Assembly: GCF_003334255.1 (NCBI RefSeq)
Contig: NZ_QOWU01000013.1
DNA from: Escherichia coli
Lineage (GTDB): Bacteria > Pseudomonadota > Gammaproteobacteria > Enterobacterales > Enterobacteriaceae
Length of the DNA stretch: 64,000 nt
Direction: 5' to 3' (one strand)
Notes under the pieces: generated by a model
Databases searched by the model: none
What the model saw: the letters and a program-made list of their open reading frames with translations, nothing else
What the model was told of the DNA's origin: nothing
Made by a program: the position numbers and the translations under genes
Part shown: positions 1-64,000 of the stretch, piece by piece
How the letters are laid out: the number at the start of each line of letters is the position of its first letter
How positions within the stretch are numbered: position 1 is the first letter of the stretch

Positions 1-223
1 GATAATCTTCCACGCACCAGGCGGCAACAATCACCATCGCCGCACCCAGTTTGCTCTGGTATTGGGTCAGACGTTGTTTATCCAGCCCACGACCATACAG
101 CAGCCAGCCGCTACGACCTGCGTGGTAATCCAGTGGCATCACTTCATCACCACTTAATGAAAGAGGCAGACCCGGCCATAAAGAGACATCTTCAGGCAGG
201 TCGCACCAGGTAATGTTAGGCAT
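1..223 (-). CDS. serB: phosphoserine phosphatase, N-terminal part only (gene runs off the window start)
   Basis: Reverse-strand ATG at 223..221 translates MPNITWCDLPEDVSLWPGLPLSLSGDEVMPLDYHAGRSGWLL..., the recalled SerB N-terminus; no stop before position 1. Confidence 0.85.
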   Translation of the reverse strand, partial: MPNITWCDLPEDVSLWPGLPLSLSGDEVMPLDYHAGRSGWLLYGRGLDKQRLTQYQSKLGAAMVIVAAWCVEDY

Positions 224-328
224 TAAGGCTCCTGTAAAATCGTTCGAAGCAGGGAAAATAACGCATGAGGCTACCTTGTATCCATTGCTTCTGGCAACAT
301 TAAGTCTCAAATTTTCAAAGGGTGGAAG

Positions 329-973
329 ATGGCTCGCACAAAACTGAAATTCCGGCTGCATCGGGCAGTGATTGTCCTGTTCTGTCTTGCCTTGTTAGTG
401 GCGCTGATGCAGGGAGCGTCATGGTTTAGTCAAAACCACCAGCGACAGCGTAATCCACAGCTGGAAGAACTGGCCCGCACCCTGGCGCGTCAGGTGACGC
501 TGAACGTTGCACCGCTGATGCGTACCGACTCACCGGATGAAAAACGCATTCAGGCGATCCTCGATCAGTTAACGGATGAAAGCCGTATCCTCGACGCGGG
601 TGTGTATGACGAACAAGGCGATCTTATCGCACGTTCTGGCGAAAGCGTCGAAGTGCGCGACCGGCTGGCGCTCGACGGTAAAAAAGCAGGCGGCTATTTT
701 AACCAGCAGATTGTCGAGCCAATTGCGGGTAAAAACGGACCGCTCGGCTATCTGCGCCTGACACTCGACACCCATACGCTCGCCACCGAAGCCCAACAGG
801 TGGATAACACCACTAACATTTTACGCCTGATGTTGCTGCTCTCACTGGCAATCGGTGTAGTGCTGACCCGCACGCTGCTACAGGGTAAACGCACCCGCTG
901 GCAGCAATCGCCCTTCCTGTTAACCGCCAGCAAACCGGTGCCGGAAGAGGAAGAAAGCGAGAAAAAAGAGTGA
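329..973 (+). CDS. ytjB: Smp/YtjB family inner-membrane protein
   Basis: 214-aa ORF with N-terminal hydrophobic segment; conserved position between serB and lplA; GGAAG RBS before ATG. Confidence 0.85.
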   Translation: MARTKLKFRLHRAVIVLFCLALLVALMQGASWFSQNHQRQRNPQLEELARTLARQVTLNVAPLMRTDSPDEKRIQAILDQLTDESRILDAGVYDEQGDLIARSGESVEVRDRLALDGKKAGGYFNQQIVEPIAGKNGPLGYLRLTLDTHTLATEAQQVDNTTNILRLMLLLSLAIGVVLTRTLLQGKRTRWQQSPFLLTASKPVPEEEESEKKE

Positions 974-1000
974 CCCATTACTACAAGAAAGGAAATCGTT

Positions 1001-2017
1001 ATGTCCACATTACGCCTGCTCATCTCTGACTCTTACGACCCGTGGTTTAACCTGGCGGTGGAAGAGTGTATTTTTCGCCAAATGCCCGCCACGCAGCGCG
1101 TTCTGTTTCTCTGGCGCAATGCCGACACGGTAGTAATTGGTCGCGCGCAGAACCCGTGGAAAGAGTGTAATACCCGGCGGATGGAAGAAGATAACGTCCG
1201 CCTGGCGCGGCGCAGTAGCGGTGGCGGCGCGGTGTTCCACGATCTCGGCAATACCTGCTTTACCTTTATGGCTGGCAAGCCGGAGTACGATAAAACTATC
1301 TCCACGTCGATTGTGCTCAATGCGCTGAACGCGCTCGGCGTCAGCGCCGAAGCGTCCGGACGTAACGATCTGGTGGTGAAAACCGTCGAAGGCGACCGCA
1401 AAGTCTCAGGCTCGGCCTATCGCGAAACCAAAGATCGCGGCTTCCACCACGGCACCTTGCTACTCAATGCCGACCTCAGCCGCCTGGCAAACTATCTCAA
1501 TCCGGATAAAAAGAAACTGGCGGCGAAAGGCATTACGTCGGTACGTTCCCGCGTGACCAACCTCACCGAGCTGTTGCCGGGGATCACCCATGAGCAGGTT
1601 TGCGAGGCCATAACCGAGGCCTTTTTCGCCCATTATGGCGAGCGCGTGGAAGCGGAAATCATCTCCCCGAACAAAACGCCAGACTTGCCAAACTTCGCCG
1701 AAACCTTTGCCCGCCAGAGTAGCTGGGAATGGAACTTCGGTCAGGCTCCGGCATTCTCGCATCTGCTGGATGAACGCTTTACCTGGGGCGGCGTGGAACT
1801 GCATTTCGACGTTGAAAAAGGCCATATCACCCGCGCCCAGGTGTTTACCGACAGCCTCAACCCCGCGCCGCTGGAAGCCCTCGCCGGACGACTGCAAGGC
1901 TGCCTGTACCGCGCAGATATGCTGCAACAGGAGTGCGAAGCGCTGTTGGTTGACTTCCCGGAACAGGAAAAAGAGCTACGGGAGTTATCGGCATGGATGG
2001 CGGGGGCTGTAAGGTAG
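1001..2017 (+). CDS. lplA: lipoate-protein ligase A
   Basis: 338-aa [28 protein letters not shown]... matches recalled LplA; expected length and synteny. Confidence 0.95.
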
Positions 2018-3349
2018 TTACCCGCCCATGCGGGCAACTTTCTCTTCGATTTGCCGGATTTTTTCCGGCATTTCTTGCGCAATGTGGCGAAACGCCTCGC
2101 TGATACGCGGATCTCTGGCGACCGTTTGCCAGAACTGCTGCGCCAGCGGGATCGCCGTTAACCAAGCGCTTTTACTGACGTTAAGATCAAACTTCACCTC
2201 AATGGCAGCATCACGCAGCATTCCAGCGCTGTTTGGTGCATAGACCATCGGCAGCATGTCGTAGACGGGCGTCAGCGCAAATGGCGGTTCAGATAAATAA
2301 AACGATAAATTACCTGCGTGCATATCGCTGTTGGCGATAAGTCGCCCAAATGCCCAGATCACTTCTGTTTGCGCCACGCTCTGGTGAGTGACAAGTTGTT
2401 GCTCACACAAACGGCGCATTGCCTGCGGCCACGATCCCGGAGAAGAGATAAACTCACTCTGCACCGCCTCCAGCGACACAATAGGCAAGCGACCATCGTT
2501 ACCTTTGCAGTCAAAGCGTTCCGCTTCGAGGAATACCTGCCTGTTACTTGTTACAAGCACCGTTGACTCGATGGCGTGGATCCCACCGTCACGCAGGATT
2601 TGCGCGGCAATAGATTCAGCAATTAGCAGGTCACCCCAACGTTGGCTGACCGCGGTTTGCTGTGGTACGGTGAATTTCACCAACACATGTTTATTGCCTG
2701 ACGGCGTTTGTGCATAGTAGGTAAATTTTGGCTGCTCGCCGCCCGCAGAAGAACCCACAATTTCTCCTGCCAGTGCATCACTTGCCAGCTGTTCGTAATG
2801 GGTGAGTTTTTGATCCAGAGGAATTTCCGCAGGGTGTTGTGCAGTAATCCATCGCTGATAATTCCCCTCCCCGACCAACCAACCGCCAGTATATTCACCG
2901 TTAAATACGGTCAGGGCGTAGAGCACATCTTCTTCCTGCCAGAGACGTATATCATCAGTCAGATTCAGTTGCGCGGCTAACTTCCTGCCCCACGCGCGCC
3001 CTAAAAAGCCCTGCGGTCGGAGATCGGTCAAATACCAGGGCAAACCATCAAACCACTGTTCGTCGCCATCTGCGCCTGTTACCAGACAACTTCCCTGCGG
3101 CCAGCACAACCGGATGTCGGCGAATTTATGCGCCTTTCCGGTATCGTCCACCCGCCAGACGGGAATACGCTCAATTCCGCGATAAGGACGCAGCAGTGCA
3201 TATCGCGTTGCCCGTGCTTTACCAAAGCGAATCACCCGATCTTCTCTGGCAACAAGGCGTGAGAACGTCGCCTGACTGATTGCCAGACGCTGGCGCAATT
3301 CCGGGGCAGAACGCGGCCCTTGCAGTAAAAGATCAGTCAGCTCGCTCAT
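2018..3349 (-). CDS. yjjJ: HipA-like Ser/Thr kinase family protein (HTH + HipA domains)
   Basis: 443-aa ORF convergent with lplA; size and position match yjjJ. Confidence 0.85.
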   Translation of the reverse strand: MSELTDLLLQGPRSAPELRQRLAISQATFSRLVAREDRVIRFGKARATRYALLRPYRGIERIPVWRVDDTGKAHKFADIRLCWPQGSCLVTGADGDEQWFDGLPWYLTDLRPQGFLGRAWGRKLAAQLNLTDDIRLWQEEDVLYALTVFNGEYTGGWLVGEGNYQRWITAQHPAEIPLDQKLTHYEQLASDALAGEIVGSSAGGEQPKFTYYAQTPSGNKHVLVKFTVPQQTAVSQRWGDLLIAESIAAQILRDGGIHAIESTVLVTSNRQVFLEAERFDCKGNDGRLPIVSLEAVQSEFISSPGSWPQAMRRLCEQQLVTHQSVAQTEVIWAFGRLIANSDMHAGNLSFYLSEPPFALTPVYDMLPMVYAPNSAGMLRDAAIEVKFDLNVSKSAWLTAIPLAQQFWQTVARDPRISEAFRHIAQEMPEKIRQIEEKVARMGG

Positions 3350-3453
3350 TAATGAATAGATTCGTGAATAGATACTTGAATAGATTTATTAACACATTTC
3401 ACTGAAAAGTATAGCGAAAATATTCAAGCTGGAGAGAAAAATGAATAGATACT

Positions 3454-3483
3454 AAAAAGCCGGAGCAGTCTCCCGCTCCGGCT
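3454..3483 (-). terminator. rho-independent terminator downstream of deoD
   Basis: 9-bp GC-rich stem AGCCGGAGC/GCTCCGGCT followed on the minus strand by a T-run, immediately 3' of the deoD stop. Confidence 0.6.
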
Positions 3484-3515
3484 TCACAAGGCAATCGCCT
3501 TGCAGCGAAACACAA

Positions 3516-4235
3516 TTACTCTTTATCGCCCAGCAGAACGGATTCCAGTGCGATTTTGATCATGTCGTTGAAGGTAGTCTGACGCTCAGCGGCAGTGGTC
3601 TGCTCGTGAGTGCGGATGTGGTCAGATACGGTGCAGATGGTCAGGGCTTTCGCGCCAAATTCTGCAGCGACGCCGTAGATACCAGCCGCTTCCATTTCCA
3701 CGCCGAGAATGCCGTATTTTTCCATCACGTCGAACATTTCGCCGTCCGGAGAGTAGAACAGGTCAGCGGAGAACAGGTTACCCACGCGAGCATCAATACC
3801 CAGTGCTTTAGCTGCATCTACTGCGTTACGCACCATGTCGAAGTCAGCGATAGCGGCAAAGTCATGGTCTTTAAAACGGATGCGGTTAACTTTGGAATCG
3901 GTGCAGGCACCCATACCGATAACGACGTCGCGCAGTTTTACGTGCGGCAGAACTGCGCCACAGGAACCCACGCGGATAATTTTCTTCACGCCGAAATCGG
4001 TGATCAGTTCTTTGGTGTAGATGGAGCAGGACGGGATACCCATACCGTGACCCATTACGGAAATTTTGCGGCCTTTGTAAGTACCGGTGAAGCCCAGCAT
4101 ACCGCGAACGTTGTTCACTTCACGGGCATCTTCAAGGAAAGTTTCAGCAATATACTTCGCACGCAGCGGGTCGCCTGGCATCAAAACTACGTCAGCGAAA
4201 TCGCCCATTTCTGCATTAATGTGTGGGGTAGCCAT
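3516..4235 (-). CDS. deoD: purine nucleoside phosphorylase
   Basis: ORF track extends to 4292, but the recalled DeoD N-terminus [33 protein letters not shown] begins at ATG 4235 (239 aa). Confidence 0.95.
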
Positions 4236-4291
4236 TGTTTTATCCTTTTTGTGACATAACAAAGGCGGAGTCAACGCTCCGCCCAAATCCA

Positions 4292-5536
<1,245 letters not shown>

Positions 5537-5566
5537 TCAAATTTAAATGATCAGATCAGTATACCG

Positions 5567-6889
5567 TTATTCGCTGATACGGCGATAGACAGTTGGTGTG
5601 CTTTCCGGTGCTTTATCGGCAAGTTTAATTGCCGCTTTCACCGCTTTCGCCGCTTCCTGCCAGTTGTTTTCGTCTTTCGCGTGGATAACCGCCAGCGGAC
5701 GCTGACCGTCTACCTGGTCGCCCAGACGCGCCATATCAGTAAAGCCGACGCTGTAATCGATGGTGTCAGATGCCTGACGGCGTCCGCCGCCCATTGCAAC
5801 CACTGCCATCCCCAGCGCGCGGGTATCCATTTCACTGACAAAACCTTCGGTATCAGCATAGACTGCTTTCGTCAGCATCGCTGTCGGCAGATACTTCGCG
5901 TAGTTCTCAACGAAGTCGGTCGGGCCTTTTTGTGCCGCTACCATACGACCAAAGACTTCTGCCGCTTTACCGTTGTCCAGCACCGCCTGCAATTTCGCGC
6001 GCGCTTCGGCGTCATCTTTCGCCAGTTTGCCGGAGATCAGCATCTCCACGCACAGCGCCATCGTGACATCAAACAGACGCGGGTTACGATATTCACCCGT
6101 CAGGAACTGCACCGCTTCACGAACTTCAACCGCGTTACCTGCACTGGAGGCCAGTACCTGATTCATGTCGGTGAGCAGCGCGGTGGTGCGCACGCCAGCG
6201 CCGTTAGCCACGCCAACAATCGCTTCGGCAAGGGCTTCAGAGAGTTCGTAGGTCGGCATAAACGCGCCGCTACCCACTTTCACGTCCATCACCAGCGCGT
6301 CCAGACCTTCCGCAAGTTTCTTCGCCAGAATAGAGGCGGTGATCAGCGGGATGGAGTCCACGGTTGCGGTAATATCACGGGTCGCGTAGAAACGTTTATC
6401 AGCCGGAGCCAGTGAACTGGTCTGACCGATAATCGCCACGCCGACGTCTTTAATAATTTCGCGGAAACGGTTGTCATCCGGGAAAATGTCGAAGCCAGGG
6501 ATGGATTCCAGTTTGTCGAGCGTACCGCCAGTATGACCGAGGCCGCGACCAGAGATCATCGGAATATAGCCGCCGCAGGCTGCGACCATCGGCCCCAACA
6601 TCAGCGAAGTCACATCGCCGACGCCACCGGTGGAGTGTTTATCAACAATCGGGCCATTCAGATGCAGGCTTTTCCAGTCGAGAACGGTTCCTGAATCTCG
6701 CATCGCCATGGTCAGCGAGACACGCTCAGGCATTGTCATATCGTGGAAGAAAATGGTCATCGCGAGGGCGGCAATCTGCCCTTCGGAGATAGTGTTGTCG
6801 CGAATACCGTTGATAAAGAAACGAATTTCTTCATCGCTCAGCGCATGACCATCACGTTTTTTACGAATAATTTCTTGTGCGAGAAACAA
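5567..6889 (-). CDS. deoA: thymidine phosphorylase
   Basis: 440-aa [47 protein letters not shown]... Confidence 0.95.
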
Positions 6890-6904
6890 GGTAACCTCCC
6901 GAGG

Positions 6905-7010
6905 AAAAGAGTATGAGGCGGCTTTTGCCGGATGCGTCTACGCCTTATCCGGCCTACGGGTAGATACGTCTCGTAGGCCTGATAAGCGCAGCGCATCAGG
7001 CGTAAAGCAT
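6905..7010. repeat. REP (repetitive extragenic palindromic) element pair between deoA and deoC
   Basis: GCCGGATGCG...CGCCTTATCCGGCCTACG and inverted copy GTAGGCCTGATAAGCGCAGCGCATCAGGC characteristic of E. coli REP. Confidence 0.7.
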
Positions 7011-7015
7011 CTTAC

Positions 7016-7795
7016 TTAGTAGCTGCTGGCGCTCTTACCGTCGCCGTGACCCAGCGCTTTCAGCAGGCTTGCCAGCAGGCTGGAAGCGCCAAAGCGGTAG
7101 TGACGCGCATCTGCCCAGTCAGCACCGAACAGTTCATCTGCAATGGCGAGATATTTCTGCGCATCTTCCGCAGTACGCACGCCGCCCGCCGGTTTGAAAC
7201 CAACGGTTTTTTCTACGCCCATATCACGGATCACTTCCATCATGATGCGCGCGCTTTCCGGCGTCGCGTTCACAGCCACTTTACCGGTAGAGGTTTTGAT
7301 GAAGTCCGCACCCGCTTTGATGGAGATTTCAGACGCTTTACGGATCAGCGCTTCGTCTTTCAGTTCGCCGGTTTCGATGATCACTTTCAGCAGTACATTC
7401 GCTGCCGCGCAAGCCTCTTTACAGGCTTTCACCAGGTCAAAACCAACCTGCTCGTTACCCGCCATCAGCGCGCGGTACGGGAACACAACGTCAACTTCAT
7501 CAGCACCGTAGGCGATTGCCGCACGGGTTTCTGCCAGCGCGATGTCGATGTCGTCGTTACCGTGTGGGAAGTTGGTTACCGTAGCGATACGGATTTCCGG
7601 GGTGCCCTGCTCTTTCAGAGTTTTGCGAGCAATCGGGATAAAGCGAGGATAGATACAGATAGCGGCGGTATTGCCGACCGGAGTTTTGGCCTGATGACAC
7701 AGGGCGATCACTTTCTCGTCGGTGTCGTCGTCATTCAGGGTGGTCAGGTCCATCAATTTCAGTGCACGCAGGCTGCTTGCTTTCAGATCAGTCAT
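7016..7795 (-). CDS. deoC: deoxyribose-phosphate aldolase
   Basis: Recalled DeoC begins [36 protein letters not shown] at ATG 7795 (259 aa); the 267-aa track ORF has an N-terminal extension. Confidence 0.95.
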
Positions 7796-7839
7796 TTCAT
7801 TCTCCTGGCTTGTCGCCAATAAAATTCACCTTGCGAGTT

Positions 7840-7855
7840 TGTTAGTATTCTAACA
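7840..7855. promoter_or_regulatory. DeoR operator O2 (deoP2), one mismatch to the palindrome
   Basis: TGTTAGTATTCTAACA versus the 16-bp DeoR palindrome TGTTAGAATTCTAACA; about 45 bp upstream of the deoC ATG. Confidence 0.7.
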
Positions 7856-7873
7856 TCTACTCCGCAACACACT

Positions 7874-7940
7874 TCGATACACATCACAATTAAGGAAATC
7901 TACTTACAAGTTTGCATCACTGTAATGCGATCTGGTTCAA
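7874..7940. promoter_or_regulatory. deoP2 CRP/CytR region (two CRP-like half-site pairs)
   Basis: TTCGATACACATCACA (reverse TGTGA-N6-TCGAA) near 7874..7889 and TGCGATCTGGTTCAAA near 7924..7939, about 50 bp apart as expected for CRP1/CRP2 flanking a CytR site. Confidence 0.5.
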
Positions 7941-8052
7941 ATAATTCACTTTCAAATGAATGCGTCAGTGGTGGCAAACGCATCAGGATCAAAGTGAACA
8001 TCACGAAACTTCTTACAATGGCGCATCACCTTCGGCATAAAAGGAAAAGAAG

Positions 8053-9603
8053 ATGCCCACTTCTCATGAAAATGCACTGCAACAACGTTGCCAGCAAATT
8101 GTCACCAGCCCAGTGCTTAGCCCGGAGCAGAAGCGCCATTTTCTGGCACTGGAAGCAGAAAACAATCTGCCTTACCCACAGCTTCCTGCCGAAGCCCGCC
8201 GCGCGCTGGATGAAGGTGTAATCTGCGATATGTTTGAAGGTCATGCGCCGTACAAACCGCGCTATGTCTTACCCGATTACGCCCGTTTTCTGGCGAACGG
8301 TTCCGAATGGCTGGAGCTGGAAGGCGCGAAAGATCTTGATGACGCACTCTCTCTGCTGACCATTCTTTACCACCACGTACCGTCGGTCACATCGATGCCG
8401 GTCTACCTGGGGCAACTGGATGCGTTGTTGCAACCGTATGTTAGAATTCTAACACAAGACGAGATCGATGTTCGAATAAAACGTTTCTGGCGTTACCTCG
8501 ACAGAACCCTGCCAGACGCCTTTATGCACGCCAATATCGGCCCGTCTGATTCGCCCATTACCCGCGCGATCTTACGTGCAGATGCAGAGTTGAAGCAGGT
8601 TTCACCGAACCTGACCTTTATCTACGATCCTGAAATCACCCCTGATGACCTGCTGCTGGAAGTGGCGAAGAACATCTGTGAATGTAGCAAACCGCACATC
8701 GCCAACGGTCCGGTGCATGATAAAATTTTCACAAAAGGGGGCTACGGGATTGTGAGCTGTTACAACTCACTGCCGCTGGCGGGTGGTGGCAGCACGCTGG
8801 TACGCCTTAACCTGAAAGCCATTGCCGAGCGCAGCGAATCGCTGGATGACTTCTTTACGCGCACTCTACCGCACTACTGCCAGCAGCAGATCGCCATCAT
8901 CGATGCGCGGTGTGAATTCCTCTATCAACAATCACACTTCTTTGAGAATAGCTTCCTGGTGAAAGAAGGGCTGATTAACCCTGAACGTTTTGTGCCAATG
9001 TTTGGCATGTATGGGCTGGCGGAAGCGGTTAACTTGCTGTGTGAAAAAGAAGGGATTGCCGCGCGCTACGGTAAAGAAGCCGCCGCAAATGAAGTAGGTT
9101 ATCGCATCAGCGCGCAACTGGCGGAGTTTGTCGCCAATACCCCCGTGAAATATGGCTGGCAAAAACGCGCCATGTTACACGCACAGTCGGGGATCAGTTC
9201 CGATATCGGCACCACGCCGGGCGCGCGTTTGCCGTATGGCGATGAGCCAGATCCGATCACCCATCTGCAAACTGTCGCCCCGCATCATGCTTATTATTAT
9301 TCCGGCATCAGCGACATTCTGACGCTCGACGAAACCATCAAACGTAACCCGCAGGCACTGGTACAGCTTTGCCTCGGTGCCTTTAAAGCCGGAATGCGTG
9401 AATTTACCGCCAATGTCAGCGGTAACGATCTGGTTCGCGTTACCGGTTATATGGTGCGTTTGTCGGATTTAGAAAAATATCGCGCCGAAGGTTCACGCAC
9501 CAACACCACCTGGCTGGGCGAAGAAGCCGCACGCAACACTCGTATTCTGGAACGCCAGCCGCGCGTGATAAGCCATGAACAGCAGATGCGCTTTAGTCAG
9601 TAA
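8053..9603 (+). CDS. yjjI: glycine-radical-enzyme-like protein YjjI (DUF3029)
   Basis: 516-aa ORF divergent from deoC; synteny and length; 29-nt overlap with yjjW. Confidence 0.85.
8439..8454. promoter_or_regulatory. DeoR operator O1 (deoP1), perfect palindrome
   Basis: Exact TGTTAGAATTCTAACA; 599 bp from O2, the known P1-P2 spacing; lies inside the yjjI reading frame. Confidence 0.75.
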
Positions 9604-10438
9604 GATTATCCCCTTCTCCTGCGTTGACGGGCCAGGCAGTCGTCTGGCTCTGTTTTTGCAGGGCTGCAATCTGCGCTGCAAAAACTGTCACAATCCGTGG
9701 ACGATGGGACGTTGCAATGACTGTGGGGAGTGCGTGCCACAGTGTCCGCATCAGGCGTTGCAGATTGTTGACGGCAAAGTGGTGTGGAACGCTGTGGTTT
9801 GCGAGCAGTGTGATACCTGCCTGAAGAGGTGTCCGCAACATGCCACGCCCATGGCGCAATCCATGAGCGTGGACGAAGTGCTTAGCCATGTCCGCAAAGC
9901 AGTGCTGTTTATCGAAGGGATAACGGTGAGTGGCGGTGAAGCCACGACCCAGCTGCCGTTTGTGGTGGCGCTGTTTACTGCTATCAAAAACGATCCGCAA
10001 CTGCGCCATCTCACCTGTCTGGTGGACAGTAACGGCATGTTGAGCGAAACCGGCTGGGAAAAATTGCTCCCGGTGTGCGACGGCGCAATGCTCGATCTCA
10101 AAGCGTGGGGGAGCGAATGTCATCAACAACTCACCGGACGCGATAATCAGCAGATTAAGCGCAGCATCTATTTGCTGGCAGAGCGCGGCAAGCTGGCGGA
10201 ACTGCGTTTGCTGGTGATCCCTGGCCAGGTGGATTATTTGCAACACATCGAAGAACTGGCGGCGTTTATCAAGGGACTCGGCGATGTTCCGGTACGCCTG
10301 AACGCGTTTCATGCCCACGGCGTGTATGGCGAGGCGCAAAGCTGGGCGAGCGCCACGCCGGAAGACGTTGAGCCGTTGGCTGATGCGTTAAAGGTGCGCG
10401 GGGTGAGCCGGTTGATATTTCCGGCGCTCTATTTGTGA
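9575..10438 (+). CDS. yjjW: glycyl-radical enzyme activating protein (radical SAM with extra ferredoxin-like Cys clusters)
   Basis: 287-aa ORF with CxxxCxxC-type motif ([11 protein letters not shown]) and CxxCxxCxxxC motifs. Confidence 0.85.
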
Positions 10439-10439
10439 C

Positions 10440-10860
10440 ATGCCGGATACGGCCTACGGTTCGGCACAGACTTGTAGGCCTGATAAGACGCGTCAAGCGT
10501 CGCATCAGGCATTGTGCGCCAACTGCCGGATGCGGCGCGAACGCCTTATCCGGCCTACGGTTCGGCACAAACCTGTAGGCATGATAAGACGCGACAAGCG
10601 TCGCATCAGGCATTATGCGCCGACTGCCGGATGCGGCGTGAACGCCTTATCCGGCCTACGGTTCGGCACAGACTTGTAGGCATGATAAGACGCGACAAGC
10701 GTCGCATCAGGCATTGTGCGCCAACTGCCGGATGCGGCGTGAACGCCTTATCCGGCCTACGGTTCGGCACAAACCTGTAGGCATGATAAGACGCGTTAAG
10801 CGTCGCATCAGGCATTGTGCGCCAACTGCCGGATGCGGCGTGAACGCCTTATCCGGCCTA
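10440..10860. repeat. BIME: tandem array of at least 4 REP-pair units, about 100-bp period
   Basis: Unit GCCGGATGCGGCGTGAACGCCTTATCCGGCCTACGGTTCGGCACA...GTAGGCATGATAAGACGCG..AAGCGTCGCATCAGGCA recurs around 10440, 10540, 10640, 10740 and 10840 with point differences. Confidence 0.85.
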
Positions 10861-11637
10861 CGGCACGTTAAACAACGTATACGTGTTATTAAGCAACGCT
10901 TGCGCAATCTCATCCGCCGGTTCCCGGCGCAACTCGCAAAGCACGGCAAACACACGGGCAGCCTGCTCCGGGCGGTTAGGCTGCCCCTGAAAACCGTTGA
11001 GCGGCATATCCGGCGCGTCGGTTTCCAGCAATAACGATGCCAGCGGTAATTTTGCGATGACATCGCGGGTTTTACTGGCGCGTGGATAGGTGATAGTACC
11101 GCCTACGCCAATTTTGTAGCCCAGCTGTACAAACCGTTCGGCCTGTTGCAGGCTGCCGGAAAAACCGTGAACCACGCCAGTGCGCGGTAAATCGTGGCGT
11201 TTAAGATGCATCGCCAGTTTGTCGTGCGTGCGCCGTGAATGCAGGATCACCGGCAGATCGTAGCGTTTCGCCAGTTTCAGTTGTTCGTCGAGTAACCACT
11301 GCTGCCTCTCAAATTGCGGATCGTCGCCAAAGAGATCCAGACCGATCTCCCCCACCGCCACCACCTTCGCCGGACGCCTTTCCAGCGCCTGCTGTAGCTG
11401 CTCAAGAGACACATCGCTATGTTTTTCCAACATACCAGGATGCAAGCCCAATGCGGCATACAGCGGTTGATAATTTTCCGCTAATGCCAACACACGGGCA
11501 AAATTTTCCGCCTCTGTTGCCGGAACAATGATCTTGCCTACGCCCGCTTGTGCCGCGCGTTGCAGGCTGGCCTCTTCATCGCCACTAAACGGCGGGAAAT
11601 CAAAATGGCAGTGGGTGTCGATAAAACGGCAAATCAA
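10858..11637 (-). CDS. yjjV: TatD-family metal-dependent DNase/hydrolase
   Basis: 259-aa ORF MICRFIDTHCHFDFPPFSGDEE... with TatD-type DTHCH motif. Confidence 0.85.
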   Translation of the reverse strand: MICRFIDTHCHFDFPPFSGDEEASLQRAAQAGVGKIIVPATEAENFARVLALAENYQPLYAALGLHPGMLEKHSDVSLEQLQQALERRPAKVVAVGEIGLDLFGDDPQFERQQWLLDEQLKLAKRYDLPVILHSRRTHDKLAMHLKRHDLPRTGVVHGFSGSLQQAERFVQLGYKIGVGGTITYPRASKTRDVIAKLPLASLLLETDAPDMPLNGFQGQPNRPEQAARVFAVLCELRREPADEIAQALLNNTYTLFNVP

Positions 11638-12743
11638 GCCAGATCCTCATTGTTAAATGTCGGGTCGTTCGCCTGCGGAGCGTCGCTCACTTCGGCAACC
11701 AGCGTATCGTTGGCGACTGGCGCAGGCGGAATGACAATCGATTCCGGCGTCACCACTGGCACCAGATGGCGGGTAAGCGGCGCTTTTTCAGTTAATAGCT
11801 TGCCAACCGTGGCGAGGAAATAACGACCGCATAAACGCCCAAGTTTATAGTCTTCACGCAGCGCCGGAATCCGACTGCCAAGCGCGATACTATGTAATGG
11901 CTTCGGCGGATAAATTTCGAATATCCGCAGCTTGCCCGGTGGTTTCTCAATAAATTGCTGAATGTCACGATAGCTGGTTTCATGATGCTGCACCAGATTG
12001 ACCAGCGGCTGCAGGCTACTGTCACCCAGCCAGCGTTCCATGCGTTTGAACCACTGCGGCGTGTAGTACATTTGTGACGGCACAGTGCGAATGACGACCA
12101 ACGTTTTAGCGCCCTGCCTTGCCGCCTCTTTAACCGGAATCGCATCACTGATCCCGCCATCCAGGTAGTTAATGCCTTCCAGCGACACTCCGCTACGATA
12201 AAAGCCAGGTATCGCACTGGAGGCGCGAATCACATCCAGCCAGTTTTGTTTGGTTGGTAAAAAGTAATTCGGCGCGTAGTCATCCTGACGACAGGCGCAC
12301 ATATAAAACGATTTGCCGCTGTCAAACAACCGCGCGGCGGTATCCATTTGCAACGGCATCTGGCTTGCAGTGGCCTCCACCAGCCAGTCGAGATCGATAA
12401 GATTTCCTCCACGGACAAAGCGCAATGGATCGAAAAATTCGCGTTTTGTGGTATAGCGCATGATGACTTTGCGCGCGTAACCGGGCTGATTGCAGATAAA
12501 CGCCGAGAGGTTCTGCGCCCCGGCAGATGTGCCGAGATAAAGATCGAAAGGATTAAACTGCGCGCGCATAAACTCATCCAGCACGCCAGCCGTGAAAATT
12601 CCACGCTGTCCGCCGCCTTCGCACACCAGAGCTATTCGTCCAGGCTGGAACGGCCTTAGCGACAACGGCGCAATATTACCAAGCGTTACAGGTATTCGCT
12701 GCCCCACCTCTGCCTTCCTGTTTTTGTTGTGAAAGAATGACAA
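11634..12743 (-). CDS. yjjU: patatin-like phospholipase family protein
   Basis: ORF with GxGxxG and GTSAG patatin motifs (ALVCEGGGQRGIF...LGTSAGA); true start may be the internal GTG near 12707 (357 aa). Confidence 0.8.
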   Translation of the reverse strand: MSFFHNKNRKAEVGQRIPVTLGNIAPLSLRPFQPGRIALVCEGGGQRGIFTAGVLDEFMRAQFNPFDLYLGTSAGAQNLSAFICNQPGYARKVIMRYTTKREFFDPLRFVRGGNLIDLDWLVEATASQMPLQMDTAARLFDSGKSFYMCACRQDDYAPNYFLPTKQNWLDVIRASSAIPGFYRSGVSLEGINYLDGGISDAIPVKEAARQGAKTLVVIRTVPSQMYYTPQWFKRMERWLGDSSLQPLVNLVQHHETSYRDIQQFIEKPPGKLRIFEIYPPKPLHSIALGSRIPALREDYKLGRLCGRYFLATVGKLLTEKAPLTRHLVPVVTPESIVIPPAPVANDTLVAEVSDAPQANDPTFNNEDLA

Positions 12744-12828
12744 AGTAACGCAATTTATTATTCGCTAAAACCGCAAAAGCCAGTCCGCTGGACTGGCTTT
12801 GGATAAAATTTTCTTAATGGTCTGAAAT

Positions 12829-12990
12829 CTAGGGTCGTTTTCGGCCCATGAACAAACTCACCAGGAACAGAATAATCCCGACGACAAAGACAATTTTAGC
12901 TGCGCCTGCAGCGGTACCGGCCAGACCACCAAACCCAAGTGCGGCGGCGATTAACGCGATAACCAGAAATATGATGCCCCAACGAAACAT
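12829..12990 (-). CDS. ytjA: small membrane protein (DUF1328)
   Basis: 53-aa hydrophobic [28 protein letters not shown]... from ATG 12990; longer track ORF is an upstream extension. Confidence 0.75.
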
Positions 12991-13116
12991 AAGCGTCTCC
13001 TTTACCATAGTTAATGTCACCGCTTGATATGAGCGTGAAAATCACTCAATGCGATATTTTTAGTGTGGTGCACATCGCGCCTCCCGACAAAGTTCGGGAG
13101 GACGAATTACGACGAA

Positions 13117-13722
13117 TTACTTAGTTTTCAGATCATTTTTAACGCTTTTCACACCATCTACCGCTTTGGCGATACTTTCAGCACGGTCACTTTGTGCCTG
13201 AGAATCGACGGTACCGGAGAGCTGAACCACGCCGTCGGTGGTTTCAACTTTCACATGACGGGAAGGGACGATATCGTCCGCCAGCAGTTTGGCTTTGATT
13301 TCACTGGTGGTGGCGGTGTCACCCGCGTAGCCCTTCACCGAGCCTTCTTTAGCGTCGCGAACGTGCAGTTTGTCGCTGACAGAGGTCACCCCTTCAACGC
13401 CTTTCGCCACTTTCACTGCCTCTTCGGCCTGGGCCTGGCTTTCAACGAAACCGCTCAGGGTCACGACTTTTTGATCGGTTTTTACAGAGATATCGGTGCT
13501 CTTGATGTTGTCATGATCCACCAGGGCCGCCTTCACTTTCGCGGTGATGGCGCTGTCATCCATGAAATTACCGACTTTATTCATAGAGCTATCGACTTTT
13601 TGCCCTGCGCTTTCATTGGTAGTCTGCGCGTTGTTTTCCGCGTAGGCAGAGCCGGTCGCGACGGCAGAGGTCAACATTACAGCCAGCAGAGTTTTCGAAA
13701 TCTTCAGTCTTGTCATAGTCAT
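13117..13722 (-). CDS. osmY: osmotically inducible periplasmic protein (two BON domains)
   Basis: Recalled OsmY begins [28 protein letters not shown] (signal peptide) at ATG 13722; 201 aa. Confidence 0.95.
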
Positions 13723-14078
13723 CGATTTATTCCTGTATGTTTGCTCGTAATTTGAGCCTGGCAACACGAGGTTGCATTGCTGAATAGGGAGAGACTTCAC
13801 CCTCTACAGAAGTCAATGGTCGCCATCACAAAAGCGATGAGTGATGAATAACGACCATTACAGCCTCTGAATCAGTTATTAATATCGGTAGAATGACAAT
13901 CGACGGCTTTAGATACTGATATCTACGCATTGAACGGTATTTAACGCCGTCAGAAATGTCATCACTTTGTTAAATATAGATCACAATTTTGAAACCGCTC
14001 GGGATATCAGCGAAAACATAAGCAAAAGTGAATGTTTTAAGAACATTCCGTAAGCGGCTAATAAGGAAGGGAAATTGA

Positions 14079-14104
14079 CAGGGCGCAGCGGCTACCGCGC
14101 CCTG
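14079..14104 (-). terminator. putative terminator downstream of prfC
   Basis: 8-bp stem CAGGGCGC/GCGCCCTG just 3' of the prfC stop. Confidence 0.45.
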
Positions 14105-14114
14105 GAGGCAAGAA

Positions 14115-15704
14115 TTAATGCTCGCGGGTCTGGTGGAACTGAACGTCCGGATAACGTTCCTGTGCCAGGCGCAGGTTGACCATGCTGGTAGCGATGTAAG
14201 CGAGGTTATCGCCGCCATCAAGCGCCAGTTGGCTTTCGTTCTTACGCTTGAACTCTTCGAATTTCTTCGCGTCTGCACATTCTACCCAGCGGGCAGTGGC
14301 AACGTTGACTGACTCATACACTGCTTCAACGTTGTATTCGCTCTTCAGGCGCGCTACCACCACATCAAACTGCAGCACACCAACTGCACCAACGATCAGA
14401 TCGTTGTTGGAGATTGGACGGAACACCTGCACCGCGCCCTCTTCGGAAAGCTGTACCAGCCCTTTGAGCAGCTGTTTTTGCTTCAGCGGATCTTTCAGGC
14501 GGATACGACGGAACAGTTCTGGTGCGAAGTTCGGAATACCGGTGAACTTCATCATCTCACCCTGGGTAAAGGTGTCGCCGATCTGAATGGTGCCGTGGTT
14601 GTGCAGGCCGAGGATATCGCCCGGATACGCTTCTTCAACGTGCGAACGGTCACCCGCCATAAAGGTCAGCGCGTCGGAGATCACCACATCTTTCGCAGTG
14701 CGCACCTGGCGCAGTTTCATGCCTTTTTCATATTTACCGGACACCACACGCATAAACGCCACGCGGTCGCGGTGTTTCGGGTCCATGTTGGCCTGAATTT
14801 TAAATACGAAGCCGGTAAATTTATCTTCGCTCGCTTCTACGGTACGGGTATCAGTCTGACGCGGCATCGGCGCAGGTGCCCACTCCACCAGGCCATCCAA
14901 CATATGATCGACGCCGAAGTTACCCAGCGCAGTACCGAAGAATACCGGAGTGATTTCGCCCGCAAGGAACAGCTCTTTGTCGAACTCGTTAGACGCGCCT
15001 TTCACCAGTTCCAGTTCGTCACGCAGCTGCTGTGCCAGATCTTCACCAACCGCAGCATCGAGATCCGGGTTATTCAGCCCTTTAACAATGCGGACTTCCT
15101 GAATGGTGTGGCCTTTACCGCTCTGATAGAGATAGGTTTCGTCTTTATAAAGGTGGTAAACGCCTTTAAACAGCTTGCCGCAGCCAATCGGCCAGGTGAT
15201 CGGCGCACAGCCGATTTTCAGCTCGTTCTCAACTTCATCGAGCAGCTCCATCGGGTCGCGGATATCACGGTCAAGTTTGTTCATAAAGGTGAGGATCGGC
15301 GTGTCGCGCAGACGGGTAACTTCCATCAGCTTACGGGTACGATCTTCAACACCTTTTGCGGCGTCGATAACCATCAGGCAGCAGTCCACCGCCGTCAGGG
15401 TACGATAGGTATCTTCCGAGAAGTCTTCGTGCCCCGGGGTGTCGAGCAGGTTAACCAGGCAATCGTGATACGGAAACTGCATCACAGACGTAGTAATGGA
15501 GATCCCACGCTGCTTTTCCATCTCCATCCAGTCCGACTTAGCGTGCTGGTTGGAACCACGGCCTTTTACTGTACCGGCGGTCTGAATGGCCTGTCCGAAC
15601 AGCAGCACCTTCTCGGTGATGGTAGTCTTACCGGCGTCCGGGTGAGAAATAATGGCAAAAGTGCGGCGCTTCGCCACCTCTTGCAAATAAGGAGACAACG
15701 TCAT
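14115..15704 (-). CDS. prfC: peptide chain release factor 3 (GTPase)
   Basis: [28 protein letters not shown]... from ATG 15704 (529 aa); P-loop present. Confidence 0.95.
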
Positions 15705-15794
15705 AATTCTTTCTTCTTGAGTAAGCGGCATCGCGCCGCGCTTGTTGAAAACGAAAAATTGCGGCTATTTTACCCATCAACGGGGGGGAGGCAA

Positions 15795-16472
15795 TCAGTG
15801 TTTACACAGGAGCTGCTCCAGTTCGTGCAACGAAGAAACGGTCCAGGTGGGCGCGATGCCTTCTGGTTGCTCGCGATGGTGTGCATTCAGCCAGCAGGTC
15901 GCAAGCCCGGCGTTGATGCCACCGAGAATATCGGACTCGGCAGTGTCGCCAACCATCAGCACGCGTGAACGGTCAGGATTGCCCGCCTGTTCCAGCGCAT
16001 AATCGAAAATTTTCTTATTCGGTTTGGCAACGCCAACTTCTTCGGAAATCACCAGCAAATCGAAGTAATCACGCAGGCCCGTGCGTTCCAGACGTACCTG
16101 TTGCAAGGCACTAAAGCCGTTGGTGATGATGCCGATTTTGGCGTTGCCACGAATGGCGTTAAGCAGAGAAACCGCGCCCGGCAGCGGCGTGCAGATTTCC
16201 GCCATCGCATTAATAAAGGCTTCGTTGAGTTTACCTGGCTCGACGTTCAGCCGTTCGGCCCAGCTCTCAAACCGCCCGTGCTGAAGCTGTAATGAAGTGA
16301 TCGCGCCGTTTTGATAATCCACCCACAGTGGCTTGTTAACGGCCTGATAGTCCTGAAAATCTTCAGCGGTAAAGGTGACGCTGTAATCAAGAAACATCCG
16401 CTGCAGGCCGGTGAATGAGTCAAAGGTAAACAGCGTTTCATCGGCATCAAAGAAAATCCAGTCCCACTTCAT
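15795..16472 (-). CDS. yjjG: HAD-family pyrimidine 5'-nucleotidase
   Basis: 225-aa ORF with HAD motif I FFDADETL near the N-terminus; synteny. Confidence 0.9.
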
Positions 16473-16486
16473 TATTCCACCTTGTA

Positions 16487-16933
16487 TTACATACTGATTG
16501 GCAACGCCATGATGATGGCGTCTTCGCGACCGTCCGTGGTGGGGTAGTAATTGCGGCGAATCGTCGCCTCGTTAAAGCCTAAACTTTCGTACAGGGCAAT
16601 GGCGGCAGCGTTTGAAGCACGGACTTCCAGCCATAGTGTCGCCACGCCGCGTTTTTCCAGTTCGTCGATCAGATGTTCCAGCAGCGCCCTTCCCAATCCC
16701 TGACGCTGATAGTCAGGATCGACCGCAATATTGAACAATGTAGCTTCATCCAGCACCACTTGCGTAATCGCAAACGCCGCCATTTTGCCGTTTTGCGTTA
16801 ACTGAAAGTTGAGATAACGCTCGCCCTGGTTGCTGGCAAACGTTTTTTCACTCCACGGAAAGGCGTGGGCGCGTTGTTCAATGTGGTAAGCCGCCGGTAA
16901 ATCAGTCGTTTCGAGGGAAGAAATCGTGTTCAT
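16487..16933 (-). CDS. rimI: ribosomal protein S18 alanine N-acetyltransferase
   Basis: 148-aa GNAT ORF; overlaps holD 3' end by 32 nt. Confidence 0.9.
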
Positions 16934-17315
16934 ATGTGCAAATTTGTTGCCATAACGCGGCGCGTGCCGTTGGGTTTGCCCGTAAATCGGTGAGCGCCGG
17001 TGATGCCACCTGAGCGCCTTCCAGTGATAGCGGTTCGTCAGTACCCAACCGCCAACTGTTGCAGTGACTGCCTTGCGGCAGCATCGCGATTTTTTCTGGC
17101 GTCAGTTGCAGCACCTGGTCGGGGCTGACGGTTAATGCGCGCAGAACATCGCTCACTAAAGGATCAGTCAGGGCGGGAAGATCGTTTGCCACCATCACCA
17201 GACGGACGTGTGCCGGGATCGCAATGGCAATCTCCCCCTGCAACGCGCCAGGGCGACGCAGCGACCACTGGGTAATGCCCAGTTGCTGTAACTGCCAGTC
17301 TCGTCGGGATGTCAT
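16902..17315 (-). CDS. holD: DNA polymerase III psi subunit
   Basis: 137-aa ORF MTSRRDWQLQQLGITQWSLRRPGALQGEIAIAIPAH... Confidence 0.9.
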   Translation of the reverse strand: MTSRRDWQLQQLGITQWSLRRPGALQGEIAIAIPAHVRLVMVANDLPALTDPLVSDVLRALTVSPDQVLQLTPEKIAMLPQGSHCNSWRLGTDEPLSLEGAQVASPALTDLRANPTARAALWQQICTYEHDFFPRND

Positions 17316-17417
17316 AGCGAATCGCTCCTGTTGTCAGGGGCGCAAATATAGCAAATTCGTCGATACCGCGCCAACATATGGCTATAATCGCCGCCAGTAT
17401 CAATTGAGGAGCATTCC

Positions 17418-18449
17418 ATGTCTGCATTTACCCCGGCAAGTGAAGTCTTGCTGCGTCACAGTGATGATTTCGAACAAAGCCGTATTCTGTTTGCCGGAGA
17501 CTTACAGGATGACCTGCCCGCGCGTTTAGATACCGCGGCCAGCCGTGCTCATACCCAGCAATTCCACCACTGGCAGGTATTAAGCCGCCAGATGGGGGAT
17601 AACGCCCGTTTCAGTCTGGTCGCCACGGCGGATGACGTCGCAGATTGCGATACGCTGATTTACTACTGGCCGAAGAACAAACCGGAAGCCCAGTTCCAGT
17701 TGATGAATTTACTTTCTCTGCTGCCAGTGGGGACAGATATTTTTGTCGTTGGCGAGAACCGCAGCGGCGTGCGCAGCGCCGAGCAGATGCTGGCAGATTA
17801 TGCGCCGTTGAATAAAGTCGACAGCGCTCGTCGCTGTGGCCTCTATTTTGGTCGTCTGGAAAAACAGCCGGTATTTGATGCGGAGAAATTCTGGGGCGAA
17901 TACAGCGTCGATGGCCTGACGGTCAAAACGCTGCCTGGCGTGTTTAGCCGCGACGGTCTGGATGTCGGTAGCCAGTTGCTGCTCTCGACGTTAACTCCGC
18001 ACACGAAAGGTAAAGTGCTGGATGTCGGCTGTGGCGCGGGCGTGCTTTCAGTTGCCTTTGCGCGCCATTCGCCGAAAATTCGTCTCACCTTGTGCGATGT
18101 CTCTGCCCCGGCGGTAGAAGCCAGCCGCGCAACACTTGCGGCCAACGGTGTTGAAGGTGAAGTCTTTGCCAGCAACGTCTTTTCCGAGGTGAAAGGTCGT
18201 TTTGATATGATCATCTCCAACCCGCCGTTCCACGATGGGATGCAAACCAGCCTGGATGCGGCGCAAACGCTGATTCGCGGTGCGGTGCGTCATCTTAATA
18301 GCGGCGGCGAGCTGCGAATTGTAGCGAACGCCTTCCTGCCTTATCCGGACGTGCTGGATGAGACATTTGGCTTCCACGAAGTGATCGCGCAAACAGGGCG
18401 CTTCAAGGTGTATCGCGCCATTATGACCCGCCAGGCGAAGAAAGGTTAA
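17418..18449 (+). CDS. rsmC: 16S rRNA m2G1207 methyltransferase
   Basis: 343-aa ORF with SAM-binding motif [12 protein letters not shown] and NPPFH catalytic motif. Confidence 0.9.
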
Positions 18450-18454
18450 TTATC

Positions 18455-18560
<106 letters not shown>

Positions 18561-18647
18561 ATCTGCCCCCGCATGCATACCAAACCTGCACGCTAGTTTC
18601 CTGATGGACATTTTTCCAGCAATTACACCTCTGTCGATAATTAACTA

Positions 18648-18675
18648 TTGACGAAAAGCTGAAAACCACTAGAAT
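18648..18675 (+). promoter_or_regulatory. sigma70 promoter of the tRNA-Leu gene
   Basis: TTGACG (-35), 16-bp spacer, TAGAAT (-10), about 40 nt before the mature tRNA 5' end. Confidence 0.7.
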
Positions 18676-18716
18676 GCGCCTCCGTGGTAGCAATTCTTTT
18701 TAAGAATTGATGGTAT

Positions 18717-18803
18717 GCGAAGGTGGCGGAATTGGTAGACGCGCTAGCTTCAGGTGTTAGTGTCCTTACGGACGTGGGGGTTCAAGTCCCCCCCCTCGCA
18801 CCA
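18717..18803 (+). tRNA. leuV: tRNA-Leu (anticodon CAG)
   Basis: 87-nt GCGAAGGTGGCGGAATTGGTAGACGCGCTAGCTTCAGGTGTTAGTGTCCTTACGGACGTGGGGGTTCAAGTCCCCCCCCTCGCACCA with encoded CCA; one copy only. Confidence 0.95.
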
Positions 18804-18841
18804 ATTATCTTTACTTCCTTTCTTGTTTCTTCCTTGATTTT

Positions 18842-19078
18842 TCATCCCTGATTCAAATTCATTATCATCAGCATGATGCCAGCAATAAGTGCCAGGCACG
18901 ATGGTAGCAAAATGTAATGCCGCAACTGTTTGTGATACAGCATCATCGGCGTCAATACTAATCCCATCAGAATGACAATCCGCCACTGATCTGACGATAA
19001 ATCCGCATACATCAGCCCTGCAATCAGCAATCCCGGCAGCAACACTCCCCAGCCACTGCCCAGCGTACGTTGCAACAT
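18842..19078 (-). CDS. yjjZ: small inner-membrane protein
   Basis: 78-aa ORF MLQRTLGSGWGVLLPGLLIAGLMYADLSSDQWRIV... from ATG 19078; track ORF extends further upstream. Confidence 0.7.
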   Translation of the reverse strand: MLQRTLGSGWGVLLPGLLIAGLMYADLSSDQWRIVILMGLVLTPMMLYHKQLRHYILLPSCLALIAGIMLMIMNLNQG

Positions 19079-19096
19079 GATTTCATCTCTTTCATT

Positions 19097-19137
19097 GATA
19101 ATGATAACCAATATCATATGATAATTTTTATCATTTG
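19097..19137. promoter_or_regulatory. Fur boxes in the fhuF promoter
   Basis: GATAATGATAACCAATATC (close to GATAATGATAATCATTATC) and a second ATGATAATTTTTATCATTT about 20 bp downstream. Confidence 0.75.
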
Positions 19138-19218
19138 CAAGCCAGATAAATCCCTTGCTATCGGGTAAACCTATCGCTAGGATTAGCAATCATTATCATT
19201 TAGATTACTATCCCGATT

Positions 19219-20007
19219 ATGGCCTATCGTTCCGCACCGCTCTATGAAGATGTCATCTGGCGAACGCATCTCCAGCCGCAGGATCCCACGCTTGCGCAAG
19301 CCGTGCGGGCGACGATCGCAAAACATCGTGAACATTTGCTGGAGTTTATCCGCCTGGATGAACCTGCCCCACTTAACGCCATGACGCTGGCGCAATGGTC
19401 ATCACCGAATGTGCTAAGTTCTCTGCTGGCGGTCTATTCCGATCATATCTATCGCAACCAACCGATGATGATCCGCGAGAACAAACCGCTGATCTCACTA
19501 TGGGCACAATGGTATATCGGCCTGATGGTGCCACCATTAATGCTGGCGCTACTGACGCAGGAAAAGGCATTAGATGTGTCGCCGGAACATTTCCATGCTG
19601 AGTTTCACGAAACCGGACGCGTCGCCTGTTTCTGGGTCGATGTGTGTGAAGATAAAAACGCAACACCACATTCGCCGCAGCATCGAATGGAAACGTTAAT
19701 CAGCCAGGCGCTGGTTCCGGTTGTGCAAGCACTAGAAGCGACCGGAGAGATCAACGGCAAACTTATCTGGAGTAATACCGGTTATTTGATCAACTGGTAT
19801 CTCACTGAGATGAAGCAACTGCTCGGCGAGGCTACTGTTGAATCGCTGCGCCATGCCCTCTTTTTTGAGAAAACGCTCACGAACGGTGAAGATAATCCAC
19901 TCTGGCGTACCGTGGTACTGCGCGACGGCCTGCTGGTGCGCCGCACTTGCTGCCAGCGTTATCGCTTACCGGATGTGCAGCAATGTGGCGATTGTACGCT
20001 GAAATGA
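19219..20007 (+). CDS. fhuF: ferric-siderophore reductase, 2Fe-2S protein with C-terminal C-C-x10-C-x2-C
   Basis: 262-aa ORF ending ...RRTCCQRYRLPDVQQCGDCTLK. Confidence 0.95.
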   Translation: MAYRSAPLYEDVIWRTHLQPQDPTLAQAVRATIAKHREHLLEFIRLDEPAPLNAMTLAQWSSPNVLSSLLAVYSDHIYRNQPMMIRENKPLISLWAQWYIGLMVPPLMLALLTQEKALDVSPEHFHAEFHETGRVACFWVDVCEDKNATPHSPQHRMETLISQALVPVVQALEATGEINGKLIWSNTGYLINWYLTEMKQLLGEATVESLRHALFFEKTLTNGEDNPLWRTVVLRDGLLVRRTCCQRYRLPDVQQCGDCTLK

Positions 20008-20044
20008 AAGCACTGCCGGGGAAGTAAACCCGGCATCATGCGGA

Positions 20045-20722
20045 TTAATAGGGATGCAACACATTACTTGTTTCGCAATGCCGCATACATAACAGAATAT
20101 CTGCGGCCTCCAACAACCCTGCGTCAGAACTGACGCCCAGTTTCGACATCACATTAAATTTATGTGCACGGATCGTTTTGATATTGCGTTTAAGCTGCTC
20201 GGCAATTTGTGTCATTGAGTAGCCACGCGACATAAAGCGCAATATTTCTCTCTCCGTCGGGCTTAACGTCCGGCTTTGGTTAATGTACCACTGATTGTTC
20301 AGTCGGTCGGTCGCCTGACGTACACCATTTAATGACAAAAAGAGTTCCTGATGAAAAATCTCCAGCGTTGACGCTTTACTTAATACACCGTCCAGCGGTG
20401 ATGGCGACAATGAACCAATCAGCCGAGCTTCAATATCATCATCCGCAATAACTAAACGCCGGGTACGCGGAAACTTAATCGCCAGTTCAGTCAGGCAAGA
20501 TAATCCCTCTCTGCGCTCACTTCTCATGGCAGAAAAAGAAAAAATGACCGCCGCAAACGAGATCCGCGACATGGCATCCTGAAATGACTCCTGACTGGTA
20601 TAGGTATGGAGCTTATAAGGGTTACCCGCAAACTTTCTGAATAAACTCTCAATACCGATACTACTCATGACGCATTTTTCTATGAGTGCGACATTTCTCT
20701 TCTTAATTCGGCTGTGTTCCAT
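20045..20722 (-). CDS. bglJ: LuxR/FixJ-type transcriptional regulator
   Basis: 225-aa ORF with C-terminal LuxR HTH; overlaps yjjQ 3' end. Confidence 0.85.
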
Positions 20723-21405
20723 TCTGCGGCATCTCCATAAACAGAAGGCAAGTTAAGTTCTCTTGCACCCTGCGCGCTATTTATCCATGCATACATTTCA
20801 GCGTTGCTGTGAATTGCCAGTCGACGCATCGCACTGTTTTTTTGGGCGCTGATAGTTTTATTACTTTTCTTAAGCAATGAAGCTATCTGGTTGATGCCCC
20901 ATCCTTTACCTAATAGCCGCAGTACCTTGCGCTCTGAAAGAGTGAGAATGACGGAGCGATAGCTAAAATCATGAGTTTCAGTCATTGCCGGGGAGGTCAG
21001 CATGGCGCTGATACGCTCTGCGTGCGTATTGCCGGAACGTACGGTCTTGACCAGATTCTCAATGGGTTCAACATCAGACAATAACGTCGCCGTAGGGCAC
21101 ATGAGCAGTTCTACTGCCTGGGAATACCAGGAGCGTGACACCATGAAAACCCAGTGAATTTCCCGATATTGTGAGATTAAAGAATAATAATGTTCACAAA
21201 CAGAACGTGGATCTTCACTTTCACCGGCTAAATCAGCAATGACTAATCCGGAACGACGTAATTGTAATAAGGTAAGGTCCTCCGCAGAGGCGCTGGATAT
21301 TATTTCATATTCAGGGAAGTGAGTCCTCATGACCTCTTTTAACCCTGCTTGCATAACAGGTATTTTACTGATAACAATTCCATTTTTGCAGCATCCTGGC
21401 AACAT
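20680..21405 (-). CDS. yjjQ: LuxR/FixJ-type transcriptional regulator (RcsB partner)
   Basis: 241-aa ORF with C-terminal LuxR HTH; upstream of bglJ. Confidence 0.85.
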
Positions 21406-22023
21406 ATTTCCTCCACATCCACTGTCTAAAAATTATGATGGTTTATTCAGGATATTCATTCCTTAAATGTTTCCAGCAAATTAATAGATTAAGCGAATAA
21501 ATTATCCTTAGCATTCACTTTCATATCAGCATACTCCTGCTGCACAACAACTCCACTGCATGTGTCAGAAGGTTAGCATCAAATGATAACCTGGTGAAAT
21601 AGCCTGGAGACATTTAAAATATCTACATTAAGTTGTTAGGAATACTTAATGAAAAACAGAAATCACATTCATTTAATTTATAATTAAATGATATCCCTTC
21701 CCGCAGAATGCAAAATCACACAACCAATATTTATTCAATGAAATCTGATGGTTTTAGCTTGTTAACATTAAAAAACGTGCCCGGTTATCTATTATCCTGA
21801 TTCGTAAAGGCCAAACAATAAATTCATTATGATGATAATATTCATGTGATAGTTTGTTTGCGGCGAGAGATAATTCGCTTTTTATCACCGAGCTTCTCCC
21901 GATAACCAGGATTAATCAGCGCAATTTTGATCTTAACCTACCGCAAAACAACCGTGCTTCATGATACAAATGGATTCTCATTATCTGAACAATACGCAGC
22001 ACGTCTATGACAAAGGGCGAGTT
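21406..22023. promoter_or_regulatory. AT-rich divergent yjjQ-bglJ / yjjP control region (probable H-NS-silenced locus)
   Basis: About 600 bp of markedly AT-rich sequence with A/T tracts between divergent genes. Confidence 0.5.
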
Positions 22024-22794
22024 ATGCAAACTGAGCAACAGCGAGCCGTAACACGGCTTTGTATCCAGTGTGGATTATTTCTTTTGCAACATGGTGCGGA
22101 AAGCGCGTTGGTTGATGAGCTTTCCTCACGACTGGGTCGGGCACTGGGAATGGACAGCGTCGAAAGTTCTATCTCTTCGAACGCCATAGTGCTGACAACT
22201 ATTAAAGATGGGCAATGCCTGACATCGACACGTAAAAATCACGATCGCGGCATTAATATGCATGTGGTGACTGAAGTCCAGCACATTGTGATTCTTGCGG
22301 AGCATCATCTGCTGGATTACAAAGGCGTAGAGAAACGATTTAGCCAAATTCAGCCATTACGTTACCCAAGATGGCTGGTAGCCTTAATGGTTGGCCTTTC
22401 TTGCGCCTGTTTCTGTAAACTCAATAACGGTGGCTGGGATGGTGCCGTCATCACCTTCTTTGCCAGTACGACCGCGATGTATATCCGCCAGCTGCTGGCA
22501 CAACGTCATCTTCATCCACAGATCAACTTTTGCCTTACCGCTTTCGCCGCCACCACCATTTCCGGATTGCTTTTGCAACTCCCCACTTTCAGCAATACCC
22601 CCACCATTGCGATGGCCGCCAGCGTTCTGCTGCTAGTGCCGGGCTTTCCGTTGATTAATGCCGTCGCCGATATGTTTAAAGGCCACATCAATACCGGACT
22701 GGCACGCTGGGCGATCGCCAGTCTGCTGACACTGGCTACCTGCGTCGGCGTAGTGATGGCACTGACGATTTGGGGGCTACGCGGATGGGTGTGA
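22024..22794 (+). CDS. yjjP: inner-membrane protein, putative transporter subunit (ThrE-like)
   Basis: ORF from ATG 22024 ([15 protein letters not shown]...) gives 256 aa; track ORF starts earlier at 21961. Confidence 0.8.
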
Positions 22795-23258
22795 TCGAAT
22801 TTCTGTTAGCGTTGGCGCAGGATATGATCCTCGCCGCCATTCCTGCGGTCGGCTTTGCGATGGTGTTCAACGTTCCCGTGCGGGCGTTACGCTGGTGTGC
22901 GCTGCTTGGCTCGATAGGTCATGGTTCCCGAATGATCTTGATGACCAGCGGGTTGAATATTGAGTGGTCAACCTTTATGGCTTCTATGCTGGTCGGTACC
23001 ATTGGTATTCAATGGTCGCGCTGGTATCTGGCGCATCCGAAAGTGTTTACCGTGGCGGCCGTTATCCCTATGTTCCCGGGCATATCGGCTTATACCGCAA
23101 TGATTTCGGCGGTAAAAATCAGCCAGTTAGGTTACAGCGAACCGTTGATGATTACCCTGTTAACCAACTTTCTTACAGCTTCATCGATTGTTGGTGCGTT
23201 ATCCATCGGTCTTTCCATTCCTGGATTATGGTTGTACCGCAAGCGCCCTCGCGTATAA
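22785..23258 (+). CDS. yjjB: inner-membrane protein, partner of YjjP
   Basis: 157-aa hydrophobic [29 protein letters not shown]...; overlaps yjjP end. Confidence 0.8.
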
Positions 23259-23364
23259 AATTGCCTCGCTTAAGCACACGGATGAGAGACAGCCTCCTCT
23301 CCTCCGTGTGTTACTATAAAAGTTATCTCCCTTCTCGTTCATCGTTCCATATTTGAGAAACAGT

Positions 23365-23904
23365 ATGTCTTCCAGAGTTTTGACCCCGGACGTCGTTGGT
23401 ATTGACGCCCTGGTACACGATCACCAAACCGTTCTGGCAAAAGCTGAAGGCGGTGTGGTTGCCGTATTTGCTAACAATGCCCCGGCGTTTTATGCCGTCA
23501 CGCCTGCACGCCTGGCTGAACTGCTGGCGCTGGAAGAAAAGCTGGCGCGTCCGGGAAGCGATGTCGCTCTGGACGATCAACTCTATCAGGAACCGCAAGC
23601 CGCTCCCGTTGCTGTACCCATGGGGAAATTCGCCATGTATCCGGACTGGCAACCCGATGCCGATTTTATCCGCCTGGCGGCGCTATGGGGCGTGGCGCTA
23701 AGAGAGCCGGTGACCACCGAAGAACTGGCCTCATTCATTGCCTACTGGCAGGCGGAAGGTAAAGTCTTTCACCATGTGCAGTGGCAACAAAAACTGGCGC
23801 GCAGCCTGCAAATCGGTCGTGCCAGCAACGGCGGACTGCCGAAACGAGATGTGAATACGGTCAGCGAACCTGACAGCCAAATTCCACCAGGATTCAGAGG
23901 GTAA
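23365..23904 (+). CDS. dnaT: primosomal protein DnaT
   Basis: 179-aa [38 protein letters not shown]... from ATG 23365. Confidence 0.95.
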
Positions 23905-23906
23905 CG

Positions 23907-24644
23907 ATGAAAAACGTTGGCGACCTGATGCAACGCCTGCAAAAAATGATGCCTGCCCATATCAAACCCGCATTCAAAACGGGTGAAGAACTACTGGCCT
24001 GGCAAAAAGAACAAGGAGCGATCCGCTCCGCCGCTCTCGAACGTGAAAATCGGGCGATGAAAATGCAGCGCACCTTTAACCGCTCCGGTATTCGTCCACT
24101 GCATCAGAACTGTTCCTTTGAGAACTATCGCGTTGAGTGTGAAGGGCAGATGAATGCGTTAAGCAAAGCGCGCCAGTATGTCGAAGAGTTTGACGGCAAC
24201 ATCGCCAGCTTCATCTTTTCTGGTAAGCCAGGAACCGGCAAAAACCATCTGGCGGCGGCAATCTGCAACGAGCTGCTGCTACGCGGTAAATCCGTATTGA
24301 TCATCACCGTGGCCGATATTATGTCGGCGATGAAAGATACCTTCAGGAATAGCGGTACCAGCGAAGAACAACTGCTTAACGATCTGAGCAACGTTGATCT
24401 GCTGGTGATCGATGAGATCGGCGTGCAGACCGAATCGAAATACGAAAAAGTGATCATCAACCAGATCGTCGATCGCCGCTCTTCTTCCAAACGCCCAACC
24501 GGGATGCTGACCAACAGTAATATGGAAGAGATGACCAAGTTGCTGGGCGAACGCGTGATGGACCGTATGCGCCTGGGTAACAGTTTGTGGGTGATCTTCA
24601 ACTGGGATAGCTACCGTAGCCGGGTAACAGGTAAAGAGTATTAA
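23907..24644 (+). CDS. dnaC: helicase loader DnaC (AAA+)
   Basis: 245-aa ORF with Walker A GKPGTGKNHLAAA; 2 nt after dnaT stop. Confidence 0.95.
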   Translation: MKNVGDLMQRLQKMMPAHIKPAFKTGEELLAWQKEQGAIRSAALERENRAMKMQRTFNRSGIRPLHQNCSFENYRVECEGQMNALSKARQYVEEFDGNIASFIFSGKPGTGKNHLAAAICNELLLRGKSVLIITVADIMSAMKDTFRNSGTSEEQLLNDLSNVDLLVIDEIGVQTESKYEKVIINQIVDRRSSSKRPTGMLTNSNMEEMTKLLGERVMDRMRLGNSLWVIFNWDSYRSRVTGKEY

Positions 24645-24689
24645 TCCCCGTTTCTGGCGGTATACTGCGACACAATTCCACCTTGAGTA

Positions 24690-25187
24690 ATGATGATGAA
24701 AACTGTTAAACATCTTCTGTGCTGTGCCATTGCCGCCAGCGCATTAATTTCCACCGGGGTGCATGCTGCGTCCTGGAAAGATGCGCTCTCCAGCGCCGCC
24801 AGCGAACTTGGCAACCAAAACAGCACGACACAGGAAGGCGGTTGGTCGCTCGCGTCATTAACTAACTTGCTTAGCAGCGGAAACCAGGCCTTAAGCGCAG
24901 ATAACATGAACAATGCCGCAGGCATTCTGCAATACTGCGCGAAGCAAAAGCTGGCGTCGGTAACCGATGCCGAAAACATCAAGAACCAGGTGCTGGAAAA
25001 GCTGGGCCTGAACAGTGAAGAGCAAAAAGAAGACACCAACTATCTGGACGGCATTCAGGGTTTGCTGAAAACCAAAGATGGTCAGCAACTCAATCTGGAT
25101 AACATCGGAACAACTCCGCTGGCAGAAAAGGTGAAAACCAAAGCCTGCGATCTGGTGTTAAAACAGGGGCTGAACTTCATTTCCTGA
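24690..25187 (+). CDS. yjjA: secreted/periplasmic protein YjjA (DUF2501)
   Basis: 165-aa ORF with signal peptide MMMKTVKHLLCCAIAASALISTGVHAAS. Confidence 0.8.
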   Translation: MMMKTVKHLLCCAIAASALISTGVHAASWKDALSSAASELGNQNSTTQEGGWSLASLTNLLSSGNQALSADNMNNAAGILQYCAKQKLASVTDAENIKNQVLEKLGLNSEEQKEDTNYLDGIQGLLKTKDGQQLNLDNIGTTPLAEKVKTKACDLVLKQGLNFIS

Positions 25188-25440
25188 ACCGCGAAACGCC
25201 GCGTTTTAGCTGTTACCCGGCTGACGCGGCTCTCTCCTGCCCTTTTCCCTGCTCCTGGACGGTTTTACCCCTGTTACACGGGAAGTGACCGTAATCAAAA
25301 AAGTCTGTTTATAAACTAATTCCTAACAACATCGCATTTTTTTGACACTAGAATTGCAGCAATATGGCGACGCCATTACATTGTGCTTCTCAAAAAGCTT
25401 AAACGTTGGCTAAACGGCCCGGTTTAGTGAGGATCGCCCG

Positions 25441-27732
25441 TTGTCAGAACTACTCTCTTTCGCCCTTTTTCTCGCCTCTGTGCTGATTTACGCATGGAAA
25501 GCGGGACGTAACACCTGGTGGTTTGCAGCCACGTTAACGGTGCTGGGGCTATTTGTCGTTTTAAATATCACCCTGTTTGCCAGCGACTATTTTACTGGCG
25601 ATGGTATTAACGACGCGGTTCTCTATACCTTAACCAACAGCCTGACCGGTGCTGGCGTCAGCAAATACATTTTGCCGGGTATCGGCATTGTGCTGGGGCT
25701 GACAGCGGTGTTCGGTGCGCTGGGCTGGATCCTGCGCCGTCGTCGCCATCATCCGCACCATTTTGGTTACAGCCTGCTGGCGCTCTTACTGGCGCTGGGT
25801 TCGGTGGACGCCAGCCCGGCATTTCGTCAGATAACGGAACTGGTGAAATCCCAGTCACGCGACGGCGACCCGGACTTTGCGGCTTATTATAAAGAGCCGT
25901 CGAAAACTATCCCTGACCCGAAACTCAACCTGGTTTATATCTACGGCGAAAGTCTCGAGCGGACCTATTTTGATAACGAGGCTTTCCCGGATCTCACGCC
26001 TGAACTGGGCGCGTTGAAAAATGAAGGCCTGGATTTCAGCCACACGCAGCAGCTGCCGGGAACAGATTACACGATTGCGGGCATGGTGGCTTCTCAGTGC
26101 GGCATACCGCTGTTTGCCCCCTTTGAAGGCAACGCCTCCGCCTCTGTCTCCAGCTTCTTCCCGCAGAACATCTGTCTGGGAGATATCCTGAAAAACTCGG
26201 GTTATCAGAACTATTTCGTGCAGGGCGCGAATCTGCGTTTTGCCGGTAAAGATGTGTTCCTGAAGTCGCATGGCTTCGACCACTTATACGGCTCAGAAGA
26301 GCTGAAAAGCGTGGTAGCCGACCCGCACTATCGCAACGACTGGGGATTCTACGACGATACCGTTCTCGATGAAGCGTGGAAAAAGTTTGAAGAGCTTTCC
26401 CGCTCAGGTCAGCGATTCTCACTGTTTACCCTGACAGTCGATACCCATCACCCGGATGGTTTTATCTCTCGTACCTGTAACCGCAAAAAATATGATTTTG
26501 ACGGTAAACCGAATCAGTCATTCAGCGCGGTAAGTTGCAGCCAGGAGAACATCGCGACGTTTATCAACAAAATCAAAGCGTCACCGTGGTTTAAAGATAC
26601 CGTCATCGTCGTCTCTTCTGACCATTTAGCGATGAACAACACGGCGTGGAAATACCTCAATAAGCAGGATCGCAATAACCTGTTTTTTGTCATTCGTGGC
26701 GACAAGCCGCAGCAAGAGACGCTGGCAGTGAAGCGTAACACGATGGATAACGGCGCGACGGTGCTGGACATTCTCGGTGGCGATAACTATCTCGGACTTG
26801 GTCGTAGCAGTTTATCCGGGCAGTCGATGTCGGAAATCTTCCTCAATATCAAAGAGAAAACATTGGCGTGGAAGCCAGATATCATCCGCCTGTGGAAATT
26901 CCCTAAAGAGATGAAAGAGTTCACCATCGACCAGCAGAAAAACATGATTGCCTTCTCGGGTAGCCATTTCCGTTTGCCGCTGCTGTTGCGGGTTTCAGAC
27001 AAACGCGTGGAACCGCTGCCGGAAAGCGAATACTCAGCACCGCTGCGTTTCCAGCTGGCCGATTTCGCTCCACGCGACAATTTCGTCTGGGTTGACCGTT
27101 GCTACAAGATGGCACAACTCTGGGCTCCGGAACTGGCACTTTCCACCGACTGGTGTGTCTCGCAAGGGCAGCTTGGCGGTCAGCAAATTGTTCAGCATGT
27201 TGACAAAACAACATGGCAGGGCAAAACGGCATTTAAAGATACGGTCATCGACATGGCGCGTTACAAAGGCAATGTCGATACGCTGAAGATTGTTGATAAC
27301 GATATTCGCTACAAAGCCGACAGTTTCATCTTTAACGTCGCCGGTGCGCCAGAAGAGGTGAAACAGTTTAGCGGGATTTCCCGTCCGGAGTCGTGGGGCC
27401 GCTGGTCCAACGCGCAGCTGGGCGATGAAGTAAAAATCGAGTACAAGCATCCGCTGCCGAAGAAATTTGACCTGGTGATTACCGCCAAAGCATACGGCAA
27501 TAACGCCAGCCGTCCTATTCCGGTACGCGTAGGCAATGAAGAACAAACTCTTGTGCTGGGCAATGAAGTGACCACCACCACACTGCATTTCGATAACCCA
27601 ACCGATGCCGACACACTGGTAATTGTGCCGCCGGAACCTGTCTCAACCAACGAAGGGAATATCCTCGGACACTCGCCGCGTAAGCTCGGGATCGGCATGG
27701 TGGAAATTAAAGTGGTAGAACGTGAAGGGTAA
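25441..27732 (+). CDS. opgB: phosphoglycerol transferase I (OPG biosynthesis), TTG start
   Basis: 763-aa ORF, N-terminal membrane segments plus sulfatase-like domain; first codon is TTG. Confidence 0.9.
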
Positions 27733-27744
27733 TTCCTGACTGAT

Positions 27745-27773
27745 GTGTAGGTCGCATAGGGTGCGACCTACAC
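27745..27773. terminator. perfect 12-bp-stem hairpin between convergent opgB and lgoD
   Basis: GTGTAGGTCGCA-TAGGG-TGCGACCTACAC; no flanking T-run on either strand. Confidence 0.4.
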
Positions 27774-27869
27774 GCCTTCTACGGCTTACAACACATTATT
27801 AAGAAACAAAAAAAACAGCGCCCAACACTTCCCCGGACGCTGCATGGCAACTTTAATAATCTCGCCTTA

Positions 27870-28892
27870 TCAGAAAGTAATTACGCCTTTAATTAACTCA
27901 CGATTGTTAATCACATCGCGCTCGTAGGTTTCTGCCAGCGTGGCGAACGGATAGCGATGGGTTAACATCATGTCAGCAGTGATTTTTCCTTCCGCCATCA
28001 GTCGACCGACTTTAGCAAAATCTTCCGGCGTGGCGTTGCGGCTGCCCATCATCGTCGTTTCTTTTTTATGGAATTCCGGATCGGAGAACTGCAACTCACC
28101 TTTAAACAGGCCGACAAATACCACCGTGCCGCCGTGACGAATCAAATTCACGGTGTTATTCATCGCATGTTGATTACCTGTCGCGTCGATCACTTTCTGC
28201 GCCAGCGAACCACCAAACTGCGCCCGTAGCTGCGCGTCAAAATCTTCGGCTGACGGGTCCAGTAAAGGTAATTCCAGACGCGTTGCCACATGTTCACGGC
28301 GCGCCGGACTGGTATCCGCCACCACCACCTGTGCGCCATCGGCTTTAGCGATTGCCGCCGCGCCCAGACCGATTGGCCCCGCCCCGACCACCAGCACCTG
28401 CTCGCCGGGAGCAATGGCTGCGCGACGCACCGCATGAGCGCTAATAGCGAAAGGTTCAATCAATGCTGCCGCCTGCGGGTCAATACCGTCTGCGGGCAAA
28501 ATGTTCGCCACCGGCACGCTCAAATACTCACTAAAACCGCCATCCTGATGCACGCCAATGACTGAAATTTTTTCACAGCAATTGGTACGCCCGCTTTTAC
28601 ACGCCGGGCATTGCTGACAGGCAACATAAGGGATCACAGCAACTTGCTGACCATTTTTAAGATCAGCAATATTTTTACCCAGCCCAACAATCTCCCCACA
28701 TATTTCATGGCCTAAAACACGTGGATAACTAAAAAATGGTTGATTTCCACCCCAGGCATGAATATCGGTACCGCAAATCCCGACAGACTTAATTTTTATT
28801 AATGCTTCATTGTCACCCGGAATAGGTATCTCGCGTTGTTTCCAGACTAATTCTTTCGGCTGCTGGCAAATTAAAACATTCATCGTAGACAT
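27870..28892 (-). CDS. lgoD: L-galactonate 5-dehydrogenase (Zn-dependent MDR family)
   Basis: MSTMNVLICQQPKELVWKQREIPIP... with GHEICGEI zinc motif and Rossmann GAGPIGLG; the MSTMNV start is a few codons inside the 345-aa track ORF; boundary uncertain by 1-2 nt. Confidence 0.85.
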   Translation of the reverse strand: MSTMNVLICQQPKELVWKQREIPIPGDNEALIKIKSVGICGTDIHAWGGNQPFFSYPRVLGHEICGEIVGLGKNIADLKNGQQVAVIPYVACQQCPACKSGRTNCCEKISVIGVHQDGGFSEYLSVPVANILPADGIDPQAAALIEPFAISAHAVRRAAIAPGEQVLVVGAGPIGLGAAAIAKADGAQVVVADTSPARREHVATRLELPLLDPSAEDFDAQLRAQFGGSLAQKVIDATGNQHAMNNTVNLIRHGGTVVFVGLFKGELQFSDPEFHKKETTMMGSRNATPEDFAKVGRLMAEGKITADMMLTHRYPFATLAETYERDVINNRELIKGVITF

Positions 28893-29030
28893 GATTCGGC
28901 TCTCCACTTTTTGTTGCCTTAGATATCAATGAAAATGAAAAATGGCAGCGGAACGGAAAATCTTTTTTGTGAAAACACACGCATAAAAATGTTTTAAATC
29001 GGGTTTTAATGGACTCACAAGGAGGAAAAT

Positions 29031-29945
29031 ATGAGTCGTTCACAAAATTTACGCCACAATGTGATTAACCAGGTCATTGATGATATGGCGCGGGGTCATA
29101 TCCCTTCCCCACTTCCATCGCAAAGTGCGCTGGCGGAAATGTACAACATCAGCCGCACCACAGTGCGTCATATTCTCAGCCACTTACGCGAATGCGGCGT
29201 CTTGACGCAGGTTGGAAACGACTATGTTATTGCGCGTAAACCTGACCATGATGACGGTTTCGCCTGTACTACCGCTTCAATGAGTGAACAAAACAAAGTG
29301 TTTGAGCAGGCTTTTTTCACGATGATAAACCAGCGCCAGTTACGCCCAGGGGAAACGTTTTCTGAACTGCAACTGGCTCGGGCCGCGGGTGTCAGCCCGG
29401 TTGTAGTAAGAGAATATCTTTTAAAATTCGGCCGTTATAATCTTATTCACAGCGAAAAGCGCGGCCAGTGGAGCATGAAGCAATTCGATCAATCCTACGC
29501 CGAGCAGCTGTTTGAGCTACGCGAAATGCTCGAAACACATTCACTTCAGCACTTTCTCAACCTGCCTGATCATGATCCCCGCTGGCTGCAGGCGAAAACC
29601 ATGCTCGAACGTCATCGGCTACTGCGTGACAACATCGGCAATAGCTTTCGCATGTTCTCGCAACTTGACAGAGATTTTCACTCCTTACTGCTTTCAGCTG
29701 CCGACAATATCTTTTTTGATCAATCGCTTGAGATCATCTCAGTCATCTTTCATTTTCACTATCAATGGGACGAAAGCGATCTTAAACAGCGCAATATCAT
29801 TGCCGTCGATGAGCATATGACCATTCTCAGCGCTCTGATTTGCCGCAGTGACCTTGATGCCACCCTTGCGCTCCGTAACCATTTGAATTCAGCTAAACAA
29901 TCAATGATTCGATCCATTAATGAGAACACGCGTTATGCTCATTAA
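29031..29945 (+). CDS. lgoR: GntR-family transcriptional regulator of L-galactonate genes
   Basis: 304-aa ORF with N-terminal GntR HTH (LPSQSALAEMYNISRTTVRHIL). Confidence 0.85.
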   Translation: MSRSQNLRHNVINQVIDDMARGHIPSPLPSQSALAEMYNISRTTVRHILSHLRECGVLTQVGNDYVIARKPDHDDGFACTTASMSEQNKVFEQAFFTMINQRQLRPGETFSELQLARAAGVSPVVVREYLLKFGRYNLIHSEKRGQWSMKQFDQSYAEQLFELREMLETHSLQHFLNLPDHDPRWLQAKTMLERHRLLRDNIGNSFRMFSQLDRDFHSLLLSAADNIFFDQSLEIISVIFHFHYQWDESDLKQRNIIAVDEHMTILSALICRSDLDATLALRNHLNSAKQSMIRSINENTRYAH

Positions 29946-30159
29946 GTACGGATTAAAAACAGCAAACTATTAGCGGGTGCACGGTTTTATCAAAAGATAA
30001 ATACCGGGAAATTCCCGCTTACCTATGCTCACAATCAGTCGACTAAAAATGTTTTTGTGAGCGGTAGTAAAGTCCTAAAACTTTAACCTGCCGTTAATGT
30101 CAACCTTGCGTAATGCACAATTACGTAAACAATTAAAATTATAAATACAGGAGTCCGGC

Positions 30160-31521
30160 GTGGAAAAAGAAAATATCACCATCGATCCGCGTTCTTCATT
30201 TACTCCATCTTCGTCGGCAGATATTCCCGTGCCACCAGATGGATTAGTTCAACGCAGTACCCGAATTAAACGCATTCAAACCACCGCCATGTTGTTATTA
30301 TTTTTTGCGGCGGTAATCAATTATCTCGACCGCAGTTCGCTGTCGGTAGCAAATTTAACGATTCGTGAAGAATTGGGATTAAGTGCCACCGAAATCGGCG
30401 CTTTGCTCTCCGTGTTTTCACTCGCTTACGGGATTGCGCAACTTCCTTGCGGCCCACTATTGGATCGTAAAGGCCCACGCCTGATGCTGGGACTGGGGAT
30501 GTTCTTCTGGTCACTGTTCCAGGCAATGTCTGGCATGGTGCACAACTTTACGCAGTTCGTGTTGGTGCGTATCGGTATGGGGATTGGTGAAGCGCCGATG
30601 AACCCATGCGGTGTAAAAGTCATTAACGACTGGTTCAACATCAAAGAGCGCGGACGCCCGATGGGCTTCTTCAACGCAGCTTCTACCATTGGCGTTGCCG
30701 TAAGCCCACCGATTCTGGCGGCGATGATGCTGGTGATGGGCTGGCGCGGGATGTTTATTACCATTGGTGTACTGGGGATTTTTCTCGCCATCGGCTGGTA
30801 TATGCTCTATCGCAACCGCGAGCACGTAGAACTGACTGCCGTTGAGCAAGCTTATCTCAATGCAGGTAGCGTCAATGCCCGCCGAGATCCGCTCAGTTTT
30901 GCCGAATGGCGCAGCCTGTTCCGTAACCGTACAATGTGGGGAATGATGCTCGGATTCAGTGGCATCAACTACACTGCGTGGCTGTATCTGGCCTGGCTTC
31001 CTGGTTACCTGCAAACAGCCTATAACCTGGATTTAAAAAGCACAGGGTTGATGGCGGCTATCCCTTTCCTGTTTGGGGCTGCCGGGATGCTGGTCAACGG
31101 TTACGTTACCGACTGGCTGGTCAAAGGGGGAATGGCTCCGATTAAAAGCCGTAAGATCTGCATTATTGCCGGGATGTTCTGTTCTGCCGCCTTTACGCTG
31201 ATAGTACCACAAGCGACAACATCCATGACGGCGGTTCTGCTGATTGGCATGGCACTGTTCTGTATTCACTTTGCCGGAACATCCTGCTGGGGCTTGATCC
31301 ACGTCGCAGTTGCTTCTCGCATGACTGCGTCGGTGGGCAGTATCCAGAACTTTGCCAGCTTCATCTGCGCCTCTTTTGCGCCGATCATTACTGGTTTTAT
31401 TGTTGATACCACCCACTCATTCCGTCTGGCACTAATCATCTGCGGTTGCGTCACCGCAGCGGGGGCACTGGCGTACATCTTCCTGGTTCGTCAGCCGATC
31501 AACGACCCACGTAAAGATTAA
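30160..31521 (+). CDS. lgoT: MFS transporter (L-galactonate:H+ symporter)
   Basis: 453-aa polytopic ORF with MFS motifs. Confidence 0.85.
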   Translation: MEKENITIDPRSSFTPSSSADIPVPPDGLVQRSTRIKRIQTTAMLLLFFAAVINYLDRSSLSVANLTIREELGLSATEIGALLSVFSLAYGIAQLPCGPLLDRKGPRLMLGLGMFFWSLFQAMSGMVHNFTQFVLVRIGMGIGEAPMNPCGVKVINDWFNIKERGRPMGFFNAASTIGVAVSPPILAAMMLVMGWRGMFITIGVLGIFLAIGWYMLYRNREHVELTAVEQAYLNAGSVNARRDPLSFAEWRSLFRNRTMWGMMLGFSGINYTAWLYLAWLPGYLQTAYNLDLKSTGLMAAIPFLFGAAGMLVNGYVTDWLVKGGMAPIKSRKICIIAGMFCSAAFTLIVPQATTSMTAVLLIGMALFCIHFAGTSCWGLIHVAVASRMTASVGSIQNFASFICASFAPIITGFIVDTTHSFRLALIICGCVTAAGALAYIFLVRQPINDPRKD

Positions 31522-31528
31522 TCTCCTT

Positions 31529-31561
31529 ATGCCCGATAACATTTTGCTTATCGGGCATTTT
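31529..31561 (+). terminator. rho-independent terminator after lgoT, shared with convergent tsr
   Basis: 11-bp stem ATGCCCGATAA/TTATCGGGCAT, 8-nt loop, followed by TTTT. Confidence 0.7.
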
Positions 31562-31569
31562 CATGGCGA

Positions 31570-33225
31570 TTAAAATGTTTCCCAGTTCTCCTCGCTATCT
31601 GCCACGGCCATTTTACGCGGCGCAGCTGGCGTCACGGTTTTTACCACAGCCGATGTTTCACGCTGCTGTTGCTGAATCCGGAACACTGCCACTGCTTCGG
31701 TCAGGCGACTGGCCTGCTCTTCCAGCGCGGCGGCGGCAGCGGCAGACTCTTCCACCAGCGCGGCGTTCTGTTGAGTTACCCGGTCCATCTCAGCAACCGC
31801 TAAGCCAACCTGATCGATACCACGGCTCTGCTCATCAGAAGCAGAAGCAATTTCGCCCATAATGTCCGTCACGCGGGTCACGGCGCTGACAATCTCCGCC
31901 ATTGTTTCCCCGGCGCTTTCGACCAGCGTAGAGCCAACATCCACTTTCCCCACCGAGTCTTCAATCAGGCTTTTAATTTCACGAGCCGCCTGGGCGCTGC
32001 GCTGGGCCAGATTACGCACTTCTCCCGCGACCACCGCAAAACCGCGCCCTTGCTCACCCGCACGCGCAGCCTCAACCGCCGCGTTCAAAGCCAGAATATT
32101 GGTCTGGAAGGCAATGCCGTCAATTACGCTGATAATATCGGCGATTTTCTGCGAACTGGTGGAGATATCGCGCATAGTCTGCACCACGTTATCTACCACT
32201 TTACCGCCGCGTTGCGCCGTTTCAGAAGCACTTAACGCCAGATGGCTGGCCTGGCGCGCATTTTCGGCGTTCTGCTTCACCGTTGCGGTCAGTTGCTCCA
32301 TGCTGGCTGCCGTCTCTTCCAGCGAAGCGGCCTGTTGCTCGGTGCGCGAAGAGAGATCGTTATTGCCGGTGGCGATTTCGCTGGCACCGCTATAGATGGC
32401 ATTGGCCCCGTTGCGCACATCACCGACGGTACGCATCAGCTCTCCCTGCATATGGCGCAAACTCTCTGCCAGTTGCCCCATCTCATTAGAGCCATCCACC
32501 TCAATCGGTTTCACCAGATCGCCGCCTGCAATATGACGAATGCTGTCAATCAGGCGATTCATTGGCGCTACCAGCGAGGCTTTAATACCGAACCAGACGG
32601 CGAAGATGACCGCCAGTACGACGATCATCACGCCCACCAGAATCCACATCGCCTGGCTGTAGGAGGCATTGTTATCGCTGACGGCGATATCATGGAGCCG
32701 ATCGTTTTGCTCCATGTAAGCCACATACTGCTTCTCGAAACCGTCCTGATATCCCTGGGTCGGCTGATCAAAGAACTCGTTGATTTTGCCTGCACCTAAC
32801 AGTTGGATCAGCTCCGCCAGCGCATTGTGATAAATATCGTAATTACGTTTGATCTCTGCCGCTGCGGCGGTGCTCTGACGCGGGTCACGCGGCAACGCTT
32901 CGTAATCCGCCCAGTTTTTTTCCGCCTGTTTCAGCGAAATACTGGCACTCTCCATCAGCTCAGCAACGGTTGAACCGCTACCAATATTATTCTGATCCAT
33001 CATGTAGCGGATACCCGCGCGGTTGAGGGTGTTACGCGTCTGCAACAACGCGACCCAGCTGCCATTCAGCGTGGATTGCTGCTGGCGAATGGTTTGTAAA
33101 ACAGTGAAATTTTCTTTGTCATTCTTTAAGGCATTAAAGAACAGACCGCCTGATGTCAGTTGTAAAAGGCCAAAAACGGCCAAAACCAGCAGTAAGCTGG
33201 TCACAATTTTGATACGTTTTAACAT
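31570..33225 (-). CDS. tsr: methyl-accepting chemotaxis protein I (serine chemoreceptor)
   Basis: 551-aa [43 protein letters not shown]... with HAMP and MCP signalling domain and C-terminal NWETF. Confidence 0.95.
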
Positions 33226-33602
33226 GGTTTCTCTTTCCTGTGGACCGATGCAAGATTTTCGGCCTGGAAAGGAAAAACTTTATGAATATCCCGCGGAGAT
33301 TACGCCGAGTGAATTTTATTCACACTCTGAATTTAAAAAGCCATTATTTACATAAATTATTCACAATATAAATATGTGATATGAATCACATATTTATCGT
33401 CACTTAAACGACGCCTTTGCCGCTCAACCGCAAAACTGACCGCTTACATCCCTAAAATAACCACTCAGTTATTTACCTTACTTTACGCGCGCGTAACTCT
33501 GGCAACATCACTACAGGATAGCGGTCAATTTACCTCCTCAAACGCAACGCAAACCTAGAACGGCTTCGGCCAACTATTAATCAATACATGCCAGGTTTTA
33601 CT

Positions 33603-35753
33603 ATGGATACTAAAAAGATATTCAAGCACATACCCTGGGTGATTCTCGGAATCATCGGTGCATTCTGCCTCGCGGTAGTTGCATTACGTCGGGGGGAGCA
33701 CATCAGCGCCCTGTGGATCGTGGTCGCCTCTGTATCGGTGTATCTGGTGGCGTATCGCTACTACAGTCTGTACATCGCCCAGAAGGTGATGAAACTCGAC
33801 CCCACGCGCGCGACGCCTGCGGTTATTAACAACGACGGTCTGAACTACGTTCCGACCAACCGTTACGTGTTGTTTGGTCACCACTTCGCCGCTATCGCCG
33901 GTGCTGGTCCGCTGGTGGGTCCGGTTCTCGCCGCGCAGATGGGCTACCTGCCTGGCACGCTGTGGCTGCTGGCGGGGGTCGTGCTGGCCGGTGCGGTTCA
34001 GGACTTTATGGTGCTGTTTATCTCCTCTCGCCGTAATGGCGCATCTCTTGGTGAGATGATCAAAGAAGAGATGGGACCAGTACCGGGGACTATCGCGCTG
34101 TTTGGCTGTTTCTTAATCATGATCATCATCCTCGCCGTCCTGGCGCTGATTGTGGTTAAAGCCCTGGCCGAAAGTCCGTGGGGTGTCTTCACCGTTTGCT
34201 CAACCGTACCGATTGCGCTGTTTATGGGTATCTACATGCGCTTTATTCGTCCGGGGCGTGTGGGTGAAGTCTCTGTCATTGGTATCGTGCTGCTGGTTGC
34301 CTCTATCTACTTCGGTGGCGTGATTGCTCACGATCCGTACTGGGGTCCGGCACTGACCTTTAAAGACACCACCATTACCTTCGCGCTGATTGGCTATGCG
34401 TTTGTTTCCGCACTGCTGCCAGTGTGGCTGATCCTCGCACCGCGCGACTATCTGGCAACCTTCCTGAAAATCGGCGTTATCGTCGGCCTGGCGCTGGGTA
34501 TCGTGGTGCTGAACCCGGAACTGAAAATGCCTGCCATGACCCAGTACATTGACGGTACTGGCCCGCTGTGGAAAGGCGCTCTGTTCCCGTTCCTGTTCAT
34601 CACCATCGCCTGTGGTGCGGTATCTGGCTTCCACGCGCTGATCTCTTCCGGTACGACGCCAAAACTGCTGGCTAATGAAACCGACGCGCGTTTCATCGGC
34701 TACGGCGCAATGCTGATGGAGTCCTTCGTGGCGATTATGGCGCTGGTTGCTGCGTCCATCATCGAACCGGGTCTTTACTTCGCGATGAACACCCCGCCTG
34801 CTGGCCTTGGCATCACCATGCCTAACCTGCATGAAATGGGTGGCGAGAACGCGCCGATCATCATGGCGCAGCTGAAAGACGTTACCGCACACGCGGCAGC
34901 GACCGTCAGCTCCTGGGGCTTCGTGATTTCGCCAGGGCAGATCCTGCAAACCGCGAAAGACATTGGTGAGCCTTCTGTCCTGAACCGTGCAGGTGGCGCG
35001 CCGACGCTGGCGGTAGGTATCGCGCACGTGTTCCACAAAGTGCTGCCGATGGCTGACATGGGCTTCTGGTATCACTTCGGTATTCTGTTCGAAGCCCTGT
35101 TCATCCTGACCGCGCTGGATGCGGGTACCCGTTCTGGCCGCTTTATGCTGCAAGACCTGCTGGGTAACTTTATCCCGTTCCTGAAAAAAACCGACTCTCT
35201 GGTTGCCGGTATCATTGGTACTGCGGGCTGTGTGGGTCTGTGGGGCTACCTGCTGTATCAGGGCGTGGTCGATCCGCTGGGCGGCGTTAAGAGCCTGTGG
35301 CCGCTGTTCGGTATCTCCAACCAGATGCTGGCAGCCGTAGCGCTGGTACTGGGCACCGTTGTGCTGATTAAGATGAAGCGCACCCAATACATCTGGGTAA
35401 CTGTTGTTCCGGCTGTATGGCTGCTTATCTGCACCACCTGGGCGCTGGGCCTGAAACTGTTCAGCACCAACCCGCAGATGGAAGGCTTCTTCTACATGGC
35501 AAGCCAGTACAAAGAGAAGATTGCTAACGGTACTGACCTGACGGCGCAGCAGATTGCCAATATGAACCACATCGTTGTGAACAACTACACCAACGCAGGT
35601 CTGAGTATTCTGTTCCTGATTGTGGTGTACAGCATCATCTTCTACGGTTTCAAAACCTGGCTTGCGGTGCGTAACAGCGACAAACGTACTGACAAAGAAA
35701 CACCGTACGTTCCAATCCCGGAAGGCGGCGTGAAGATCTCTTCGCACCACTAA
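33603..35753 (+). CDS. btsT: CstA-family pyruvate/H+ symporter
   Basis: MDTKKIFKHIPWVILGIIGAFCLAVVALRRGEHISALW... from ATG 33603 (716 aa). Confidence 0.9.
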   Translation: MDTKKIFKHIPWVILGIIGAFCLAVVALRRGEHISALWIVVASVSVYLVAYRYYSLYIAQKVMKLDPTRATPAVINNDGLNYVPTNRYVLFGHHFAAIAGAGPLVGPVLAAQMGYLPGTLWLLAGVVLAGAVQDFMVLFISSRRNGASLGEMIKEEMGPVPGTIALFGCFLIMIIILAVLALIVVKALAESPWGVFTVCSTVPIALFMGIYMRFIRPGRVGEVSVIGIVLLVASIYFGGVIAHDPYWGPALTFKDTTITFALIGYAFVSALLPVWLILAPRDYLATFLKIGVIVGLALGIVVLNPELKMPAMTQYIDGTGPLWKGALFPFLFITIACGAVSGFHALISSGTTPKLLANETDARFIGYGAMLMESFVAIMALVAASIIEPGLYFAMNTPPAGLGITMPNLHEMGGENAPIIMAQLKDVTAHAAATVSSWGFVISPGQILQTAKDIGEPSVLNRAGGAPTLAVGIAHVFHKVLPMADMGFWYHFGILFEALFILTALDAGTRSGRFMLQDLLGNFIPFLKKTDSLVAGIIGTAGCVGLWGYLLYQGVVDPLGGVKSLWPLFGISNQMLAAVALVLGTVVLIKMKRTQYIWVTVVPAVWLLICTTWALGLKLFSTNPQMEGFFYMASQYKEKIANGTDLTAQQIANMNHIVVNNYTNAGLSILFLIVVYSIIFYGFKTWLAVRNSDKRTDKETPYVPIPEGGVKISSHH

Positions 35754-35802
35754 CCGTGTTTAGCCCCGCTTCGGCGGGGCTTTGTTCTTATCAGAGTGAA
35801 CT

Positions 35803-36006
35803 ATGTTTGGTAACTTAGGACAGGCAAAAAAATATCTCGGCCAGGCGGCGAAGATGTTGATTGGCATTCCAGACTACGACAACTACGTCGAGCATATGAA
35901 GACCAACCATCCCGACAAGCCGTACATGAGCTATGAAGAATTCTTCCGCGAACGCCAGAACGCGCGCTACGGCGGCGATGGTAAAGGCGGTATGCGCTGT
36001 TGTTAA
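35803..36006 (+). CDS. yjiX: small protein YjiX (DUF466)
   Basis: 67-aa ORF directly after btsT and 10 nt before yjiA. Confidence 0.85.
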
Positions 36007-36016
36007 TGGAGAGAGC

Positions 36017-36973
36017 ATGAACCCGATTGCAGTTACCCTACTCACCGGTTTTTTAGGCGCAGGAAAAACCACCCTGCTGCGCCATATTCTTAACGAACAG
36101 CACGGCTACAAGATTGCCGTGATTGAAAACGAATTCGGCGAAGTCTCTGTTGATGATCAACTGATTGGCGACCGCGCCACGCAGATCAAAACGCTGACCA
36201 ACGGCTGCATCTGCTGTTCGCGCTCCAACGAGCTGGAGGACGCGCTACTCGACCTGCTGGACAATCTCGACAAGGGCAATATTCAGTTCGACCGTCTGGT
36301 CATTGAATGCACCGGTATGGCCGATCCCGGCCCGATTATTCAGACCTTTTTCTCCCATGAGATTTTATGCCAGCGCTACCTGCTGGATGGCGTGATTGCG
36401 CTGGTGGATGCGGTACATGCCGATGAGCAGATGAACCAGTTCACCATCGCCCAGTCCCAGGTGGGCTACGCTGACCGTATTCTGCTGACTAAAACCGACG
36501 TCGCAGGCGAAGTAGAGAAACTGCGTGAACGCCTGGCGCGCATCAACGCCCGCGCACCGGTCTACACCGTCACCCACGGTGACATCGACCTGGGCCTGTT
36601 GTTCAACACCAACGGTTTTATGCTGGAAGAAAACGTCGTCAGCACCAAACCGCGTTTCCACTTTATCGCGGATAAACAAAACGATATTTCGTCGATTGTG
36701 GTGGAACTGGATTACCCGGTAGATATCAGCGAAGTTTCCCGCGTGATGGAAAACCTGCTGCTGGAATCGGCAGATAAACTGCTGCGTTACAAAGGGATGC
36801 TGTGGATTGACGGCGAACCTAACCGCCTGCTGTTCCAGGGCGTCCAGCGCCTCTACAGCGCCGACTGGGACAGGCCATGGGGCGATGAAAAACCGCATAG
36901 CACCATGGTGTTTATCGGGATTCAGCTGCCGGAGGATAAGATTCGGGCGGCGTTTGCTGGGTTGAGGAAGTAA
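36017..36973 (+). CDS. yjiA: CobW/P47K-family metal-chaperone GTPase
   Basis: MNPIAVTLLTGFLGAGKTTLLRHILNEQHGYKIAVIENEFGEV... with GxxGxGK(T) P-loop and CxCC motif; starts at ATG 36017. Confidence 0.9.
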   Translation: MNPIAVTLLTGFLGAGKTTLLRHILNEQHGYKIAVIENEFGEVSVDDQLIGDRATQIKTLTNGCICCSRSNELEDALLDLLDNLDKGNIQFDRLVIECTGMADPGPIIQTFFSHEILCQRYLLDGVIALVDAVHADEQMNQFTIAQSQVGYADRILLTKTDVAGEVEKLRERLARINARAPVYTVTHGDIDLGLLFNTNGFMLEENVVSTKPRFHFIADKQNDISSIVVELDYPVDISEVSRVMENLLLESADKLLRYKGMLWIDGEPNRLLFQGVQRLYSADWDRPWGDEKPHSTMVFIGIQLPEDKIRAAFAGLRK

Positions 36974-36991
36974 TTTTGGATGATGGATGAT

Positions 36992-37022
36992 GGCCGCCAT
37001 GTGGCGGCCTGAATTATTTTTT
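36992..37022 (+). terminator. rho-independent terminator after yjiA
   Basis: GGCCGCCA/TGGCGGCC stem followed by ATTATTTTTT. Confidence 0.6.
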
Positions 37023-37316
37023 GTTCTGATCGCGCAGCATCGCTTCACGTAAAATTGCGTTCAGGCGAGTTTGATAGCCTTTACCAGGTCGCTTCAGCCA
37101 TTCCATCACATCAGCATCAATACGCACCGAAGCCTGGGTTTTCAATGGCCGATAAAACTTACCGCGTTCTGCGTTAGACCATTGCTCATCGCTGGAAGGT
37201 GGGATATCGCTGTAATCAATCTCTTCGTCGGATTTATTCGCCAGCGCCTTCAATTCGGCCTCATGCTGCACATCGAGTGTAGAGGAGGTCCCTCGTTTAT
37301 GTTTAACCATGCTCAT
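37014..37316 (-). CDS. BrnA-like antitoxin (CopG/RHH-type, DUF4415-like)
   Basis: About 100-aa ORF MSMVKHKRGTSSTLDVQHEAELKALANKSDEEIDYSDIPP... whose ATG overlaps the stop of the upstream DUF497 ORF. Confidence 0.6.
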   Translation of the reverse strand: MSMVKHKRGTSSTLDVQHEAELKALANKSDEEIDYSDIPPSSDEQWSNAERGKFYRPLKTQASVRIDADVMEWLKRPGKGYQTRLNAILREAMLRDQNKK

Positions 37317-37599
37317 AGCGACTCCTCTCTTTACGATCTGCTTTTCGTGCACTGATGATTCGAATAATTTCATTTCCGCTTTCGAAACGGATGGTATGCG
37401 CAACCAGAATAACCACGATACCGTGAACCACGCCGATAGTCTGCCAGCGATACTCACCGTTTTCTATGCGATCTTGCTGTGACAAATGTTGTGGATCATC
37501 AAACACCAACACCGCATCTTCAAAGCGGATGCCATGTTTCACCCGATTACTTTTGGCCTTGTTTGCATCCCATTCAAACTCCATTGGCATAGTTGCCAT
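37303..37599 (-). CDS. BrnT-like toxin (DUF497 ribonuclease fold)
   Basis: MATMPMEFEWDANKAKSNRVKHGIRFEDAVLVFDDP... pattern typical of DUF497; start choice (37599, 37590 or 37584) uncertain. Confidence 0.6.
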   Translation of the reverse strand: MATMPMEFEWDANKAKSNRVKHGIRFEDAVLVFDDPQHLSQQDRIENGEYRWQTIGVVHGIVVILVAHTIRFESGNEIIRIISARKADRKERSRYEHG

Positions 37600-37605
37600 C
37601 CCTAA

Positions 37606-37617
37606 TTGTATATACAA
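37606..37617. promoter_or_regulatory. perfect 12-bp palindrome immediately upstream of the brnT-like gene (candidate operator / -10)
   Basis: TTGTATATACAA is its own reverse complement. Confidence 0.4.
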
Positions 37618-37786
37618 AAATGTATCTACAATTATTCTGCAATTATAGCGTTGATGTTGGAAATAGCATCACGTTTTGGATAATCAACCATGAAATTGAC
37701 AATGAGTAAGTTGGACTTGATTCATCCAATAGAATTTCTCGCCTGACATGGCACACTAAACACCTCGCTGTCGTTAAGGGATTACC

Positions 37787-38953
37787 GTGAAAAACTATAA
37801 AGTTATTACCCCGCTTTTTCCTACCTATGCACAGGTTAAAGCTATGATGAAAGCCGTCTCAGGCTATTCCCTGAAAGCGGTACGCAATATGATTACCGCC
37901 ATTCACGAGCAAACCGGTACGCCGCAAAAACCCGTTGACTGGTCGGAACCCGACCTGTGGATCAGCGAGCGCTTAACGGGTGAAGATGCCGACATCGCCC
38001 GTCGTATTTGGGATACCGATAATCACATCTTGAACCCGCGCCACAGCTACGGCTGCTACTTATTCCTCAACTATCCCCAGTTTGATCTGATGGAAAGCAC
38101 ACCAGATGATACCTGGCAGCCCACCTCGCACGGGCAAAAATTCCTGCAAGATGACGAAAAAACGCTGCGTTCACTGGACGATCAGGAAGGCATTCTGCAA
38201 CTTCTTGAACTATTAGCTGGCCGCGAAATGTCGCGCCGCGCCGATTTATTGCCGGAATGGCAGGCCTTTTTGCATCAGCATTCGAAATTCGCGTCTGCAA
38301 GTTCAGTGAAAAGCACGCTCTACTCCCGTCTCTATAACCTTATCGACCGTGACATGGTTAACCGTGAAGGCATGAGCTATCGCATCACCGATACCGGGCG
38401 CGCCTGACTTGGAAAAGCGTTACCTGCACGAAAAAGCGATCCGCGTAAAGAGCTGTTGGAAGCGGTAAAACGCTATAACGAACAGCAAAAAGAGCTGCTG
38501 CGCGAACAAATCAGCACGATGAACCCGTACAAATTTGAACAACTGGTCGGTCAATTACTGGAAGCAATGGGCTACGAGCAGGTCGAAGTGACCAAAGCCT
38601 CTGGCGATAAAGGCGTGGACGTGATTGGTCAGGTGCAGGTCGGCATCACCACCATTACAGAAGTGGTGCAGGTCAAAAGAATGCAGAACACTATCACTCG
38701 CCCGTATATCGACCAGTTGCGCGGGGCGTTGCCTTACCACAAAGCCATTCGCGGTACGCTCATCACCACCGGGAAATTTGCGGCGAAATGTGCAGAAGCG
38801 GCGCTCTTTCCGGGTGCCGCGCCCATTACGCTTATCGACGGCGATCGTTTACTGGAACTGTTAATCGAAAATAACGTCGGCATTCGCCGCAGCAATGCAG
38901 TGGAATTGCTGGATGTAGATTTGCAGTTGTTTGATGAGCTGGAGATGGATTAA
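37787..38953 (+). pseudogene. Mrr-family type IV restriction endonuclease homolog (N-terminal winged-helix plus C-terminal Mrr_cat), interrupted by one in-frame TGA
   Basis: Track ORFs 37787..38407 and 38456..38953 are in the same frame (38456-37787 = 669 = 3 x 223), separated only by TGA at 38405..38407; the C-terminal part carries GDKGVDVIG...VVQVKRMQNTITRP resembling K-12 Mrr GDGGIDGVI...VQAKRWQNTVGRP. Confidence 0.6.
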
Positions 38954-39016
38954 AGGGCGAAATCCGCCGCCTCAACCATTACAATAGCGACCCAATTTAT
39001 CTGAACAGAGTTCATC

Positions 39017-40625
<1,609 letters not shown>

Positions 40626-40636
<11 letters not shown>

Positions 40637-42017
40637 TGGCTTCAAGTTACCTCTAGGATGGAATTGTAAAAAACTGGTTGATTGTACAAAGGAGGGAAAT
40701 ATCTCTTATGGTATTGTTCAACCAGGTCAGCATCAAGAAGATGGCATTGGTATTATTCGTGTAAATAATATACAAAATGGAAATATTTACATAGACGATG
40801 TTCTGAAGGTTTCTCATGAAATAGAAAGTAAATTTGCCAAAACTAGGTTAGAAGGAGGAGAAGTACTTTTAACACTAGTGGGTTCCACTGGAATTAGCGC
40901 CATTACAACTAAAGCACTACAGGGATGGAATGTTGCTCGTGCCGTAGCCGTAATTAAGCCATGCGATGAAATAAGTGCAGAGTGGATACATATTTGCCTC
41001 CAATCACCTTTTACAAAATATTTTTTGGATTCCAGAGCTAATACTACTGTTCAGAAAACTCTCAATCTCAAAGACGTGAAAGAAATTCCATTACCAATTC
41101 CTCCACATGAGGAAAGAGTAAGTCTTGAGAAAATTTACTTCAATTTTGAGAATAGAATAAACTTAAATATAAAAATTAATAAAATCCTAGAAGAAATGTC
41201 ACAAAACCTGTTCAAATCCTGGTTTGTAGATTTTGATCCGGTGGTTGATAACGCTCTGGATGCAGGAAACCCAATTCCGGAAGCCCTGCAATCTCGCGCC
41301 GAATTGCGTCAAAAAGTACGTAATAGTGCAGATTTTAAACCGCTTCCGGCGGAAATCCGCTCGCTTTTCCCAAGTGAATTTGAAGAAACGGAGTTGGGTT
41401 GGATGCCAAAGGGATGGCAAATTAAATCATTAGATCATATTGCTAATTTCCAGAATGGTTTGGCTTTACAAAAATTTAGGCCGAAGAATATGGAGGATGA
41501 TTATTTACCTGTATTAAAAATAGCAGATCTCCGAGCAGGACAAATAACTAATGACGAACGAGCAAGAACTGATATTTCTGATAGTTGTAAGGTGTATGAC
41601 GGCGATATGATTTTCTCATGGTCGGGGACTTTGATGATCGATATTTGGACTGGTGGGAATGCTGCATTAAATCAGCATTTATATAAGGTCACATCAAAAA
41701 AATACCCACAATCTTTTTATTTTATGTGGACAATACAGCATCTTTCAAGATTTCAACATATTGCAGAGGCAAAAGCGGTAACAATGGGGCACATCAAAAA
41801 AGGAGATTTAAGTAACTCTTTCTGTCTAATTCCTACTTCATCGTTGATTACTAAATATGATAATATCGTTGGAGGATATTTAGCGAAGATTAAAAATCAA
41901 AGATTGTTAAATAACCAAATGACCGCCCTACGCGACACCCTGCTCCCGAAACTCATCTCCGGCGAGCTATCCCTGGACGATATTCCGGATCTCAACACCG
42001 ATACAGAAGCTGCATAA
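40626..42017 (+). CDS. hsdS: type I restriction-modification specificity subunit
   Basis: 463-aa ORF overlapping the hsdM stop by 11 nt; two AT-rich segments separated by a GC-normal central region. Confidence 0.85.
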
Positions 42018-42025
42018 CGCATTTT

Positions 42026-42098
42026 GCCCCTGTAAAATCAGGGGCTTTCTGGTAAGGTTTTCTACTGATACGGGAATGCTTACCAGAAATTAGCCAGG
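42026..42098 (+). promoter_or_regulatory. hsdS-hsdR intergenic hairpins (terminator-like stem plus a longer overlapping inverted repeat)
   Basis: GCCCCTG-TAAAAT-CAGGGGC followed by TTTCT; then TTCTGGTAAG...(22 nt)...CTTACCAGAA. Confidence 0.45.
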
Positions 42099-42099
42099 G

Positions 42100-45000
42100 T
42101 TGGAGCGCGATATGAGTCTCTCTTTCAGTGAAGCAAAATTAGAACAAGCGATCATTGAACTGTTACAGGATCAGGGATATCAACACCTGATCGGCGATAA
42201 TGTCCCACGTTCGACTCTCGATCAGGTCATTATCGAAGACGATCTCCGTCATTATTTAGCGGCACGCTACCAGCCTGATGGCATTACTGAAGAAGAGATT
42301 CAGCGACTGATCAAACAGTTCACCACGCTTCCGGCCTCCGATCTTTATGAAAGCAACAAAACATTTTGTCGCTGGCTGGCAAATGGTTTTCTGTTCAAAC
42401 GCGACGATCGGCAAAAAAAAGATCTCTATATTGAATTGCTCGACACCCGGCATCTACCTGCCGCACTGCGCCAGATATTTGACGCTGAAGATGTCCCGTT
42501 GCAACAGGCGGCGGAACTCCCGCCCTCCTATATTAATCCGCCGCTTAACCGGATTAAGATTGTTAACCAGCTTAAAATCTCCGGTAAAGATAATCAGACT
42601 CGTATTCCTGACGGCATTCTCTATATCAACGGTCTGCCACTGGTCGTCTTTGAATTTAAAAGCGCGGTGCGCGAGCAGGAAGCCAATATAGGCGATGCCT
42701 GGAAGCAGCTCTGCAAACGCTATCGCCGGGATATTCCGCAACTGTTTATCTACAACGCGCTCTGCATTATTAGCGATGGTGTAAATAACCGGATGGGCAA
42801 CCTGTTTGCGCCCTATGAATACTTTTACTCATGGCGCAAAGTCACCGGTAATGAAAACCGTGAACAGGACGGAATTCCATCATTGCACTCAATGATTCAG
42901 GGACTGTTTCATCCGGTACGTCTGTTGGATGTGATTAAAAACTTTATCTGCTTCCCGGATAAAGCCAAGCACGAAGTAAAAATTTGCTGCCGATATCCGC
43001 AGTACTATGCCGCCCGCAAACTCTATTACAGCATCAAGCAAGCGCGTAAACCTTTCGGTAGCGGTAAAGGCGGTACCTACTTTGGCGCAACGGGCTGCGG
43101 AAAAAGCTACACCATGCAATTTTTAACCCGCCTGTTAATGAAAAGCGTGGAGTTTGCCAGCCCGACCATTGTTTTGATCACCGACCGTACCGATCTGGAC
43201 GATCAGCTTTCTGCGCAAATGTGCAACGCCAAAAATTACATTGGCGATGACACCATCGTTCCCGTTACCAGCCGTGAAGATTTGCGTAATCAACTGGCGG
43301 GACGCAATAGTGGCGGTGTATTCCTGACAACGATCCATAAATTCACCGAAGACACCGAACTCCTTTCTGAACGCAGCAATATCATTTGCATCTCGGACGA
43401 AGCACATCGCAGTCAGGTTAACCTCGACCAGAAAGTCATCGTCGATAAAGAAAGCGGAAAAGTGCGCAAAACTTATGGCTTTGCGAAATACCTGCACGAT
43501 TCACTGCCAAACGCCACCTATGTTGGCTTTACCGGAACTCCGATTGACGCAACACTCGATGTCTTCGGTGAGGTGATCGACAGTTACACCATGACCGAAT
43601 CCGTTCAGGATGAAATCACTGTACGCATCGTGTACGAAGGCCGTGCGGCTAAAGTGATCCTGGACTCCAGCAAACTGGAAGAAGTCGAAAAGTATTACGA
43701 AGAGTGCGCAAACGCAGGCACCAATGAGTGGCAAATCGACGAAAGCAAAAAAGCCACCGCAACCATGAATGCGGTACTGGGTGATGAAGATCGGTTAAAA
43801 GCCCTCGCGGAAGATTTTGCCAAACATTATGAAAAACGCGTAGCCGAAGGTTCCACCGTAAAAGGCAAAGCCATGTTTGTTTGTGCCAGCCGTGAAATTG
43901 CCTGGGATTTCTACCGCCAGCTTAAAGTTATTCGCCCTGCCTGGTTTGAAGTGAAGCAAGCCCCCGATGGCGTCGTCCTGACGGAACAGGAGCAGAAAGA
44001 GTTACCGCCTTCTGAAATGGTGAAGATGGTCATGACGCGCGGTAAAGATGACGACGAGGCGCTTTATGATTTACTGGGCACAAAAGAATATCGCAAAGAG
44101 CTGGATAAGCAGTTCAAAAACGCTAAATCGAATTTCAAAATTGCCATTGTTGTTGATATGTGGCTGACCGGTTTTGATGTTCCTGAACTGGATACCATCT
44201 ATATTGATAAGCCCTTACAAAAACATAACCTTATCCAGACTATTTCTCGCGTTAACCGTAAACTGGAAGGCAAAAGCAAAGGGTTAGTAGTGGACTACAT
44301 CGGCATTAAGAGTCAGATGAACCAGGCACTGGCAATGTATTCCCGCATTGATGCCACCAACTTTGAAGATATTCAGCAATCGGTAATAGAAGTTAAAAAC
44401 CATCTCGATTTGTTGGGGCAAGTATTTTATGAATTCGACAGTCGGGATTATTTTAGTGGTGAGCCACAAGCGCAATTATCCTGCCTCAACCGCGCGGCGG
44501 AATTTGTTCTGCGCACTCAGAAAGTTGAACGTCGTTTTATGGGACTGGTTAAACGCATGAAAGCCGCCTACGACGTCTGCTGCGGCAGTGAAGCACTATC
44601 ACAGACAGAACGTGATCATATTCACTATTATCTTGCTGTTCGTTCAATTGTTTTCAAACTGACGAAAGGTGACGCACCGGATGTCACCCAGATGAATGCA
44701 CGCGTTCGTGAAATGATTGCAGAAGCGCTAAAAGCTGATGGCGTAGAAGAAATTTATTTTCTTGGCGATAAAAAAGCGGAATCCATCGATATTTTTGACG
44801 AAGATTATCTGGCGCGAATTAACAAGATCAAACTTCCGGCAACGAAGATCCAGTTATTACAAAAATTACTGGAAAAAGCGATCAGCGACTTCAAGAAAGT
44901 GAACCAGTTGCAAGGGATTAACTTCACCCGCCGCTTCCAGGCGATTATAGATCGTTATAATGAGCGGCGAGAAGATGATGTACTCAACGGTGAAGAATTC

Positions 45001-45375
45001 GATACATTCAGTCAGGAAATGACCGATATTATCTATGATATTAAAACCGAAATGGGCACATGGGCCGATTTAGGTATTGATATTGAAGAAAAAGCGTTTT
45101 TCGACATTCTTGCTCATATGCGCGATAAATATCAGTTCACCTATGACGATGAAAAAATGCTGTCACTGGCAAAAGAGATGAAAAGCGTGGTTGACAACAC
45201 ATCGAAATATCCTGACTGGAGTAAACGCGATGATATTAAAGCGAAACTGAAAGTTGAACTTATTCTGCTTCTACACAAGCATAAGTTCCCGCCAGTAGCA
45301 AATGATGATGTTTATATGGGTGTGCTGGCACAGGCAGAGAATTTTAAAGAACATCATATGAGTGCTTTAAATTAA
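42100..45375 (+). CDS. hsdR: type I restriction enzyme R subunit (helicase/endonuclease)
   Basis: 1091-aa ORF with helicase motifs (GCGKSYT Walker A-like; DEAH-like ICISDEAHRSQ); the likelier start is ATG 42112 (GGAG 8 nt upstream). Confidence 0.9.
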   Translation: MERDMSLSFSEAKLEQAIIELLQDQGYQHLIGDNVPRSTLDQVIIEDDLRHYLAARYQPDGITEEEIQRLIKQFTTLPASDLYESNKTFCRWLANGFLFKRDDRQKKDLYIELLDTRHLPAALRQIFDAEDVPLQQAAELPPSYINPPLNRIKIVNQLKISGKDNQTRIPDGILYINGLPLVVFEFKSAVREQEANIGDAWKQLCKRYRRDIPQLFIYNALCIISDGVNNRMGNLFAPYEYFYSWRKVTGNENREQDGIPSLHSMIQGLFHPVRLLDVIKNFICFPDKAKHEVKICCRYPQYYAARKLYYSIKQARKPFGSGKGGTYFGATGCGKSYTMQFLTRLLMKSVEFASPTIVLITDRTDLDDQLSAQMCNAKNYIGDDTIVPVTSREDLRNQLAGRNSGGVFLTTIHKFTEDTELLSERSNIICISDEAHRSQVNLDQKVIVDKESGKVRKTYGFAKYLHDSLPNATYVGFTGTPIDATLDVFGEVIDSYTMTESVQDEITVRIVYEGRAAKVILDSSKLEEVEKYYEECANAGTNEWQIDESKKATATMNAVLGDEDRLKALAEDFAKHYEKRVAEGSTVKGKAMFVCASREIAWDFYRQLKVIRPAWFEVKQAPDGVVLTEQEQKELPPSEMVKMVMTRGKDDDEALYDLLGTKEYRKELDKQFKNAKSNFKIAIVVDMWLTGFDVPELDTIYIDKPLQKHNLIQTISRVNRKLEGKSKGLVVDYIGIKSQMNQALAMYSRIDATNFEDIQQSVIEVKNHLDLLGQVFYEFDSRDYFSGEPQAQLSCLNRAAEFVLRTQKVERRFMGLVKRMKAAYDVCCGSEALSQTERDHIHYYLAVRSIVFKLTKGDAPDVTQMNARVREMIAEALKADGVEEIYFLGDKKAESIDIFDEDYLARINKIKLPATKIQLLQKLLEKAISDFKKVNQLQGINFTRRFQAIIDRYNERREDDVLNGEEFDTFSQEMTDIIYDIKTEMGTWADLGIDIEEKAFFDILAHMRDKYQFTYDDEKMLSLAKEMKSVVDNTSKYPDWSKRDDIKAKLKVELILLLHKHKFPPVANDDVYMGVLAQAENFKEHHMSALN

Positions 45376-45382
45376 TTATGAA

Positions 45383-45408
45383 GGCCGGATACACTTTGTT
45401 ATCCGGCC
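45383..45408 (+). terminator. hairpin downstream of hsdR
   Basis: GGCCGGATA-CACTTTGT-TATCCGGCC directly after the hsdR stop; weak T-tail. Confidence 0.4.
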
Positions 45409-45495
45409 ATTCTGAATTAACGTTAATTTCTCTTCCAGATCTTTCCAGTAACGCTTTTATTATTTTCTATTTTTAGCTGGACTTCCCCCCATATT

Positions 45496-45515
45496 TACTG
45501 ATGATATATCCAGGT
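45496..45515. promoter_or_regulatory. LexA (SOS) box in the symE promoter
   Basis: TACTGATGATATATCCAGGT has CTG-N10-CAG with AT-rich core, matching TACTG(TA)5CAGTA. Confidence 0.7.
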
Positions 45516-45519
45516 ATTT

Positions 45520-64000: not shown

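Follow-up and report, generated by a model that had tools for sequence, protein, structure and literature searches.

A conserved array of 9-bp direct repeats at the hipH (yjjJ) promoter of Escherichia coli as a candidate operator for the HipH kinase

The window, i.e. the whole 64-kb stretch of Escherichia coli DNA that was analysed, has a K-12-like gene order around hipH (yjjJ), with lplA at 1001-2017 on the plus strand, followed on the minus strand by hipH and then by deoD, which extends from 3516 onwards. The lplA and hipH genes are convergent and stop on adjacent bases (2017 and 2018), with zero intergenic space. HipH matches the NCBIfam family NF007297 (YjjJ) with an E-value of 2.7e-203, and its residues 200-429 are covered by the Pfam domain HipA_C. 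The gene is monocistronic. In enterics it is located between deoD and lplA, while elsewhere its neighbours include genes for an integrase, a rotamase, a lactamase, an acyl-CoA dehydrogenase and others.

Upstream of hipH the 9-mer TGAATAGAT occurs in four exact copies on the plus strand, all within 98 bp (Table 1). The initial annotation had placed copies at 3353, 3365 and 3377, with a period of 12 bp, and a further copy at 3442; these coordinates are confirmed by an exact-match search of the window, which reveals no further exact TGAATAGAT on either strand of the whole 64 kb. The chance expectation, obtained from 100 dinucleotide-preserving shuffles, is a mean of 0.31 copies with a maximum of 2, and four copies are never reached. 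Tandem Repeats Finder describes the segment 3353-3386 as a repeat with a period of 12 bp and 2.8 copies. Because hipH is encoded on the minus strand, the gene-orientation form of the motif is ATCTATTCA, and this orientation is used below. Read in this direction, the hairpin of deoD (3482-3454) is followed by 3 nt, the distal copy (3450-3442), a spacer of 56 bp, the three tandem copies (3385-3353), the trinucleotide TTA, which forms the 3-nt gap behind the proximal tandem copy, and the ATG start codon (3349-3347). The fourth, distal copy thus immediately follows the terminator hairpin of deoD and precedes the first tandem copy by 65 bp. This minus-strand hairpin (3454-3482), seen by eye, consists of GCCGGAGC-N8-GCTCCGGC followed by five T's, and is not reported by a terminator scan of 3250-3560. 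In addition, an 8-bp inverted repeat, CTTGAATA / TATTCAAG, is present at 3375-3382 and 3421-3428 and links tandem copy 1 to an inverted, incomplete copy within the spacer. E. albertii and the other orthologues of the 15-species alignment described below do not show it.

Table 1. Features of the hipH locus, in window coordinates
Feature	Position	Strand	Basis
hipH (yjjJ) CDS, 443 aa, HipA-family Ser/Thr kinase toxin with N-terminal DNA-binding domain (predicted)	2018..3349	-	ORF, RefSeq annotation
Winged-helix domain of HipH, residues 1-55	3185..3349	-	AlphaFold2 model
Recognition helix, residues 26-35 (QATFSRLVAR)	3245..3274 (encoding)	-	
Tandem operator copy 3, ATCTATTCA, predicted; 3 nt before the ATG, in place of a Shine-Dalgarno sequence	3353..3361	-	
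Tandem operator copy 2, ATCTATTCA, predicted; best-conserved copy, 9/9 columns invariant in 15 species	3365..3373	-	
Tandem operator copy 1, ATCTATTCA, predicted; expected to lie over the transcription start	3377..3385	-	Exact match, Tandem Repeats Finder, alignment
Putative -10 hexamer, TAATAA in K-12, abutting the first tandem copy	3386..3391	-	Aligned to orthologues
Putative -35 hexamer, TATACT in K-12	3408..3413	-	Aligned to TTTAC[AC] or TTGACA of orthologues; weak
Distal (remote) operator copy, ATCTATTCA, predicted	3442..3450	-	Exact match; invariant columns in 15-species alignment

The N-terminal part of HipH (residues 1-112) is predicted by AlphaFold2 with a mean pLDDT of 93, and contains a H1-β-H2-H3 arrangement with H3 at residues 26-35, a hairpin wing (residues 39-53) and a subsequent β domain. 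A structural similarity search with Foldseek identifies winged helices of the ArsR/SmtB type, i.e. SqrR, HlyU and CzrA, as the closest matches, with RMSDs of 1.5-2.2 Å over ∼53 residues, ∼30% sequence identity and a probability of 1.0, at a weak E-value of ∼0.07. In a Pfam profile search of HipH no named HTH family is reached; MarR_2 aligns with residues 11-35 below threshold (E = 0.37), and a sequence search of the PDB with YjjJ gives no match. On the basis of the topology of the model and its fold matches, residues 1-55 are confidently predicted to form a winged helix. Four residues in this region, Ser25, Gln26, Ser30 and Arg31, are invariant among the enteric orthologues.

YjjJ has numerous orthologues, and a profile derived from 15 of them was used to collect 80 loci from one-genome-per-species contigs, and the Salmonella locus was obtained by an exact-protein look-up. 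When one mismatch or less is allowed, the motif is found 186 times in the 150 nt upstream of 82 hipH genes, compared to 61 times in the other 664 kb (both strands), which corresponds to a 161-fold enrichment. About 70 of these 82 loci have the array in front of hipH, and its range reaches into the β-proteobacteria; it is observed among others in Herbaspirillum, Nitrosomonas, Gallionella, Comamonas and Methylobacter, the HipH proteins of which are ∼38-40% identical to that of K-12. Conservation in other enterobacteria, proposed as a check in the initial annotation, is very strong: when the regions in front of hipH from 15 enterobacteria are aligned, the four 9-mer copies account for nearly all invariant columns and the spacers are unalignable. 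The other conserved columns correspond to a -35-like element (TTTAC) and a -10-like element (TATAA), both positioned between the distal and the tandem copies. HipH of Salmonella is 58% identical to K-12 HipH and is encoded in the same deoD-lplA slot, with identical 9-bp sites and a retained recognition helix SQATFSRL (locus L005, 1501-2829). Its upstream region reads ATCTATTCA, a spacer of similar length and unrelated sequence, and then ATCCATTCA-AGT-ATCTATTCA-TTA-ATCTATTCA-TCT-ATG. Across unrelated neighbourhoods hipH is the only gene that accompanies the motif, and no conserved neighbour gene is observed. Comparison of the sequences thus solidly supports a conserved cis-element with a family-wide architecture, and the conservation of the array upstream of hipH orthologues lends support to the earlier proposal of a regulator-binding array at the yjjJ promoter.

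A consensus promoter and terminator scan of the K-12-type region 3250-3560 found nothing, and the promoter elements of Table 1, which are weak in K-12, were therefore placed by alignment to the orthologues. In most loci the first tandem copy is immediately preceded by a -10-like hexamer, in the forms TATACT, TATAAT, TACAAT or TATAGT in β-proteobacteria and TATAA(A) in enterics. Because this hexamer abuts the first tandem copy, the array should span, if this placement is correct, the transcription start and the whole leader. A Shine-Dalgarno sequence is absent from 3350-3385, and in most orthologues the last repeat ends 0-5 nt before the ATG.

The geometry of the array is well defined. The spacing between adjacent matches is predominantly 12 bp (79 pairs), and positions 10-12 of the unit are variable, so that the unit can be described as a 9-bp site followed by a 3-bp linker. 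Among 70 scorable loci, the number of tandem copies is three in 55, two in 9 and four in 5, and an arrangement of three tandem copies plus one remote copy is present in 54 of the 70. In Enterobacterales the remote copy precedes the first tandem copy by 63-67 bp, and by exactly 65 bp in 24 loci. In other proteobacteria the upstream copy is absent and the remote copy is intragenic; in 23 loci it follows the first tandem copy at a distance of 189-190 bp. A helical phasing of the remote site was considered and dropped, since the distances of 65 and 189-190 bp are close to integral numbers of turns and the class B distance of ∼161 bp is not.

The intragenic copy is located at approximately +152 from the hipH ATG (loci L035-L084, for example L060 and L053), where it encodes the residues R-S-I-Q of the wing with the codons CGA/AGA-TCT-ATT-CAA. 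In these class A genes, which have a GC3 of 0.65, the synonymous sites of the intragenic copy are strongly biased, with CGA or AGA for Arg in 24 of 24 cases (background 12%), ATT for Ile in 28 of 28 (background 36%) and TCN for Ser in 28 of 28. In class B, characterized by [ST]R in the recognition helix, the intragenic copy has the sequence ATCGTTACA and encodes (E)IVT at +126 to +129, using the codons GAA-ATC-GTT-ACA (loci L085, L206-L209 and L211); here Val is encoded by GTT in 6 of 6 genes (background 16%) and Thr by ACA in 6 of 6 (background 14%). In the DR class a motif copy is found at hipH codons 6-8. The intragenic copy carries the motif variant of its own clade. The hipH intragenic site provides a clear natural example of a coding sequence constrained at synonymous sites by a predicted operator for its own product.

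A comparison of recognition helix and motif in 89 loci reveals that the two vary together. The helix SQ[AP]TxSR, present in 74 loci, pairs with ATCTATTCA, the core CTATTCA being found in 64 of them. The helix [ST]R[AP]TLAR pairs with ATCGTTWCA, and CGTT[TA]CA is observed in all 8 loci with this helix, 6 of which were fetched by protein identity alone. A third type, SPATLSR, is represented by one locus from Pantoea sp. A4, an independent lineage among Pantoea with SQATLSR, and is accompanied by CGTTTCA, while DRST[IV]TR pairs with ATYGATGCA, with [CT]GATGCA present in 3 of 3 loci. Loss of the glutamine at helix position 2 thus appears to track the change of TA to GT at motif positions 4-5, which fits a direct base readout, although the number of independent transitions is small (∼3-4). 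This co-variation with the HipH recognition helix points to HipH itself as the regulator. A separate observation concerns a HipH subclade with the wing sequence GQKK[GS]SRY, in which the 12-bp period is kept and [TA][TA]AATTCA units replace ATCTATTCA (loci L042, L044, L051, L064 and L072); this hints that the wing may read the 5′ half of the site.

Within E. coli the hipH gene has a patchy distribution. It is present at deoD-lplA in 1315 of 5425 complete genomes, and approximately three quarters are without hipH. Instead of hipH, ∼3876 genomes contain an 87-residue Xre-like HTH ORF (WP_000566150.1) on the opposite strand, the stop codon of which overlaps the first repeat. A role of this protein as a related reader of the array was rejected, as it has no similarity to the HipH N-terminus, shows sub-threshold family matches and is convergent with the array. 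The hipH-less genomes keep all four copies of the motif, and their 56-bp spacer is non-homologous to that of the window (for example O157 ATCC 43894, locus L001, 3246-3640). We interpret this array as what remains of the promoter of a divergent hipH allele that has been lost, although a different factor may be using the sites; most E. coli strains would thus carry a hipH-less relic of this promoter. The copy number of the array varies within the species, as E. coli 39EVA contains four tandem copies including an extra TGAATAGATTCG unit (locus L003, 2104-2149); counts of four-copy alleles from BLAST are not interpretable, because BLAST joins pieces across the repeat. In E. coli FDAARGOS_944 (locus L004, 3210-4347) insertions of ISEc60 and IS1A separate the relic array from deoD, and the small HTH ORF has become a pseudogene.

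[quoted passage not shown] It has been reported that HipH is a c-di-GMP-binding protein (KD 7.6 µM), that c-di-GMP raises hipH transcription only via the native promoter, in the context of biofilm persistence and through a factor that was not identified, and that the HTH domain is needed for both toxicity and nucleoid localisation (PMC11452175, a 2024 eLife paper). The observations on the array are best explained if the four ATCTATTCA copies form the operator array of the hipH promoter, read by the winged helix of HipH itself and serving negative autoregulation, a reading to which we assign a probability of roughly 0.7. We infer that HipH binds the array, that this binding represses, and that c-di-GMP brings about release. 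Each 9-bp site would bind one HipH winged helix, and the three head-to-tail sites with their 12-bp period would occupy the stretch between the -10 box and the ATG, including the predicted transcription start. Since the sites cover this region, their occupancy would exclude RNA polymerase or block open-complex formation, and the outcome would be negative autoregulation of a toxin without an antitoxin gene. The remote site, located 65 bp upstream or ∼160-190 bp downstream in the gene, probably stabilises the complex by bridging or looping. Binding of c-di-GMP would release HipH from its sites and thereby increase hipH transcription; such a ligand-induced release of an autorepressor would join the binding of c-di-GMP to HipH with the c-di-GMP-dependent rise in hipH transcription. 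A more elaborate proposal, which we put forward tentatively and regard as possible rather than probable, is that HipH combines toxin, regulator and sensor in one protein, with an operator of three tandem plus one remote site, the latter embedded in many bacteria in its own gene by way of constrained synonymous codons, release by c-di-GMP, and residue 26 (Gln, Arg or Pro) setting the specificity for TA or GT at motif positions 4-5. If true, it would explain both the induction of hipH by c-di-GMP and the silencing of an antitoxin-less Hip kinase, and helix residue 26 would represent a family-wide recognition code, in which the substitutions Q26R or Q26P would trade ATCTATTCA for ATCGTTTCA.

Several other explanations have to be weighed against autoregulation by HipH. 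The array could be the operator of another trans-acting regulator, such as a c-di-GMP-responsive transcription factor, with HipH not being the binder. In line with this, ChIP-exo of chromosomally myc-tagged YjjJ in MG1655 detected zero binding sites (PMC8464067), and as YjjJ was expressed at its native level, which is probably very low, and a single condition was used, this result constitutes weak but real counter-evidence to binding by HipH. The persistence of the repeats in E. coli genomes without hipH, and the reported c-di-GMP control of the hipH promoter by a factor that was not identified (PMC11452175), also agree with a separate regulator. A further point against autoregulation by HipH is that the 9-mer pair is not exclusive to hipH: in a reciprocal metagenome scan for two exact copies with a 3-nt spacing, which was noisy, only 20 of the 73 evaluable sites precede hipH, three are E. 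coli relic alleles, and most others, which have no HipH-like domain in their vicinity, are ATCT-type microsatellites or coding repeats. Nevertheless, the motif is found with hipH in unrelated genomic surroundings and across proteobacterial classes, and its sequence varies together with the recognition helix of HipH, the intragenic copy included. A separate regulator would need to be co-transferred and to co-evolve with hipH, yet no conserved neighbour gene is present, and this explanation is considered unlikely. HipH could also bind the array for a non-repressive purpose: it might activate its own gene, or the sites might serve as a docking platform on which the kinase is sequestered or assembled. 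The nucleoid localisation of HipH and the requirement of its HTH domain for toxicity (PMC11452175) are in accordance with such a role, and the fixed geometry of three plus one sites suggests a defined higher-order complex. However, the sites overlap the -10 element, the +1 position and the whole leader, which is a classic position for repression, and the distal site upstream of the -35 element is compatible with either reading, so that a non-repressive function seems quite unlikely.

Two further explanations involve no DNA-binding regulator. The repeats could act as an RNA leader that controls translation or stability of the hipH mRNA; the three tandem copies make up almost the entire 5′ leader and replace the Shine-Dalgarno sequence, and an intragenic copy would be transcribed too. 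On the other hand, the distal copy of enterobacteria precedes the conserved -35 and -10 elements, and the motif co-varies with a DNA-binding helix. Moreover, the leader folds worse than its shuffled controls (z = +2.34, i.e. less structured) and an Rfam search of it yields no match near threshold, by which a structured leader or riboswitch was ruled out, and RNA-level control as such is judged very unlikely. The array could, finally, be a functionless tandem duplication that originated from replication slippage, supplemented by a fourth copy by chance. Such an origin would account for the variation in copy number (four tandem copies in 39EVA) and for the occurrence of similar 12-bp tandem 9-mers as simple repeats in metagenomes, but not for the conservation of the array over 80 loci and several orders while its flanks diverge, nor for the fixed distance of the remote copy and the constraint on synonymous sites. 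A neutral tandem repeat (VNTR) was ruled out by its retention across orders with fixed spacings of 12 and 65 bp, although the copy number does vary between 3 and 4 within E. coli, and slippage with a chance fourth copy is highly improbable.

The operators of E. coli K-12 hipBA are palindromes, TATCC-N8-GGATA, which are read by the dimeric Xre-type protein HipB, encoded by a separate antitoxin gene. The hipH array consists instead of 9-bp direct repeats with a 12-bp period, the protein presumed to read it is the toxin itself, through a fused winged helix, and one of its sites is remote, either upstream or intragenic. Common to the two systems are multiple operators at a locus for a HipA-family kinase toxin, which overlap the core promoter (for hipH the predicted one), and autoregulation by the system's own HTH that limits the toxin (PMC8262856), which for hipH is the proposed mode. 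The hipH array would work in the manner of type II toxin-antitoxin autoregulation and is closest in biology to the hipBA operators, yet it is not a member of that family; a HipB-type operator, as in hipBA or hipBST, was ruled out by the direct repeats and by the absence of a hipB gene beside the monocistronic hipH. In the literature searched no description of a HipH operator, of HipH autoregulation or of a HipH structure was found, and full-text searches with the motif in both orientations matched only unrelated primers. The Reg-Seq preprint has yjjJ among its listed promoters, and its text gives no yjjJ result. The operator array is apparently undescribed and differs from known toxin-antitoxin autoregulation in both layout and presumed reader. 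A defined operator, conserved from E. coli to Nitrosomonas and with variants that track one helix position, makes the questions of HipH control and of its link to c-di-GMP directly testable.

An enzyme and a DNA-binding domain are also combined in one polypeptide in BirA, PutA and NadR, which repress their own or their pathway promoter and in which a ligand is coupled to DNA binding. The site of BirA is an inverted repeat, bound by a dimer whose formation is induced by the ligand. Autoregulation by HipH would follow a similar logic, but with sites arranged as head-to-tail triplets plus a remote site, and with a growth-arresting kinase as the enzyme. The arrangement of the sites resembles that of OmpR/PhoB boxes, TubR-tubC, ParR-parC and plasmid iterons, where winged-helix or similar domains bind head-to-tail, often cooperatively, to short direct repeats with a period near one helical turn. 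The periods are 10-11 bp for OmpR/PhoB, 12 bp for the seven repeats of tubC and ∼22 bp for iterons, and these systems function in two-component signalling, partition and replication. The hipH array is chromosomal and embedded in a promoter; plasmid iterons, parC and tubC were ruled out by the chromosomal location between deoD and lplA and the absence of rep and par genes. The ArsR/SmtB proteins SqrR, HlyU and CzrA resemble HipH in the winged helix itself. These ArsR proteins, however, are small homodimers that bind to inverted repeats, whereas HipH is without their dimerisation helices and contains a β domain and a kinase.

Follow-up and report, generated by a model that had tools for sequence, protein, structure and literature searches.

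Can the control elements of one operon lie inside the coding sequence of a gene transcribed away from it, or does the apparent overlap mean that the start of that gene has been placed too far upstream? The question is raised by a 64-kb stretch of Escherichia coli DNA, referred to below as the window, in which two DeoR operators of the deo operon and the reading frame of the divergent gene yjjI appear to occupy the same nucleotides. The initial annotation of the window left two alternatives: either divergent coding sequence harbors the deo control elements, or the start of yjjI is mis-assigned.

The segment from 7000 to 9700 is 100% identical to an E. coli K-12-type chromosome and was found in 5,424 of 5,426 complete E. 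coli genomes, where the annotation gives deoC, yjjI, and yjjW (Table 1). The first gene of deoCABD, deoC, begins with an ATG at position 7795 of the minus strand, and its translation starts MTDLKAS. Divergent from it and separated by a 257-bp spacer (7796-8052) is yjjI, which encodes a YjjI-family glycyl radical enzyme and whose end is overlapped for 29 nucleotides by the start of yjjW.

Table 1. Genes, operators, and promoter elements of the deoC-yjjI-yjjW locus (position 1 is the first nucleotide of the window)
Feature	Position	Strand or location	Basis
deoC (deoxyribose-phosphate aldolase)	7016..7795	-	ORF; annotated deoC in 100% identical RefSeq record
deoO2, copy of the palindrome with one mismatch, TGTTAGTATTCTAACA	7840..7855	deoC-yjjI spacer	Motif scan
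CRP-1 of deoP2, TGTGATGTGTATCGAA on the deo strand	7873..7888		CRP motif scan
CRP-2 of deoP2	7926..7941		2 mismatches to CRP core; 53 bp from CRP-1
yjjI (YjjI-family glycyl radical enzyme, 516 aa)	8053..9603	+	ORF, RefSeq, TIGR04040 (787 bits)
deoO1, perfect 16-bp palindrome, TGTTAGAATTCTAACA	8439..8454	Inside yjjI	0 mismatches
Conserved block upstream of the deoP1 -10	8464..8490	-	Low synonymous diversity; kept in 'E. alba' fragment
deoOE, weak third operator, TGATAAAATTTTCACA	8718..8733	Inside yjjI	12/16 matches
yjjW (YjjW-family glycyl-radical activase)	9575..10438	+	ORF, RefSeq, TIGR04041 (396 bits)

Tested against the 16-bp palindrome TGTTAGAA/TTCTAACA, O1 is perfect, O2 carries 1 mismatch, and OE is degenerate, with 4 mismatches. 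When the whole 64 kb was scanned at up to 3 mismatches, O1 and O2 were the sole matches, and at up to 4 mismatches OE was the one additional match, giving three sites in total. On the deo strand, O2 has the sequence TGTTAGAATACTAACA, and it precedes the deoC ATG by 45 bp. The distance between O1 and O2 is 599 bp, both start to start and center to center, and the center of OE lies a further 279 bp beyond that of O1, so that all three sites are upstream of deoC. O1, and deoP1 with it, begins 386 nucleotides inside the yjjI coding sequence, and OE begins 665 nucleotides inside it. The initial annotation had already reported the perfect palindrome and its one-mismatch copy, both of which the motif scan recovers at the positions given, and its distance of 599 bp is exactly that of the coordinates. 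It had placed O1 about 385 bp inside yjjI, which agrees with a start at yjjI nucleotide 387, and had correctly labeled the distal, perfect site O1 and the deoC-proximal site with one mismatch O2. The 516-amino-acid yjjI that it described as starting 257 bp from the opposite-strand deoC is borne out by the list of open reading frames and the spacer, and the third operator that it proposed to look for near 8700-8730 was found there, as TGATAAAATTTTCACA at 8718-8733. Could such palindromes be functionless products of chance? Nothing except the shortness of the motif speaks for this reading. Shuffled sequences gave an expectation of 0.18 matches at up to 3 mismatches and in no case two or more, against the two observed with 0 and 1 mismatch; their spacings are exact, and approximately 30 genera keep the sites, so that chance is improbable to the point of being negligible.

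The pattern of sites is familiar. Multimeric DeoR bridges O1, O2, and OE to form single or double loops in which both -10 regions are occluded; deoxyribose-5-phosphate releases DeoR, and CRP and CytR act at P2. The regulatory region comprising deoP1/O1, deoP2/O2, and OE was reportedly described by Dandanell and Hammer in 1985 and by Valentin-Hansen et al. in 1986, and Dandanell et al. in 1987 and Amouyal et al. in 1989 are said to have dealt with the same region and its looping by DeoR. These classic papers reportedly predate genome annotation and are said to have regarded the DNA upstream of P2 as a regulatory region, not as coding sequence. The operator sequences, the distances of 599 and 279 bp, and the predicted overlap with the -10 regions match the account of O1, O2, and OE in that literature of the 1980s. 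More recent work describes DeoR binding to O1 and O2 approximately 600 bp apart at the tandem promoters, with OE approximately 300 bp further upstream, and has shown in vivo that DeoR loops the DNA between deoO1 and deoO2 (PMC8053113, 2021); the looping studies of 1987-89 are cited in PMC4217526.

The promoter elements follow the same plan. On the deo strand, the putative -10 hexamer TAGAAT lies inside O2 (7847-7852, minus strand) and again, as the likely -10 of deoP1, inside O1 (8446-8451, minus strand), where it is preceded by TGT and resembles an extended -10. Transcription from P2 would start near 7840, 7 nucleotides downstream of its hexamer, and by the same geometry P1, reading leftwards, would start near 8439. 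If the +1 of P2 is set there, the CRP-like sites are centered at -40.5 and -93.5, as in the published geometry of deoP2. In ETEC, a CRP ChIP-seq peak in the yjjI/deoC spacer covers the first of them, CRP-1 (PMC4287617). The conserved block upstream of the deoP1 -10 probably corresponds to the -35/upstream part of that promoter. A generic sigma-70 promoter scan of 7700-8900 called neither deoP1 nor deoP2, as both lack a good -35 hexamer. The same scan gave one plus-strand match, at 8699-8726 and overlapping OE, to which no weight was given because chance expects that number. In all, the three sites and two tandem promoters are very probably the DeoR operators and promoters of E. coli deoCABD, with two of the operators lying within genuine yjjI coding sequence. 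Operators, spacings, putative -10 hexamers inside operators, and CRP positions all match the E. coli deo region and no element differs; what we describe is the known deo regulatory region itself, not a mere lookalike, and its elements were already known.

Whether O1, deoP1, and OE lie in coding sequence depends on where yjjI begins. It is unusual for a gene to contain a promoter and two operators, and only 257 bp separate the annotated starts; both would be accommodated if the true gene began downstream of O1 and the deo control region were ordinary noncoding DNA. The protein itself argues otherwise. Position 8053 is the first possible start after a stop codon, so the reading frame cannot be longer, and the first methionine beyond O1 is M158, which means that a start excluding O1 would cost 157 residues. 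TIGR04040, an NCBIfam profile of 497 positions, matches residues 11-504 over its entire length with a score of 787 bits (cutoff, 498), and PF11230 is found on every YjjI homologue. Among homologues at 64-90% identity, the length is unchanged, and dozens of positions from 13 to 157 are invariant. Full-length representatives at 33-57% identity (approximately 490-530 amino acids) still align over the N-terminal region, from about residue 7-20 onward. Codons 109-128, just before O1, carry the normal signature of coding sequence, with conserved amino acids and free third positions. Near the C terminus lies the glycyl-radical motif RVTGY, in which R462 and G465 are invariant even among distant homologues; with its full-length profile match, this C-terminal motif, and the adjoining gene for the cognate radical-SAM activase (yjjW), the protein has the features of the YjjI family. 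The check on N-terminal conservation that the initial annotation had proposed thus places the beginning of the alignments upstream of O1 and not past 8454, and a mis-assigned start is refuted; we regard it as extremely improbable. It is the other alternative, embedding in divergent coding sequence, that profile, homologues, and coding signature support: O1, deoP1, and OE are embedded in genuine yjjI coding sequence, and the annotated start is correct.

A stretch of DNA that is both codon and operator should leave its mark on synonymous sites. O1 consists of the third base of yjjI codon 129 (TAT) together with codons 130-134 (GTT, AGA, ATT, CTA, and ACA, encoding V-R-I-L-T), and OE, in the same codon phase, of the third base of codon 222 together with codons 223-227 (D-K-I-F-T). 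We measured synonymous diversity in a codon alignment of 60 nonredundant enterobacterial yjjI sequences (<92% nucleotide identity), divided into 506 windows of six codons. Over the whole gene, the mean pairwise synonymous codon difference is 0.45. The window covering O1 (codons 129-134) has a synonymous difference of 0.011 and ranks 1/506, and that covering OE (codons 222-227) has a difference of 0.016 and ranks 2/506. Two prespecified windows would take the first two ranks by chance with a probability of about 8e-6 if windows were exchangeable; as the 60 sequences are phylogenetically related, the ranking serves as an internal control and not as a formal test. The remaining low windows are shifts by a few codons that overlap O1 or OE, codons 296-301, and codons 507-516, the last of which have low diversity because they overlap the yjjW start.

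Codon usage within the operators is close to uniform. Among the 60 sequences, the codons of O1 are TAT in 58, GTT in 59, AGA in 45, ATT in 60, CTA in 59, and ACA in 60. Codon 131 is AGA in all 45 sequences that encode arginine there, the remainder being nonsynonymous single-nucleotide variants; its change to AAA, ATA, or GGA (arginine to lysine, isoleucine, or glycine) is the sole recurrent change in O1. Likewise, the OE codons are GAT in 60, AAA in 51, ATT in 57, TTC in 60, and ACA in 60. Two of the O1 codons are rare in E. coli yjjI, AGA being used for 2 of its 33 arginines and CTA for 2 of its 56 leucines. The block upstream of the P1 -10 coincides with codons 138-146, includes the rare codons CGA and ATA, and has a synonymous diversity of 0.0-0.34, lower than the 0.35-0.73 of codons 109-128, which lie on the transcribed side of O1. 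In these stretches, one set of nucleotides is read both as yjjI codons and as operator or promoter under strong purifying selection, and regulatory function has frozen the synonymous sites across Enterobacteriaceae and Hafniaceae. The same selection forces rare codons on the gene, namely, AGA and CTA in O1 and CGA and ATA in the P1 upstream block. In distant homologues, residues 131-134 (O1) and 222-228 (OE) fall in variable, indel-prone segments beside conserved motifs, so that the operators occupy parts of the protein that tolerate change.

The distribution of the sites was followed through 87 yjjI loci from other genomes, the window itself being extra. In every Enterobacteriaceae locus that reaches far enough upstream, and also in Hafnia and Edwardsiella, deoC divergently adjoins yjjI. 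In these deoC-adjacent taxa, the O1 16-mer has 0-1 mismatches nearly everywhere (2 in Edwardsiella and in two Citrobacter), and the nucleotide sequence of OE is identical in most genera. A site related to O2 occupies the same place relative to deoC in all Enterobacteriaceae loci, and the O1-O2 spacing across genera is mostly 596-604 bp, with smaller groups at 567-568, 589-592, 612, 626, and 675 bp. In Proteus and Providencia, yjjI is not adjacent to deoC, and both sites are absent from the gene, with 7-8 mismatches where O1 would lie and 11-15 where OE would lie.

Several taxa lack yjjI-yjjW between yjjV and deoC (Pantoea, Rahnella, Providencia, Mangrovibacter, and 'Escherichia alba'), and their gene order is yjjU-yjjV-(nupC)-deoC. 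In some of them, operator-like pairs occur much closer together (Pantoea, 142 bp; Mangrovibacter, 167 bp; 'E. alba', 199 bp). The last of these, a member of the Enterobacteriaceae, retains upstream of deoC a frameshifted yjjI fragment corresponding to residues 118-148 and 153-194 (tblastn E = 5e-18). Within this fragment, O1 (one mismatch) and the block upstream of P1 are preserved; OE, yjjW, and all other parts of yjjI are lost. In 'E. alba', the regulatory element has outlived its host gene, and the persistence of O1 in this remnant argues that its conservation reflects regulation, not a need of the protein or mRNA. Absent where yjjI lies away from deoC and kept in a pseudogene beside it, the operator sites depend on regulatory context and not on the YjjI protein. 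They probably arose in variable loops of a preexisting yjjI after the gene had come to lie beside deoC. We also considered insertion of a yjjIW cassette between preexisting operators, which is not supported, as O1 and OE lie in the body of the gene and not at its borders.

Could the conservation at codons 129-134 and 222-227 stem from the YjjI protein or its mRNA, through codon choice, structure, or pausing, or from CRP, instead of from DeoR? Rare codons can serve as translational pause sites, all three operators are within 2 mismatches of the CRP core TGTGA-N6-TCACA, and a CRP ChIP-seq peak inside yjjI lies approximately 20 bp from O1 in ETEC (PMC4287617). These points do not account for the fact that the conserved stretches copy one 16-bp palindrome that is also present in noncoding DNA at deoP2, nor for the variation of the encoded amino acids elsewhere in the YjjI family. 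The survival of the site in the frameshifted fragment of 'E. alba' and its absence where yjjI is not beside deoC are likewise against an origin in the protein or mRNA, as is the lack of any Rfam match in the region (structured-RNA search of 7000-10500, E <= 1), and DeoR looping between O1 and O2 has been seen in vivo (PMC8053113). We therefore consider an origin of the constraint in protein, mRNA, or CRP very unlikely, although part of the constraint at the three sites could reflect CRP.

The arrangement can be read as follows. O2 and deoP2 would act from the 257-bp spacer, and O1 with deoP1, as well as OE, from within the divergent yjjI. Multimeric DeoR bound to O1, O2, and OE would loop out the intervening 599, 279, or 878 bp and, in doing so, occlude the -10 hexamers located inside O1 and O2. 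Transcripts from deoP1 are predicted to start near 8439 and to carry a leader of approximately 644 nucleotides before deoC. As deoP1 lies inside the divergent yjjI, firing of this promoter would yield RNA antisense to yjjI, and the leader would be complementary to codons 1-129 and to the yjjI promoter region.

The nearest comparable case is that of the lac operon, whose auxiliary operator O2 lies in lacZ, 401 bp downstream of O1. As in lac, an auxiliary looping operator of a multimeric repressor is placed in coding sequence, several hundred base pairs from the main operator. However, lacO2 lies in the first gene of its own operon and on the same strand, whereas the deo arrangement puts two operators and an entire promoter into another gene, one transcribed divergently. 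Intragenic promoters in bacteria have reportedly been charted by a genome-wide promoter survey (bioRxiv 10.1101/2020.01.04.894907), and dual-use codons are said to be treated in a review of nontranslational selection on codon usage (PMC8410138). The deo-yjjI overlap resembles these cases in general, in that regulatory DNA within coding sequence distorts local codon usage. Unlike the statistical trend of such surveys, it concerns one experimentally characterized set of promoter and operators with near-absolute synonymous conservation throughout a family.

The elements are a textbook example of repression over a long distance through DNA looping, and their detection adds nothing new; that they overlap yjjI follows directly from genome annotation. 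A literature search found no paper that discusses the overlap of the deo elements with yjjI or that links yjjI and deoP1; two papers mention both yjjI and deoC, and one of them, PMC4287617, names the genes only in a CRP ChIP-seq table. To our knowledge, the synonymous-constraint ranking, the imposed rare codons, and the 'E. alba' remnant are new details on this known system. What they add is a clean and unusually strong case of bacterial codons with two functions that have been fixed across a whole family. There is also a practical side: recoding, codon optimizing, or deleting yjjI (e.g., in Keio-type mutants) would eliminate O1, OE, and deoP1 and change how deo is regulated, and phenotypes of yjjI mutants need to be checked for cis effects on deo.

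The arrangement also raises a testable question, that of regulation of the glycyl radical enzyme pair YjjI-YjjW by DeoR and deoP1. The yjjI-yjjW operon is bound by FNR and activated anaerobically (PMC3688515). Since yjjI contains O1, OE, and deoP1, and its promoter is enclosed by the O1-O2 loop, this operon might conceivably be controlled by DeoR and deoP1 as well, although we hold this to be a tentative and rather doubtful proposal. The 599-bp loop formed by bound DeoR could sequester the yjjI promoter, or DeoR at O1 and OE could act as a roadblock to elongating polymerase. Once deoxyribose-5-phosphate induces the operon, transcription from deoP1 would run head-on through the first 386 nucleotides of yjjI and its promoter, with antisense or collision interference on yjjI as the expected outcome. 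If this were true, YjjI expression would be tied to the availability of deoxynucleosides, which might hint at the substrate of the enzyme. The arrangement, long conserved as it is, would fit just as well if yjjI were a passive host of deo control elements. In a scan of the deoC-yjjI spacer for FNR sites at up to 2 mismatches, the sole match coincides with CRP-1.

Across loci L002-L088 from other genomes, the distance between the DeoR operators O1, inside yjjI, and O2, at deoP2, differs among genera and forms several classes. The commonest, 596 to 604 bp, is found in most genera, and the remainder are 589 to 592 bp (seen in some Enterobacter loci and in a few others), 567 to 568 bp (Pluralibacter and Trabulsiella), 612 bp (one Citrobacter), 626 bp (Hafnia), and 675 bp (Edwardsiella, whose O2-like site is weak). 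The distance from O1 to OE, the other operator within yjjI, is constant at 279 bp in the same loci; this is a multiple of 3, and therefore O1 and OE share codon phase. In 'Escherichia alba', the spacing between O1 and O2 has shrunk to 199 bp. The remainder of yjjI, OE, and yjjW are deleted at this locus, and a frameshifted yjjI fragment keeps both O1 and the deoP1 upstream block.

Features in and around yjjI (window coordinates unless a locus is named)
Feature	Position	Strand	Details
CRP peak/motif and O1 region	about 8379-8454		published ETEC ChIP-seq
Sigma-70-like match	8699-8726	+ (yjjI sense strand)	TCGCCA, 16-nt spacer, TAAAAT, upstream TG; generic promoter scan
Constrained synonymous block	8938-8955		TTCTTTGAGAATAGCTTC; yjjI codons 296-301; synonymous diversity 0.093
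yjjI/yjjW overlap	9575-9603		29 nt
Frameshifted yjjI pseudogene fragment	L092 2581-2809		upstream of deoC in 'Escherichia alba'; residues 118-148 and 153-194

CRP ChIP-seq in ETEC gave one peak at deoP2 and another 544 bp away from it, within yjjI; for the latter, the authors called the motif CGTACCGTCGGTCACA (PMC4287617). From this offset, the yjjI peak maps to window position ~8425, approximately 20 bp from O1, and the motif lies at 8378-8393. CRP might bind at or close to O1, because O1, O2, and OE are each no more than two mismatches away from the CRP core consensus. yjjI has also been described as bound and activated by FNR (PMC3688515). Allowing up to two mismatches, the sole match to the FNR consensus in the yjjI-deoC spacer (7796-8052) is at 7874-7887, which falls on CRP-1, the CRP site of deoP2.

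Once the windows that share codons with O1, OE, or the start of yjjW are set aside, the lowest synonymous diversity of any six-codon window in yjjI (gene mean, 0.45) was observed at codons 296 to 301, which include the non-preferred codons GAG and AAT. This block has no match to a DeoR-like site, a CRP-like site, or an Rfam family, so it may be a further embedded element. Diversity is also lowered over the final ~9 codons of yjjI, a drop that fits their overlap with the start of yjjW and with its ribosome-binding site. The sigma-70-like match overlapping OE is probably meaningless, since the single match in the region containing OE equals the number expected by chance.

The yjjU-yjjV-(nupC)-(yjjW/yjjI)-deoCABD neighborhood has undergone several rearrangements. 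In Edwardsiella, Providencia, and Mangrovibacter (L006, L089, and L093), the interval separating yjjV from the deo region contains a gene for a nupC-type nucleoside transporter; E. coli has no nupC-type gene in this interval, and that of Edwardsiella sits beyond yjjW.

Follow-up and report, generated by a model that had tools for sequence, protein, structure and literature searches.

The yjjI-yjjW pair of Escherichia coli: a minimal glycyl radical enzyme and its activase with a probable link to anaerobic nucleoside utilisation

The window analysed here is a stretch of 64,000 nucleotides from Escherichia coli (contig NZ_QOWU01000013.1 of RefSeq assembly GCF_003334255.1), and all coordinates below refer to it. 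It carries two overlapping genes, yjjI and yjjW:

8053..9603, plus strand: yjjI, open reading frame of 516 aa, a YjjI-family glycyl radical enzyme (GRE)
9575..10438, plus strand: yjjW, open reading frame of 287 aa, a YjjW-family radical-SAM activase (RefSeq annotation, TIGR04041, Pfam)
9575..9603, plus strand: overlap of yjjI and yjjW, 29 nt (coordinates, upstream sequence)

Both open reading frames were identical to the RefSeq annotation of yjjI and yjjW in MG1655 (E. coli K-12). The identification of the pair is not new, since RefSeq, Pfam and NCBIfam already list it by name (TIGR04040/TIGR04041, PF11230). We found no biochemical characterisation of yjjI-yjjW in the searchable literature, in agreement with the statement of the initial annotation that the reaction is uncharacterised. 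yjjI and yjjW are real genes and not chance open reading frames. The locus is core, being missing from only 3 of the 5426 complete E. coli genomes (present in 5423), and comparisons with Salmonella, Citrobacter and Enterobacter gave dN/dS values of 0.04–0.06 for yjjI and 0.08–0.13 for yjjW, with dS near saturation. Protein has also been detected by proteomics (PMC6561319). The overlap of the two genes, reported in the initial annotation, measures 29 nt, and one of 26–29 nt was kept, with few exceptions, in the Enterobacterales loci in which both genes are intact; overlaps of 1–17 nt were common in other phyla. The yjjW frame allows no start further upstream, and its conserved domain begins at residue 5. 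No recognisable Shine–Dalgarno sequence was seen in the overlap region, and translation of the two genes may be coupled through it. An Rfam scan detected no cis-regulatory RNA upstream of or within yjjI-yjjW; its sole match was to naRNA4 repeats downstream of the pair.

YjjI scored 787.2 bits against TIGR04040 (cut-off 498.3) and matched PF11230 with an E-value of 2.8e-220. Two motifs were located in it:

8758..8760, plus strand: triplet encoding Cys236, which is predicted to carry the thiyl radical; motif (V/A)-S-C-Y-N (alignment, profile, model)
9436..9450, plus strand: codons for R462-V-T-G465-Y466, a match to the glycyl-radical fingerprint RVxG[FWY] (motif search)

The fingerprint of the GRE superfamily is a C-terminal RVxG[FWY] that holds the radical glycine (PMC11528403). 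GREs form a stable glycyl radical, seen as an EPR doublet, and their backbone is cleaved at this glycine in the presence of oxygen; YjjI would be such an oxygen-sensitive enzyme. In YjjI the sequence RVTGY occupies residues 462–466, 51 residues from the C-terminus, where the initial annotation had proposed to look for a glycyl radical motif. R462 and G465 were invariant among 24 sequences of 29–90% identity, and a glycine was present at position 465 in 51 of the 52 covering representatives. YjjI has cysteines at positions 13, 58, 209, 211, 236, 276, 287, 330 and 440. Among 24 aligned sequences spanning 29–90% identity Cys236 was the sole invariant one, and position 236 was a cysteine in 61 of the 62 covering representatives of 50% clusters. 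A single-sequence search of YjjI against PDB sequences returned chance matches only, and a family profile was needed for YjjI to reach pyruvate formate-lyase (PFL) and NrdD. The family profile search placed Cys236 opposite Cys419 and Ser235 opposite Cys418 of PFL and aligned the glycine loop of YjjI to RVSGY/Gly734. In the AF2 model of YjjI (pLDDT 91.4, pTM 0.91) Cys236 was found at the tip of one hairpin (E231–234/E238–241) and the Gly465 motif at the tip of another (E460–462/E467–469). YjjI has the ten-stranded alpha/beta barrel with two finger loops of the GRE superfamily. RVTGY, Cys236 and the profile alignment to PFL bear out the earlier description of YjjI as GRE-like; because both RVTGY and the invariant Cys236 are present, YjjI lacks neither the glycyl motif nor the catalytic cysteine whose absence would have spoken against that description.

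YjjW scored 396.4 bits against TIGR04041 (cut-off 250.2) and 136.6 bits against the general subfamily model TIGR02494, under its cut-off of 174.35. Pfam detected Radical_SAM and a Fer4 dicluster (Fer4_9/Fer4_7) at residues 46–90, and a motif search yielded the following sites:

9665..9688, plus strand: CX3CX2C (Cys31, Cys35 and Cys38), the predicted SAM-binding [4Fe-4S] site
9713..9832, plus strand: two CX2CX2CX3C motifs (residues 47–57 and 76–86), predicted auxiliary [4Fe-4S] clusters (also Pfam)

The CX3CX2C motif reads CNLRCKNC at residues 31–38 and is preceded by DGPGSR at 18–23, and residues 44–95 matched polyferredoxins in PDB. The two auxiliary motifs and the TIGR04041 match agree with the initial view of YjjW as a radical-SAM activase with additional ferredoxin-like cysteine clusters. 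The activase gene adjoined yjjI in nearly all Enterobacterales loci whose contig extends that far, and in 79 of 84 loci with a YjjI open reading frame from other lineages (72 by HMM and 7 more by tblastn); most of the remaining five stop at a contig edge.

Published data place the pair under anaerobic control. A ChIP-seq peak of FNR has been assigned to yjjI/deoC, yjjI is FNR-activated, and the ratio of aerobic to anaerobic expression was 0.098 for yjjI and 0.27 for yjjW (PMC3688515). yjjI-yjjW has also been listed as FNR-activated (PMC2634741), and anaerobic induction was reported in Yersinia intermedia (PMC3792023). A role in 'nitrogen metabolism' (PMC3228777) was based on co-expression with FNR/Nar-regulated genes, and we read it as anaerobic co-regulation only. 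Upstream of and within yjjI we located these elements:

7979..7992, no strand assigned: candidate FNR site CGCATCAGGATCAA, in which the ATCAA half alone is at consensus (TTGAT-N4-ATCAA)
7986–7993, no strand assigned: conserved core GGATCAAA (phylogenetic footprint)
8014..8019, plus strand: candidate -10 hexamer TACAAT, in a conserved TACAAT/TACACT block at a fixed spacing from GGATCAA
8439..8454, no strand assigned: DeoR operator palindrome TGTTAGAATTCTAACA, perfect, within codons 129–134 of yjjI
7840–7855, and a weaker candidate at 8718–8733: partner DeoR operators (pattern search)

The phylogenetic footprint showed that GGATCAA was kept in 11 of 13 genera amid otherwise diverged intergenic DNA. 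Operons directly activated by FNR carry a TTGAT-N4-ATCAA site near -41.5. Judged from sequence, CGCATCAGGATCAA is a candidate FNR site; its ATCAA would be centred some 41 nt before the point where transcription is expected to begin, in class II geometry. A sigma-70 scan detected no -35/-10 consensus promoter in the intergenic region, which fits an activator-dependent promoter and proves nothing. The only intergenic match to the FNR consensus with at most two mismatches (7874–7887) coincided with a CRP ChIP-seq site and was rejected as an FNR site, the conserved half-site being preferred. The pattern search for DeoR operators gave 2 matches where 0.18 were expected. The operator inside yjjI was found at the same codon position, with 0–2 mismatches, wherever deoCABD is adjacent, and was absent in Proteus. 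We take the three DeoR operators to be deoO1, deoO2 and deoOE of the classical deo literature.

The new lead on function is the genomic context, since the pair occurs inside nucleoside import and breakdown clusters in many unrelated bacteria. In an earlier scan of genome contigs the best 80 loci were all from Enterobacterales, which was uninformative on distant contexts; for the survey, metagenome contigs were scanned with an alignment of distant YjjI members only. The sample comprised 35 non-enterobacterial lineages dereplicated at an 80% identity threshold, 30 of them with at least 6 kb of flank. yjjI-yjjW stood in one same-strand run with nucleoside genes in 13 of the 35 lineages, and nucleoside genes lay within 6 kb in 16 of them. 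The 13 runs contained a PnrA-type nucleoside ABC transporter together with udp, cdd, deoB, deoC, add, rih or rbsK. A typical order was udp, a Bmp/PnrA-type binding protein, yjjI, yjjW, the ABC ATPase, two permeases and then cdd, deoC, deoB and add, with intergenic gaps of -11 to +122 nt. In several operons the transporter's binding-protein gene stood on one side of yjjI-yjjW and its ATPase gene on the other. The neighbours udp, cdd, deoC, deoB, add and ribokinase passed curated cut-offs, and the binding protein was assigned to Pfam Bmp with an E-value of 1.6e-76. Gene order varied among the nucleoside-associated lineages, among which YjjI identity was 39–78%. In one of them (L146) udp, deoB and a gene for a CRP-family regulator separate yjjI from yjjW, and in a gammaproteobacterium (L176) the pair is directly preceded, at a distance of 70 nt, by a same-strand gene for a NupC/NupG CNT transporter (472 bits, cut-off 442). 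Some of the 13 associated lineages may share ancestry, because the two that could be named taxonomically were both Bacillota.

In E. coli itself the pair faces the deo operon: deoCABD is divergently adjacent to yjjI across Enterobacteriaceae, Hafnia and Edwardsiella. This adjacency could be inherited synteny, because Proteus does not have the deo operon next to yjjI-yjjW. An integrated E. coli network has placed YjjI in a module of nucleotide transport and deoxyribonucleoside degradation (PMC2672614). About half of the surveyed lineages with enough flank had no nucleoside genes nearby, and the neighbours there were unrelated housekeeping genes (AddA, RuvB/QueA, CarB) or variable. The first six to nine distant contexts looked unrelated and had suggested a stand-alone module, a reading that was overturned by the larger dereplicated survey. 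Other operon neighbours encoded LacI-family and CRP-family regulators and an M20 deacylase, besides genes without relation to the pair, and SDR/epimerase-type neighbours were seen in two lineages only. No accessory ketoreductase or other recurring operon partner was found among the surveyed operons. Single YjjI clusters at 90% identity held from hundreds to more than 1000 members, and relatives were abundant in gut metagenomes.

We consider it probable that yjjI-yjjW encodes an FNR-induced GRE and its dedicated activase acting in anaerobic nucleoside utilisation. As the published expression data indicate, FNR would switch the pair on under anaerobic conditions, possibly from a class II-type promoter made up of the ATCAA half-site and TACAAT. 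Both genes would be carried on one mRNA, with their translation coupled via the 29-nt overlap. From what is common to these families, YjjW would reductively cleave S-adenosylmethionine at its CX3CX2C cluster while the two ferredoxin-type clusters relay electrons, the resulting 5'-deoxyadenosyl radical would take a hydrogen from Gly465 of YjjI, and the stored glycyl radical would oxidise Cys236 to a thiyl radical that abstracts a hydrogen from the substrate. Gene context in three independent settings suggests that YjjI acts on a nucleoside taken up by the cell, or on the pentose or pentose phosphate derived from it. The least certain step is a guess, namely that an RNR-like abstraction of the 3-hydrogen is followed by loss of the ribose 2-hydroxyl. 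The net result might be a dehydration without redox change; alternatively, if formate or some other donor takes part, it might be a deoxygenation to deoxyribose compounds that DeoC can split. A reductive mechanism of the NrdD type is disfavoured because the bottom-face cysteine is deleted in YjjI and no second cysteine is conserved, and against the proposed chemistry stands also that the Glu at Cys+2 of known GRE dehydratases is Asn in YjjI. More speculatively, and as a rather unlikely case, YjjI could be a stripped-down relative of the anaerobic RNR working in catabolism, which attacks the ribose of imported ribonucleosides, ribose-1-P or ribose-5-P through 3-hydrogen abstraction and elimination of the 2-hydroxyl; the 2-deoxy or 2-deoxy-3-keto pentose formed would then enter the DeoB/DeoC route to glyceraldehyde-3-P and acetaldehyde.

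Other readings of the locus were weighed against the nucleoside link. YjjI could be a genuine GRE that acts on some common metabolite of the cytoplasm without any connection to nucleosides, the neighbourhoods reflecting shared anaerobic or carbon-source regulation or hitch-hiking in a few related lineages. This agrees with the free-standing two-gene unit found in roughly every second lineage that had sufficient flank, an arrangement like that of pflB-pflA or nrdD-nrdG, whose substrates are central metabolites, and with the lack of deo adjacency in Proteus. However, the three nucleoside contexts (Bmp-type ABC, NupC CNT and deoCABD) involve different phyla and transporter families, gene orders vary, the pair lies inside transporter operons, and in L146 udp and deoB split yjjI from its activase; on a rough judgement such repeated, rearranged linkage is hard to obtain without functional coupling, and we hold this explanation to be rather unlikely. 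A role on the released nucleobase (e.g. uracil or hypoxanthine) instead of the sugar, in an oxygen-independent breakdown of bases, seems less likely still. The operons encode enzymes for base release (udp, rih) and for nucleoside deamination (cdd, add) and none for base catabolism, a gap that YjjI would fill, but one enzyme cannot complete base catabolism and no recurring downstream base-degradation genes were seen; moreover, the closest structural relatives bind ribonucleotides and attack ribose, and the neighbouring deoCABD of E. coli handles the sugar part.

YjjI is very improbable as a second anaerobic ribonucleotide reductase, an NrdD paralogue reducing nucleoside triphosphates: it reaches no NrdD family model and lacks the Cys175 position, a C-terminal CxxC...CxxC zinc site and an ATP-cone or extra N-terminal domain, its activase is of the PFL class and not NrdG, and E. 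coli already has nrdDG. Just as improbable is a PFL-like 2-keto-acid lyase, as suggested by the PflB/PflA analogy and by old annotations ('pflB homolog'). Weak profile matches between the Cys-loop region and PFL (E about 0.002), the resemblance of the activase to PFL-class activases and the Haemophilus influenzae orthologue HI0521, once called a pflB homologue (quoted in PMC3228777), point that way. PFL chemistry, however, requires Cys418-Cys419, where YjjI has Ser235-Cys236 with the serine kept in most of the family, no PFL-like or Gly_radical Pfam match was obtained, and PFL is not the nearest fold. The slightest chance of all is given to the pair being a relic of evolution that is no longer active in E. 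coli. No report of a phenotype or an activity was found, which fits this; against it stand the core status of the locus, dN/dS of 0.04–0.13, regulated transcription, protein seen by proteomics, and the intact catalytic Gly and Cys and iron-sulfur cysteines, all of which are retained.

YjjI is among the last GREs of E. coli K-12 without an assigned reaction, and it has largely been missed by systematic study because it lies outside the PFL-domain set (PF02901 and PF01228; IPR004184) of published GRE surveys. Where any compound might have been the substrate, the gene context now points to a limited set of nucleosides and pentose phosphates. Nucleosides are a significant source of carbon and energy in the gut. 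If the nucleoside link is true, present pathway maps of anaerobic nucleoside breakdown would lack a radical step, and the RNR scaffold would be seen to have been reused in catabolism or to have preceded there. If in addition YjjI attacks ribose, this would be a new class of GRE reaction and an unrecognised branch of anaerobic nucleoside fermentation in gut bacteria and E. coli, with ribose possibly serving as an electron sink.

Among known systems the nearest structural relative of YjjI is NrdD, and PFL is not the nearest fold. Alignment with hhalign to E. coli NrdD gave an E-value of 4.6e-5; none of the NCBIfam models for NrdD matched YjjI at E <= 0.001, and the Pfam NRDD match was not significant (i-E-value 0.6). 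Reduction by NrdD requires a second active-site cysteine on the first barrel strand (Cys175 in E. coli), and the hhalign alignment ('PMFNCMLIDL' vs 'PRY--VLPDY') shows that its equivalent is deleted in YjjI together with the adjoining Asn. NrdD also has a C-terminal four-cysteine zinc site beside the Gly loop, whereas a motif search of YjjI detected no CxxC pair or C-terminal zinc site, Cys440 being alone in the last 186 residues. With its 516 aa YjjI falls some 200 residues short of the E. coli NrdD (712 aa), and it has no ATP-cone or extra N-terminal domain. YjjW is a 287-aa PFL-class activase with two ferredoxin motifs, in contrast to the 154-aa NrdG, and the gene context of YjjI points to nucleoside catabolism and uptake rather than to the dNTP synthesis served by NrdD.

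The PflB/PflA architecture invoked by the initial annotation stands as far as the pairing of a GRE with an activase is concerned, but a close likeness to PFL does not, and the analogy is a loose one. PFL has the adjacent Cys418-Cys419, of which YjjI retains one as Ser235-Cys236, with serine at position 235 in 56 of 62 representatives. YjjI is about 240 residues shorter than PflB, and PflA does not have the ferredoxin insert carried by YjjW, which we liken to activases of the PflC/CutD/HypD type rather than to PflA or NrdG. A Pfam scan of YjjI gave no match to PFL-like (PF02901) or Gly_radical (PF01228), with PF11230 and the non-significant NRDD match as its only results; some distant members of the family had faint or weak PFL-like and NRDD matches. 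GRE 1,2-eliminases, which are served by activases of the PflC/CutD type, carry a general-base Glu two residues past the catalytic Cys (G-C-x-E). This Glu is present in CutC, the glycerol and propanediol dehydratases, HypD and isethionate sulfite-lyase, whereas YjjI has the near-invariant Asn238 of S-C-Y-N. YjjI also lacks the 250–300 or so extra residues of the GRE eliminases and dehydratases, as well as neighbouring microcompartment or aldehyde-processing genes typical of eliminase systems. PflD and YbiW (PDB 8yjo and 8yjn, deposited as 'probable dehydratase'), which are orphan or recently assigned GREs of E. coli, measure 765–810 residues and belong to the PFL-like domain family, outside which YjjI falls; they differ from YjjI in the Cys-loop motif. 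The residues that define a true RNR, those of a PFL-type lyase and those of a classical eliminase give no support to any of these identities for YjjI. It belongs to a third, minimal lineage of the GRE superfamily, whose members, at about 500 residues, consist of little more than the catalytic barrel.

The stretch belongs to an E. coli K-12-type chromosome, and its positions 7800-10900, which are 100% identical to MG1655, are carried by 5423 of the 5426 complete E. coli genomes. Two open reading frames in this region coincided exactly with RefSeq genes:

8053-9603, + strand: yjjI, 516 aa, 'YjjI family glycine radical enzyme'
9575-10438, + strand: yjjW, 287 aa, 'YjjW family glycine radical enzyme activase'

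The two genes share 29 nt, as expected from the initial annotation, which had described them as overlapping. The deoC-deoA-deoB-deoD genes are located upstream of yjjI on the opposite strand, and yjjW is followed on its 3' side by a repeat block and then by yjjV and yjjU, also on the opposite strand. In the block (10442-10858, in the yjjW-yjjV gap) a 101-nt unit is repeated four times in tandem at 93-95% identity, and every copy matches on the minus strand Rfam naRNA4 (RF02564, 75-80 bits), a nucleoid-associated ncRNA derived from REP elements. Strong purifying selection acts on both genes of the pair: in comparisons with Salmonella, Citrobacter and Enterobacter, dN/dS was 0.04-0.06 (yjjI) and 0.08-0.13 (yjjW). 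One database protein of 574 aa (P0004), 100% identical to YjjI across 91% of the query, carries PF11230 together with the DeoC aldolase domain PF01791; since deoC is divergent from yjjI at the E. coli locus, this fusion probably arose through misassembly or faulty gene calling on a contig of 2.9 kb.

The pair had been read as a glycyl radical enzyme (GRE)-like protein with a radical-SAM activase carrying extra ferredoxin-like Cys clusters, and we found this reading to be real and correctly interpreted. YjjI matched its family models TIGR04040 (787 bits) and PF11230 (E 3e-220); beyond these, family-model scans gave only a non-significant match to NRDD, and a simple sequence search returned no relative of solved structure. 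All features defining the GRE superfamily were present, including the glycyl radical motif that the initial annotation had suggested looking for near the C-terminus, here RVTGY at residues 462-466. When 24 family members with identities as low as 29% were aligned, no more than 15 columns proved invariant, Cys236, Arg462 and Gly465 among them. The Cys was kept in 61 of 62 and the Gly in 51 of 52 of the 50%-identity representatives covering the respective column. Alignment of the family profile with PDB sequences matched 'YGvvSCYN' to 'YAIACCVS' of pyruvate formate-lyase (PFL), with Ser235 opposite PFL Cys418 and Cys236 opposite Cys419, and 'lvRvtGYlv' to 'tiRVSGYAV' around PFL Gly734. A confident AlphaFold2 model built from the family alignment (pLDDT 91.4, pTM 0.91) placed Cys236 and Gly465 each at the tip of its own beta-hairpin, and hhalign related YjjI to E. 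coli NrdD, the class III RNR, with E 4.6e-5. From the superfamily-defining features, the model and the NrdD match, YjjI is therefore an essentially bare catalytic barrel and forms a third lineage, separate from the branches of NrdD and of the PFL-domain enzymes.

YjjW scored 396 bits against TIGR04041. DGPGSR precedes its radical-SAM motif, CX3CX2C at residues 31-38, and residues 47-57 and 76-86 each form a ferredoxin-type CX2CX2CX3C motif. Its next-best named relatives were the activases of hydroxyproline dehydratase, sulfopropanediol dehydratase, PFL and choline lyase, not NrdG; the enzyme is therefore most NrdD-like and its activase PFL-class-like. By sequence and predicted structure, both the glycyl-radical apparatus and the activase are complete. 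In almost every Enterobacterales locus that extends far enough, the activase comes right after yjjI, usually with a 26-29 nt overlap. Among 84 loci from other lineages, HMM searches placed it next to yjjI in 72 and tblastn added another 7, and most of the remaining loci without an adjacent activase stop at a contig edge. Just downstream of yjjI in some of these lineages (loci L082, L091, L126 and relatives) the activases are only 238-251 aa long and do not contain the two ferredoxin-type motifs, so the auxiliary clusters are not universal in the family.

The YjjI family is small and also widespread. Clustering at 50% identity gave it 541 clusters, in many cases fragments, in a set of 1.84 billion representatives, and it occurs in at least 593 GTDB species representatives. 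It is found also in Bacillota, Actinomycetota, Ferrimonas and one archaeal contig. The latter, L091, carries a YjjI-family gene and a short activase (247-251 aa) at 7001-9364, and its other genes encode archaeal translation factors (eIF-1A, eIF-2 beta, NMD3, RIO1), so the family reaches Archaea.

Initial look-ups of distant YjjI homologues revealed no conserved neighbour besides the activase, except that at one locus genes for a nucleoside hydrolase and a Bmp-type permease were close by. Metagenome contigs were then scanned using an alignment of distant members only, open reading frames were called, and all neighbours were clustered; dereplication at 80% YjjI identity left 35 lineages, of which 30 had flanks of 6 kb or more. 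Nucleoside genes occurred in a tight same-strand run with yjjI-yjjW in 13 of the 35 lineages and within 6 kb in 16. The commonest order was udp, Bmp/PnrA-type binding protein, yjjI, yjjW, ABC ATPase, permease, permease, cdd, deoC, deoB, add, the genes being spaced by -11 to +122 nt; the transporter's binding-protein gene thus precedes the radical pair and its ATPase gene follows. All neighbours scored passed their curated cut-offs (udp 331.6/280.3, cdd 146.7/74, deoC 247.9/117.3, deoB 559/256, add 259.6/216.6, ribokinase 330.6/299.7), and the binding protein matched Pfam Bmp with E 1.6e-76. Alternative orders were also seen, for example with rih and rbsK adjoining the pair. At L146 (7959-14914) yjjI is separated from the activase by genes for uridine phosphorylase, phosphopentomutase and a CRP/FNR-family regulator; in its close relatives L118, L119 and L157 the activase was not found within the contig stretches examined. 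The gammaproteobacterial genome L176 has a NupC/NupG nucleoside transporter 70 nt upstream of yjjI on the same strand, and deoCABD adjoins yjjI in Enterobacteriaceae, Hafnia and Edwardsiella. Named members of two nucleoside-associated lineages belong to Lachnospiraceae and Peptococcaceae. The association therefore covers nucleoside contexts of three kinds, with transporters from two unrelated families, in two phyla. The remaining lineages have unrelated housekeeping neighbours, and in Proteus the deo genes no longer adjoin yjjI, so the link looks strong but is not universal. Regulator genes are embedded in nucleoside/yjjI operons: a LacI-family repressor resembling CcpA, RbsR, UriR and CytR directly upstream of yjjI at L126 (6753-7703), and a CRP/FNR-family protein inside the operon at L165 (5930-6658). 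An integrated network of 2009 had assigned YjjI to its 'nucleotide transport and deoxyribonucleoside degradation' module (PMC2672614). Our literature search found no paper tying any GRE to nucleoside catabolism and none characterising YjjI, in line with the initial annotation, which had called the reaction uncharacterised.

At the E. coli locus, regulatory sites of the deo genes are interleaved with yjjI:

7840-7855: DeoR operator palindrome, deoC-yjjI intergenic region, 1 mismatch (pattern search)
7873-7888: CRP ChIP site, yjjI/deoC intergenic region, mapped from an ETEC ChIP-seq report
8376-8391: CRP ChIP site inside yjjI, same report
8439-8454: DeoR operator palindrome, perfect copy, inside yjjI codons 129-134, encoding V-R-I-L-T
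8718-8733: weak candidate DeoR operator, 4 mismatches, 279 nt further into yjjI

The operators are spaced by 599 and 279 nt, and the internal CRP site is 48 nt from the internal operator. The internal operator occupies the same codons, with 0-2 mismatches, wherever a genus has deoCABD adjoining, and is missing in Proteus, where deoCABD does not adjoin. Conservation is at the nucleotide level, and the yjjI coding sequence thus doubles as deo regulatory DNA. DeoR is thought to loop DNA between its deo operators, and with operators on both sides the yjjI promoter would lie within the looped DNA, which suggests that yjjI may be co-controlled with nucleoside catabolism. Transcription from the deo side would run antisense through the yjjI start.

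Published data show that expression of the pair is anaerobic and FNR-dependent. The yjjI/deoC intergenic region holds a ChIP-seq peak for FNR as well as an anaerobic one for sigma-70, yjjI is classed as directly FNR-activated, and the aerobic/anaerobic ratios are 0.098 for yjjI and 0.27 for yjjW (PMC3688515); further published data sets agree. A scan of the upstream intergenic region found no consensus -35/-10 promoter and an Rfam scan no element. Alignment of 13 genera revealed two conserved islands in otherwise diverged upstream DNA, GGATCAAA (7986-7993) and TACAAT (8014-8019), whose spacing suits a class II activator site and which may form an FNR half-site promoter.

From knowledge of the family, YjjW would cleave SAM and abstract a hydrogen from Gly465 of YjjI, and the glycyl radical would generate a thiyl radical at Cys236 for attack on the substrate. 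From gene context, the substrate is probably a nucleoside taken up by the cell, or the pentose or pentose phosphate of that nucleoside. That YjjI, in an RNR-like manner, abstracts the 3-hydrogen of the ribose and eliminates the 2-hydroxyl is a guess, and an unlikely one; such chemistry would be redox-neutral, or reductive with formate, and its product would enter the DeoB/DeoC route. The pair is already catalogued and its identification as such is ordinary; its value is the open reaction, for which the operon evidence cuts 'unknown substrate' to a short, directly testable list.

YjjI lacks the residues by which the characterised reaction classes are defined. PFL has a Cys-Cys pair, whereas YjjI has Ser-Cys at this place. 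GRE eliminases carry a Glu two residues after the Cys; YjjI has Asn238 there, an argument against a textbook eliminase. Where class III RNR has its second cysteine, YjjI has a deletion (NrdD 'PMFNCMLIDL' opposite YjjI 'PRY--VLPDY'), which speaks against NrdD-type reduction, and a motif search found no C-terminal zinc motif in YjjI. The absence of these class-defining residues argues for a chemistry that would differ in detail from that of every studied member of the superfamily.

What the first reader, a model, noticed from the sequence alone, without database searches (positions are those of the whole stretch)
18620..18803. Single tRNA-Leu(CAG) gene where K-12 has the leuQ-leuP-leuV triplet
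Only one 87-nt tRNA-Leu with its promoter lies between rsmC and yjjZ; about 393 bp separates those genes, too short for three copies plus spacers. This suggests copy-number reduction by recombination between tandem identical genes, or an ancestral single-copy state.
Basis: partly seen in the sequence, partly recalled or inferred. Interest (0 to 1): 0.4.

Follow-up and report, generated by a model that had tools for sequence, protein, structure and literature searches.

The report
Three-gene leucine tRNA array shrunk to one
This E. coli strain carries one copy of a leucine tRNA gene where most strains carry three in a row; this is a common, already catalogued copy-number variant caused by loss of tandem repeats, so it is ordinary.

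Summary
The window has one 87-nt tRNA-Leu(CAG) gene (18717-18803, +) with its promoter. It lies in a 392-nt gap between rsmC and yjjZ; MG1655 has leuQ-leuP-leuV in a 628-nt gap. The missing 236 bp equal two tRNA genes plus the 28- and 34-nt spacers. The junction is clean and the flanks match K-12 exactly.

The single copy is derived, not ancestral. The three-gene array at this syntenic site occurs in 69 of 81 loci from other Enterobacterales species and in about 91% of 5,426 complete E. coli genomes.

About 7.8% of E. coli genomes have one copy. These include O157:H7 (Sakai annotates a lone 'leuQ'; its O55:H7 relative has three) and at least ten unrelated backgrounds. About 0.9% have two copies. 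Near-identical haplotypes carry three (K-12), two (LR-33) or one copy (this window, N18-04097), so contraction is recurrent and recent.

The likely mechanism is misalignment between the 87-bp direct repeats, by template switching, slippage or unequal exchange. This is inferred, not shown.

Assembly collapse cannot be excluded without reads. An MC1061 assembly shows one copy but its descendant DH10B shows three.

The variant is known and of low interest.

The parts
17418..18449 (+). rsmC (16S rRNA m2G1207 methyltransferase), the upstream flanking gene that fixes the synteny
   Evidence: 343-aa ORF. Annotated as rsmC at the same position in N18-04097, MC1061 and LR-33.
18460..18600 (.). REP-type palindromic units between rsmC and the tRNA promoter. 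Not part of the copy-number change.
   Evidence: Read from the sequence. It carries the GCCGGATGCGGCGTGAACGCCTTATC motif also found in the 101-bp REP array at 10450-10863. Identical to MG1655; O157:H7 lacks 78 nt here.
18648..18675 (+). Promoter of the tRNA-Leu transcription unit: -35 TTGACG (18648-18653), 16-nt spacer, -10 TAGAAT (18670-18675), followed by the G+C-rich GCGCCTCC
   Evidence: Consensus scan, 10 of 12 matches. Identical in MG1655, LR-33 and O157:H7. Function is inferred from the K-12 leuQPV operon, not tested here.
18676..18716 (+). Discriminator region and 5' leader, removed by RNase P in K-12. The start site was not mapped here.
   Evidence: Identical to the leuQ leader of MG1655. 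[quoted passage not shown]
18717..18803 (+). The single tRNA-Leu(CAG) gene, 87 nt, long variable arm, encoded CCA end. The 236-bp loss lies somewhere within or at the edge of this repeat unit and cannot be placed more precisely.
   Evidence: ARAGORN; Rfam tRNA at 48.5 bits; 87/87 identity to MG1655 leuQ and leuV, with the C8 run intact.
18804..18841 (+). 3' trailer (AATTATC...), identical to the sequence after leuV in K-12. No intrinsic terminator.
   Evidence: Alignment. No terminator-like site on the + strand. PMC2190699 reports Rho-dependent termination after leuV.
18842..19078 (-). yjjZ (DUF1435 protein), the convergent downstream flanking gene
   Evidence: ORF. Annotated as yjjZ WP_001393508.1 at the corresponding position in N18-04097, MC1061 and LR-33.

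Best explanation
The locus is a contracted allele of the conserved enterobacterial leuQ-leuP-leuV operon. An ancestor carried three tandem 87-bp tRNA-Leu(CAG) genes separated by 28- and 34-nt spacers. Misalignment between these direct repeats removed 236 bp in register, either in one step (leuQ with leuV) or in two steps through a two-copy form like that of the close relative LR-33. The misalignment could be template switching or slippage during replication, or unequal sister-strand exchange. What remains is one intact gene with the original promoter, leader and trailer. It should be transcribed as a monocistronic precursor, cut by RNase P at the 5' end and trimmed at the 3' end, and it should be functional. 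Together with leuT elsewhere in the genome, this would leave two genes for the CUG-reading tRNA instead of four. Shown here: the structure, its derived status, and its recurrence in other lineages. Inferred: the molecular mechanism, expression of the gene, and any fitness effect.
For: One tRNA gene in a 392-nt gap, against three in a 628-nt gap in MG1655. The difference is exactly 2 x 87 + 28 + 34 = 236 bp, with identical flanks and no scar. Over window positions 1-34935 there are only 3 SNPs relative to MG1655. LR-33 has two copies and differs by 17 substitutions and 3 gaps over 64 kb. N18-04097 has one copy. Census of 5,426 complete E. coli genomes: 4,950 carry both spacers, 49 carry one spacer and 427 carry neither; 425 have leader, tRNA and trailer contiguous. 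Single-copy genomes occur in O157:H7 (Sakai; ECP19-198), while O55:H7 DEC5B has three. They also occur in GF3-3, PapRG-06-5, SMBL, the 2020S05-013 series, CEA224S, BEC1-S17-ESBL-07, GF47, GF8, JL05, TUM9803, PapM-36-2 and APEC E18005. Outgroups: 81 loci from other Enterobacterales species, nearly all with rsmC upstream and yjjZ downstream, of which 69 have three copies. Salmonella contigs show three copies on one contig plus one elsewhere. Listed single-copy genomes show 2 places in total, the locus plus one other taken to be leuT, so no compensating extra copy is seen. RecA-independent deletion is prominent for direct repeats under 200 bp that lie close together (PMC7145654). A full leuVPQ deletion is viable in MG1655 (PMC9981150).
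Against: No reads are available, so a collapsed assembly cannot be excluded for this window. The MC1061 assembly shows one copy, yet DH10B, which descends from MC1061 (my own knowledge of the pedigree), shows three. So some single-copy records could be artefacts. The closest genome found (LR-33) has two copies, not one, so no sequenced relative this close shares the single-copy state. The mechanism (RecA-independent versus RecA-dependent) is untested. Expression of the remaining gene was not measured.
Confidence: 0.8

Rival explanations
1. Assembly artefact. The strain really has two or three copies, and the assembler collapsed the 87-bp repeats by walking from leader through tRNA to trailer and dropping the spacer loops.
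For: A collapse would give exactly this sequence. The MC1061 assembly has one copy while its descendant DH10B has three. MC1061 and OV2, both single-copy, have neighbouring accession numbers. The closest relative, LR-33, has two copies.
Against: The whole array is only 323 bp and its spacers are unique, so long reads or 150-nt reads normally resolve it (inference). The single-copy state is consistent across several hundred O157:H7-type genomes, to judge from evenly spaced samples, including the 2001 Sakai reference, and across seven assemblies of the 2020S05-013 lineage. So the allele exists in nature. N18-04097, a complete genome with this haplotype at the locus, also has one copy.
Confidence: 0.17
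2. Ancestral single-copy state. This lineage never had the triplet, and K-12 and other strains amplified it later.
For: None beyond the bare presence of one copy.
Against: Three copies at the syntenic rsmC-yjjZ site in 69 of 81 loci from other Enterobacterales species, including E. albertii and Salmonella, and in 91% of E. coli genomes. The window's 35-kb flank differs from three-copy K-12 by 3 SNPs. That is far too close for the triplet and its two distinct spacers to have arisen independently.
Confidence: 0.01
3. Selected dosage reduction. The contraction happened by the same mechanism but spread because fewer tRNA-Leu(CAG) genes are advantageous in this strain's niche, for example slow growth or poor nutrients.
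For: Contraction has recurred in many lineages and appears fixed in O157:H7. [quoted passage not shown]
Against: Outside O157:H7 the single-copy state is rare, fewer than about 90 of roughly 5,000 genomes by sampling. It is scattered at the tips of the tree, as expected for frequent, mildly deleterious or neutral mutations. PMC9981150 states that losing leucine tRNA redundancy is detrimental under rapid growth. No fitness data exist for one-copy alleles.
Confidence: 0.12

Closest known systems
leuQ-leuP-leuV (leuQPV) tRNA-Leu(CAG) operon of E. coli K-12 MG1655
   Same: Same chromosomal site between rsmC and yjjZ. Identical REP region, promoter, leader, tRNA sequence (leuQ/leuV type) and trailer.
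   Different: One gene instead of three. Both inter-tRNA spacers and the leuP variant (C>T in the variable arm) are absent. The precursor would be monocistronic.
Single 'leuQ' locus of E. coli O157:H7 (Sakai ECs_R0127 and several hundred other O157:H7-type genomes)
   Same: Same one-gene structure at the same site, produced by the same in-register loss.
   Different: An independent event on a different haplotype: the flanks are 98-99% identical, a 78-nt REP unit is missing, and there are two trailer SNPs. It arose after the split from O55:H7, which has three copies.
Two-copy alleles (LR-33 type with the 34-nt spacer; CFSAN004176 type with the 28-nt spacer)
   Same: Products of the same repeat misalignment. 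LR-33 shares the window's haplotype.
   Different: They keep one spacer and two genes, so they may represent the intermediate step.
RecA-independent deletion between short direct repeats (plasmid tetA repeat assays; template switching in post-replication gaps)
   Same: Repeats under 200 bp, closely spaced, with loss of exactly one repeat-plus-spacer unit per event (PMC7145654).
   Different: That mechanism was shown on engineered 101-bp repeats. Here it is only inferred from the product, and RecA-dependent unequal exchange would give the same sequence.

Membership tests
tRNA-Leu(CAG) gene (tRNA-Leu1; leuQ/leuV allele) | Cloverleaf with a long variable arm, recognised by tRNA models | tested here: met
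   ARAGORN tRNA-Leu, 87 nt; Rfam RF00005 at 48.5 bits against a gathering score of 29.
tRNA-Leu(CAG) gene (tRNA-Leu1; leuQ/leuV allele) | Anticodon CAG and sequence identity to K-12 leuQ/leuV | tested here: met
   Anticodon cag at position 35; 87/87 identity in the alignment, with C rather than the leuP T.
leuQPV operon locus | Position between rsmC and yjjZ, with the operon promoter upstream | tested here: met
   ORFs and annotations of near-identical genomes; promoter match at 18648-18675, identical to MG1655.
leuQPV operon locus | Three tandem genes with 28-nt and 34-nt spacers | tested here: not met
   One gene only, with both spacers absent. This is a contracted allele of the locus, not the canonical operon.
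leuQPV operon locus | Transcription from the promoter, RNase P processing, Rho-dependent termination | not testable with these tools
   Known for K-12 (PMC2190699). The sequence elements are identical here, but no expression data exist.
Repeat-mediated tandem-array contraction | The missing segment equals a whole number of repeat-plus-spacer units, with the junction inside the repeat and no scar | tested here: met
   236 bp = 2 x 87 + 28 + 34, with flanks identical to MG1655.
Repeat-mediated tandem-array contraction | The multi-copy state is ancestral | tested here: met
   69 of 81 outgroup loci have three copies in the same synteny; 4,950 of 5,426 E. coli genomes carry both spacers.
Repeat-mediated tandem-array contraction | Recurrence and intermediates in independent lineages | tested here: met
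   425-427 single-copy and 49 two-copy genomes; many unrelated backgrounds; both two-copy types seen.
Repeat-mediated tandem-array contraction | Dependence on replication template switching versus RecA | not testable with these tools
   This needs deletion-rate assays in recA+ and recA- strains.
Assembly collapse artefact | Excess read depth over the tRNA, or reads that contain the spacers | not testable with these tools
   No reads are available for the window's source.

The most novel reading that the evidence does not exclude
The leuQPV array may act as a fast, reversible dosage dial for the most-used tRNA in E. coli. It contracts, and perhaps re-expands, often enough that near-identical haplotypes differ in copy number. 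One-copy alleles would then be favoured in slow-growth or host-restricted niches, which would explain their apparent fixation in O157:H7.
Probability: 0.12. Interest if true: 0.4.

Novelty: already known. Interest (0 to 1): 0.13.

Why it matters
The variant halves the gene dosage for the tRNA that reads CUG, which by my recollection is the commonest E. coli codon. It could therefore affect maximal growth rate. It is also a useful marker of how quickly short tandem arrays change, and a warning for assembly quality control. As a discovery it adds little. The same allele has been annotated in the O157:H7 Sakai reference (a 2001 genome, by my own recollection of the date) and occurs in about 8% of complete E. 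coli genomes. Copy-number changes of plus or minus one tRNA gene between strains are already described (PMC4539685).

Tried and rejected
1. Ancestral single copy: rejected by the outgroup scan and the E. coli census.
2. Identifying the exact source genome: no complete genome matches the window exactly. The T at 16095 was absent from MG1655, MC1061, N18-04097 and LR-33. LR-33 is the closest genome found but has two copies; N18-04097 has one copy but is less close.
3. Using the tool's 'at least 80% covered' counts from long queries as a census: rejected, because pieces from multi-copy genomes are sometimes joined. Only the spacer query and the short junction query were used. They agree: 427 against 425.
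4. Testing whether the MC1061 lineage inherited a single copy: DH10B has three, so the MC1061 record reflects either a stock-specific loss or a collapse. This was not resolved.
5. Looking for a phage-borne tRNA-Leu(CAG) that might explain a third match in O157:H7 chromosomes: no genuine phage hit. Left unexplained.
6. Literature searches for 'leuQPV' and for the gene names with 'deletion' found no paper devoted to copy-number polymorphism at this locus. They gave context only: PMC2190699, PMC8510543, PMC9981150, PMC4539685.
7. A substitution-only repeat count in the outgroup loci undercounted copies that carry indels. It was replaced by ARAGORN counts.

Full report
**What is in the sequence**

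ARAGORN finds a single tRNA gene in the 64-kb window, tRNA-Leu with anticodon CAG at 18717-18803 on the + strand. The Rfam tRNA model matches the same place at 48.5 bits, E = 1.4e-8.

The gene lies between rsmC (17418-18449, +) and the convergent gene yjjZ (18842-19078, -), followed by fhuF and bglJ. The rsmC-yjjZ gap is 392 nt.

Upstream of the tRNA are REP-type palindromes (about 18460-18600) and a strong promoter match, TTGACG-16 nt-TAGAAT, at 18648-18675 with a G+C-rich stretch after it. No intrinsic terminator follows the gene on the + strand.

**Comparison with K-12**

MG1655 has leuQ, a 28-nt spacer, leuP, a 34-nt spacer and leuV in a 628-nt gap between the same two genes.

In a four-way alignment the window matches MG1655 at every aligned base from the end of rsmC into yjjZ. 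It lacks 236 bp, which is two 87-nt genes plus both spacers. The junction shows no scar. Because the repeats are identical, the breakpoint cannot be placed within the 87 nt.

The surviving gene is of the leuQ/leuV type. It lacks the C>T change that marks K-12 leuP, and it keeps the run of eight C residues. That run is a known indel hotspot (PMC8510543).

**Which strain background**

Over window positions 1-34935 there are only three SNPs relative to MG1655 (10948, 16095, 19180). Beyond about 37 kb the window carries a different restriction and 'immigration control' region, shared at essentially 100% with many other strains.

The closest complete genome found is LR-33 (human, Ecuador), with 17 substitutions and 3 gaps over 64 kb. 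It has two copies: a leuQ-type gene, the 34-nt spacer, then leuV.

N18-04097 (human, Canada) matches the window within two SNPs over 14 kb around the locus and has one copy. Over the full 64 kb it is less close than LR-33.

So haplotypes that are almost identical here carry three copies (K-12), two (LR-33) or one (the window, N18-04097).

**Direction of change**

A scan of one genome per species for two adjacent copies of this tRNA returned loci from E. albertii, other Escherichia, Salmonella, Citrobacter, Klebsiella, Raoultella, Enterobacter, Kosakonia, Pluralibacter, Pantoea, Erwinia and Izhakiella.

- In nearly all 81 loci examined, tblastn finds rsmC upstream and yjjZ downstream, and often fhuF as well.
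- ARAGORN counts three tandem tRNA-Leu(CAG) genes in 69 of the 81. Several of the remaining 12 are cut off by the end of the locus or contig.
- Salmonella contigs in another collection show three copies on one contig and one elsewhere.

This scan can only find species with at least two copies. Even so, it shows that the triplet at this site long predates E. coli.

**How common it is in E. coli**

I searched 5,426 complete genomes with an artificial query carrying only the two spacers and 25-nt tRNA edges:

| Spacers found | Inferred copies | Genomes | Share |
|---|---|---|---|
| Both | Three or more | 4,950 | 91.2% |
| One | Two | 49 | 0.9% |
| Neither | One | 427 | 7.9% |

An independent query (40-nt leader, tRNA, 40-nt trailer) is contiguous in 425 genomes, or 7.8%. 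The two counts agree.

Evenly spaced samples of those 425 are mostly O157:H7: four of five sampled rows.

- The O157:H7 Sakai reference annotates a lone 'leuQ' here, as does strain ECP19-198.
- O55:H7 DEC5B encodes the same YjjZ protein (WP_001310241.1) as O157:H7 ECP19-198 but has three copies. O55:H7 is the accepted progenitor lineage of O157:H7 (my own knowledge). On that view the loss happened on the O157:H7 branch and was inherited.

Other single-copy genomes come from unrelated hosts and haplotypes. They include GF3-3, PapRG-06-5, SMBL, seven assemblies of the 2020S05-013 lineage, CEA224S, BEC1-S17-ESBL-07, GF47, GF8/75/161/153, JL05, TUM9803, PapM-36-2 and APEC E18005.

Both kinds of two-copy allele exist. 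Contraction is therefore recurrent.

**Mechanism (inferred)**

The product is what misalignment between 87-bp direct repeats 28-34 nt apart would give. Candidate routes are replication slippage, template switching in post-replication gaps, or unequal sister-strand exchange.

For repeats under 200 bp that lie close together, RecA-independent deletion is a prominent class in E. coli (PMC7145654). I therefore favour that route, but the sequence cannot separate it from RecA-dependent exchange.

The loss could have been one step (leuQ with leuV, 236 bp) or two steps through an LR-33-like intermediate (115 bp, then 121 bp).

**Function of what remains (inferred)**

Promoter, leader, gene and trailer are identical to K-12, so the gene should be expressed. 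In K-12 the operon transcript is separated and 5'-matured by RNase P. It ends at a Rho-dependent terminator whose tail is removed by PNPase and RNase II (PMC2190699). Here the precursor would simply be monocistronic.

Listed single-copy genomes show only two matches in total, this locus and one other taken to be leuT, so no compensating copy is evident. Gene dosage for the CUG reader would then drop from four to two.

A complete leuVPQ deletion is viable in MG1655. Loss of leucine tRNA redundancy is reported as costly under rapid growth, with costs and benefits that depend on nutrients (PMC9981150). The rarity of one-copy alleles outside O157:H7, despite recurrent origin, fits mild purifying selection. 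That is an inference, not a measurement.

**The artefact question**

A collapsed assembly would give exactly the same sequence, and no reads are available.

One warning sign: an MC1061 assembly has one copy, yet DH10B, which derives from MC1061 (my own knowledge of the pedigree), has three. MC1061 and OV2, both single-copy, have neighbouring accession numbers; ME8067 is a third K-12 example. These records could be stock-specific losses or collapses.

Against collapse as a general explanation:

- The array is only 323 bp and has unique spacers.
- The allele is consistent across the many O157:H7-type genomes sampled, including the Sakai reference.
- The allele is consistent across seven assemblies of one other lineage.

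I put the chance that the window's single copy is an artefact at about one in six.

**Verdict**

The main interpretation, repeat-mediated copy-number reduction, is supported; the alternative of an ancestral single copy is refuted.

This is a known and fairly common allele of a well-studied tRNA operon. Copy-number differences of plus or minus one tRNA gene among E. coli strains have been reported (PMC4539685), and the O157:H7 reference has long carried this allele.

Interest is low. The only mildly notable point is how quickly the array changes between near-identical haplotypes.

Noticed in passing
O157:H7 chromosomes (for example NZ_CP017249.1), not the window: The 167-nt leader+tRNA+trailer query gives 3 places per O157:H7 chromosome. 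These genomes have one copy at rsmC-yjjZ plus leuT, so 2 places were expected. The third match was not located, and a search of phage records found no genuine phage-borne copy.
   Followed up: partly
K-12 laboratory-strain assemblies NZ_CP195014.1 (MC1061), NZ_CP195020.1 (OV2), NZ_CP028703.1 (ME8067); locus L007: Three K-12 derivatives are recorded with a single tRNA-Leu at this locus. DH10B, which descends from MC1061 (my own knowledge of the pedigree), has three. This is either rapid loss in individual stocks or assembly collapse.
   Followed up: partly
window 10450-10863: A tandem array of 4.1 copies of a 101-bp unit containing REP palindromes (95% matches), in the yjjW-yjjV intergenic region. 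The same array is present in MG1655.
   Followed up: partly
window about 34936-64000: Identity to K-12 falls from near 100% to a cluster of SNPs at 34.9-37 kb. Beyond that the K-12 mrr-hsdRMS-mcrBC region is replaced by other genes: BrnT/BrnA toxin-antitoxin, a restriction endonuclease pseudogene, a different type I restriction-modification system, symE, a pentapeptide-repeat protein and the inverse autotransporter iatD. The stretch 36000-60000 is essentially identical to strains such as S88, ATCC 11775, LR-33 and N18-04097, so this looks like a recombination mosaic at the immigration control region.
   Followed up: partly
window 18460-18600: The REP palindromes between rsmC and the tRNA promoter are identical to K-12. 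O157:H7 lacks a 78-nt unit here, so this spacer is also length-polymorphic.
   Followed up: no
MG1655 leuP (locus L001 1401-1487): K-12 leuP differs from leuQ and leuV by one C>T change in the variable arm. Neither the window's gene nor the two LR-33 genes carry the T, so the T-bearing part of leuP is not retained in these contracted alleles. Separately, Table 1 of PMC2190699 lists the 3' trailers of leuQ and leuP the other way round from the RefSeq gene order.
   Followed up: no
window 16095: A T here was not seen in MG1655, MC1061, N18-04097 or LR-33, which all have C. The window's exact source genome therefore does not appear to be among the 5,426 complete genomes searched.
   Followed up: partly

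Follow-up and report, generated by a model that had tools for sequence, protein, structure and literature searches.

Organization of the yjjQ/yjjP locus

The window considered throughout is the whole 64,000-nucleotide stretch of Escherichia coli DNA that was analysed, and our subject within it is the intergenic region at positions 21406–22023. This region is 618 bp long with a GC fraction of 0.345, and it corresponds exactly to the gap in the RefSeq annotation between yjjQ-bglJ on the minus strand and yjjP-yjjB on the plus strand. The original prediction, which had described an AT-rich divergent region of ~600 bp upstream of yjjQ-bglJ, is confirmed in this respect. Positions 21300–22100 are 100% identical to the corresponding DNA of E. 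coli K-12 MG1655, in which the spacer lies at approximately 4,600,882–4,601,499 (NC_000913.2). The segment was found in 5425 of 5426 complete E. coli genomes.

On the minus strand, the first gene of the operon is yjjQ (20680–21405 in RefSeq), which encodes a LuxR/FixJ-type regulator. Its product is matched by LuxR/FixJ-type families in NCBIfam, and the N-terminus of YjjQ is conserved from residue 1 in most genera. The second gene, bglJ (20045–20722, minus strand, RefSeq), overlaps yjjQ by 43 nt and specifies a second LuxR-type regulator, which scores 383 bits against the NCBIfam BglJ equivalog (cut-off 176). On the plus strand, yjjP (22024–22794, from RefSeq together with the comparative start evidence given below) encodes a ThrE-like exporter subunit of 256 aa, for which NCBIfam returns a weak ThrE-like match. 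It is followed by yjjB (22785–23258, plus strand, RefSeq), the partner subunit of this two-part membrane exporter, with 325 bits to NCBIfam PRK09917 against a cut-off of 249, and then, in the RefSeq gene order, by dnaT, dnaC, yjjA, and opgB. The start ATG of yjjB lies inside the end of yjjP, giving a 10-nt overlap at 22785–22794 (ATGGGTGTGA) that suggests translational coupling of both exporter subunits.

Base composition of the spacer

With respect to composition, which was computed here along with conservation and the evidence on the yjjP start codon, the GC fraction of the spacer compares with 0.503 for the whole window and ranks in the bottom 2% when all 618-bp windows are considered. The GC minimum (0.24–0.27) is reached around 21600–21750, and the AT-richest core, 21600–21780, has a GC fraction of 0.28 and contains a run of 19 AT-only nucleotides at 21671–21689. 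Values for sub-segments of the spacer are 0.286 for 21561–21700, 0.312 for 21701–21860, and 0.429 for the yjjP-proximal portion at 21861–22023. Three measures, namely TpA-step density, the share of 10-mers that are AT-rich, and the length of the longest AT-only run (the 19 nt just mentioned), all stand at the 98th percentile.

We also compared the spacer with every intergenic gap of 30 bp or more that the MG1655 annotation gives for the whole window. It is the longest of these 40 gaps, which have a length-weighted GC of 0.453 as against 0.509 for coding DNA, and among gaps of at least 200 bp only rpn/mdtM and yjiR/rpn exceed it in AT content. The AT bias, which the original prediction had called extreme, is real and clearly non-random, but the word is slightly overstated, given that another region of the window reaches down to 30% GC.

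Other low-GC islands in the window lie at 40500–42200 (the 3′ end of hsdR and the hsdR-hsdM gap), 44700–45660 (hsdS-symE-mcrB), and 54070–56900 (yjiR, the rpn pseudogene, and the region upstream of mdtM). The last of these descends to a GC fraction of 0.30, the window minimum. The islands belong to the restriction-gene cluster and its neighbours.

Silencing by H-NS and antagonism by LeuO

The yjjQ-bglJ operon is known to be repressed by H-NS and activated by LeuO (PMC5025477, citing Stratmann 2008), and the same control is described in PMC4264507 and PMC2646131. Expression of yjjQ-bglJ would be expected in an hns stpA mutant (PMC3950696), and the amount of BglJ produced when native LeuO activates the operon is too small to turn on BglJ targets or to close a proposed feedback loop (PMC5025477). 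In the title of their paper, Stratmann, Madhusudan & Schnetz 2008 (J Bacteriol 190:926) extend regulation by H-NS and LeuO to the divergent yjjP gene. In vitro, genomic SELEX moreover locates an H-NS site inside the yjjP<>yjjQ spacer, which carries an ‘HNS’ mark (Shimada 2014, PMC3946193). H-NS-nucleated silencing with LeuO-type antagonism, which the original prediction had attributed to this region as known for the locus, is thus on record for yjjQ/yjjP (PMC5025477, PMC3950696, and the spacer SELEX site of PMC3946193), and that the spacer is an H-NS-silenced, LeuO-counteracted regulatory region is established knowledge for exactly this locus.

In terms of where H-NS would nucleate, we searched for the 10-mer TCGATAAATT, a published high-affinity nucleation motif whose presence is supportive and not obligatory. 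Three matches with two mismatches occur in the spacer (21425, 21479, and 21815), none was found there with zero or one mismatch, and ~1 two-mismatch match would be expected from the 97 per 64 kb counted across the window. Because TCGATAAATT is matched only at two mismatches, H-NS nucleation would depend on the general AT-richness of the DNA. We infer that nucleation takes place in the core at 21600–21780.

The 2008 mapping work is said to have placed bound H-NS at the centre of the regulatory region, distal to both promoters, and to have defined several LeuO sites, one of which reportedly overlaps the yjjP promoter. The length of the spacer is reportedly given there as 555 bp.

Published experiments cover repression by H-NS, activation by LeuO, and binding within the spacer of H-NS, RpoD, RpoS, and MarA. 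Taken together, we put at roughly 90% the probability that the spacer is a shared regulatory region of the divergent units yjjQ-bglJ and yjjP-yjjB that is silenced by H-NS and antagonised by LeuO. Under the mechanism that we propose, H-NS would bind the AT-rich centre and, by oligomerising along the DNA or bridging it, would silence the promoters at both ends of the spacer, and the binding of LeuO within the spacer would counteract H-NS and so derepress yjjQ-bglJ. The conserved centre would also be bound by MarA and by RNA polymerase holoenzymes. At the yjjQ-proximal end the spacer would provide the ribosome-binding site of yjjQ, and the yjjP-proximal ~100 bp would constitute a conserved core in which TTGATCT is followed by a −10-like element, an untranslated leader of ~47 nt with the Shine-Dalgarno sequence, and the ATG at 22024.

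Relation to known systems

The region is the same DNA as that studied by Stratmann 2008 (100% identity to MG1655), with the same divergent genes, repression by H-NS, and antagonism by LeuO, and nothing essential differs. Our analysis accordingly in the main confirms what is known of a textbook example of H-NS/LeuO control in the most thoroughly studied of bacteria. The only additions made here concern conservation across genera: cross-genus support for the yjjP start at 22024 (giving a spacer of 618 versus 555 bp), a conservation of composition and not of sequence, and the conserved yjjP-proximal blocks, namely TTGATCT and the −10-like module.

The promoter regions of the bgl operon and of leuO, the classical loci silenced by H-NS and antagonised by LeuO or BglJ-RcsB, share several features with yjjQ/yjjP. 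In each case the regulatory DNA is AT-rich, H-NS keeps it silent under laboratory conditions, LeuO relieves the silencing, and an IS element inserted upstream of the promoter can activate expression. The bgl operon differs in having both an upstream and a downstream H-NS site and in being CRP-dependent, whereas yjjQ/yjjP has one central AT-rich tract between divergent promoters. In the literature that we examined, no report described an action of BglJ-RcsB on the yjjQ/yjjP spacer. The spacer also resembles the 63 of 177 type-A divergent spacers that have both RpoD and H-NS SELEX sites (Shimada 2014, PMC3946193), being listed in the same table with its ‘HNS’ mark. In comparison with these it stands out as longer than is typical for the window, where it exceeds every other annotated gap.

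Conservation across Enterobacteriaceae

Scanning for YjjP with one genome per species yielded 80 loci from Escherichia, Citrobacter, Salmonella (arizonae and diarizonae), Enterobacter, Lelliottia, Klebsiella, Raoultella, Kluyvera, Kosakonia, Phytobacter, and others. In nearly all loci with sufficient flanking sequence, yjjP is preceded by divergently oriented homologues of yjjQ-bglJ. For 52 loci drawn from many genera, the spacer measures 347–709 bp (median 457) and has a mean GC of 0.365. At these same 52 loci, spacer GC is 0.15 below the local mean, and that of yjjQ itself is 0.055 below.

The sequence of the spacer behaves differently from its composition. The stretch 21656–21905 is unalignable between genera and retains 79% identity within Escherichia, and we describe it as fast-evolving, lineage-specific AT-rich filler. 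That low GC has been kept despite full turnover of the sequence points to selection acting on composition and not on sequence, as judged from the comparative alignments, and the AT-rich divergent layout preserved in this manner across enteric genera would be a tidy example of composition selection. The centre of the spacer at 21575–21650 is moderately conserved, and it includes the position of the marbox discussed below.

A different arrangement occurs in Klebsiella, Raoultella, Kluyvera, and the Citrobacter amalonaticus group, where pobA (TIGR02360, 651 bits) and a gene for an AraC-type regulator are situated between yjjQ and yjjP. At such pobA-pobR loci, a gap of ~2.6 kb replaces the short AT-rich spacer, as exemplified by L060:1641-3723 (Klebsiella pneumoniae) and found also in L036, L007, L045, and L063. 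In locus L081, the yjjQ–yjjP gap is a smaller 1.8 kb and holds a pobA-like ORF only.

Binding sites and predicted promoters

Several further binding sites have been placed in the spacer experimentally. A site for the RpoD holoenzyme was found there by SELEX (Shimada 2014, PMC3946193), and a SELEX peak for the RpoS holoenzyme at 4,601,330 corresponds to approximately 21575 in the window when converted by way of published IS positions. In ETEC H10407, a MarA ChIP-seq peak falls in yjjP<>yjjQ, and the marbox predicted for it, gcatcaaatgataac, is scored +++ for binding in vitro. This marbox occurs once in the window, at 21576–21590, and is unchanged in K-12; as a feature of the spacer it is GCATCAAATGATAAC on the plus strand, with coordinates again obtained through the IS positions. 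The RpoS-holoenzyme SELEX peak, at ~21575, falls at the same place. In other genera, the marbox position is occupied by a different conserved block, TAATATC-CAC.

At the yjjQ side, the Shine-Dalgarno sequence GGAGG of yjjQ (21410–21414, minus strand, read as CCTCC on the plus strand) is conserved at 0.75–1.0 over 53 spacers. A yjjQ promoter, CTGATA-17-GATAAT, is predicted by consensus at 21501–21529 on the minus strand. It is a prediction only; its hexamers are given in PMC3946193, and the stretch is moderately conserved. Consensus matching in that same study (Shimada 2014, PMC3946193) also led to a proposed yjjP promoter, ATGAAA-17-TTTAAT, at 21649–21677 on the plus strand. We do not adopt this proposal: the match is unique, but it lies in a non-conserved stretch ~350 nt from the yjjP ATG. 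The TSS data in the ROSE supplement contain no entry for yjjP or yjjQ, and a search for promoter names at yjjP/yjjQ returned nothing relevant.

Amid the fast-evolving sequence, ATGATAATATTCAT at 21831–21844 is invariant in five Escherichia lineages. The Fur box that it might suggest was rejected, the best match to the 19-bp Fur consensus being 13–14 of 19 positions, which is not above the AT-rich background. Shuffled spacers scored at least 13 in 35% of trials and at least 14 in 8%, and the fhuF promoter, serving as a control in the same window, reached 17 of 19. Both yjjQ and bglJ are mentioned in a study of Fur and the serum response of ExPEC (PMC4145685).

A conserved module next to yjjP

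The yjjP side has a conserved feature that consists of two blocks. The first, TTGATCT (21927–21933, plus strand), is invariant and occupies a fixed position 34–35 nt upstream of the second, TG-n-TA(A/C)AA(A/G) (21962–21970, plus strand). Both exact motifs are present in 59 loci, and in every one of these the distance from TTGATC to TG is 34–35 nt; across L002–L081 the blocks sit at ~−97 and ~−62, respectively, from the yjjP ATG. Within the second block, TG, T−12, and A−11 are conserved at 0.98–1.0, and position −7 is A or G, not T. In the Klebsiella group, GG replaces TG. Loci of the Klebsiella type retain TTGATC, with GGTAAAAGT at the same distance, though yjjQ is 2.6 kb away.

From its conserved positions, TG-n-TA(A/C)AA(A/G) looks like an extended −10 element and is a candidate for the yjjP core promoter. 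The yjjP transcription start would then be predicted at ~21975–21978, with a leader of ~47 nt. A reading of TTGATC as the −35 hexamer of this element was ruled out, as 32 nt separate the two hexamers.

One candidate role for TTGATCT is to bind a dedicated further factor, possibly of the FNR/CRP family, at ~−42. Such a factor would add to control by H-NS and LeuO and would not replace it. The sequence TTGAT is an FNR half-site (consensus TTGAT-N4-ATCAA), so that this part of TTGATCT matches, and the position fits a class II FNR/CRP site. The invariance of TTGATC, its constant distance from the −10-like block in the 59 loci, and its persistence in the pobA-pobR loci of Klebsiella type all speak for a dedicated factor. 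Work cited in PMC7236211 reports that YjjPB transports succinate, and in the mouse gut yjjP was a target of selection together with dcuB, focA, and arcA, which are linked to anaerobic metabolism (PMC5094792). On the other hand, the second half-site is ACCTA in E. coli and is not conserved elsewhere. A class II site proper, with two inverted half-sites near −41.5, was consequently rejected, only the left half-site being conserved. The geometry moreover depends on a predicted yjjP transcription start, TTGATCT may equally be a LeuO site from the 2008 mapping, and our literature search for yjjP together with FNR gave no paper linking the two. On balance, we regard a dedicated factor at TTGATCT as possible, with the odds leaning against it.

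Insertion sequences acquired during adaptation of K-12 to the mouse gut fall close to this module. Parallel insertions of IS5, IS2, and IS1 were recovered at −256, −185, and −111 from the yjjP ATG (PMC5094792), corresponding to approximately 21768, 21839, and 21913 in the window. In the interval that they define, 21768–21913 (PMC5094792), all three points are downstream of the AT-rich core with respect to yjjP but stop short of the conserved yjjP-proximal block, which none of them disrupts. The clone tested had ~2-fold more yjjP mRNA under aerobic conditions, and the mutation was beneficial (PMC5094792). The insertions fit an uncoupling of a short proximal yjjP promoter from the upstream silencer, although outward-reading IS promoters could be another source of the 2-fold rise.

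A broader and still more speculative proposal, to which we would give somewhat less credence than to the dedicated factor as such, is that the yjjP-proximal 100 bp form a conserved module independent of the yjjQ side. TTGATCT would then be bound by an as yet undescribed regulator dedicated to the YjjPB succinate exporter and perhaps connected with anaerobiosis, and the AT-rich H-NS tract would be a lineage-variable overlay that was counter-selected in the mouse gut through IS insertions. The conserved block upstream of the YjjPB exporter could in any case guide mutagenesis, and it could help to explain the adaptive IS insertions.

The start codon of yjjP

A spacer length of 618 bp corresponds to a yjjP start at 22024. 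The longest yjjP ORF begins upstream of this position, at ATG 21961, which is 63 nt inside the spacer, and a second in-frame ATG is found at 21970. The original prediction was thus right that the region contains the upstream part of the longest yjjP ORF. The ambiguity of the start that it derived from this is correct as a statement about the raw sequence, in which the ORF extends to 21961, but is not biologically real, as both the comparative data and RefSeq indicate 22024.

Specifically, an equivalent of ATG 22024 is conserved across 79 loci, 63 of which have an SD-like 4-mer ahead of it. In E. coli, the Shine-Dalgarno sequence AGGGC at 22014–22018 (plus strand) is conserved at 0.79–0.96, and its calculated duplex with the anti-SD sequence has an energy of −4.4 kcal/mol, as compared with +0.6 for ATG 21961 and ATG 21970. 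RefSeq likewise now starts yjjP at 22024, which gives the product of 256 aa.

If yjjP instead began at ATG 21961, its product would have 277 aa, the spacer would be just 555 bp (21406–21960), and the final 63 nt would be coding. This is indeed the longest ORF, with both 21961 and 21970 in frame and no stop intervening, and a spacer of 555 bp, measured to the start of the long ORF, is what the older annotation and the 2008 paper reportedly give. Of the 79 loci, however, 33 have a stop in the upstream frame within 21 codons and 39 offer no in-frame start ahead of the nearest upstream stop; in another Escherichia species (L005) this frame is closed and lacks an upstream start. ATG 21961 has no upstream Shine-Dalgarno sequence, and the positions conserved at the beginning of 21961–22023 form TG-n-TA-n-AA and not a codon pattern. 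Moreover, ATG 21961 shares nucleotides with the TG of the −10-like block, which would probably put it ahead of the start of the transcript. Taken together, these observations leave the 277-aa form very unlikely and resolve the start, on comparative evidence, in favour of ATG 22024. The 21 codons at 21961–22023 (plus strand) are judged to be non-coding and would comprise promoter and 5′ UTR, and the spacer measures 618 bp. Clean comparative evidence for this start is one of the modest gains of the analysis, and where older descriptions give a 555-bp spacer, the long-ORF stretch that they leave out would be promoter and leader.

Alternative accounts of the length and AT-richness of the spacer

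Given its length, the spacer might hide an unannotated gene for a small protein or sRNA and so not be purely regulatory. Three ORFs of 40–45 aa overlap it, and the promoter-like sequence at 21649–21677 together with a terminator-like hairpin at 21862–21885 (plus strand) could bracket an RNA of ~200 nt. The small ORFs were nonetheless set aside, as they sit in sequence that is unalignable between genera, and so was the hairpin, which folds no better than shuffled sequences (z of 0.19) and is not conserved within Escherichia. Rfam gives no match within the spacer at E ≤ 1. Because 21656–21905 is unalignable between genera, no ORF or structure is conserved across it. A hidden gene is accordingly highly improbable, and the shared regulatory region of yjjQ-bglJ and yjjP-yjjB remains our preferred account of this DNA.

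Least probable of all is that the AT-richness reflects neutral intergenic drift, with binding of H-NS being incidental and devoid of regulatory effect: sequence conservation is indeed lowest where AT content is highest and no strong H-NS motif is present, but low GC persists in 52 loci of many genera despite complete turnover of the sequence, derepression in the absence of H-NS and in the presence of LeuO has been published (PMC5025477, PMC3950696), and IS elements that entered the spacer proved adaptive in the mouse gut and raised yjjP expression (PMC5094792).

Elsewhere in the window, permissive Rfam matches comprised only tRNA-Leu genes and fragments of the REP-like naRNA4 family. The naRNA4 matches are sub-threshold and fall at 18433–18591, between rsmC and the first tRNA-Leu gene. 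RefSeq annotates three tRNA-Leu genes at ~18481–18803, the third of which is matched by Rfam at 18717–18800.

What the first reader, a model, noticed from the sequence alone, without database searches (positions are those of the whole stretch)
37014..37617. BrnT/BrnA-like toxin-antitoxin pair with a perfect palindrome at its promoter
A DUF497-like ORF is followed by an overlapping RHH-like ORF whose ATG overlaps the first gene's stop, the typical toxin-first BrnTA arrangement. The 12-bp perfect palindrome TTGTATATACAA sits immediately upstream, as expected for an autoregulatory operator. The pair lies between yjiA and the Mrr-like gene; I do not recall a TA module at this position in K-12.
Basis: partly seen in the sequence, partly recalled or inferred. 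Interest (0 to 1): 0.55.

Follow-up and report, generated by a model that had tools for sequence, protein, structure and literature searches.

The report
Known BrnT/BrnA toxin-antitoxin pair with operator
This is an ordinary, already annotated BrnT/BrnA toxin-antitoxin gene pair at the edge of the E. coli restriction "immigration control" island. The palindrome in front of it is one of two copies of a short DNA box that recurs in front of such pairs across many bacteria, so it is very probably the antitoxin's binding site.

Summary
On the minus strand, brnT (37590..37303, 95 aa, Pfam BrnT_toxin E 9e-25) is followed by brnA (37316..37014, 100 aa, Pfam BrnA_antitoxin E 3e-17). The two genes overlap by 14 nt. 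The same DNA occurs in 2112 of 5426 complete E. coli genomes and is annotated there as "BrnT family toxin / BrnA antitoxin family protein". K-12 lacks it. Salmonella has the orthologue at the same site, and PDB 7VD7 is a solved toxin-antitoxin complex about 85% identical to this pair. A 2025 review already lists brnAT as a toxin-antitoxin system of the yjiA-yjiN immigration control region, so the module itself is not new.

The palindrome TTGTATATACAA (37606-37617) is real. It is one of two adjacent TGTAnnTACA boxes, the only two exact matches in the 64-kb window. In 105 BrnT loci from many phyla, chosen without reference to the box, it lies within 80 nt upstream of brnT in 19 (0.17 expected). 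All 19 have a BrnA-type antitoxin. The Brucella prototype has three such boxes. I found no paper that describes this box. In 16% of E. coli carriers brnT is truncated or deleted while brnA is kept. Interest is low.

The parts
37303..37590 (-). brnT, the toxin gene (95 aa, MPMEFEWD...YEHG, stop TAA at 37305..37303). An in-frame ATG at 37599..37597 would add MAT.
   Evidence: Pfam BrnT_toxin PF04365, E 9.2e-25, model positions 1-77 of 77. PGAP annotates 'BrnT family toxin' WP_001299718.1 at the same coordinates in strain S88. PDB 7VD7 chain A 'toxin', E 1.5e-52; Brucella BrnT 3U97, E 3e-4. Salmonella has no ATG at the MAT position, which supports the MPMEF start.
37014..37316 (-). brnA, the antitoxin gene (100 aa, MSMVKHK...QNKK). 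The N-terminal part binds the toxin. The C-terminal residues from about 59 to 96 form the predicted ribbon-helix-helix DNA-binding part.
   Evidence: Pfam BrnA_antitoxin PF14384, E 3.1e-17. PGAP annotates 'BrnA antitoxin family protein' WP_000063159.1. PDB 7VD7 chain B 'antitoxin' matches residues 14-57, E 5.6e-17. The AlphaFold model has an extended stretch at 61-67 and helices at 68-75 and 81-99, with pLDDT 84-89. The motif VRIDADVxxWLKxxGKGYQTRLNAILR is nearly invariant in relatives.
37303..37316 (-). 14-nt overlap of the brnT 3' end with the brnA 5' end (ATGAGCATGGTTAA). The brnA Shine-Dalgarno sequence GAGAGGAG at 37329..37322 lies inside brnT.
   Evidence: Read directly from the sequence. 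The same 14-nt overlap occurs in Salmonella and Iodobacter.
37606..37617 (.). Proximal BrnA box: the perfect palindrome TTGTATATACAA (core TGTATATACA, 37607-37616), 15 nt upstream of the brnT ATG.
   Evidence: The identical 12-mer lies upstream of brnT in Salmonella, A. baumannii, K. aerogenes and Xenorhabdus homologues.
37620..37631 (.). Distal BrnA box: ATGTATCTACAA on the + strand (core TGTATCTACA, 37621-37630), 14 bp centre to centre from the proximal box.
   Evidence: In E. albertii the core is TGTACATACA and in Salmonella TGTATATACA, so only the central NN varies.
37603..37634 (.). Composite inverted repeat formed by the two boxes (14-nt arms, 4-nt spacer TTTT/AAAA). This is the inferred operator.
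   Evidence: the repeat finder pair I1, 93% complementary. In Salmonella it is a perfect 32-bp palindrome. E. coli and Salmonella are identical at 38 of 39 positions here, against 56% over the whole upstream region.
37642..37647 (-). Candidate -10 hexamer TATAAT, 7 nt upstream of the composite repeat. The -35 is poor.
   Evidence: Sequence. Conserved in Salmonella and E. albertii while the flanks diverge. The consensus scan did not call it, because of the weak -35. Its use as a promoter is inferred.
37605..37610 (-). Alternative -10 hexamer TACAAT, formed by the 3' half of the proximal box plus AT. The ATG at 37599 begins 6 nt downstream of it.
   Evidence: The same geometry (TTGAC -35, box, TACA(A/C)T, ATG) occurs in distant brnTA loci L101, L103, L122, L128 and L133. 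The window has no good -35 for it. Inferred.
36992..37009 (.). GC-rich hairpin GGCCGCCATGTGGCGGCC between the convergent yjiA and brnA genes. It is followed by a T-run on the + strand and so is the likely yjiA terminator. It may also end the brnTA transcript, although there is no T-run on that strand.
   Evidence: Terminator-like site. The K-12 sequence is unrelated from immediately after the yjiA stop codon.

Best explanation
This is a chromosomal type II toxin-antitoxin operon of the BrnT/BrnA family. It sits at the yjiA edge of the E. coli immigration control region.

Shown here:
- Family membership of both proteins.
- Toxin-first order with a 14-nt overlap.
- Conservation of four of the five residues needed for RNase activity in Brucella BrnT.
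- Near-identity to a solved toxin-antitoxin complex.
- Two TGTAnnTACA boxes just upstream, belonging to a motif that recurs upstream of brnT across phyla and only where the partner is a BrnA-type antitoxin.

Inferred mechanism:
- brnT and brnA are co-transcribed and translationally coupled.
- BrnT is a BECR/RelE-like ribonuclease that stops translation when free.
- The N-terminal part of BrnA (residues about 14-57) wraps and neutralises BrnT.
- The C-terminal ribbon-helix-helix of a BrnA dimer reads one palindromic box through its conserved (T/S)-x-R-x-D strand.
- Two complexes occupy the two boxes, 14 bp apart. The boxes lie either just downstream of the conserved TATAAT or across the box-embedded TACAAT, so RNA polymerase is blocked and the operon represses itself.
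- If BrnA is lost or degraded, the operon is derepressed and BrnT is freed.

The biological role is not established. It could be a selfish addiction module, stabilisation of the neighbouring island, a stress response or phage defence.
For: Family membership. Pfam BrnT_toxin E 9.2e-25 over the full model, and BrnA_antitoxin E 3.1e-17. PGAP names both genes in 2112 of 5426 complete E. coli genomes (S88 table).

Solved relatives. PDB 7VD7 toxin/antitoxin, E 1.5e-52 and 5.6e-17. Brucella BrnT 3U97, E 3e-4.

Catalytic residues. The Brucella residues are D6, E7, K9, R41 and E78 (review PMC5086665). They align to D8, A9, K11, R48 and E88 here.

Synteny. Salmonella has the orthologue at the same site (mrr | brnT brnA | yjiA), corresponding to STM4528/4529.

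Operator.
- The only two exact TGTANNTACA in the window are adjacent and directly upstream of brnT.
- The box region is identical at 38 of 39 positions between E. coli and Salmonella, against 56% for the whole upstream region.
- The same box lies upstream of homologues that are only 48-74% identical, on Acinetobacter, Klebsiella, Xenorhabdus, Moraxella and other plasmids.
- In 105 loci from many phyla, selected only by a BrnT coding motif, 19 carry an exact box within 80 nt upstream. Shuffles give a mean of 0.17 loci and a maximum of 3. Box density is 2.5 per kb upstream against 0.0105 per kb in the rest of the same loci.
- All 19 box-positive loci have a BrnA-like antitoxin with a (T/S)xRxD strand. 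None of the 45 loci without a BrnA hit has the box (Fisher p 1.1e-5).
- The Brucella prototype, whose promoter is reported to be bound by BrnA and by the BrnTA complex (PMC10714953 and PMC5086665, citing Heaton 2012), has three such boxes.

Population signal of toxicity. brnA is full length in 2111 of 2112 carrier genomes, but brnT in only 1781.
Against: - No experiment on this locus was found. Toxicity, RNase activity, complex formation and DNA binding are all inferred from relatives.
- The residue equivalent to Brucella Glu7, reported as important for RNase activity, is Ala in this allele. Other E. coli alleles have Glu. The crystallised 7VD7 relative and Salmonella also have Ala.
- The promoter is not defined. 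The conserved TATAAT has no recognisable -35, the consensus scan did not call it, and the alternative TACAAT also lacks a -35.
- Only 19 of the 60 BrnA-positive loci in the wide sample have an exact box. It is therefore not universal, or my start-codon calls misplace some upstream windows.
- NCBIfam and PADLOC have no model that hits either protein.
- The ribbon-helix-helix fold was not confirmed by structure search.
Confidence: 0.9

Rival explanations
1. The inverted repeat acts at the RNA level. The two boxes would form a stable hairpin in the brnT 5' leader, just before the ribosome-binding site, that controls mRNA stability or translation. Under this reading they are not a protein operator on DNA.
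For: If transcription starts after the TATAAT at 37647..37642, the leader folds into a 13-bp hairpin with a free energy of -15.9 kcal/mol. The z-score is -3.8 and none of 200 shuffles folds as well. In Salmonella the arms are perfectly complementary.
Against: - The differences among E. coli, E. albertii and Salmonella fall in the central NN of the distal box and are not compensated in the proximal box. Pairing is therefore not being preserved, while the TGTA/TACA half-sites are.
- Many loci have a single 10-bp box, which cannot form a hairpin (4-bp arms, 2-nt loop).
- In several loci the box overlaps the -35 to -10 region and would not be transcribed.
- The box co-occurs with a particular BrnA strand sequence.
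Confidence: 0.05
2. The pair is an inactive relic. The ORFs are intact, but the toxin is attenuated or non-toxic, for example through Ala at the position of Brucella Glu7. The locus would persist only by linkage to yjiA and the island.
For: A9 replaces a residue reported as important for RNase activity in Brucella BrnT. Chromosomal TA modules are often weak or inactive (general knowledge). Sixteen percent of carriers have already lost brnT.
Against: - Both ORFs are full length and both ribosome-binding sites and both boxes are intact.
- D8, K11, K18-H19, R48 and E88 are conserved.
- The position of Glu7 is variable across the close subfamily (A, E, S, T, D), so it may not be critical in these proteins.
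- Loss is one-sided. The toxin is lost in 331 genomes and the antitoxin is short in only 1. That pattern is expected if a free toxin is harmful, and it is not expected under neutral decay.
Confidence: 0.12
3. The module is a working part of the defence island. It would act either as an abortive-infection system triggered by phage, or as an addiction module that penalises loss or replacement of the adjacent restriction genes.
For: The pair sits at the boundary of the immigration control region, next to a type IV-like restriction gene and a type I R-M system. The 2025 review lists brnAT among ICR contents. In E. coli the island's variable cargo begins immediately beyond, or within, brnT.
Against: - No PADLOC model hits BrnT or BrnA.
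- No paper I found shows phage defence by a BrnTA pair.
- The closest relatives are on small plasmids, where plasmid addiction is the simpler reading.
- brnTA persists in a strain where an IS1 event removed the rest of the island, and brnA persists next to unrelated cargo. The module is therefore not tied to a particular neighbour.
Confidence: 0.12
4. The boxes are bound by a host regulator other than BrnA, or they are simply AT-rich promoter elements.
For: TGTATATACA is AT-rich and resembles -10-like sequence. It also looks loosely like the LexA box CTGT-N8-ACAG (my own knowledge).
Against: - The half-site spacing is N2 between TGTA and TACA, not the LexA spacing.
- The motif occurs in phyla with very different host regulators, from Candidate Phyla Radiation bacteria to Nitrospirota and Pseudomonadota, and on plasmids. 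It travels with the module.
- It is absent from the 45 BrnT loci that lack a BrnA-type partner.
- It is about 240 times denser upstream of brnT than elsewhere in the same loci.
Confidence: 0.04

Closest known systems
BrnT/BrnA of Brucella abortus (Heaton et al. 2012, J Biol Chem 287:12098; PDB 3U97), the family prototype
   Same: - Same two Pfam families (PF04365 and PF14384) and the same toxin-first order.
- BrnA has a C-terminal DNA-binding part with the same TxRxD strand (TIRLD in Brucella, SVRID here).
- Four of the five RNase residues are conserved.
- The promoter region carries the same TGTAnnTAC(A/G) boxes.
   Different: - Only 32% identity in the toxin.
- The Brucella genes overlap by a single base: the brnT gene call ends at L138 position 1746 and brnA starts at 1746. 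The overlap here is 14 nt.
- Brucella has three boxes spread over about 70 bp, rather than two boxes 14 bp apart.
- Glu7 is Ala here.
Salmonella enterica STM4528/STM4529 orthologues and the PDB entry 7VD7 'toxin'/'antitoxin' complex
   Same: - Same chromosomal position next to yjiA.
- 85% identity in the toxin.
- Same 14-nt overlap.
- Same two-box operator, which in Salmonella is a perfect 32-bp palindrome.
- Same TATAAT.
   Different: - In Salmonella the neighbour is a K-12-type mrr with hsdR beyond it. Here it is a different Mrr-like (PDC-S02) gene carrying a nonsense codon, followed by hsdM-S-R.
- I found no paper for 7VD7 in the library. Its source organism is inferred from sequence identity only.
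BrnT/BrnA pairs of small Acinetobacter plasmids (for example the 8.7-kb A. baumannii plasmids)
   Same: About 58% identical toxin, nearly identical BrnA DNA-binding motif, and an identical TTGTATATACAA box about 15 nt upstream of brnT.
   Different: These are plasmid-borne and presumably act as plasmid addiction modules. They have a single exact box plus a degenerate second one.
Other toxin-first type II modules of the RelE/ParE (BECR) superfamily, such as HigBA and MqsRA
   Same: Toxin-first order, an antitoxin whose DNA-binding domain is C-terminal, and autoregulation through palindromes at the promoter (review PMC11980606).
   Different: Their antitoxins use helix-turn-helix domains rather than a ribbon-helix-helix, and both partners belong to different Pfam families. 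They are not hit here.

Membership tests
BrnT/BrnA type II toxin-antitoxin family | The toxin carries the BrnT_toxin (DUF497, PF04365) domain. | tested here: met
   E 9.2e-25, model positions 1-77 of 77. Brucella BrnT: PDB 3U97 E 3e-4, BLASTP 2e-10.
BrnT/BrnA type II toxin-antitoxin family | The partner carries the BrnA_antitoxin domain (PF14384). | tested here: met
   E 3.1e-17, residues 37-93, model positions 1-68 of 68.
BrnT/BrnA type II toxin-antitoxin family | Bicistronic arrangement with the toxin gene first, same strand, adjacent or overlapping. | tested here: met
   brnT 37590..37303 and brnA 37316..37014, with a 14-nt overlap. T/A order is listed for the family in PMC11980606.
BrnT/BrnA type II toxin-antitoxin family | Residues required for RNase activity in the prototype (D6, E7, K9, R41, E78). 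| tested here: inconclusive
   D8, K11, R48 and E88 are present. E7 corresponds to A9 in this allele. Other E. coli alleles have E, and the close subfamily varies at this position.
BrnT/BrnA type II toxin-antitoxin family | The antitoxin C-terminus is a ribbon-helix-helix DNA-binding domain. | tested here: inconclusive
BrnT/BrnA type II toxin-antitoxin family | Toxin and antitoxin form a neutralised complex. | not testable with these tools
   PDB 7VD7 is a solved complex of proteins about 85% identical to this pair. Its antitoxin chain covers BrnA residues 14-57. No experiment exists on this allele.
BrnT/BrnA type II toxin-antitoxin family | BrnA or the BrnTA complex binds its own promoter and autoregulates the operon. 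| tested here: inconclusive
   Computational support only: two boxes conserved across species and phyla, co-occurring with BrnA, and also present in the Brucella promoter. Binding was not measured.
BrnT/BrnA type II toxin-antitoxin family | The toxin arrests growth and the antitoxin rescues it. | not testable with these tools
   Indirect evidence only: in 331 of 2112 carrier genomes brnT is truncated or deleted while brnA stays full length.
Known anti-phage defence systems (PADLOC-DB v2) | A protein matches a model of a known or candidate defence system. | tested here: not met
   No hit for BrnT or BrnA. The neighbouring split ORFs match PDC-S02 and Mrr-like type IV restriction enzymes.

The most novel reading that the evidence does not exclude
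brnTA may be more than a passenger: it could be a functional component of the immigration control island. One possibility is an abortive-infection toxin released when phage shuts off host expression. Another is an addiction module at the yjiA boundary that penalises loss or replacement of the neighbouring restriction genes.

A more modest and better supported novelty is the 'BrnA box' TGTAnnTACA as an operator code shared across phyla and read by the conserved (T/S)xRxD strand of BrnA. I found no paper describing it. I put about 0.8 on the box being real and about 0.5 on it being undescribed. That estimate is separate from the probability given below.
Probability: 0.15. Interest if true: 0.5.

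Novelty: already known. Interest (0 to 1): 0.17.

Why it matters
For the genome scan, this is a correct call on an ordinary feature. It is a member of a characterised toxin-antitoxin family, already annotated in thousands of genomes. A near-identical complex has been solved, and a review names the system at this site.

Two by-products have modest value. First, the comparative analysis gives a sequence rule (TGTAnnTACA boxes just upstream of brnT) for recognising BrnA operators across bacteria. The window's two-box operator offers a clean EMSA or footprinting substrate. Second, the E. coli population shows one-sided decay: the toxin is lost and the antitoxin kept in 16% of carriers. That is natural evidence that the toxin is, or was, active.

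Tried and rejected
- NCBIfam gave no hit for either protein, so PGAP's names must come from other evidence.
- PADLOC gave no hit for BrnT or BrnA.
- The phage collection gave one hit, which is a Salmonella chromosomal contig filed there and not a phage.
- Literature searches were mostly unproductive.
  - 7VD7 and STM4528 returned nothing relevant.
  - An 'anywhere' search on locus tags returned only noise.
  - The Salmonella TA survey Sci Rep 2015 does not mention the locus.
  - The Heaton 2012 paper is not held, so its content is cited through reviews.
  - Two searches failed for lack of capacity.
- The sigma-70 consensus scan did not call any minus-strand promoter. I could not settle which of the two -10 candidates is used.
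- I considered a LexA box and rejected it because the half-site spacing is wrong.
- I considered an RNA leader hairpin and rejected it as the primary function, because substitutions are uncompensated and other loci have single boxes.
The wide sample is therefore arbitrary and not exhaustive.
- My antitoxin calls in that sample use an HMM built from ten close relatives, and the toxin start was taken as the nearest upstream ATG. Box frequencies among BrnA-positive loci are consequently rough.
Full report
WHAT IS THERE

Both ORFs lie on the minus strand. The toxin gene brnT runs 37590..37303 and encodes 95 aa (MPMEFEWD...RYEHG). The antitoxin gene brnA runs 37316..37014 and encodes 100 aa (MSMVKHK...DQNKK). 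PGAP places the start at 37590. Salmonella has no ATG further upstream, which supports that start.

The genes overlap by 14 nt (ATGAGCATGGTTAA). This is not an ATGA-type junction. The Shine-Dalgarno sequence GAGAGGAG sits 5 nt before the brnA ATG. A GC-rich hairpin at 36992-37009 separates the convergent yjiA and brnA genes.

FAMILY ASSIGNMENT

The toxin matches Pfam BrnT_toxin (PF04365, formerly DUF497) over the whole model, E 9.2e-25. The antitoxin matches BrnA_antitoxin (PF14384), E 3.1e-17. NCBIfam and PADLOC have no model for either protein.

Against the PDB, the toxin hits 7VD7 chain A ('toxin', E 1.5e-52) and the Brucella prototype 3U97 (E 3e-4). The antitoxin hits 7VD7 chain B ('antitoxin'), which covers residues 14-57. 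The N-terminal half of BrnA is therefore the toxin-binding part and the C-terminal part is left for DNA binding.

An AlphaFold model of BrnA shows an extended stretch at 61-67 followed by helices at 68-75 and 81-99, with pLDDT 84-89. That is the expected strand-helix-helix order. Structure searches gave no match, so the ribbon-helix-helix assignment rests on topology and on the literature (PMC11980606).

A review (PMC5086665) gives Asp6, Glu7, Lys9, Arg41 and Glu78 as the residues needed for RNase activity of Brucella BrnT. Four of them align with D8, K11, R48 and E88 here. Glu7 aligns with Ala9. Other E. coli alleles have Glu at that position, and close relatives vary there.

HOW COMMON IT IS AND WHAT IS ALREADY KNOWN

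The 801-bp region occurs once per genome in 2112 of 5426 complete E. coli genomes, at 95-100% identity. It is annotated there as 'BrnT family toxin' and 'BrnA antitoxin family protein'. The window is identical to strains ATCC 11775 and S88 over this region and collinear with ATCC 11775.

K-12 MG1655 has mrr 45 bp from yjiA and no such pair. Its sequence is unrelated from the first base after the yjiA stop codon.

Salmonella carries the orthologue at the same place (mrr | brnT brnA | yjiA). The record's notes equate these genes with STM4528/STM4529 of strain LT2, and the toxin is 85% identical.

[quoted passage not shown] The module and its location are therefore already known.

THE PALINDROME

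TTGTATATACAA is at 37606-37617, 15 nt upstream of the brnT ATG. A second box lies 14 bp further upstream (core TGTATCTACA, 37621-37630). Together they form an inverted repeat with 14-nt arms. The 10-bp core TGTANNTACA has exactly two matches in the 64-kb window, and both are these.

Close comparisons. E. coli and Salmonella are 56% identical over about 200 nt upstream of brnT but identical at 38 of 39 positions across the boxes. A TATAAT 7 nt upstream of the boxes is also conserved. In Salmonella the two boxes make a perfect 32-bp palindrome. E. albertii differs from E. coli only in the central NN of the distal box.

Intermediate comparisons. Plasmid homologues whose toxins are only 48-74% identical carry the same box 10-45 nt upstream of brnT. 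A. baumannii, K. aerogenes and Xenorhabdus have the identical 12-mer. Moraxella has TGTATTTACA, a K. oxytoca plasmid has TGTAACTACA, and Xylella, Iodobacter and S. diarizonae plasmids have one-mismatch versions. Their BrnA C-terminal motif, VRIDADVxxWLKxxGKGYQTRLNAILR, is nearly invariant.

Wide comparison, chosen without reference to the box. I scanned one genome per species for a DNA pattern encoding the BrnT N-terminal motif FEWD..K...N..KHG. Of these, 105 loci had a full-length toxin and at least 80 nt of upstream sequence.
- 19 of the 105 have an exact TGTANNTACA within 80 nt upstream of brnT.
- Mononucleotide shuffles give a mean of 0.17 such loci and a maximum of 3 in 1000 trials.
- Box density is 2.5 per kb in these upstream windows and 0.0105 per kb in the remaining 853 kb of the same loci.
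- All 19 have a BrnA-like partner with a (T/S)-x-R-x-D strand, and none of the 45 loci without a BrnA hit has the box (Fisher p 1.1e-5).
- Several BrnA variants with another residue in place of the Arg lack the box.
- Tandem boxes spaced 11 or 14 bp apart recur.

The prototype. Upstream of Brucella brnT there are three boxes: TGTACGTACA at -74, TGTATGTACG at -52 and TGTACATACG at -14. Brucella BrnA has the strand TIRLD. Reviews report that BrnA and the BrnTA complex bind that promoter and repress it.

I found no paper that describes this consensus. The original 2012 paper is not in the library, so I cannot say that the box is undescribed.

MECHANISM

Shown: family membership, gene arrangement, conserved residues, conserved boxes, and their association with BrnA.

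Inferred from the family: BrnT is a RelE-like (BECR-fold) ribonuclease. BrnA neutralises it through its N-terminal part. BrnA dimers bind the palindromic boxes through the ribbon-helix-helix, and two complexes occupy the two boxes.

The promoter is not settled.
- If the conserved TATAAT (37647..37642, poor -35) is used, the boxes cover roughly +4 to +27.
- If the TACAAT formed by the proximal box (37610..37605) is used, the boxes cover the -10 and the spacer. The same geometry is seen with a good TTGAC -35 in distant loci. In that case the ATG at 37599 would be almost leaderless.
In either case, bound BrnA would block RNA polymerase.

An RNA hairpin formed by the two boxes is stable (-15.9 kcal/mol, z -3.8). 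I regard it as a by-product, for three reasons. Substitutions between species are not compensated. Many loci have a single box. In some loci the box lies in untranscribed promoter DNA.

POPULATION EVIDENCE ON ACTIVITY

Among the 2112 carrier genomes, brnA is essentially full length in 2111, but brnT in only 1781. Examples:
- An internal deletion of about 160 bp leaves a 39-aa stub whose stop codon overlaps the brnA ATG (L003, L004).
- brnA stands alone next to Fic and GmrSD genes, with the breakpoint inside brnT (L005).
- An intact pair is followed by IS1, with the island deleted (L006).
- One copy is on a 22-kb plasmid together with chromosomal mdtM (L011).
Loss of the toxin with retention of the antitoxin is the pattern expected if a free toxin is harmful.

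CONTEXT

The neighbour on the other side is a Mrr-like gene (37787-38953) matching PADLOC PDC-S02 and type IV restriction enzymes. It carries a single nonsense codon at 38405-38407 and is intact in other strains. Beyond it lie hsdM, hsdS, hsdR and symE. No evidence links brnTA to phage defence beyond this location.

VERDICT

The feature is already known and ordinary. The useful by-products are the cross-phylum BrnA box and the one-sided decay of the toxin in E. coli.

Noticed in passing
window 37787-38953 (+): The Mrr-like / PDC-S02 restriction endonuclease gene next to brnT is broken by a single nonsense codon at 38405-38407 (W207 to stop). The 388-aa allele is intact in strain WP7-S17-ESBL-04. 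PGAP marks it as a pseudogene in S88.
   Followed up: partly
L003 1531-1949 and L004 1531-1949 (E. coli strains WP7-S17-ESBL-04 and WP3-W18-ESBL-08): In these strains the restriction gene is intact, but brnT has an internal deletion of about 160 bp that leaves a 39-aa stub ending in an ATGA overlap with brnA. This is the reverse of the window, where the toxin is intact and the restriction gene is broken. With so few cases I draw no link.
   Followed up: partly
window 37625-37646: An 11-nt direct repeat (TCTACAATTAT / TCTGCAATTAT) lies between the distal box and the TATAAT. Strain WP3-W18-ESBL-08 has lost one copy, which places TATAAT directly against the distal box.
   Followed up: partly
L101, L103, L122, L128, L133 (distant brnTA loci): The promoter appears to be built into the operator: a TTGAC -35, a box, then -10 TACA(A/C)T formed by the 3' half of the box, with the ATG about 6 nt later. 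This suggests leaderless brnT mRNAs in these organisms.
   Followed up: partly
window 1782-3113; about 45590-45930; about 47966-48910: Other toxin-type genes appear in the annotation of identical or collinear strains. They are yjjJ (HipA-family toxin), symE (type I toxin, at the far end of the R-M genes) and an Rpn-family nuclease. All are known features of this region.
   Followed up: no
window 36974-37013 versus K-12 (L002 11865-11909): Sequence homology between this strain and K-12 stops at the yjiA stop codon. K-12 has a REP-like hairpin there (gccggataaggcgcagccgcatccggc, also present in Salmonella after brnA). The window has a different GC hairpin.
   Followed up: partly
L040 8085-9962 (Fretibacterium MAG): Four BrnT-motif matches lie in tandem about 600 bp apart on one strand. 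This looks like an array of brnTA-like pairs whose BrnA lacks the Arg strand and which have no box.
   Followed up: no
window 18481-18803: Three tandem tRNA-Leu genes, as annotated in ATCC 11775. In S88 a prophage with an integrase lies beyond yjjG, where the window instead continues with prfC. The window is therefore not from S88.
   Followed up: no

What the first reader, a model, noticed from the sequence alone, without database searches (positions are those of the whole stretch)
37787..38953. Mrr-family restriction gene split by a single in-frame TGA
The two track ORFs (206 aa and 165 aa) share one frame and are separated only by TGA at 38405..38407. The downstream part carries an Mrr_cat-like PD-(D/E)xK core but has no independent ATG (it would need the TTG at 38456). 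This looks like a nonsense-inactivated type IV restriction enzyme, a plausible outcome of selection against a nuclease that attacks the cell's own modified DNA. Alternatives are a functional N-terminal fragment plus internally initiated nuclease, or stop-codon read-through.
Basis: seen in the sequence. Interest (0 to 1): 0.7.

Follow-up and report, generated by a model that had tools for sequence, protein, structure and literature searches.

The report
Nonsense-inactivated Mrr-like restriction nuclease gene
This is an ordinary, already-annotated pseudogene: one G-to-A change turned a tryptophan codon into a stop in an E. coli defence-island nuclease gene, cutting the DNA-reading half off from the DNA-cutting half.

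Summary
ORFs 37787-38407 (206 aa) and 38456-38953 (165 aa) share one frame, with one TGA (38405-38407) and 16 sense codons between them. Intact E. coli orthologues (388 aa, e.g. WP_000800829.1) have the same length and carry TGG (Trp207) there. The lesion is a single G>A at 38407, with no indels.

The stop is real. 34 of 5426 complete E. coli genomes carry it, against 335 with the exact TGG version. The exact 206-aa fragment occurs on at least 1000 public contigs. NCBI PGAP already labels the locus "restriction endonuclease, pseudogene, internal stop".

The intact protein has a confident N-terminal tandem winged-helix module (1-211), a hinge, and a C-terminal Mrr_cat nuclease (243-359). It matches PADLOC candidate PDC-S02 over its full length and resembles K-12 Mrr only in the nuclease domain. 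It normally sits beside type I hsd genes.

All TGA genomes trace to one haplotype, fully linked to one hsdS allele. I found no SECIS, no frameshift site, no internal promoter and no good RBS.

The best reading is a lineage-specific loss of function. Residual UGA-C readthrough, which would re-insert Trp, cannot be excluded. The "self-methylation conflict" motive is untested. Interest is low.

The parts
37787..38953 (+). Whole disrupted gene: a 388-codon PDC-S02 / Mrr_cat-type nuclease gene with one premature stop
   Evidence: One-frame translation. Same length as the intact alleles, 22 substitutions from VCSW7 and no indels. PGAP marks it as a pseudogene with 'internal stop' in ATCC 11775, S88, E110019 and others.
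37776..37781 (+). Shine-Dalgarno-like AAGGGA, 5 nt upstream of the GTG start at 37787
   Evidence: Anti-SD duplex energy -5.2 kcal/mol, the best of the candidate starts apart from an internal GTG at codon 268. Sequence read.
37787..38404 (+). Translated part: 206-aa N-terminal module with two winged-helix-like units, the presumed DNA reader
   Evidence: AF2 model of the intact orthologue has pLDDT 85-97 for residues 1-211, with helix/beta-hairpin units. Foldseek top hits are FokI and the BpuJI recognition domain. Weak Pfam wHTH signals at 151-208.
38405..38407 (+). Premature stop TGA (codon 207). The ancestral codon is TGG (Trp), the next base is C (UGA-C), and the mutation is G>A at 38407
   Evidence: Base-by-base comparison with intact alleles. 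Exact-allele counts are 34 TGA versus 335 TGG.
38408..38455 (+). 16 stop-free codons between the TGA and the TTG: the end of the last N-module helix and the hinge
   Evidence: The model shows a low-confidence hinge at 212-218.
38422..38422 (+). Window-private synonymous G>A (Leu212 TTG>TTA). It removes the TTG that gene callers use as a restart codon in other TGA genomes
   Evidence: It is the only difference from ATCC 11775 and S88 in 1451 nt. Other TGA loci have TTG and a called 177-aa ORF.
38456..38953 (+). Untranslated (or barely translated) downstream ORF of 165 codons: a long linker helix plus the nuclease domain. Its protein sequence is identical to the intact allele
   Evidence: The TTG has only a weak SD (-2.1 kcal/mol) and there is no internal promoter. 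This TTG is CTG in the NC101 allele.
38513..38863 (+). Mrr_cat (PF04471) PD-(D/E)xK nuclease core, codons 243-359. Invariant D274 (38606-08), D278 (38618-20), E292, Q295 and K297 (38675-77) are all still encoded
   Evidence: Pfam E=3.8e-29. Invariant columns in the 22-sequence alignment. Alignment to K-12 Mrr.
39017..45375 (+). Linked, intact type I R-M system: hsdM 39017-40636, hsdS 40626-42017, hsdR 42112-45375
   Evidence: ORFs. Annotation of identical loci. This hsdS allele is found only with the TGA allele.
37014..37590 (-). brnA/brnT toxin-antitoxin pair immediately upstream, divergent from the gene. Context only
   Evidence: Annotation of identical loci.

Best explanation
The locus is a recently pseudogenised single-chain defence nuclease gene in the E. 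coli immigration control region, between yjiA and the hsd genes.

The intact protein (388 aa) is modular. An N-terminal tandem winged-helix module (residues 1-211) presumably recognises DNA, with the target modification or sequence unknown. A flexible hinge and a long helix (212-244) connect it to a C-terminal Mrr_cat PD-(D/E)xK domain (243-359) that would cleave.

In this lineage one G>A transition at 38407 changed Trp207 (TGG) to TGA. Ribosomes starting at GTG 37787 therefore release a 206-aa reader module without a nuclease, and the nuclease-coding part is essentially not translated. The allele arose once, on a haplotype that also carries one particular hsdS allele, and has been inherited with it.

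Shown here: the mutation, its ancestral state, its single origin and linkage, the domain layout, and the absence of recoding or restart signals.

Inferred: that the intact enzyme is a type IV-like, modification-dependent restriction or defence nuclease; that the truncated product is functionless; and that loss was neutral or mildly advantageous.
For: 1. Ancestral state. Intact alleles of identical length have TGG at codon 207, and there are no indels.

2. Family. There are 902 homologues at E<=1e-5. All 22 aligned diverse homologues are single chains of 383-406 aa with W (or Y in the distant ones) at this column.

3. Reality and frequency. The exact TGA 72-mer is in 34 complete genomes and the TGG version in 335. 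The 206-aa product is on at least 1000 contigs.

4. Independent annotation. PGAP labels it a pseudogene with 'internal stop'.

5. No rescue signals.
- No Rfam or SECIS hit.
- The RNA after the TGA is less structured than shuffled controls, z=+1.6.
- No internal promoter.
- SD energy is -2.1 kcal/mol at TTG 38456 and +0.1 at ATG 38519, against -5.2 at the true start.
- The TTG is not conserved; it is CTG in NC101.

6. Single origin. The 34 TGA genomes equal in number the 34 genomes with the D100+H115 85-mer. The hsdS allele is restricted to the same strains. None of the 27 long contigs read that carry this HsdS has an intact gene.

7. Continuing decay on this haplotype.
- Secondary changes in the gene are A38S, V266I (at an invariant column) and L340F, against one synonymous change.
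- B-1109 has deleted from codon ~228 through hsdM and hsdS into hsdR.
- IS1 insertions occur in hsdS or hsdM in other members.

8. Domain layout.
Against: 1. The stop is UGA followed by C, a context documented as a poor terminator in bacteria (PMC5289835). UGA readthrough in E. coli mostly inserts Trp (PMC11126739), which is exactly the ancestral residue. Some full-length, wild-type-sequence protein is therefore probably made.

2. The downstream 181 codons are still identical in protein sequence to intact alleles. The inactivation is thus recent, and decay cannot yet be demonstrated in this window itself.

3. My first N/S test overstated decay. It gave 3 nonsynonymous to 0 synonymous 'haplotype-specific' changes, but R115H also occurs in an intact allele (strain 746) and D100 occurs in other genera. 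With those removed the numbers are too small to prove relaxed constraint.

4. No experiment shows that the intact protein is active, or what it targets. The only published test of a PDC-S02 representative gave no protection against T4, T5 or T7 (bioRxiv 10.1101/2024.09.26.614923).
Confidence: 0.83

Rival explanations
1. Hypomorph rather than null. Leaky decoding of UGA-C by tRNA-Trp re-inserts the original Trp207, so the cell makes a small percentage of normal full-length enzyme. The allele acts as a turned-down, not switched-off, nuclease.
For: The stop is UGA with +4 C. UGA-C termination is inefficient in bacteria (PMC5289835). TGA is the leakiest stop in E. coli and is replaced mainly by Trp (PMC11126739). 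The downstream nuclease sequence and all invariant catalytic residues are intact.
Against: There is no stimulatory structure or recoding element. High UGA leakiness is partly attributed to the inefficient RF2 allele of K-12 (PMC11126739), and whether this strain has that allele was not tested. Secondary nonsynonymous changes, including V266I at an invariant column and L340F downstream of the stop, and later deletion of the 3' part in B-1109, suggest no constraint. Untranslated mRNA downstream of a premature stop is also prone to Rho polarity and decay (established knowledge, not tested here).
Confidence: 0.1
2. The 206-aa N-terminal winged-helix fragment is itself functional, for example as a DNA-binding regulator or as a decoy, and the truncation was selected to keep it.
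For: The stop falls only 5 residues before the end of the confidently folded N-terminal module, so the fragment is probably a stable domain. It keeps the native start and SD. The allele is widespread, on at least 1000 contigs.
Against: Among the 120 best homologues listed, every fragment examined was a frameshift product or a piece of an otherwise full-length gene, so no family of stand-alone N-modules was seen. The fragment picks up its own nonsynonymous variant (A38S). High prevalence is explained by clonal expansion of a heavily sequenced lineage: the window is 99.96% identical to E110019 over 45 kb.
Confidence: 0.04
3. Split enzyme. The nuclease half is made separately by re-initiation downstream of the stop (TTG 38456 or ATG 38519; TTG 38420 in sister genomes) and works alone or together with the N-fragment.
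For: In-frame start codons exist 13-112 nt after the stop, and gene callers do call ORFs of 177, 165 and 144 aa there.
Against: The SD is weak or absent and there is no promoter. The start codons are not conserved: TTG 38456 is CTG in NC101, and TTG 38420 is TTA in this very window. No homologue is naturally split at this point.
Confidence: 0.03
4. The inactivation was positively selected, because the intact nuclease attacks DNA carrying the methylation pattern written by the linked type I system with this particular HsdS. This concerns why the allele exists and is compatible with the best explanation of what it is.
For: There is complete linkage between the TGA and one hsdS allele. The closest intact alleles (FDAARGOS_1284, 82.0311 and 82.0312; 99.2% identical) carry an hsdS that matches only 64% of the window's hsdS, which I read as a difference in one target-recognition domain. 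A precedent exists for antagonism between K-12 Mrr and a resident methylase (PMC3152355).
Against: Linkage reflects a single mutational event on one haplotype (n=1), and hitch-hiking explains it equally well. The family is normally found beside or inside type I hsd or BREX loci in E. coli, Kushneria, Thiocystis, Serratia and Modicisalibacter, so coexistence with m6A-writing systems is the rule. The target of the enzyme is unknown.
Confidence: 0.15

Closest known systems
Intact E. coli orthologue 'restriction endonuclease' WP_000800829.1 (strains VCSW7, FDAARGOS_1284, Z1323HEC0462) and WP_000800824.1/825.1 (NC101, strain 746)
   Same: Same locus between brnTA/yjiA and hsdM. Same length (1167 nt). 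98-99% DNA identity. Same domains.
   Different: They have TGG at codon 207 and are annotated as intact. The window has TGA, plus E100D.
PADLOC phage-defence candidate PDC-S02 (model PDLC04796)
   Same: Embedded in R-M or BREX loci, as that candidate class is defined.
   Different: It is only a candidate family. The one representative tested gave no protection against T4, T5 or T7. The window's copy is broken.
EcoKMrr (E. coli K-12 Mrr, type IV methyl-directed restriction enzyme, 304 aa)
   Same: C-terminal Mrr_cat domain, 31% identity over ~170 aa, with aligned D...QxK motif residues. Same chromosomal niche next to yjiA in the immigration control region.
   Different: The N-terminal 215 residues are unrelated (no Mrr_N hit). 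The protein is 84 aa longer. It is a different Pfam/PADLOC family. K-12 mrr is intact.
FokI / BpuJI / Nt.BspD6I-type modular restriction enzymes
   Same: Foldseek's best PDB matches (FokI E=1.3e-4, prob 0.97-1.0). Architecture of several winged-helix/HTH recognition units followed by a separate cleavage domain.
   Different: TM-scores are low (0.2-0.3) and sequence identity is 8-11%. This is an architectural resemblance only, not family membership.

Membership tests
Mrr_cat (PF04471) PD-(D/E)xK nuclease superfamily | Significant match to the Mrr_cat profile | tested here: met
   E=3.8e-29, residues 243-359, model positions 2-115 of 115. The encoded sequence in the window is identical over this stretch.
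Mrr_cat (PF04471) PD-(D/E)xK nuclease superfamily | Conserved acidic and (E/Q)xK catalytic residues | tested here: met
   D274, D278, E292, Q295 and K297 are invariant in 22 homologues. D278 and Q295-x-K297 align with the D and QAK of K-12 Mrr. That these residues are catalytic rests on established knowledge of Mrr, not on a test here.
EcoKMrr-type type IV restriction enzymes | Mrr-type N-terminal DNA-binding domain homologous to K-12 Mrr | tested here: not met
   BLASTP finds no N-terminal similarity to K-12 Mrr. Pfam finds no Mrr_N.
EcoKMrr-type type IV restriction enzymes | Cleavage dependent on modified (methylated) DNA | not testable with these tools
   Needs biochemistry or genetics. PADLOC's mREase_IV model matches only the C-terminal domain (E=1.4e-27).
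PADLOC PDC-S02 | Full-length match to the family HMM | tested here: met
   PDLC04796, E=2.1e-207, residues 1-386. Tested on the intact orthologue.
PADLOC PDC-S02 | Recurrent embedding in known defence loci | tested here: met
   Immediately upstream of hsdMSR in E. coli. Beside or inside hsd operons in Kushneria, Thiocystis and Serratia, and beside BREX in Modicisalibacter.
PADLOC PDC-S02 | Demonstrated anti-phage activity | not testable with these tools
   One published test of a PDC-S02 representative was negative for T4, T5 and T7.
Unitary pseudogene (nonsense-inactivated) | Orthologues have a sense codon at the stop and are single, same-length ORFs | tested here: met
   TGG in VCSW7, FDAARGOS_1284, Z1323HEC0462, NC101 and strain 746. 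335 genomes have the exact TGG 72-mer. The family alignment shows single chains.
Unitary pseudogene (nonsense-inactivated) | No independent expression signals for the downstream part | tested here: met
   No promoter-like site inside the gene. Weak or absent SD. The candidate start codons are not conserved.
Unitary pseudogene (nonsense-inactivated) | Relaxed selective constraint after the lesion | tested here: inconclusive
   Within the lineage: A38S, V266I and L340F against one synonymous change. The initial 3N:0S result was weakened because R115H also occurs in an intact allele. The numbers are too small.
Programmed recoding (selenocysteine or prfB-like +1 frameshift) | SECIS hairpin after UGA, or a slippery CUU-UGA-C site with an upstream SD | tested here: not met
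   No Rfam hit. The downstream fold is weaker than shuffles. The codon before the stop is GCC, not CUU, and the +1 frame reaches a stop after 20 codons.

The most novel reading that the evidence does not exclude
The TGG>TGA change at a UGA-C context is a natural 'dimmer'. tRNA-Trp readthrough restores the exact wild-type protein at a few percent of normal level. This keeps a potentially self-toxic defence nuclease at a tolerable dose in a lineage whose linked type I system acquired a new specificity. On this reading the allele is maintained, not decaying.
Probability: 0.07. Interest if true: 0.5.

Novelty: already known. Interest (0 to 1): 0.12.

Why it matters
It matters little beyond correct annotation. 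The two ORFs should be merged and labelled as one pseudogene of a PDC-S02/Mrr_cat nuclease, not reported as two genes or as a working restriction enzyme.

For strain biology, it means this lineage (ATCC 11775, S88 and their relatives) probably lacks whatever restriction or defence activity the intact protein gives to the roughly 850 other complete genomes that carry most of the locus.

There is a modest wider use. The natural TGA/TGG allele pair offers near-isogenic material for testing the still-unvalidated PDC-S02 family, and for asking whether such nucleases conflict with particular type I specificities.

Tried and rejected
1. Two compensating frameshifts instead of a nonsense codon. The +1 frame across the junction reads plausibly (DLEKRYLHEKAIRVK...). 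Rejected: intact alleles align without any indel, and the in-frame peptide LGKALPARKSDPRKELL is the conserved one.

2. Sequencing error. Rejected by 34 complete genomes and at least 1000 contigs.

3. Selenocysteine or other recoding. Rejected.

4. prfB-like +1 frameshift at UGA-C. Rejected: there is no CUU slippery codon and the +1 frame terminates after 20 codons.

5. Naturally separate genes. Rejected.

6. Recurrent inactivation as a strong pattern. Other truncated alleles exist: loss of one A in the A5 runs at 38431-38435 and 38487-38491. They are rare, on 2 and 15 contigs, and one carrier assembly is riddled with frameshifts. I do not claim a hotspot.

7. Block-specific horizontal transfer of the TGA haplotype. 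Not supported. E110019 matches the window at 99.96% over the whole 45 kb compared, not only across the ICR.

8. N/S test for decay. It was initially striking: 3N/0S against 3N/53S (p=6e-4), and against neighbouring genes at 6N/36S (p=0.006). I downgraded it after finding H115 in an intact allele.

9. Searches that returned nothing useful. A PDB sequence search gave no hit. NCBIfam gave nothing above cut-off. PMC2481252, on an ICR type I system, does not mention this gene.

Full report
**1. What is in the sequence**

The window is Escherichia coli. It is 99.9% identical over 1451 nt to ATCC 11775, S88 and about 30 other complete genomes. The region is the immigration control region. Gene order is btsT, yjiX, yjiA, brnA/brnT (minus strand), the target gene, hsdM, hsdS, hsdR, symE.

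They are 37787-38407 (GTG start, 206 aa) and 38456-38953 (TTG start, 165 aa), in the same frame. Read as one frame, 37787-38953 has 388 sense codons with a single internal stop, TGA at 38405-38407 (codon 207).

**2. The ancestral state**

Strain VCSW7 carries a 1167-nt intact gene at the same place (WP_000800829.1). Base-by-base comparison shows 22 substitutions and no indel. The only one that matters is G>A at 38407, which changes TGG (Trp) to TGA. Four further intact alleles (FDAARGOS_1284, Z1323HEC0462, NC101, strain 746) also have TGG.

I had considered that the in-frame stop hid two compensating frameshifts, because the +1 frame across the junction reads plausibly. The indel-free alignment excludes this, as does conservation of the in-frame peptide in 22 homologues.

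**3. Reality and frequency**

- A 72-nt probe centred on the codon matches 429 of 5426 complete E. coli genomes. Of these, 34 are exact for TGA and 335 exact for TGG.
- About 880 genomes carry most of the locus.
- The exact 206-aa product is on at least 1000 public contigs; the counter saturates at 1000.
- NCBI's PGAP already annotates the locus as "restriction endonuclease", pseudogene, "internal stop" in every TGA genome I opened.

The stop is therefore a genuine, common, lineage-specific allele and is already recorded in public annotation.

**4. What the intact gene encodes**

- Pfam finds Mrr_cat at residues 243-359 (E=3.8e-29) and only faint winged-helix signals at 151-208.
- PADLOC's candidate family PDC-S02 matches over the full length (E=2e-207).
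- K-12 Mrr shares 31% identity over the C-terminal ~170 residues only, and the N-terminal 215 residues are unrelated.
- An AlphaFold model built on a 22-sequence alignment is confident for residues 1-211 (pLDDT 85-97). This part is helical with two beta-hairpin winged-helix-like units. It shows a low-confidence hinge at 212-218, a long helix at 219-244 and then the nuclease core.
- Foldseek's best PDB matches are FokI (E=1e-4), the BpuJI recognition domain and Nt.BspD6I. All are modular enzymes with winged-helix recognition units and a separate cleavage domain. TM-scores are low, so this is an architectural resemblance only.
- Residues D274, D278, E292, Q295 and K297 are invariant across the family and are still encoded in the window.

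Trp207 lies in the last helix of the N-terminal module. The stop therefore separates the presumed DNA reader almost exactly from the hinge and nuclease.

**5. Family context**

Homologues are single chains of 383-406 aa in Enterobacteriaceae, Halomonadaceae, Chromatiaceae and others. Position 207 is W, or Y in the most distant ones. No split version appears among the 22 aligned homologues.

Context in distant relatives:
- Kushneria: follows hsdR-hsdS-TIR-hsdM.
- Thiocystis: lies between hsdR and hsdM.
- Serratia fonticola: abuts an hsd operon.
- Modicisalibacter: abuts BREX.

This is the kind of embedding by which PADLOC defined its "phage defence candidates". The single PDC-S02 representative tested experimentally gave no protection against T4, T5 or T7 (bioRxiv 10.1101/2024.09.26.614923). 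The biochemical function of the intact protein is therefore inferred, not shown.

**6. Could the broken gene still work?**

(a) Recoding. There is no Rfam or SECIS match. The 81 nt around and after the stop fold less well than shuffled controls (z=+1.6). The codon before the stop is GCC, not the CUU of the prfB frameshift site, and the +1 frame stops after 20 codons.

(b) Separate expression of the nuclease half. There is no promoter-like site inside the gene. SD pairing is -2.1 kcal/mol for TTG 38456 and +0.1 for ATG 38519, against -5.2 for the true start. TTG 38456 is CTG in the NC101 allele. The TTG at 38420, which gene callers use in sister genomes, is TTA in this window because of its one private synonymous change at 38422.

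(c) Leaky termination. This cannot be dismissed. The signal is UGA-C, a context documented as inefficient in bacteria (PMC5289835). UGA readthrough in E. coli mostly inserts Trp (PMC11126739), the original residue. A small amount of wild-type-sequence protein is therefore likely. Whether it matters physiologically is unknown.

**7. Evolutionary history**

- The hsdS allele next to the gene occurs full-length in 31 complete genomes, plus one with an IS1 insertion and one partial copy. These are the same 33 strains as H1-H33, the set closest to the window.
- The 34th TGA genome, B-1109, has since deleted everything from about codon 228 of the gene, through hsdM and hsdS, into hsdR.
- Genomes with intact alleles carry other hsdS alleles.
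- In the larger assembly collection this exact HsdS is indexed in 3573 blocks. None of the 27 longest contigs read has an intact neighbour, and all four loci I translated there have TGA.
- E110019 is 99.96% identical to the window over 45 kb, so the carriers share a long near-identical segment. There is no sign that the ICR alone was transferred.

The simplest history is one mutation on one haplotype, inherited together with its type I system.

**8. Is it decaying?**

Against four intact alleles, the changes specific to the TGA haplotype were E100D, R115H and W207*, with no synonymous change. Variation among the intact alleles themselves is 3 nonsynonymous to 53 synonymous (Fisher p=6e-4). Neighbouring intact genes on the same haplotype show 6 to 36 (p=0.006).

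Wider sampling weakened this. Strain 746 has an intact gene carrying H115, and D100 is the residue in several other genera.

What remains are changes within the lineage:
- A38S (two sublineage genomes)
- L340F (three genomes)
- V266I, at an otherwise invariant column (one genome)
- one synonymous change (this window)
- structural decay of the locus in some members (B-1109 deletion, IS1 insertions).

This fits loss of constraint, but the numbers are too small to prove it. The downstream protein sequence in this window is still identical to the intact alleles, so the event is recent.

**9.

Selection against a nuclease that attacks the cell's own modified DNA has a precedent: K-12 Mrr against type III Mod (PMC3152355). 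It also fits the perfect linkage with one hsdS allele. The closest intact alleles carry an hsdS that matches only 64% of the window's hsdS, which I read as a difference in one target-recognition domain.

However, linkage from a single event carries no statistical weight, and the family normally coexists with adjacent type I or BREX methylation. I rate this possible (about 0.15) but untested.

**10. Verdict**

The locus is a nonsense-inactivated member of the PDC-S02 / Mrr_cat nuclease family. It resembles Mrr only in its cleavage domain. It is already flagged as a pseudogene in RefSeq.

This is an ordinary finding and interest is low. The only mildly unusual aspect is that the particular stop (UGA-C at a Trp codon) is the one most likely to be read through back to the wild-type sequence.

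Noticed in passing
window 38422: The window's only difference from ATCC 11775 and S88 in 1451 nt is a synonymous G>A (Leu212 TTG>TTA). It removes the TTG, 13 nt after the premature stop, that gene callers use as the start of a 177-aa downstream ORF in sister genomes.
   Followed up: partly
window 40626-42017 (hsdS): This hsdS allele is found only in genomes that carry the TGA allele (31 full-length copies, one with IS1, one partial). The closest intact-gene genomes match only 64% of it, which suggests a swap of one target-recognition domain on the same branch as the nonsense mutation.
   Followed up: partly
L024 7722-10318 (strain B-1109); L029 2477-3174; row H137 (strain C10): On the TGA haplotype the whole ICR keeps eroding in some strains. 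B-1109 has a deletion running from about codon 228 of the pseudogene into hsdR. One genome has IS1 in hsdM and C10 has IS1 in hsdS.
   Followed up: partly
window 38431-38435 and 38487-38491: Two A5 runs in the hinge and linker-helix coding region are the sites of rare independent one-base deletions in other E. coli alleles (226-aa and 244-aa truncated products, on 2 and 15 contigs).
   Followed up: yes
window 37014-37590 (minus strand): A brnA/brnT toxin-antitoxin pair sits between yjiA and the pseudogene. In some genomes with an intact nuclease gene (VCSW7, FDAARGOS_1284), brnT is itself truncated.
   Followed up: no
L015 4520-5482 (Kushneria indalinina): A TIR-domain gene (PF13676) is inserted between hsdS and hsdM of the type I operon that precedes the homologue. 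This is another defence-type gene embedded in the same operon.
   Followed up: no
window 45590-45928 (symE) versus L005, L006, L008: In the neighbour-gene control, symE gave 252 'nonsynonymous' sites. This means at least one compared allele is highly divergent or out of register, so I do not rely on symE, although its 2 haplotype-specific sites are included in the pooled 6N/36S.
   Followed up: no
L014 35544-38604 (E110019) versus window 30160-33225: tsr (internal stop) and lgoT (frameshift) are annotated as pseudogenes in E110019 but are intact ORFs in the window (551 aa and 453 aa). They are strain-specific lesions or assembly errors in that record.
   Followed up: yes
window 37596-37671 (minus strand): Weak Rfam match to the drz-agam-1 ribozyme model (21.5 bits against a gathering score of 37, E=0.21), in the intergenic region upstream of the gene. 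Almost certainly chance.
   Followed up: no
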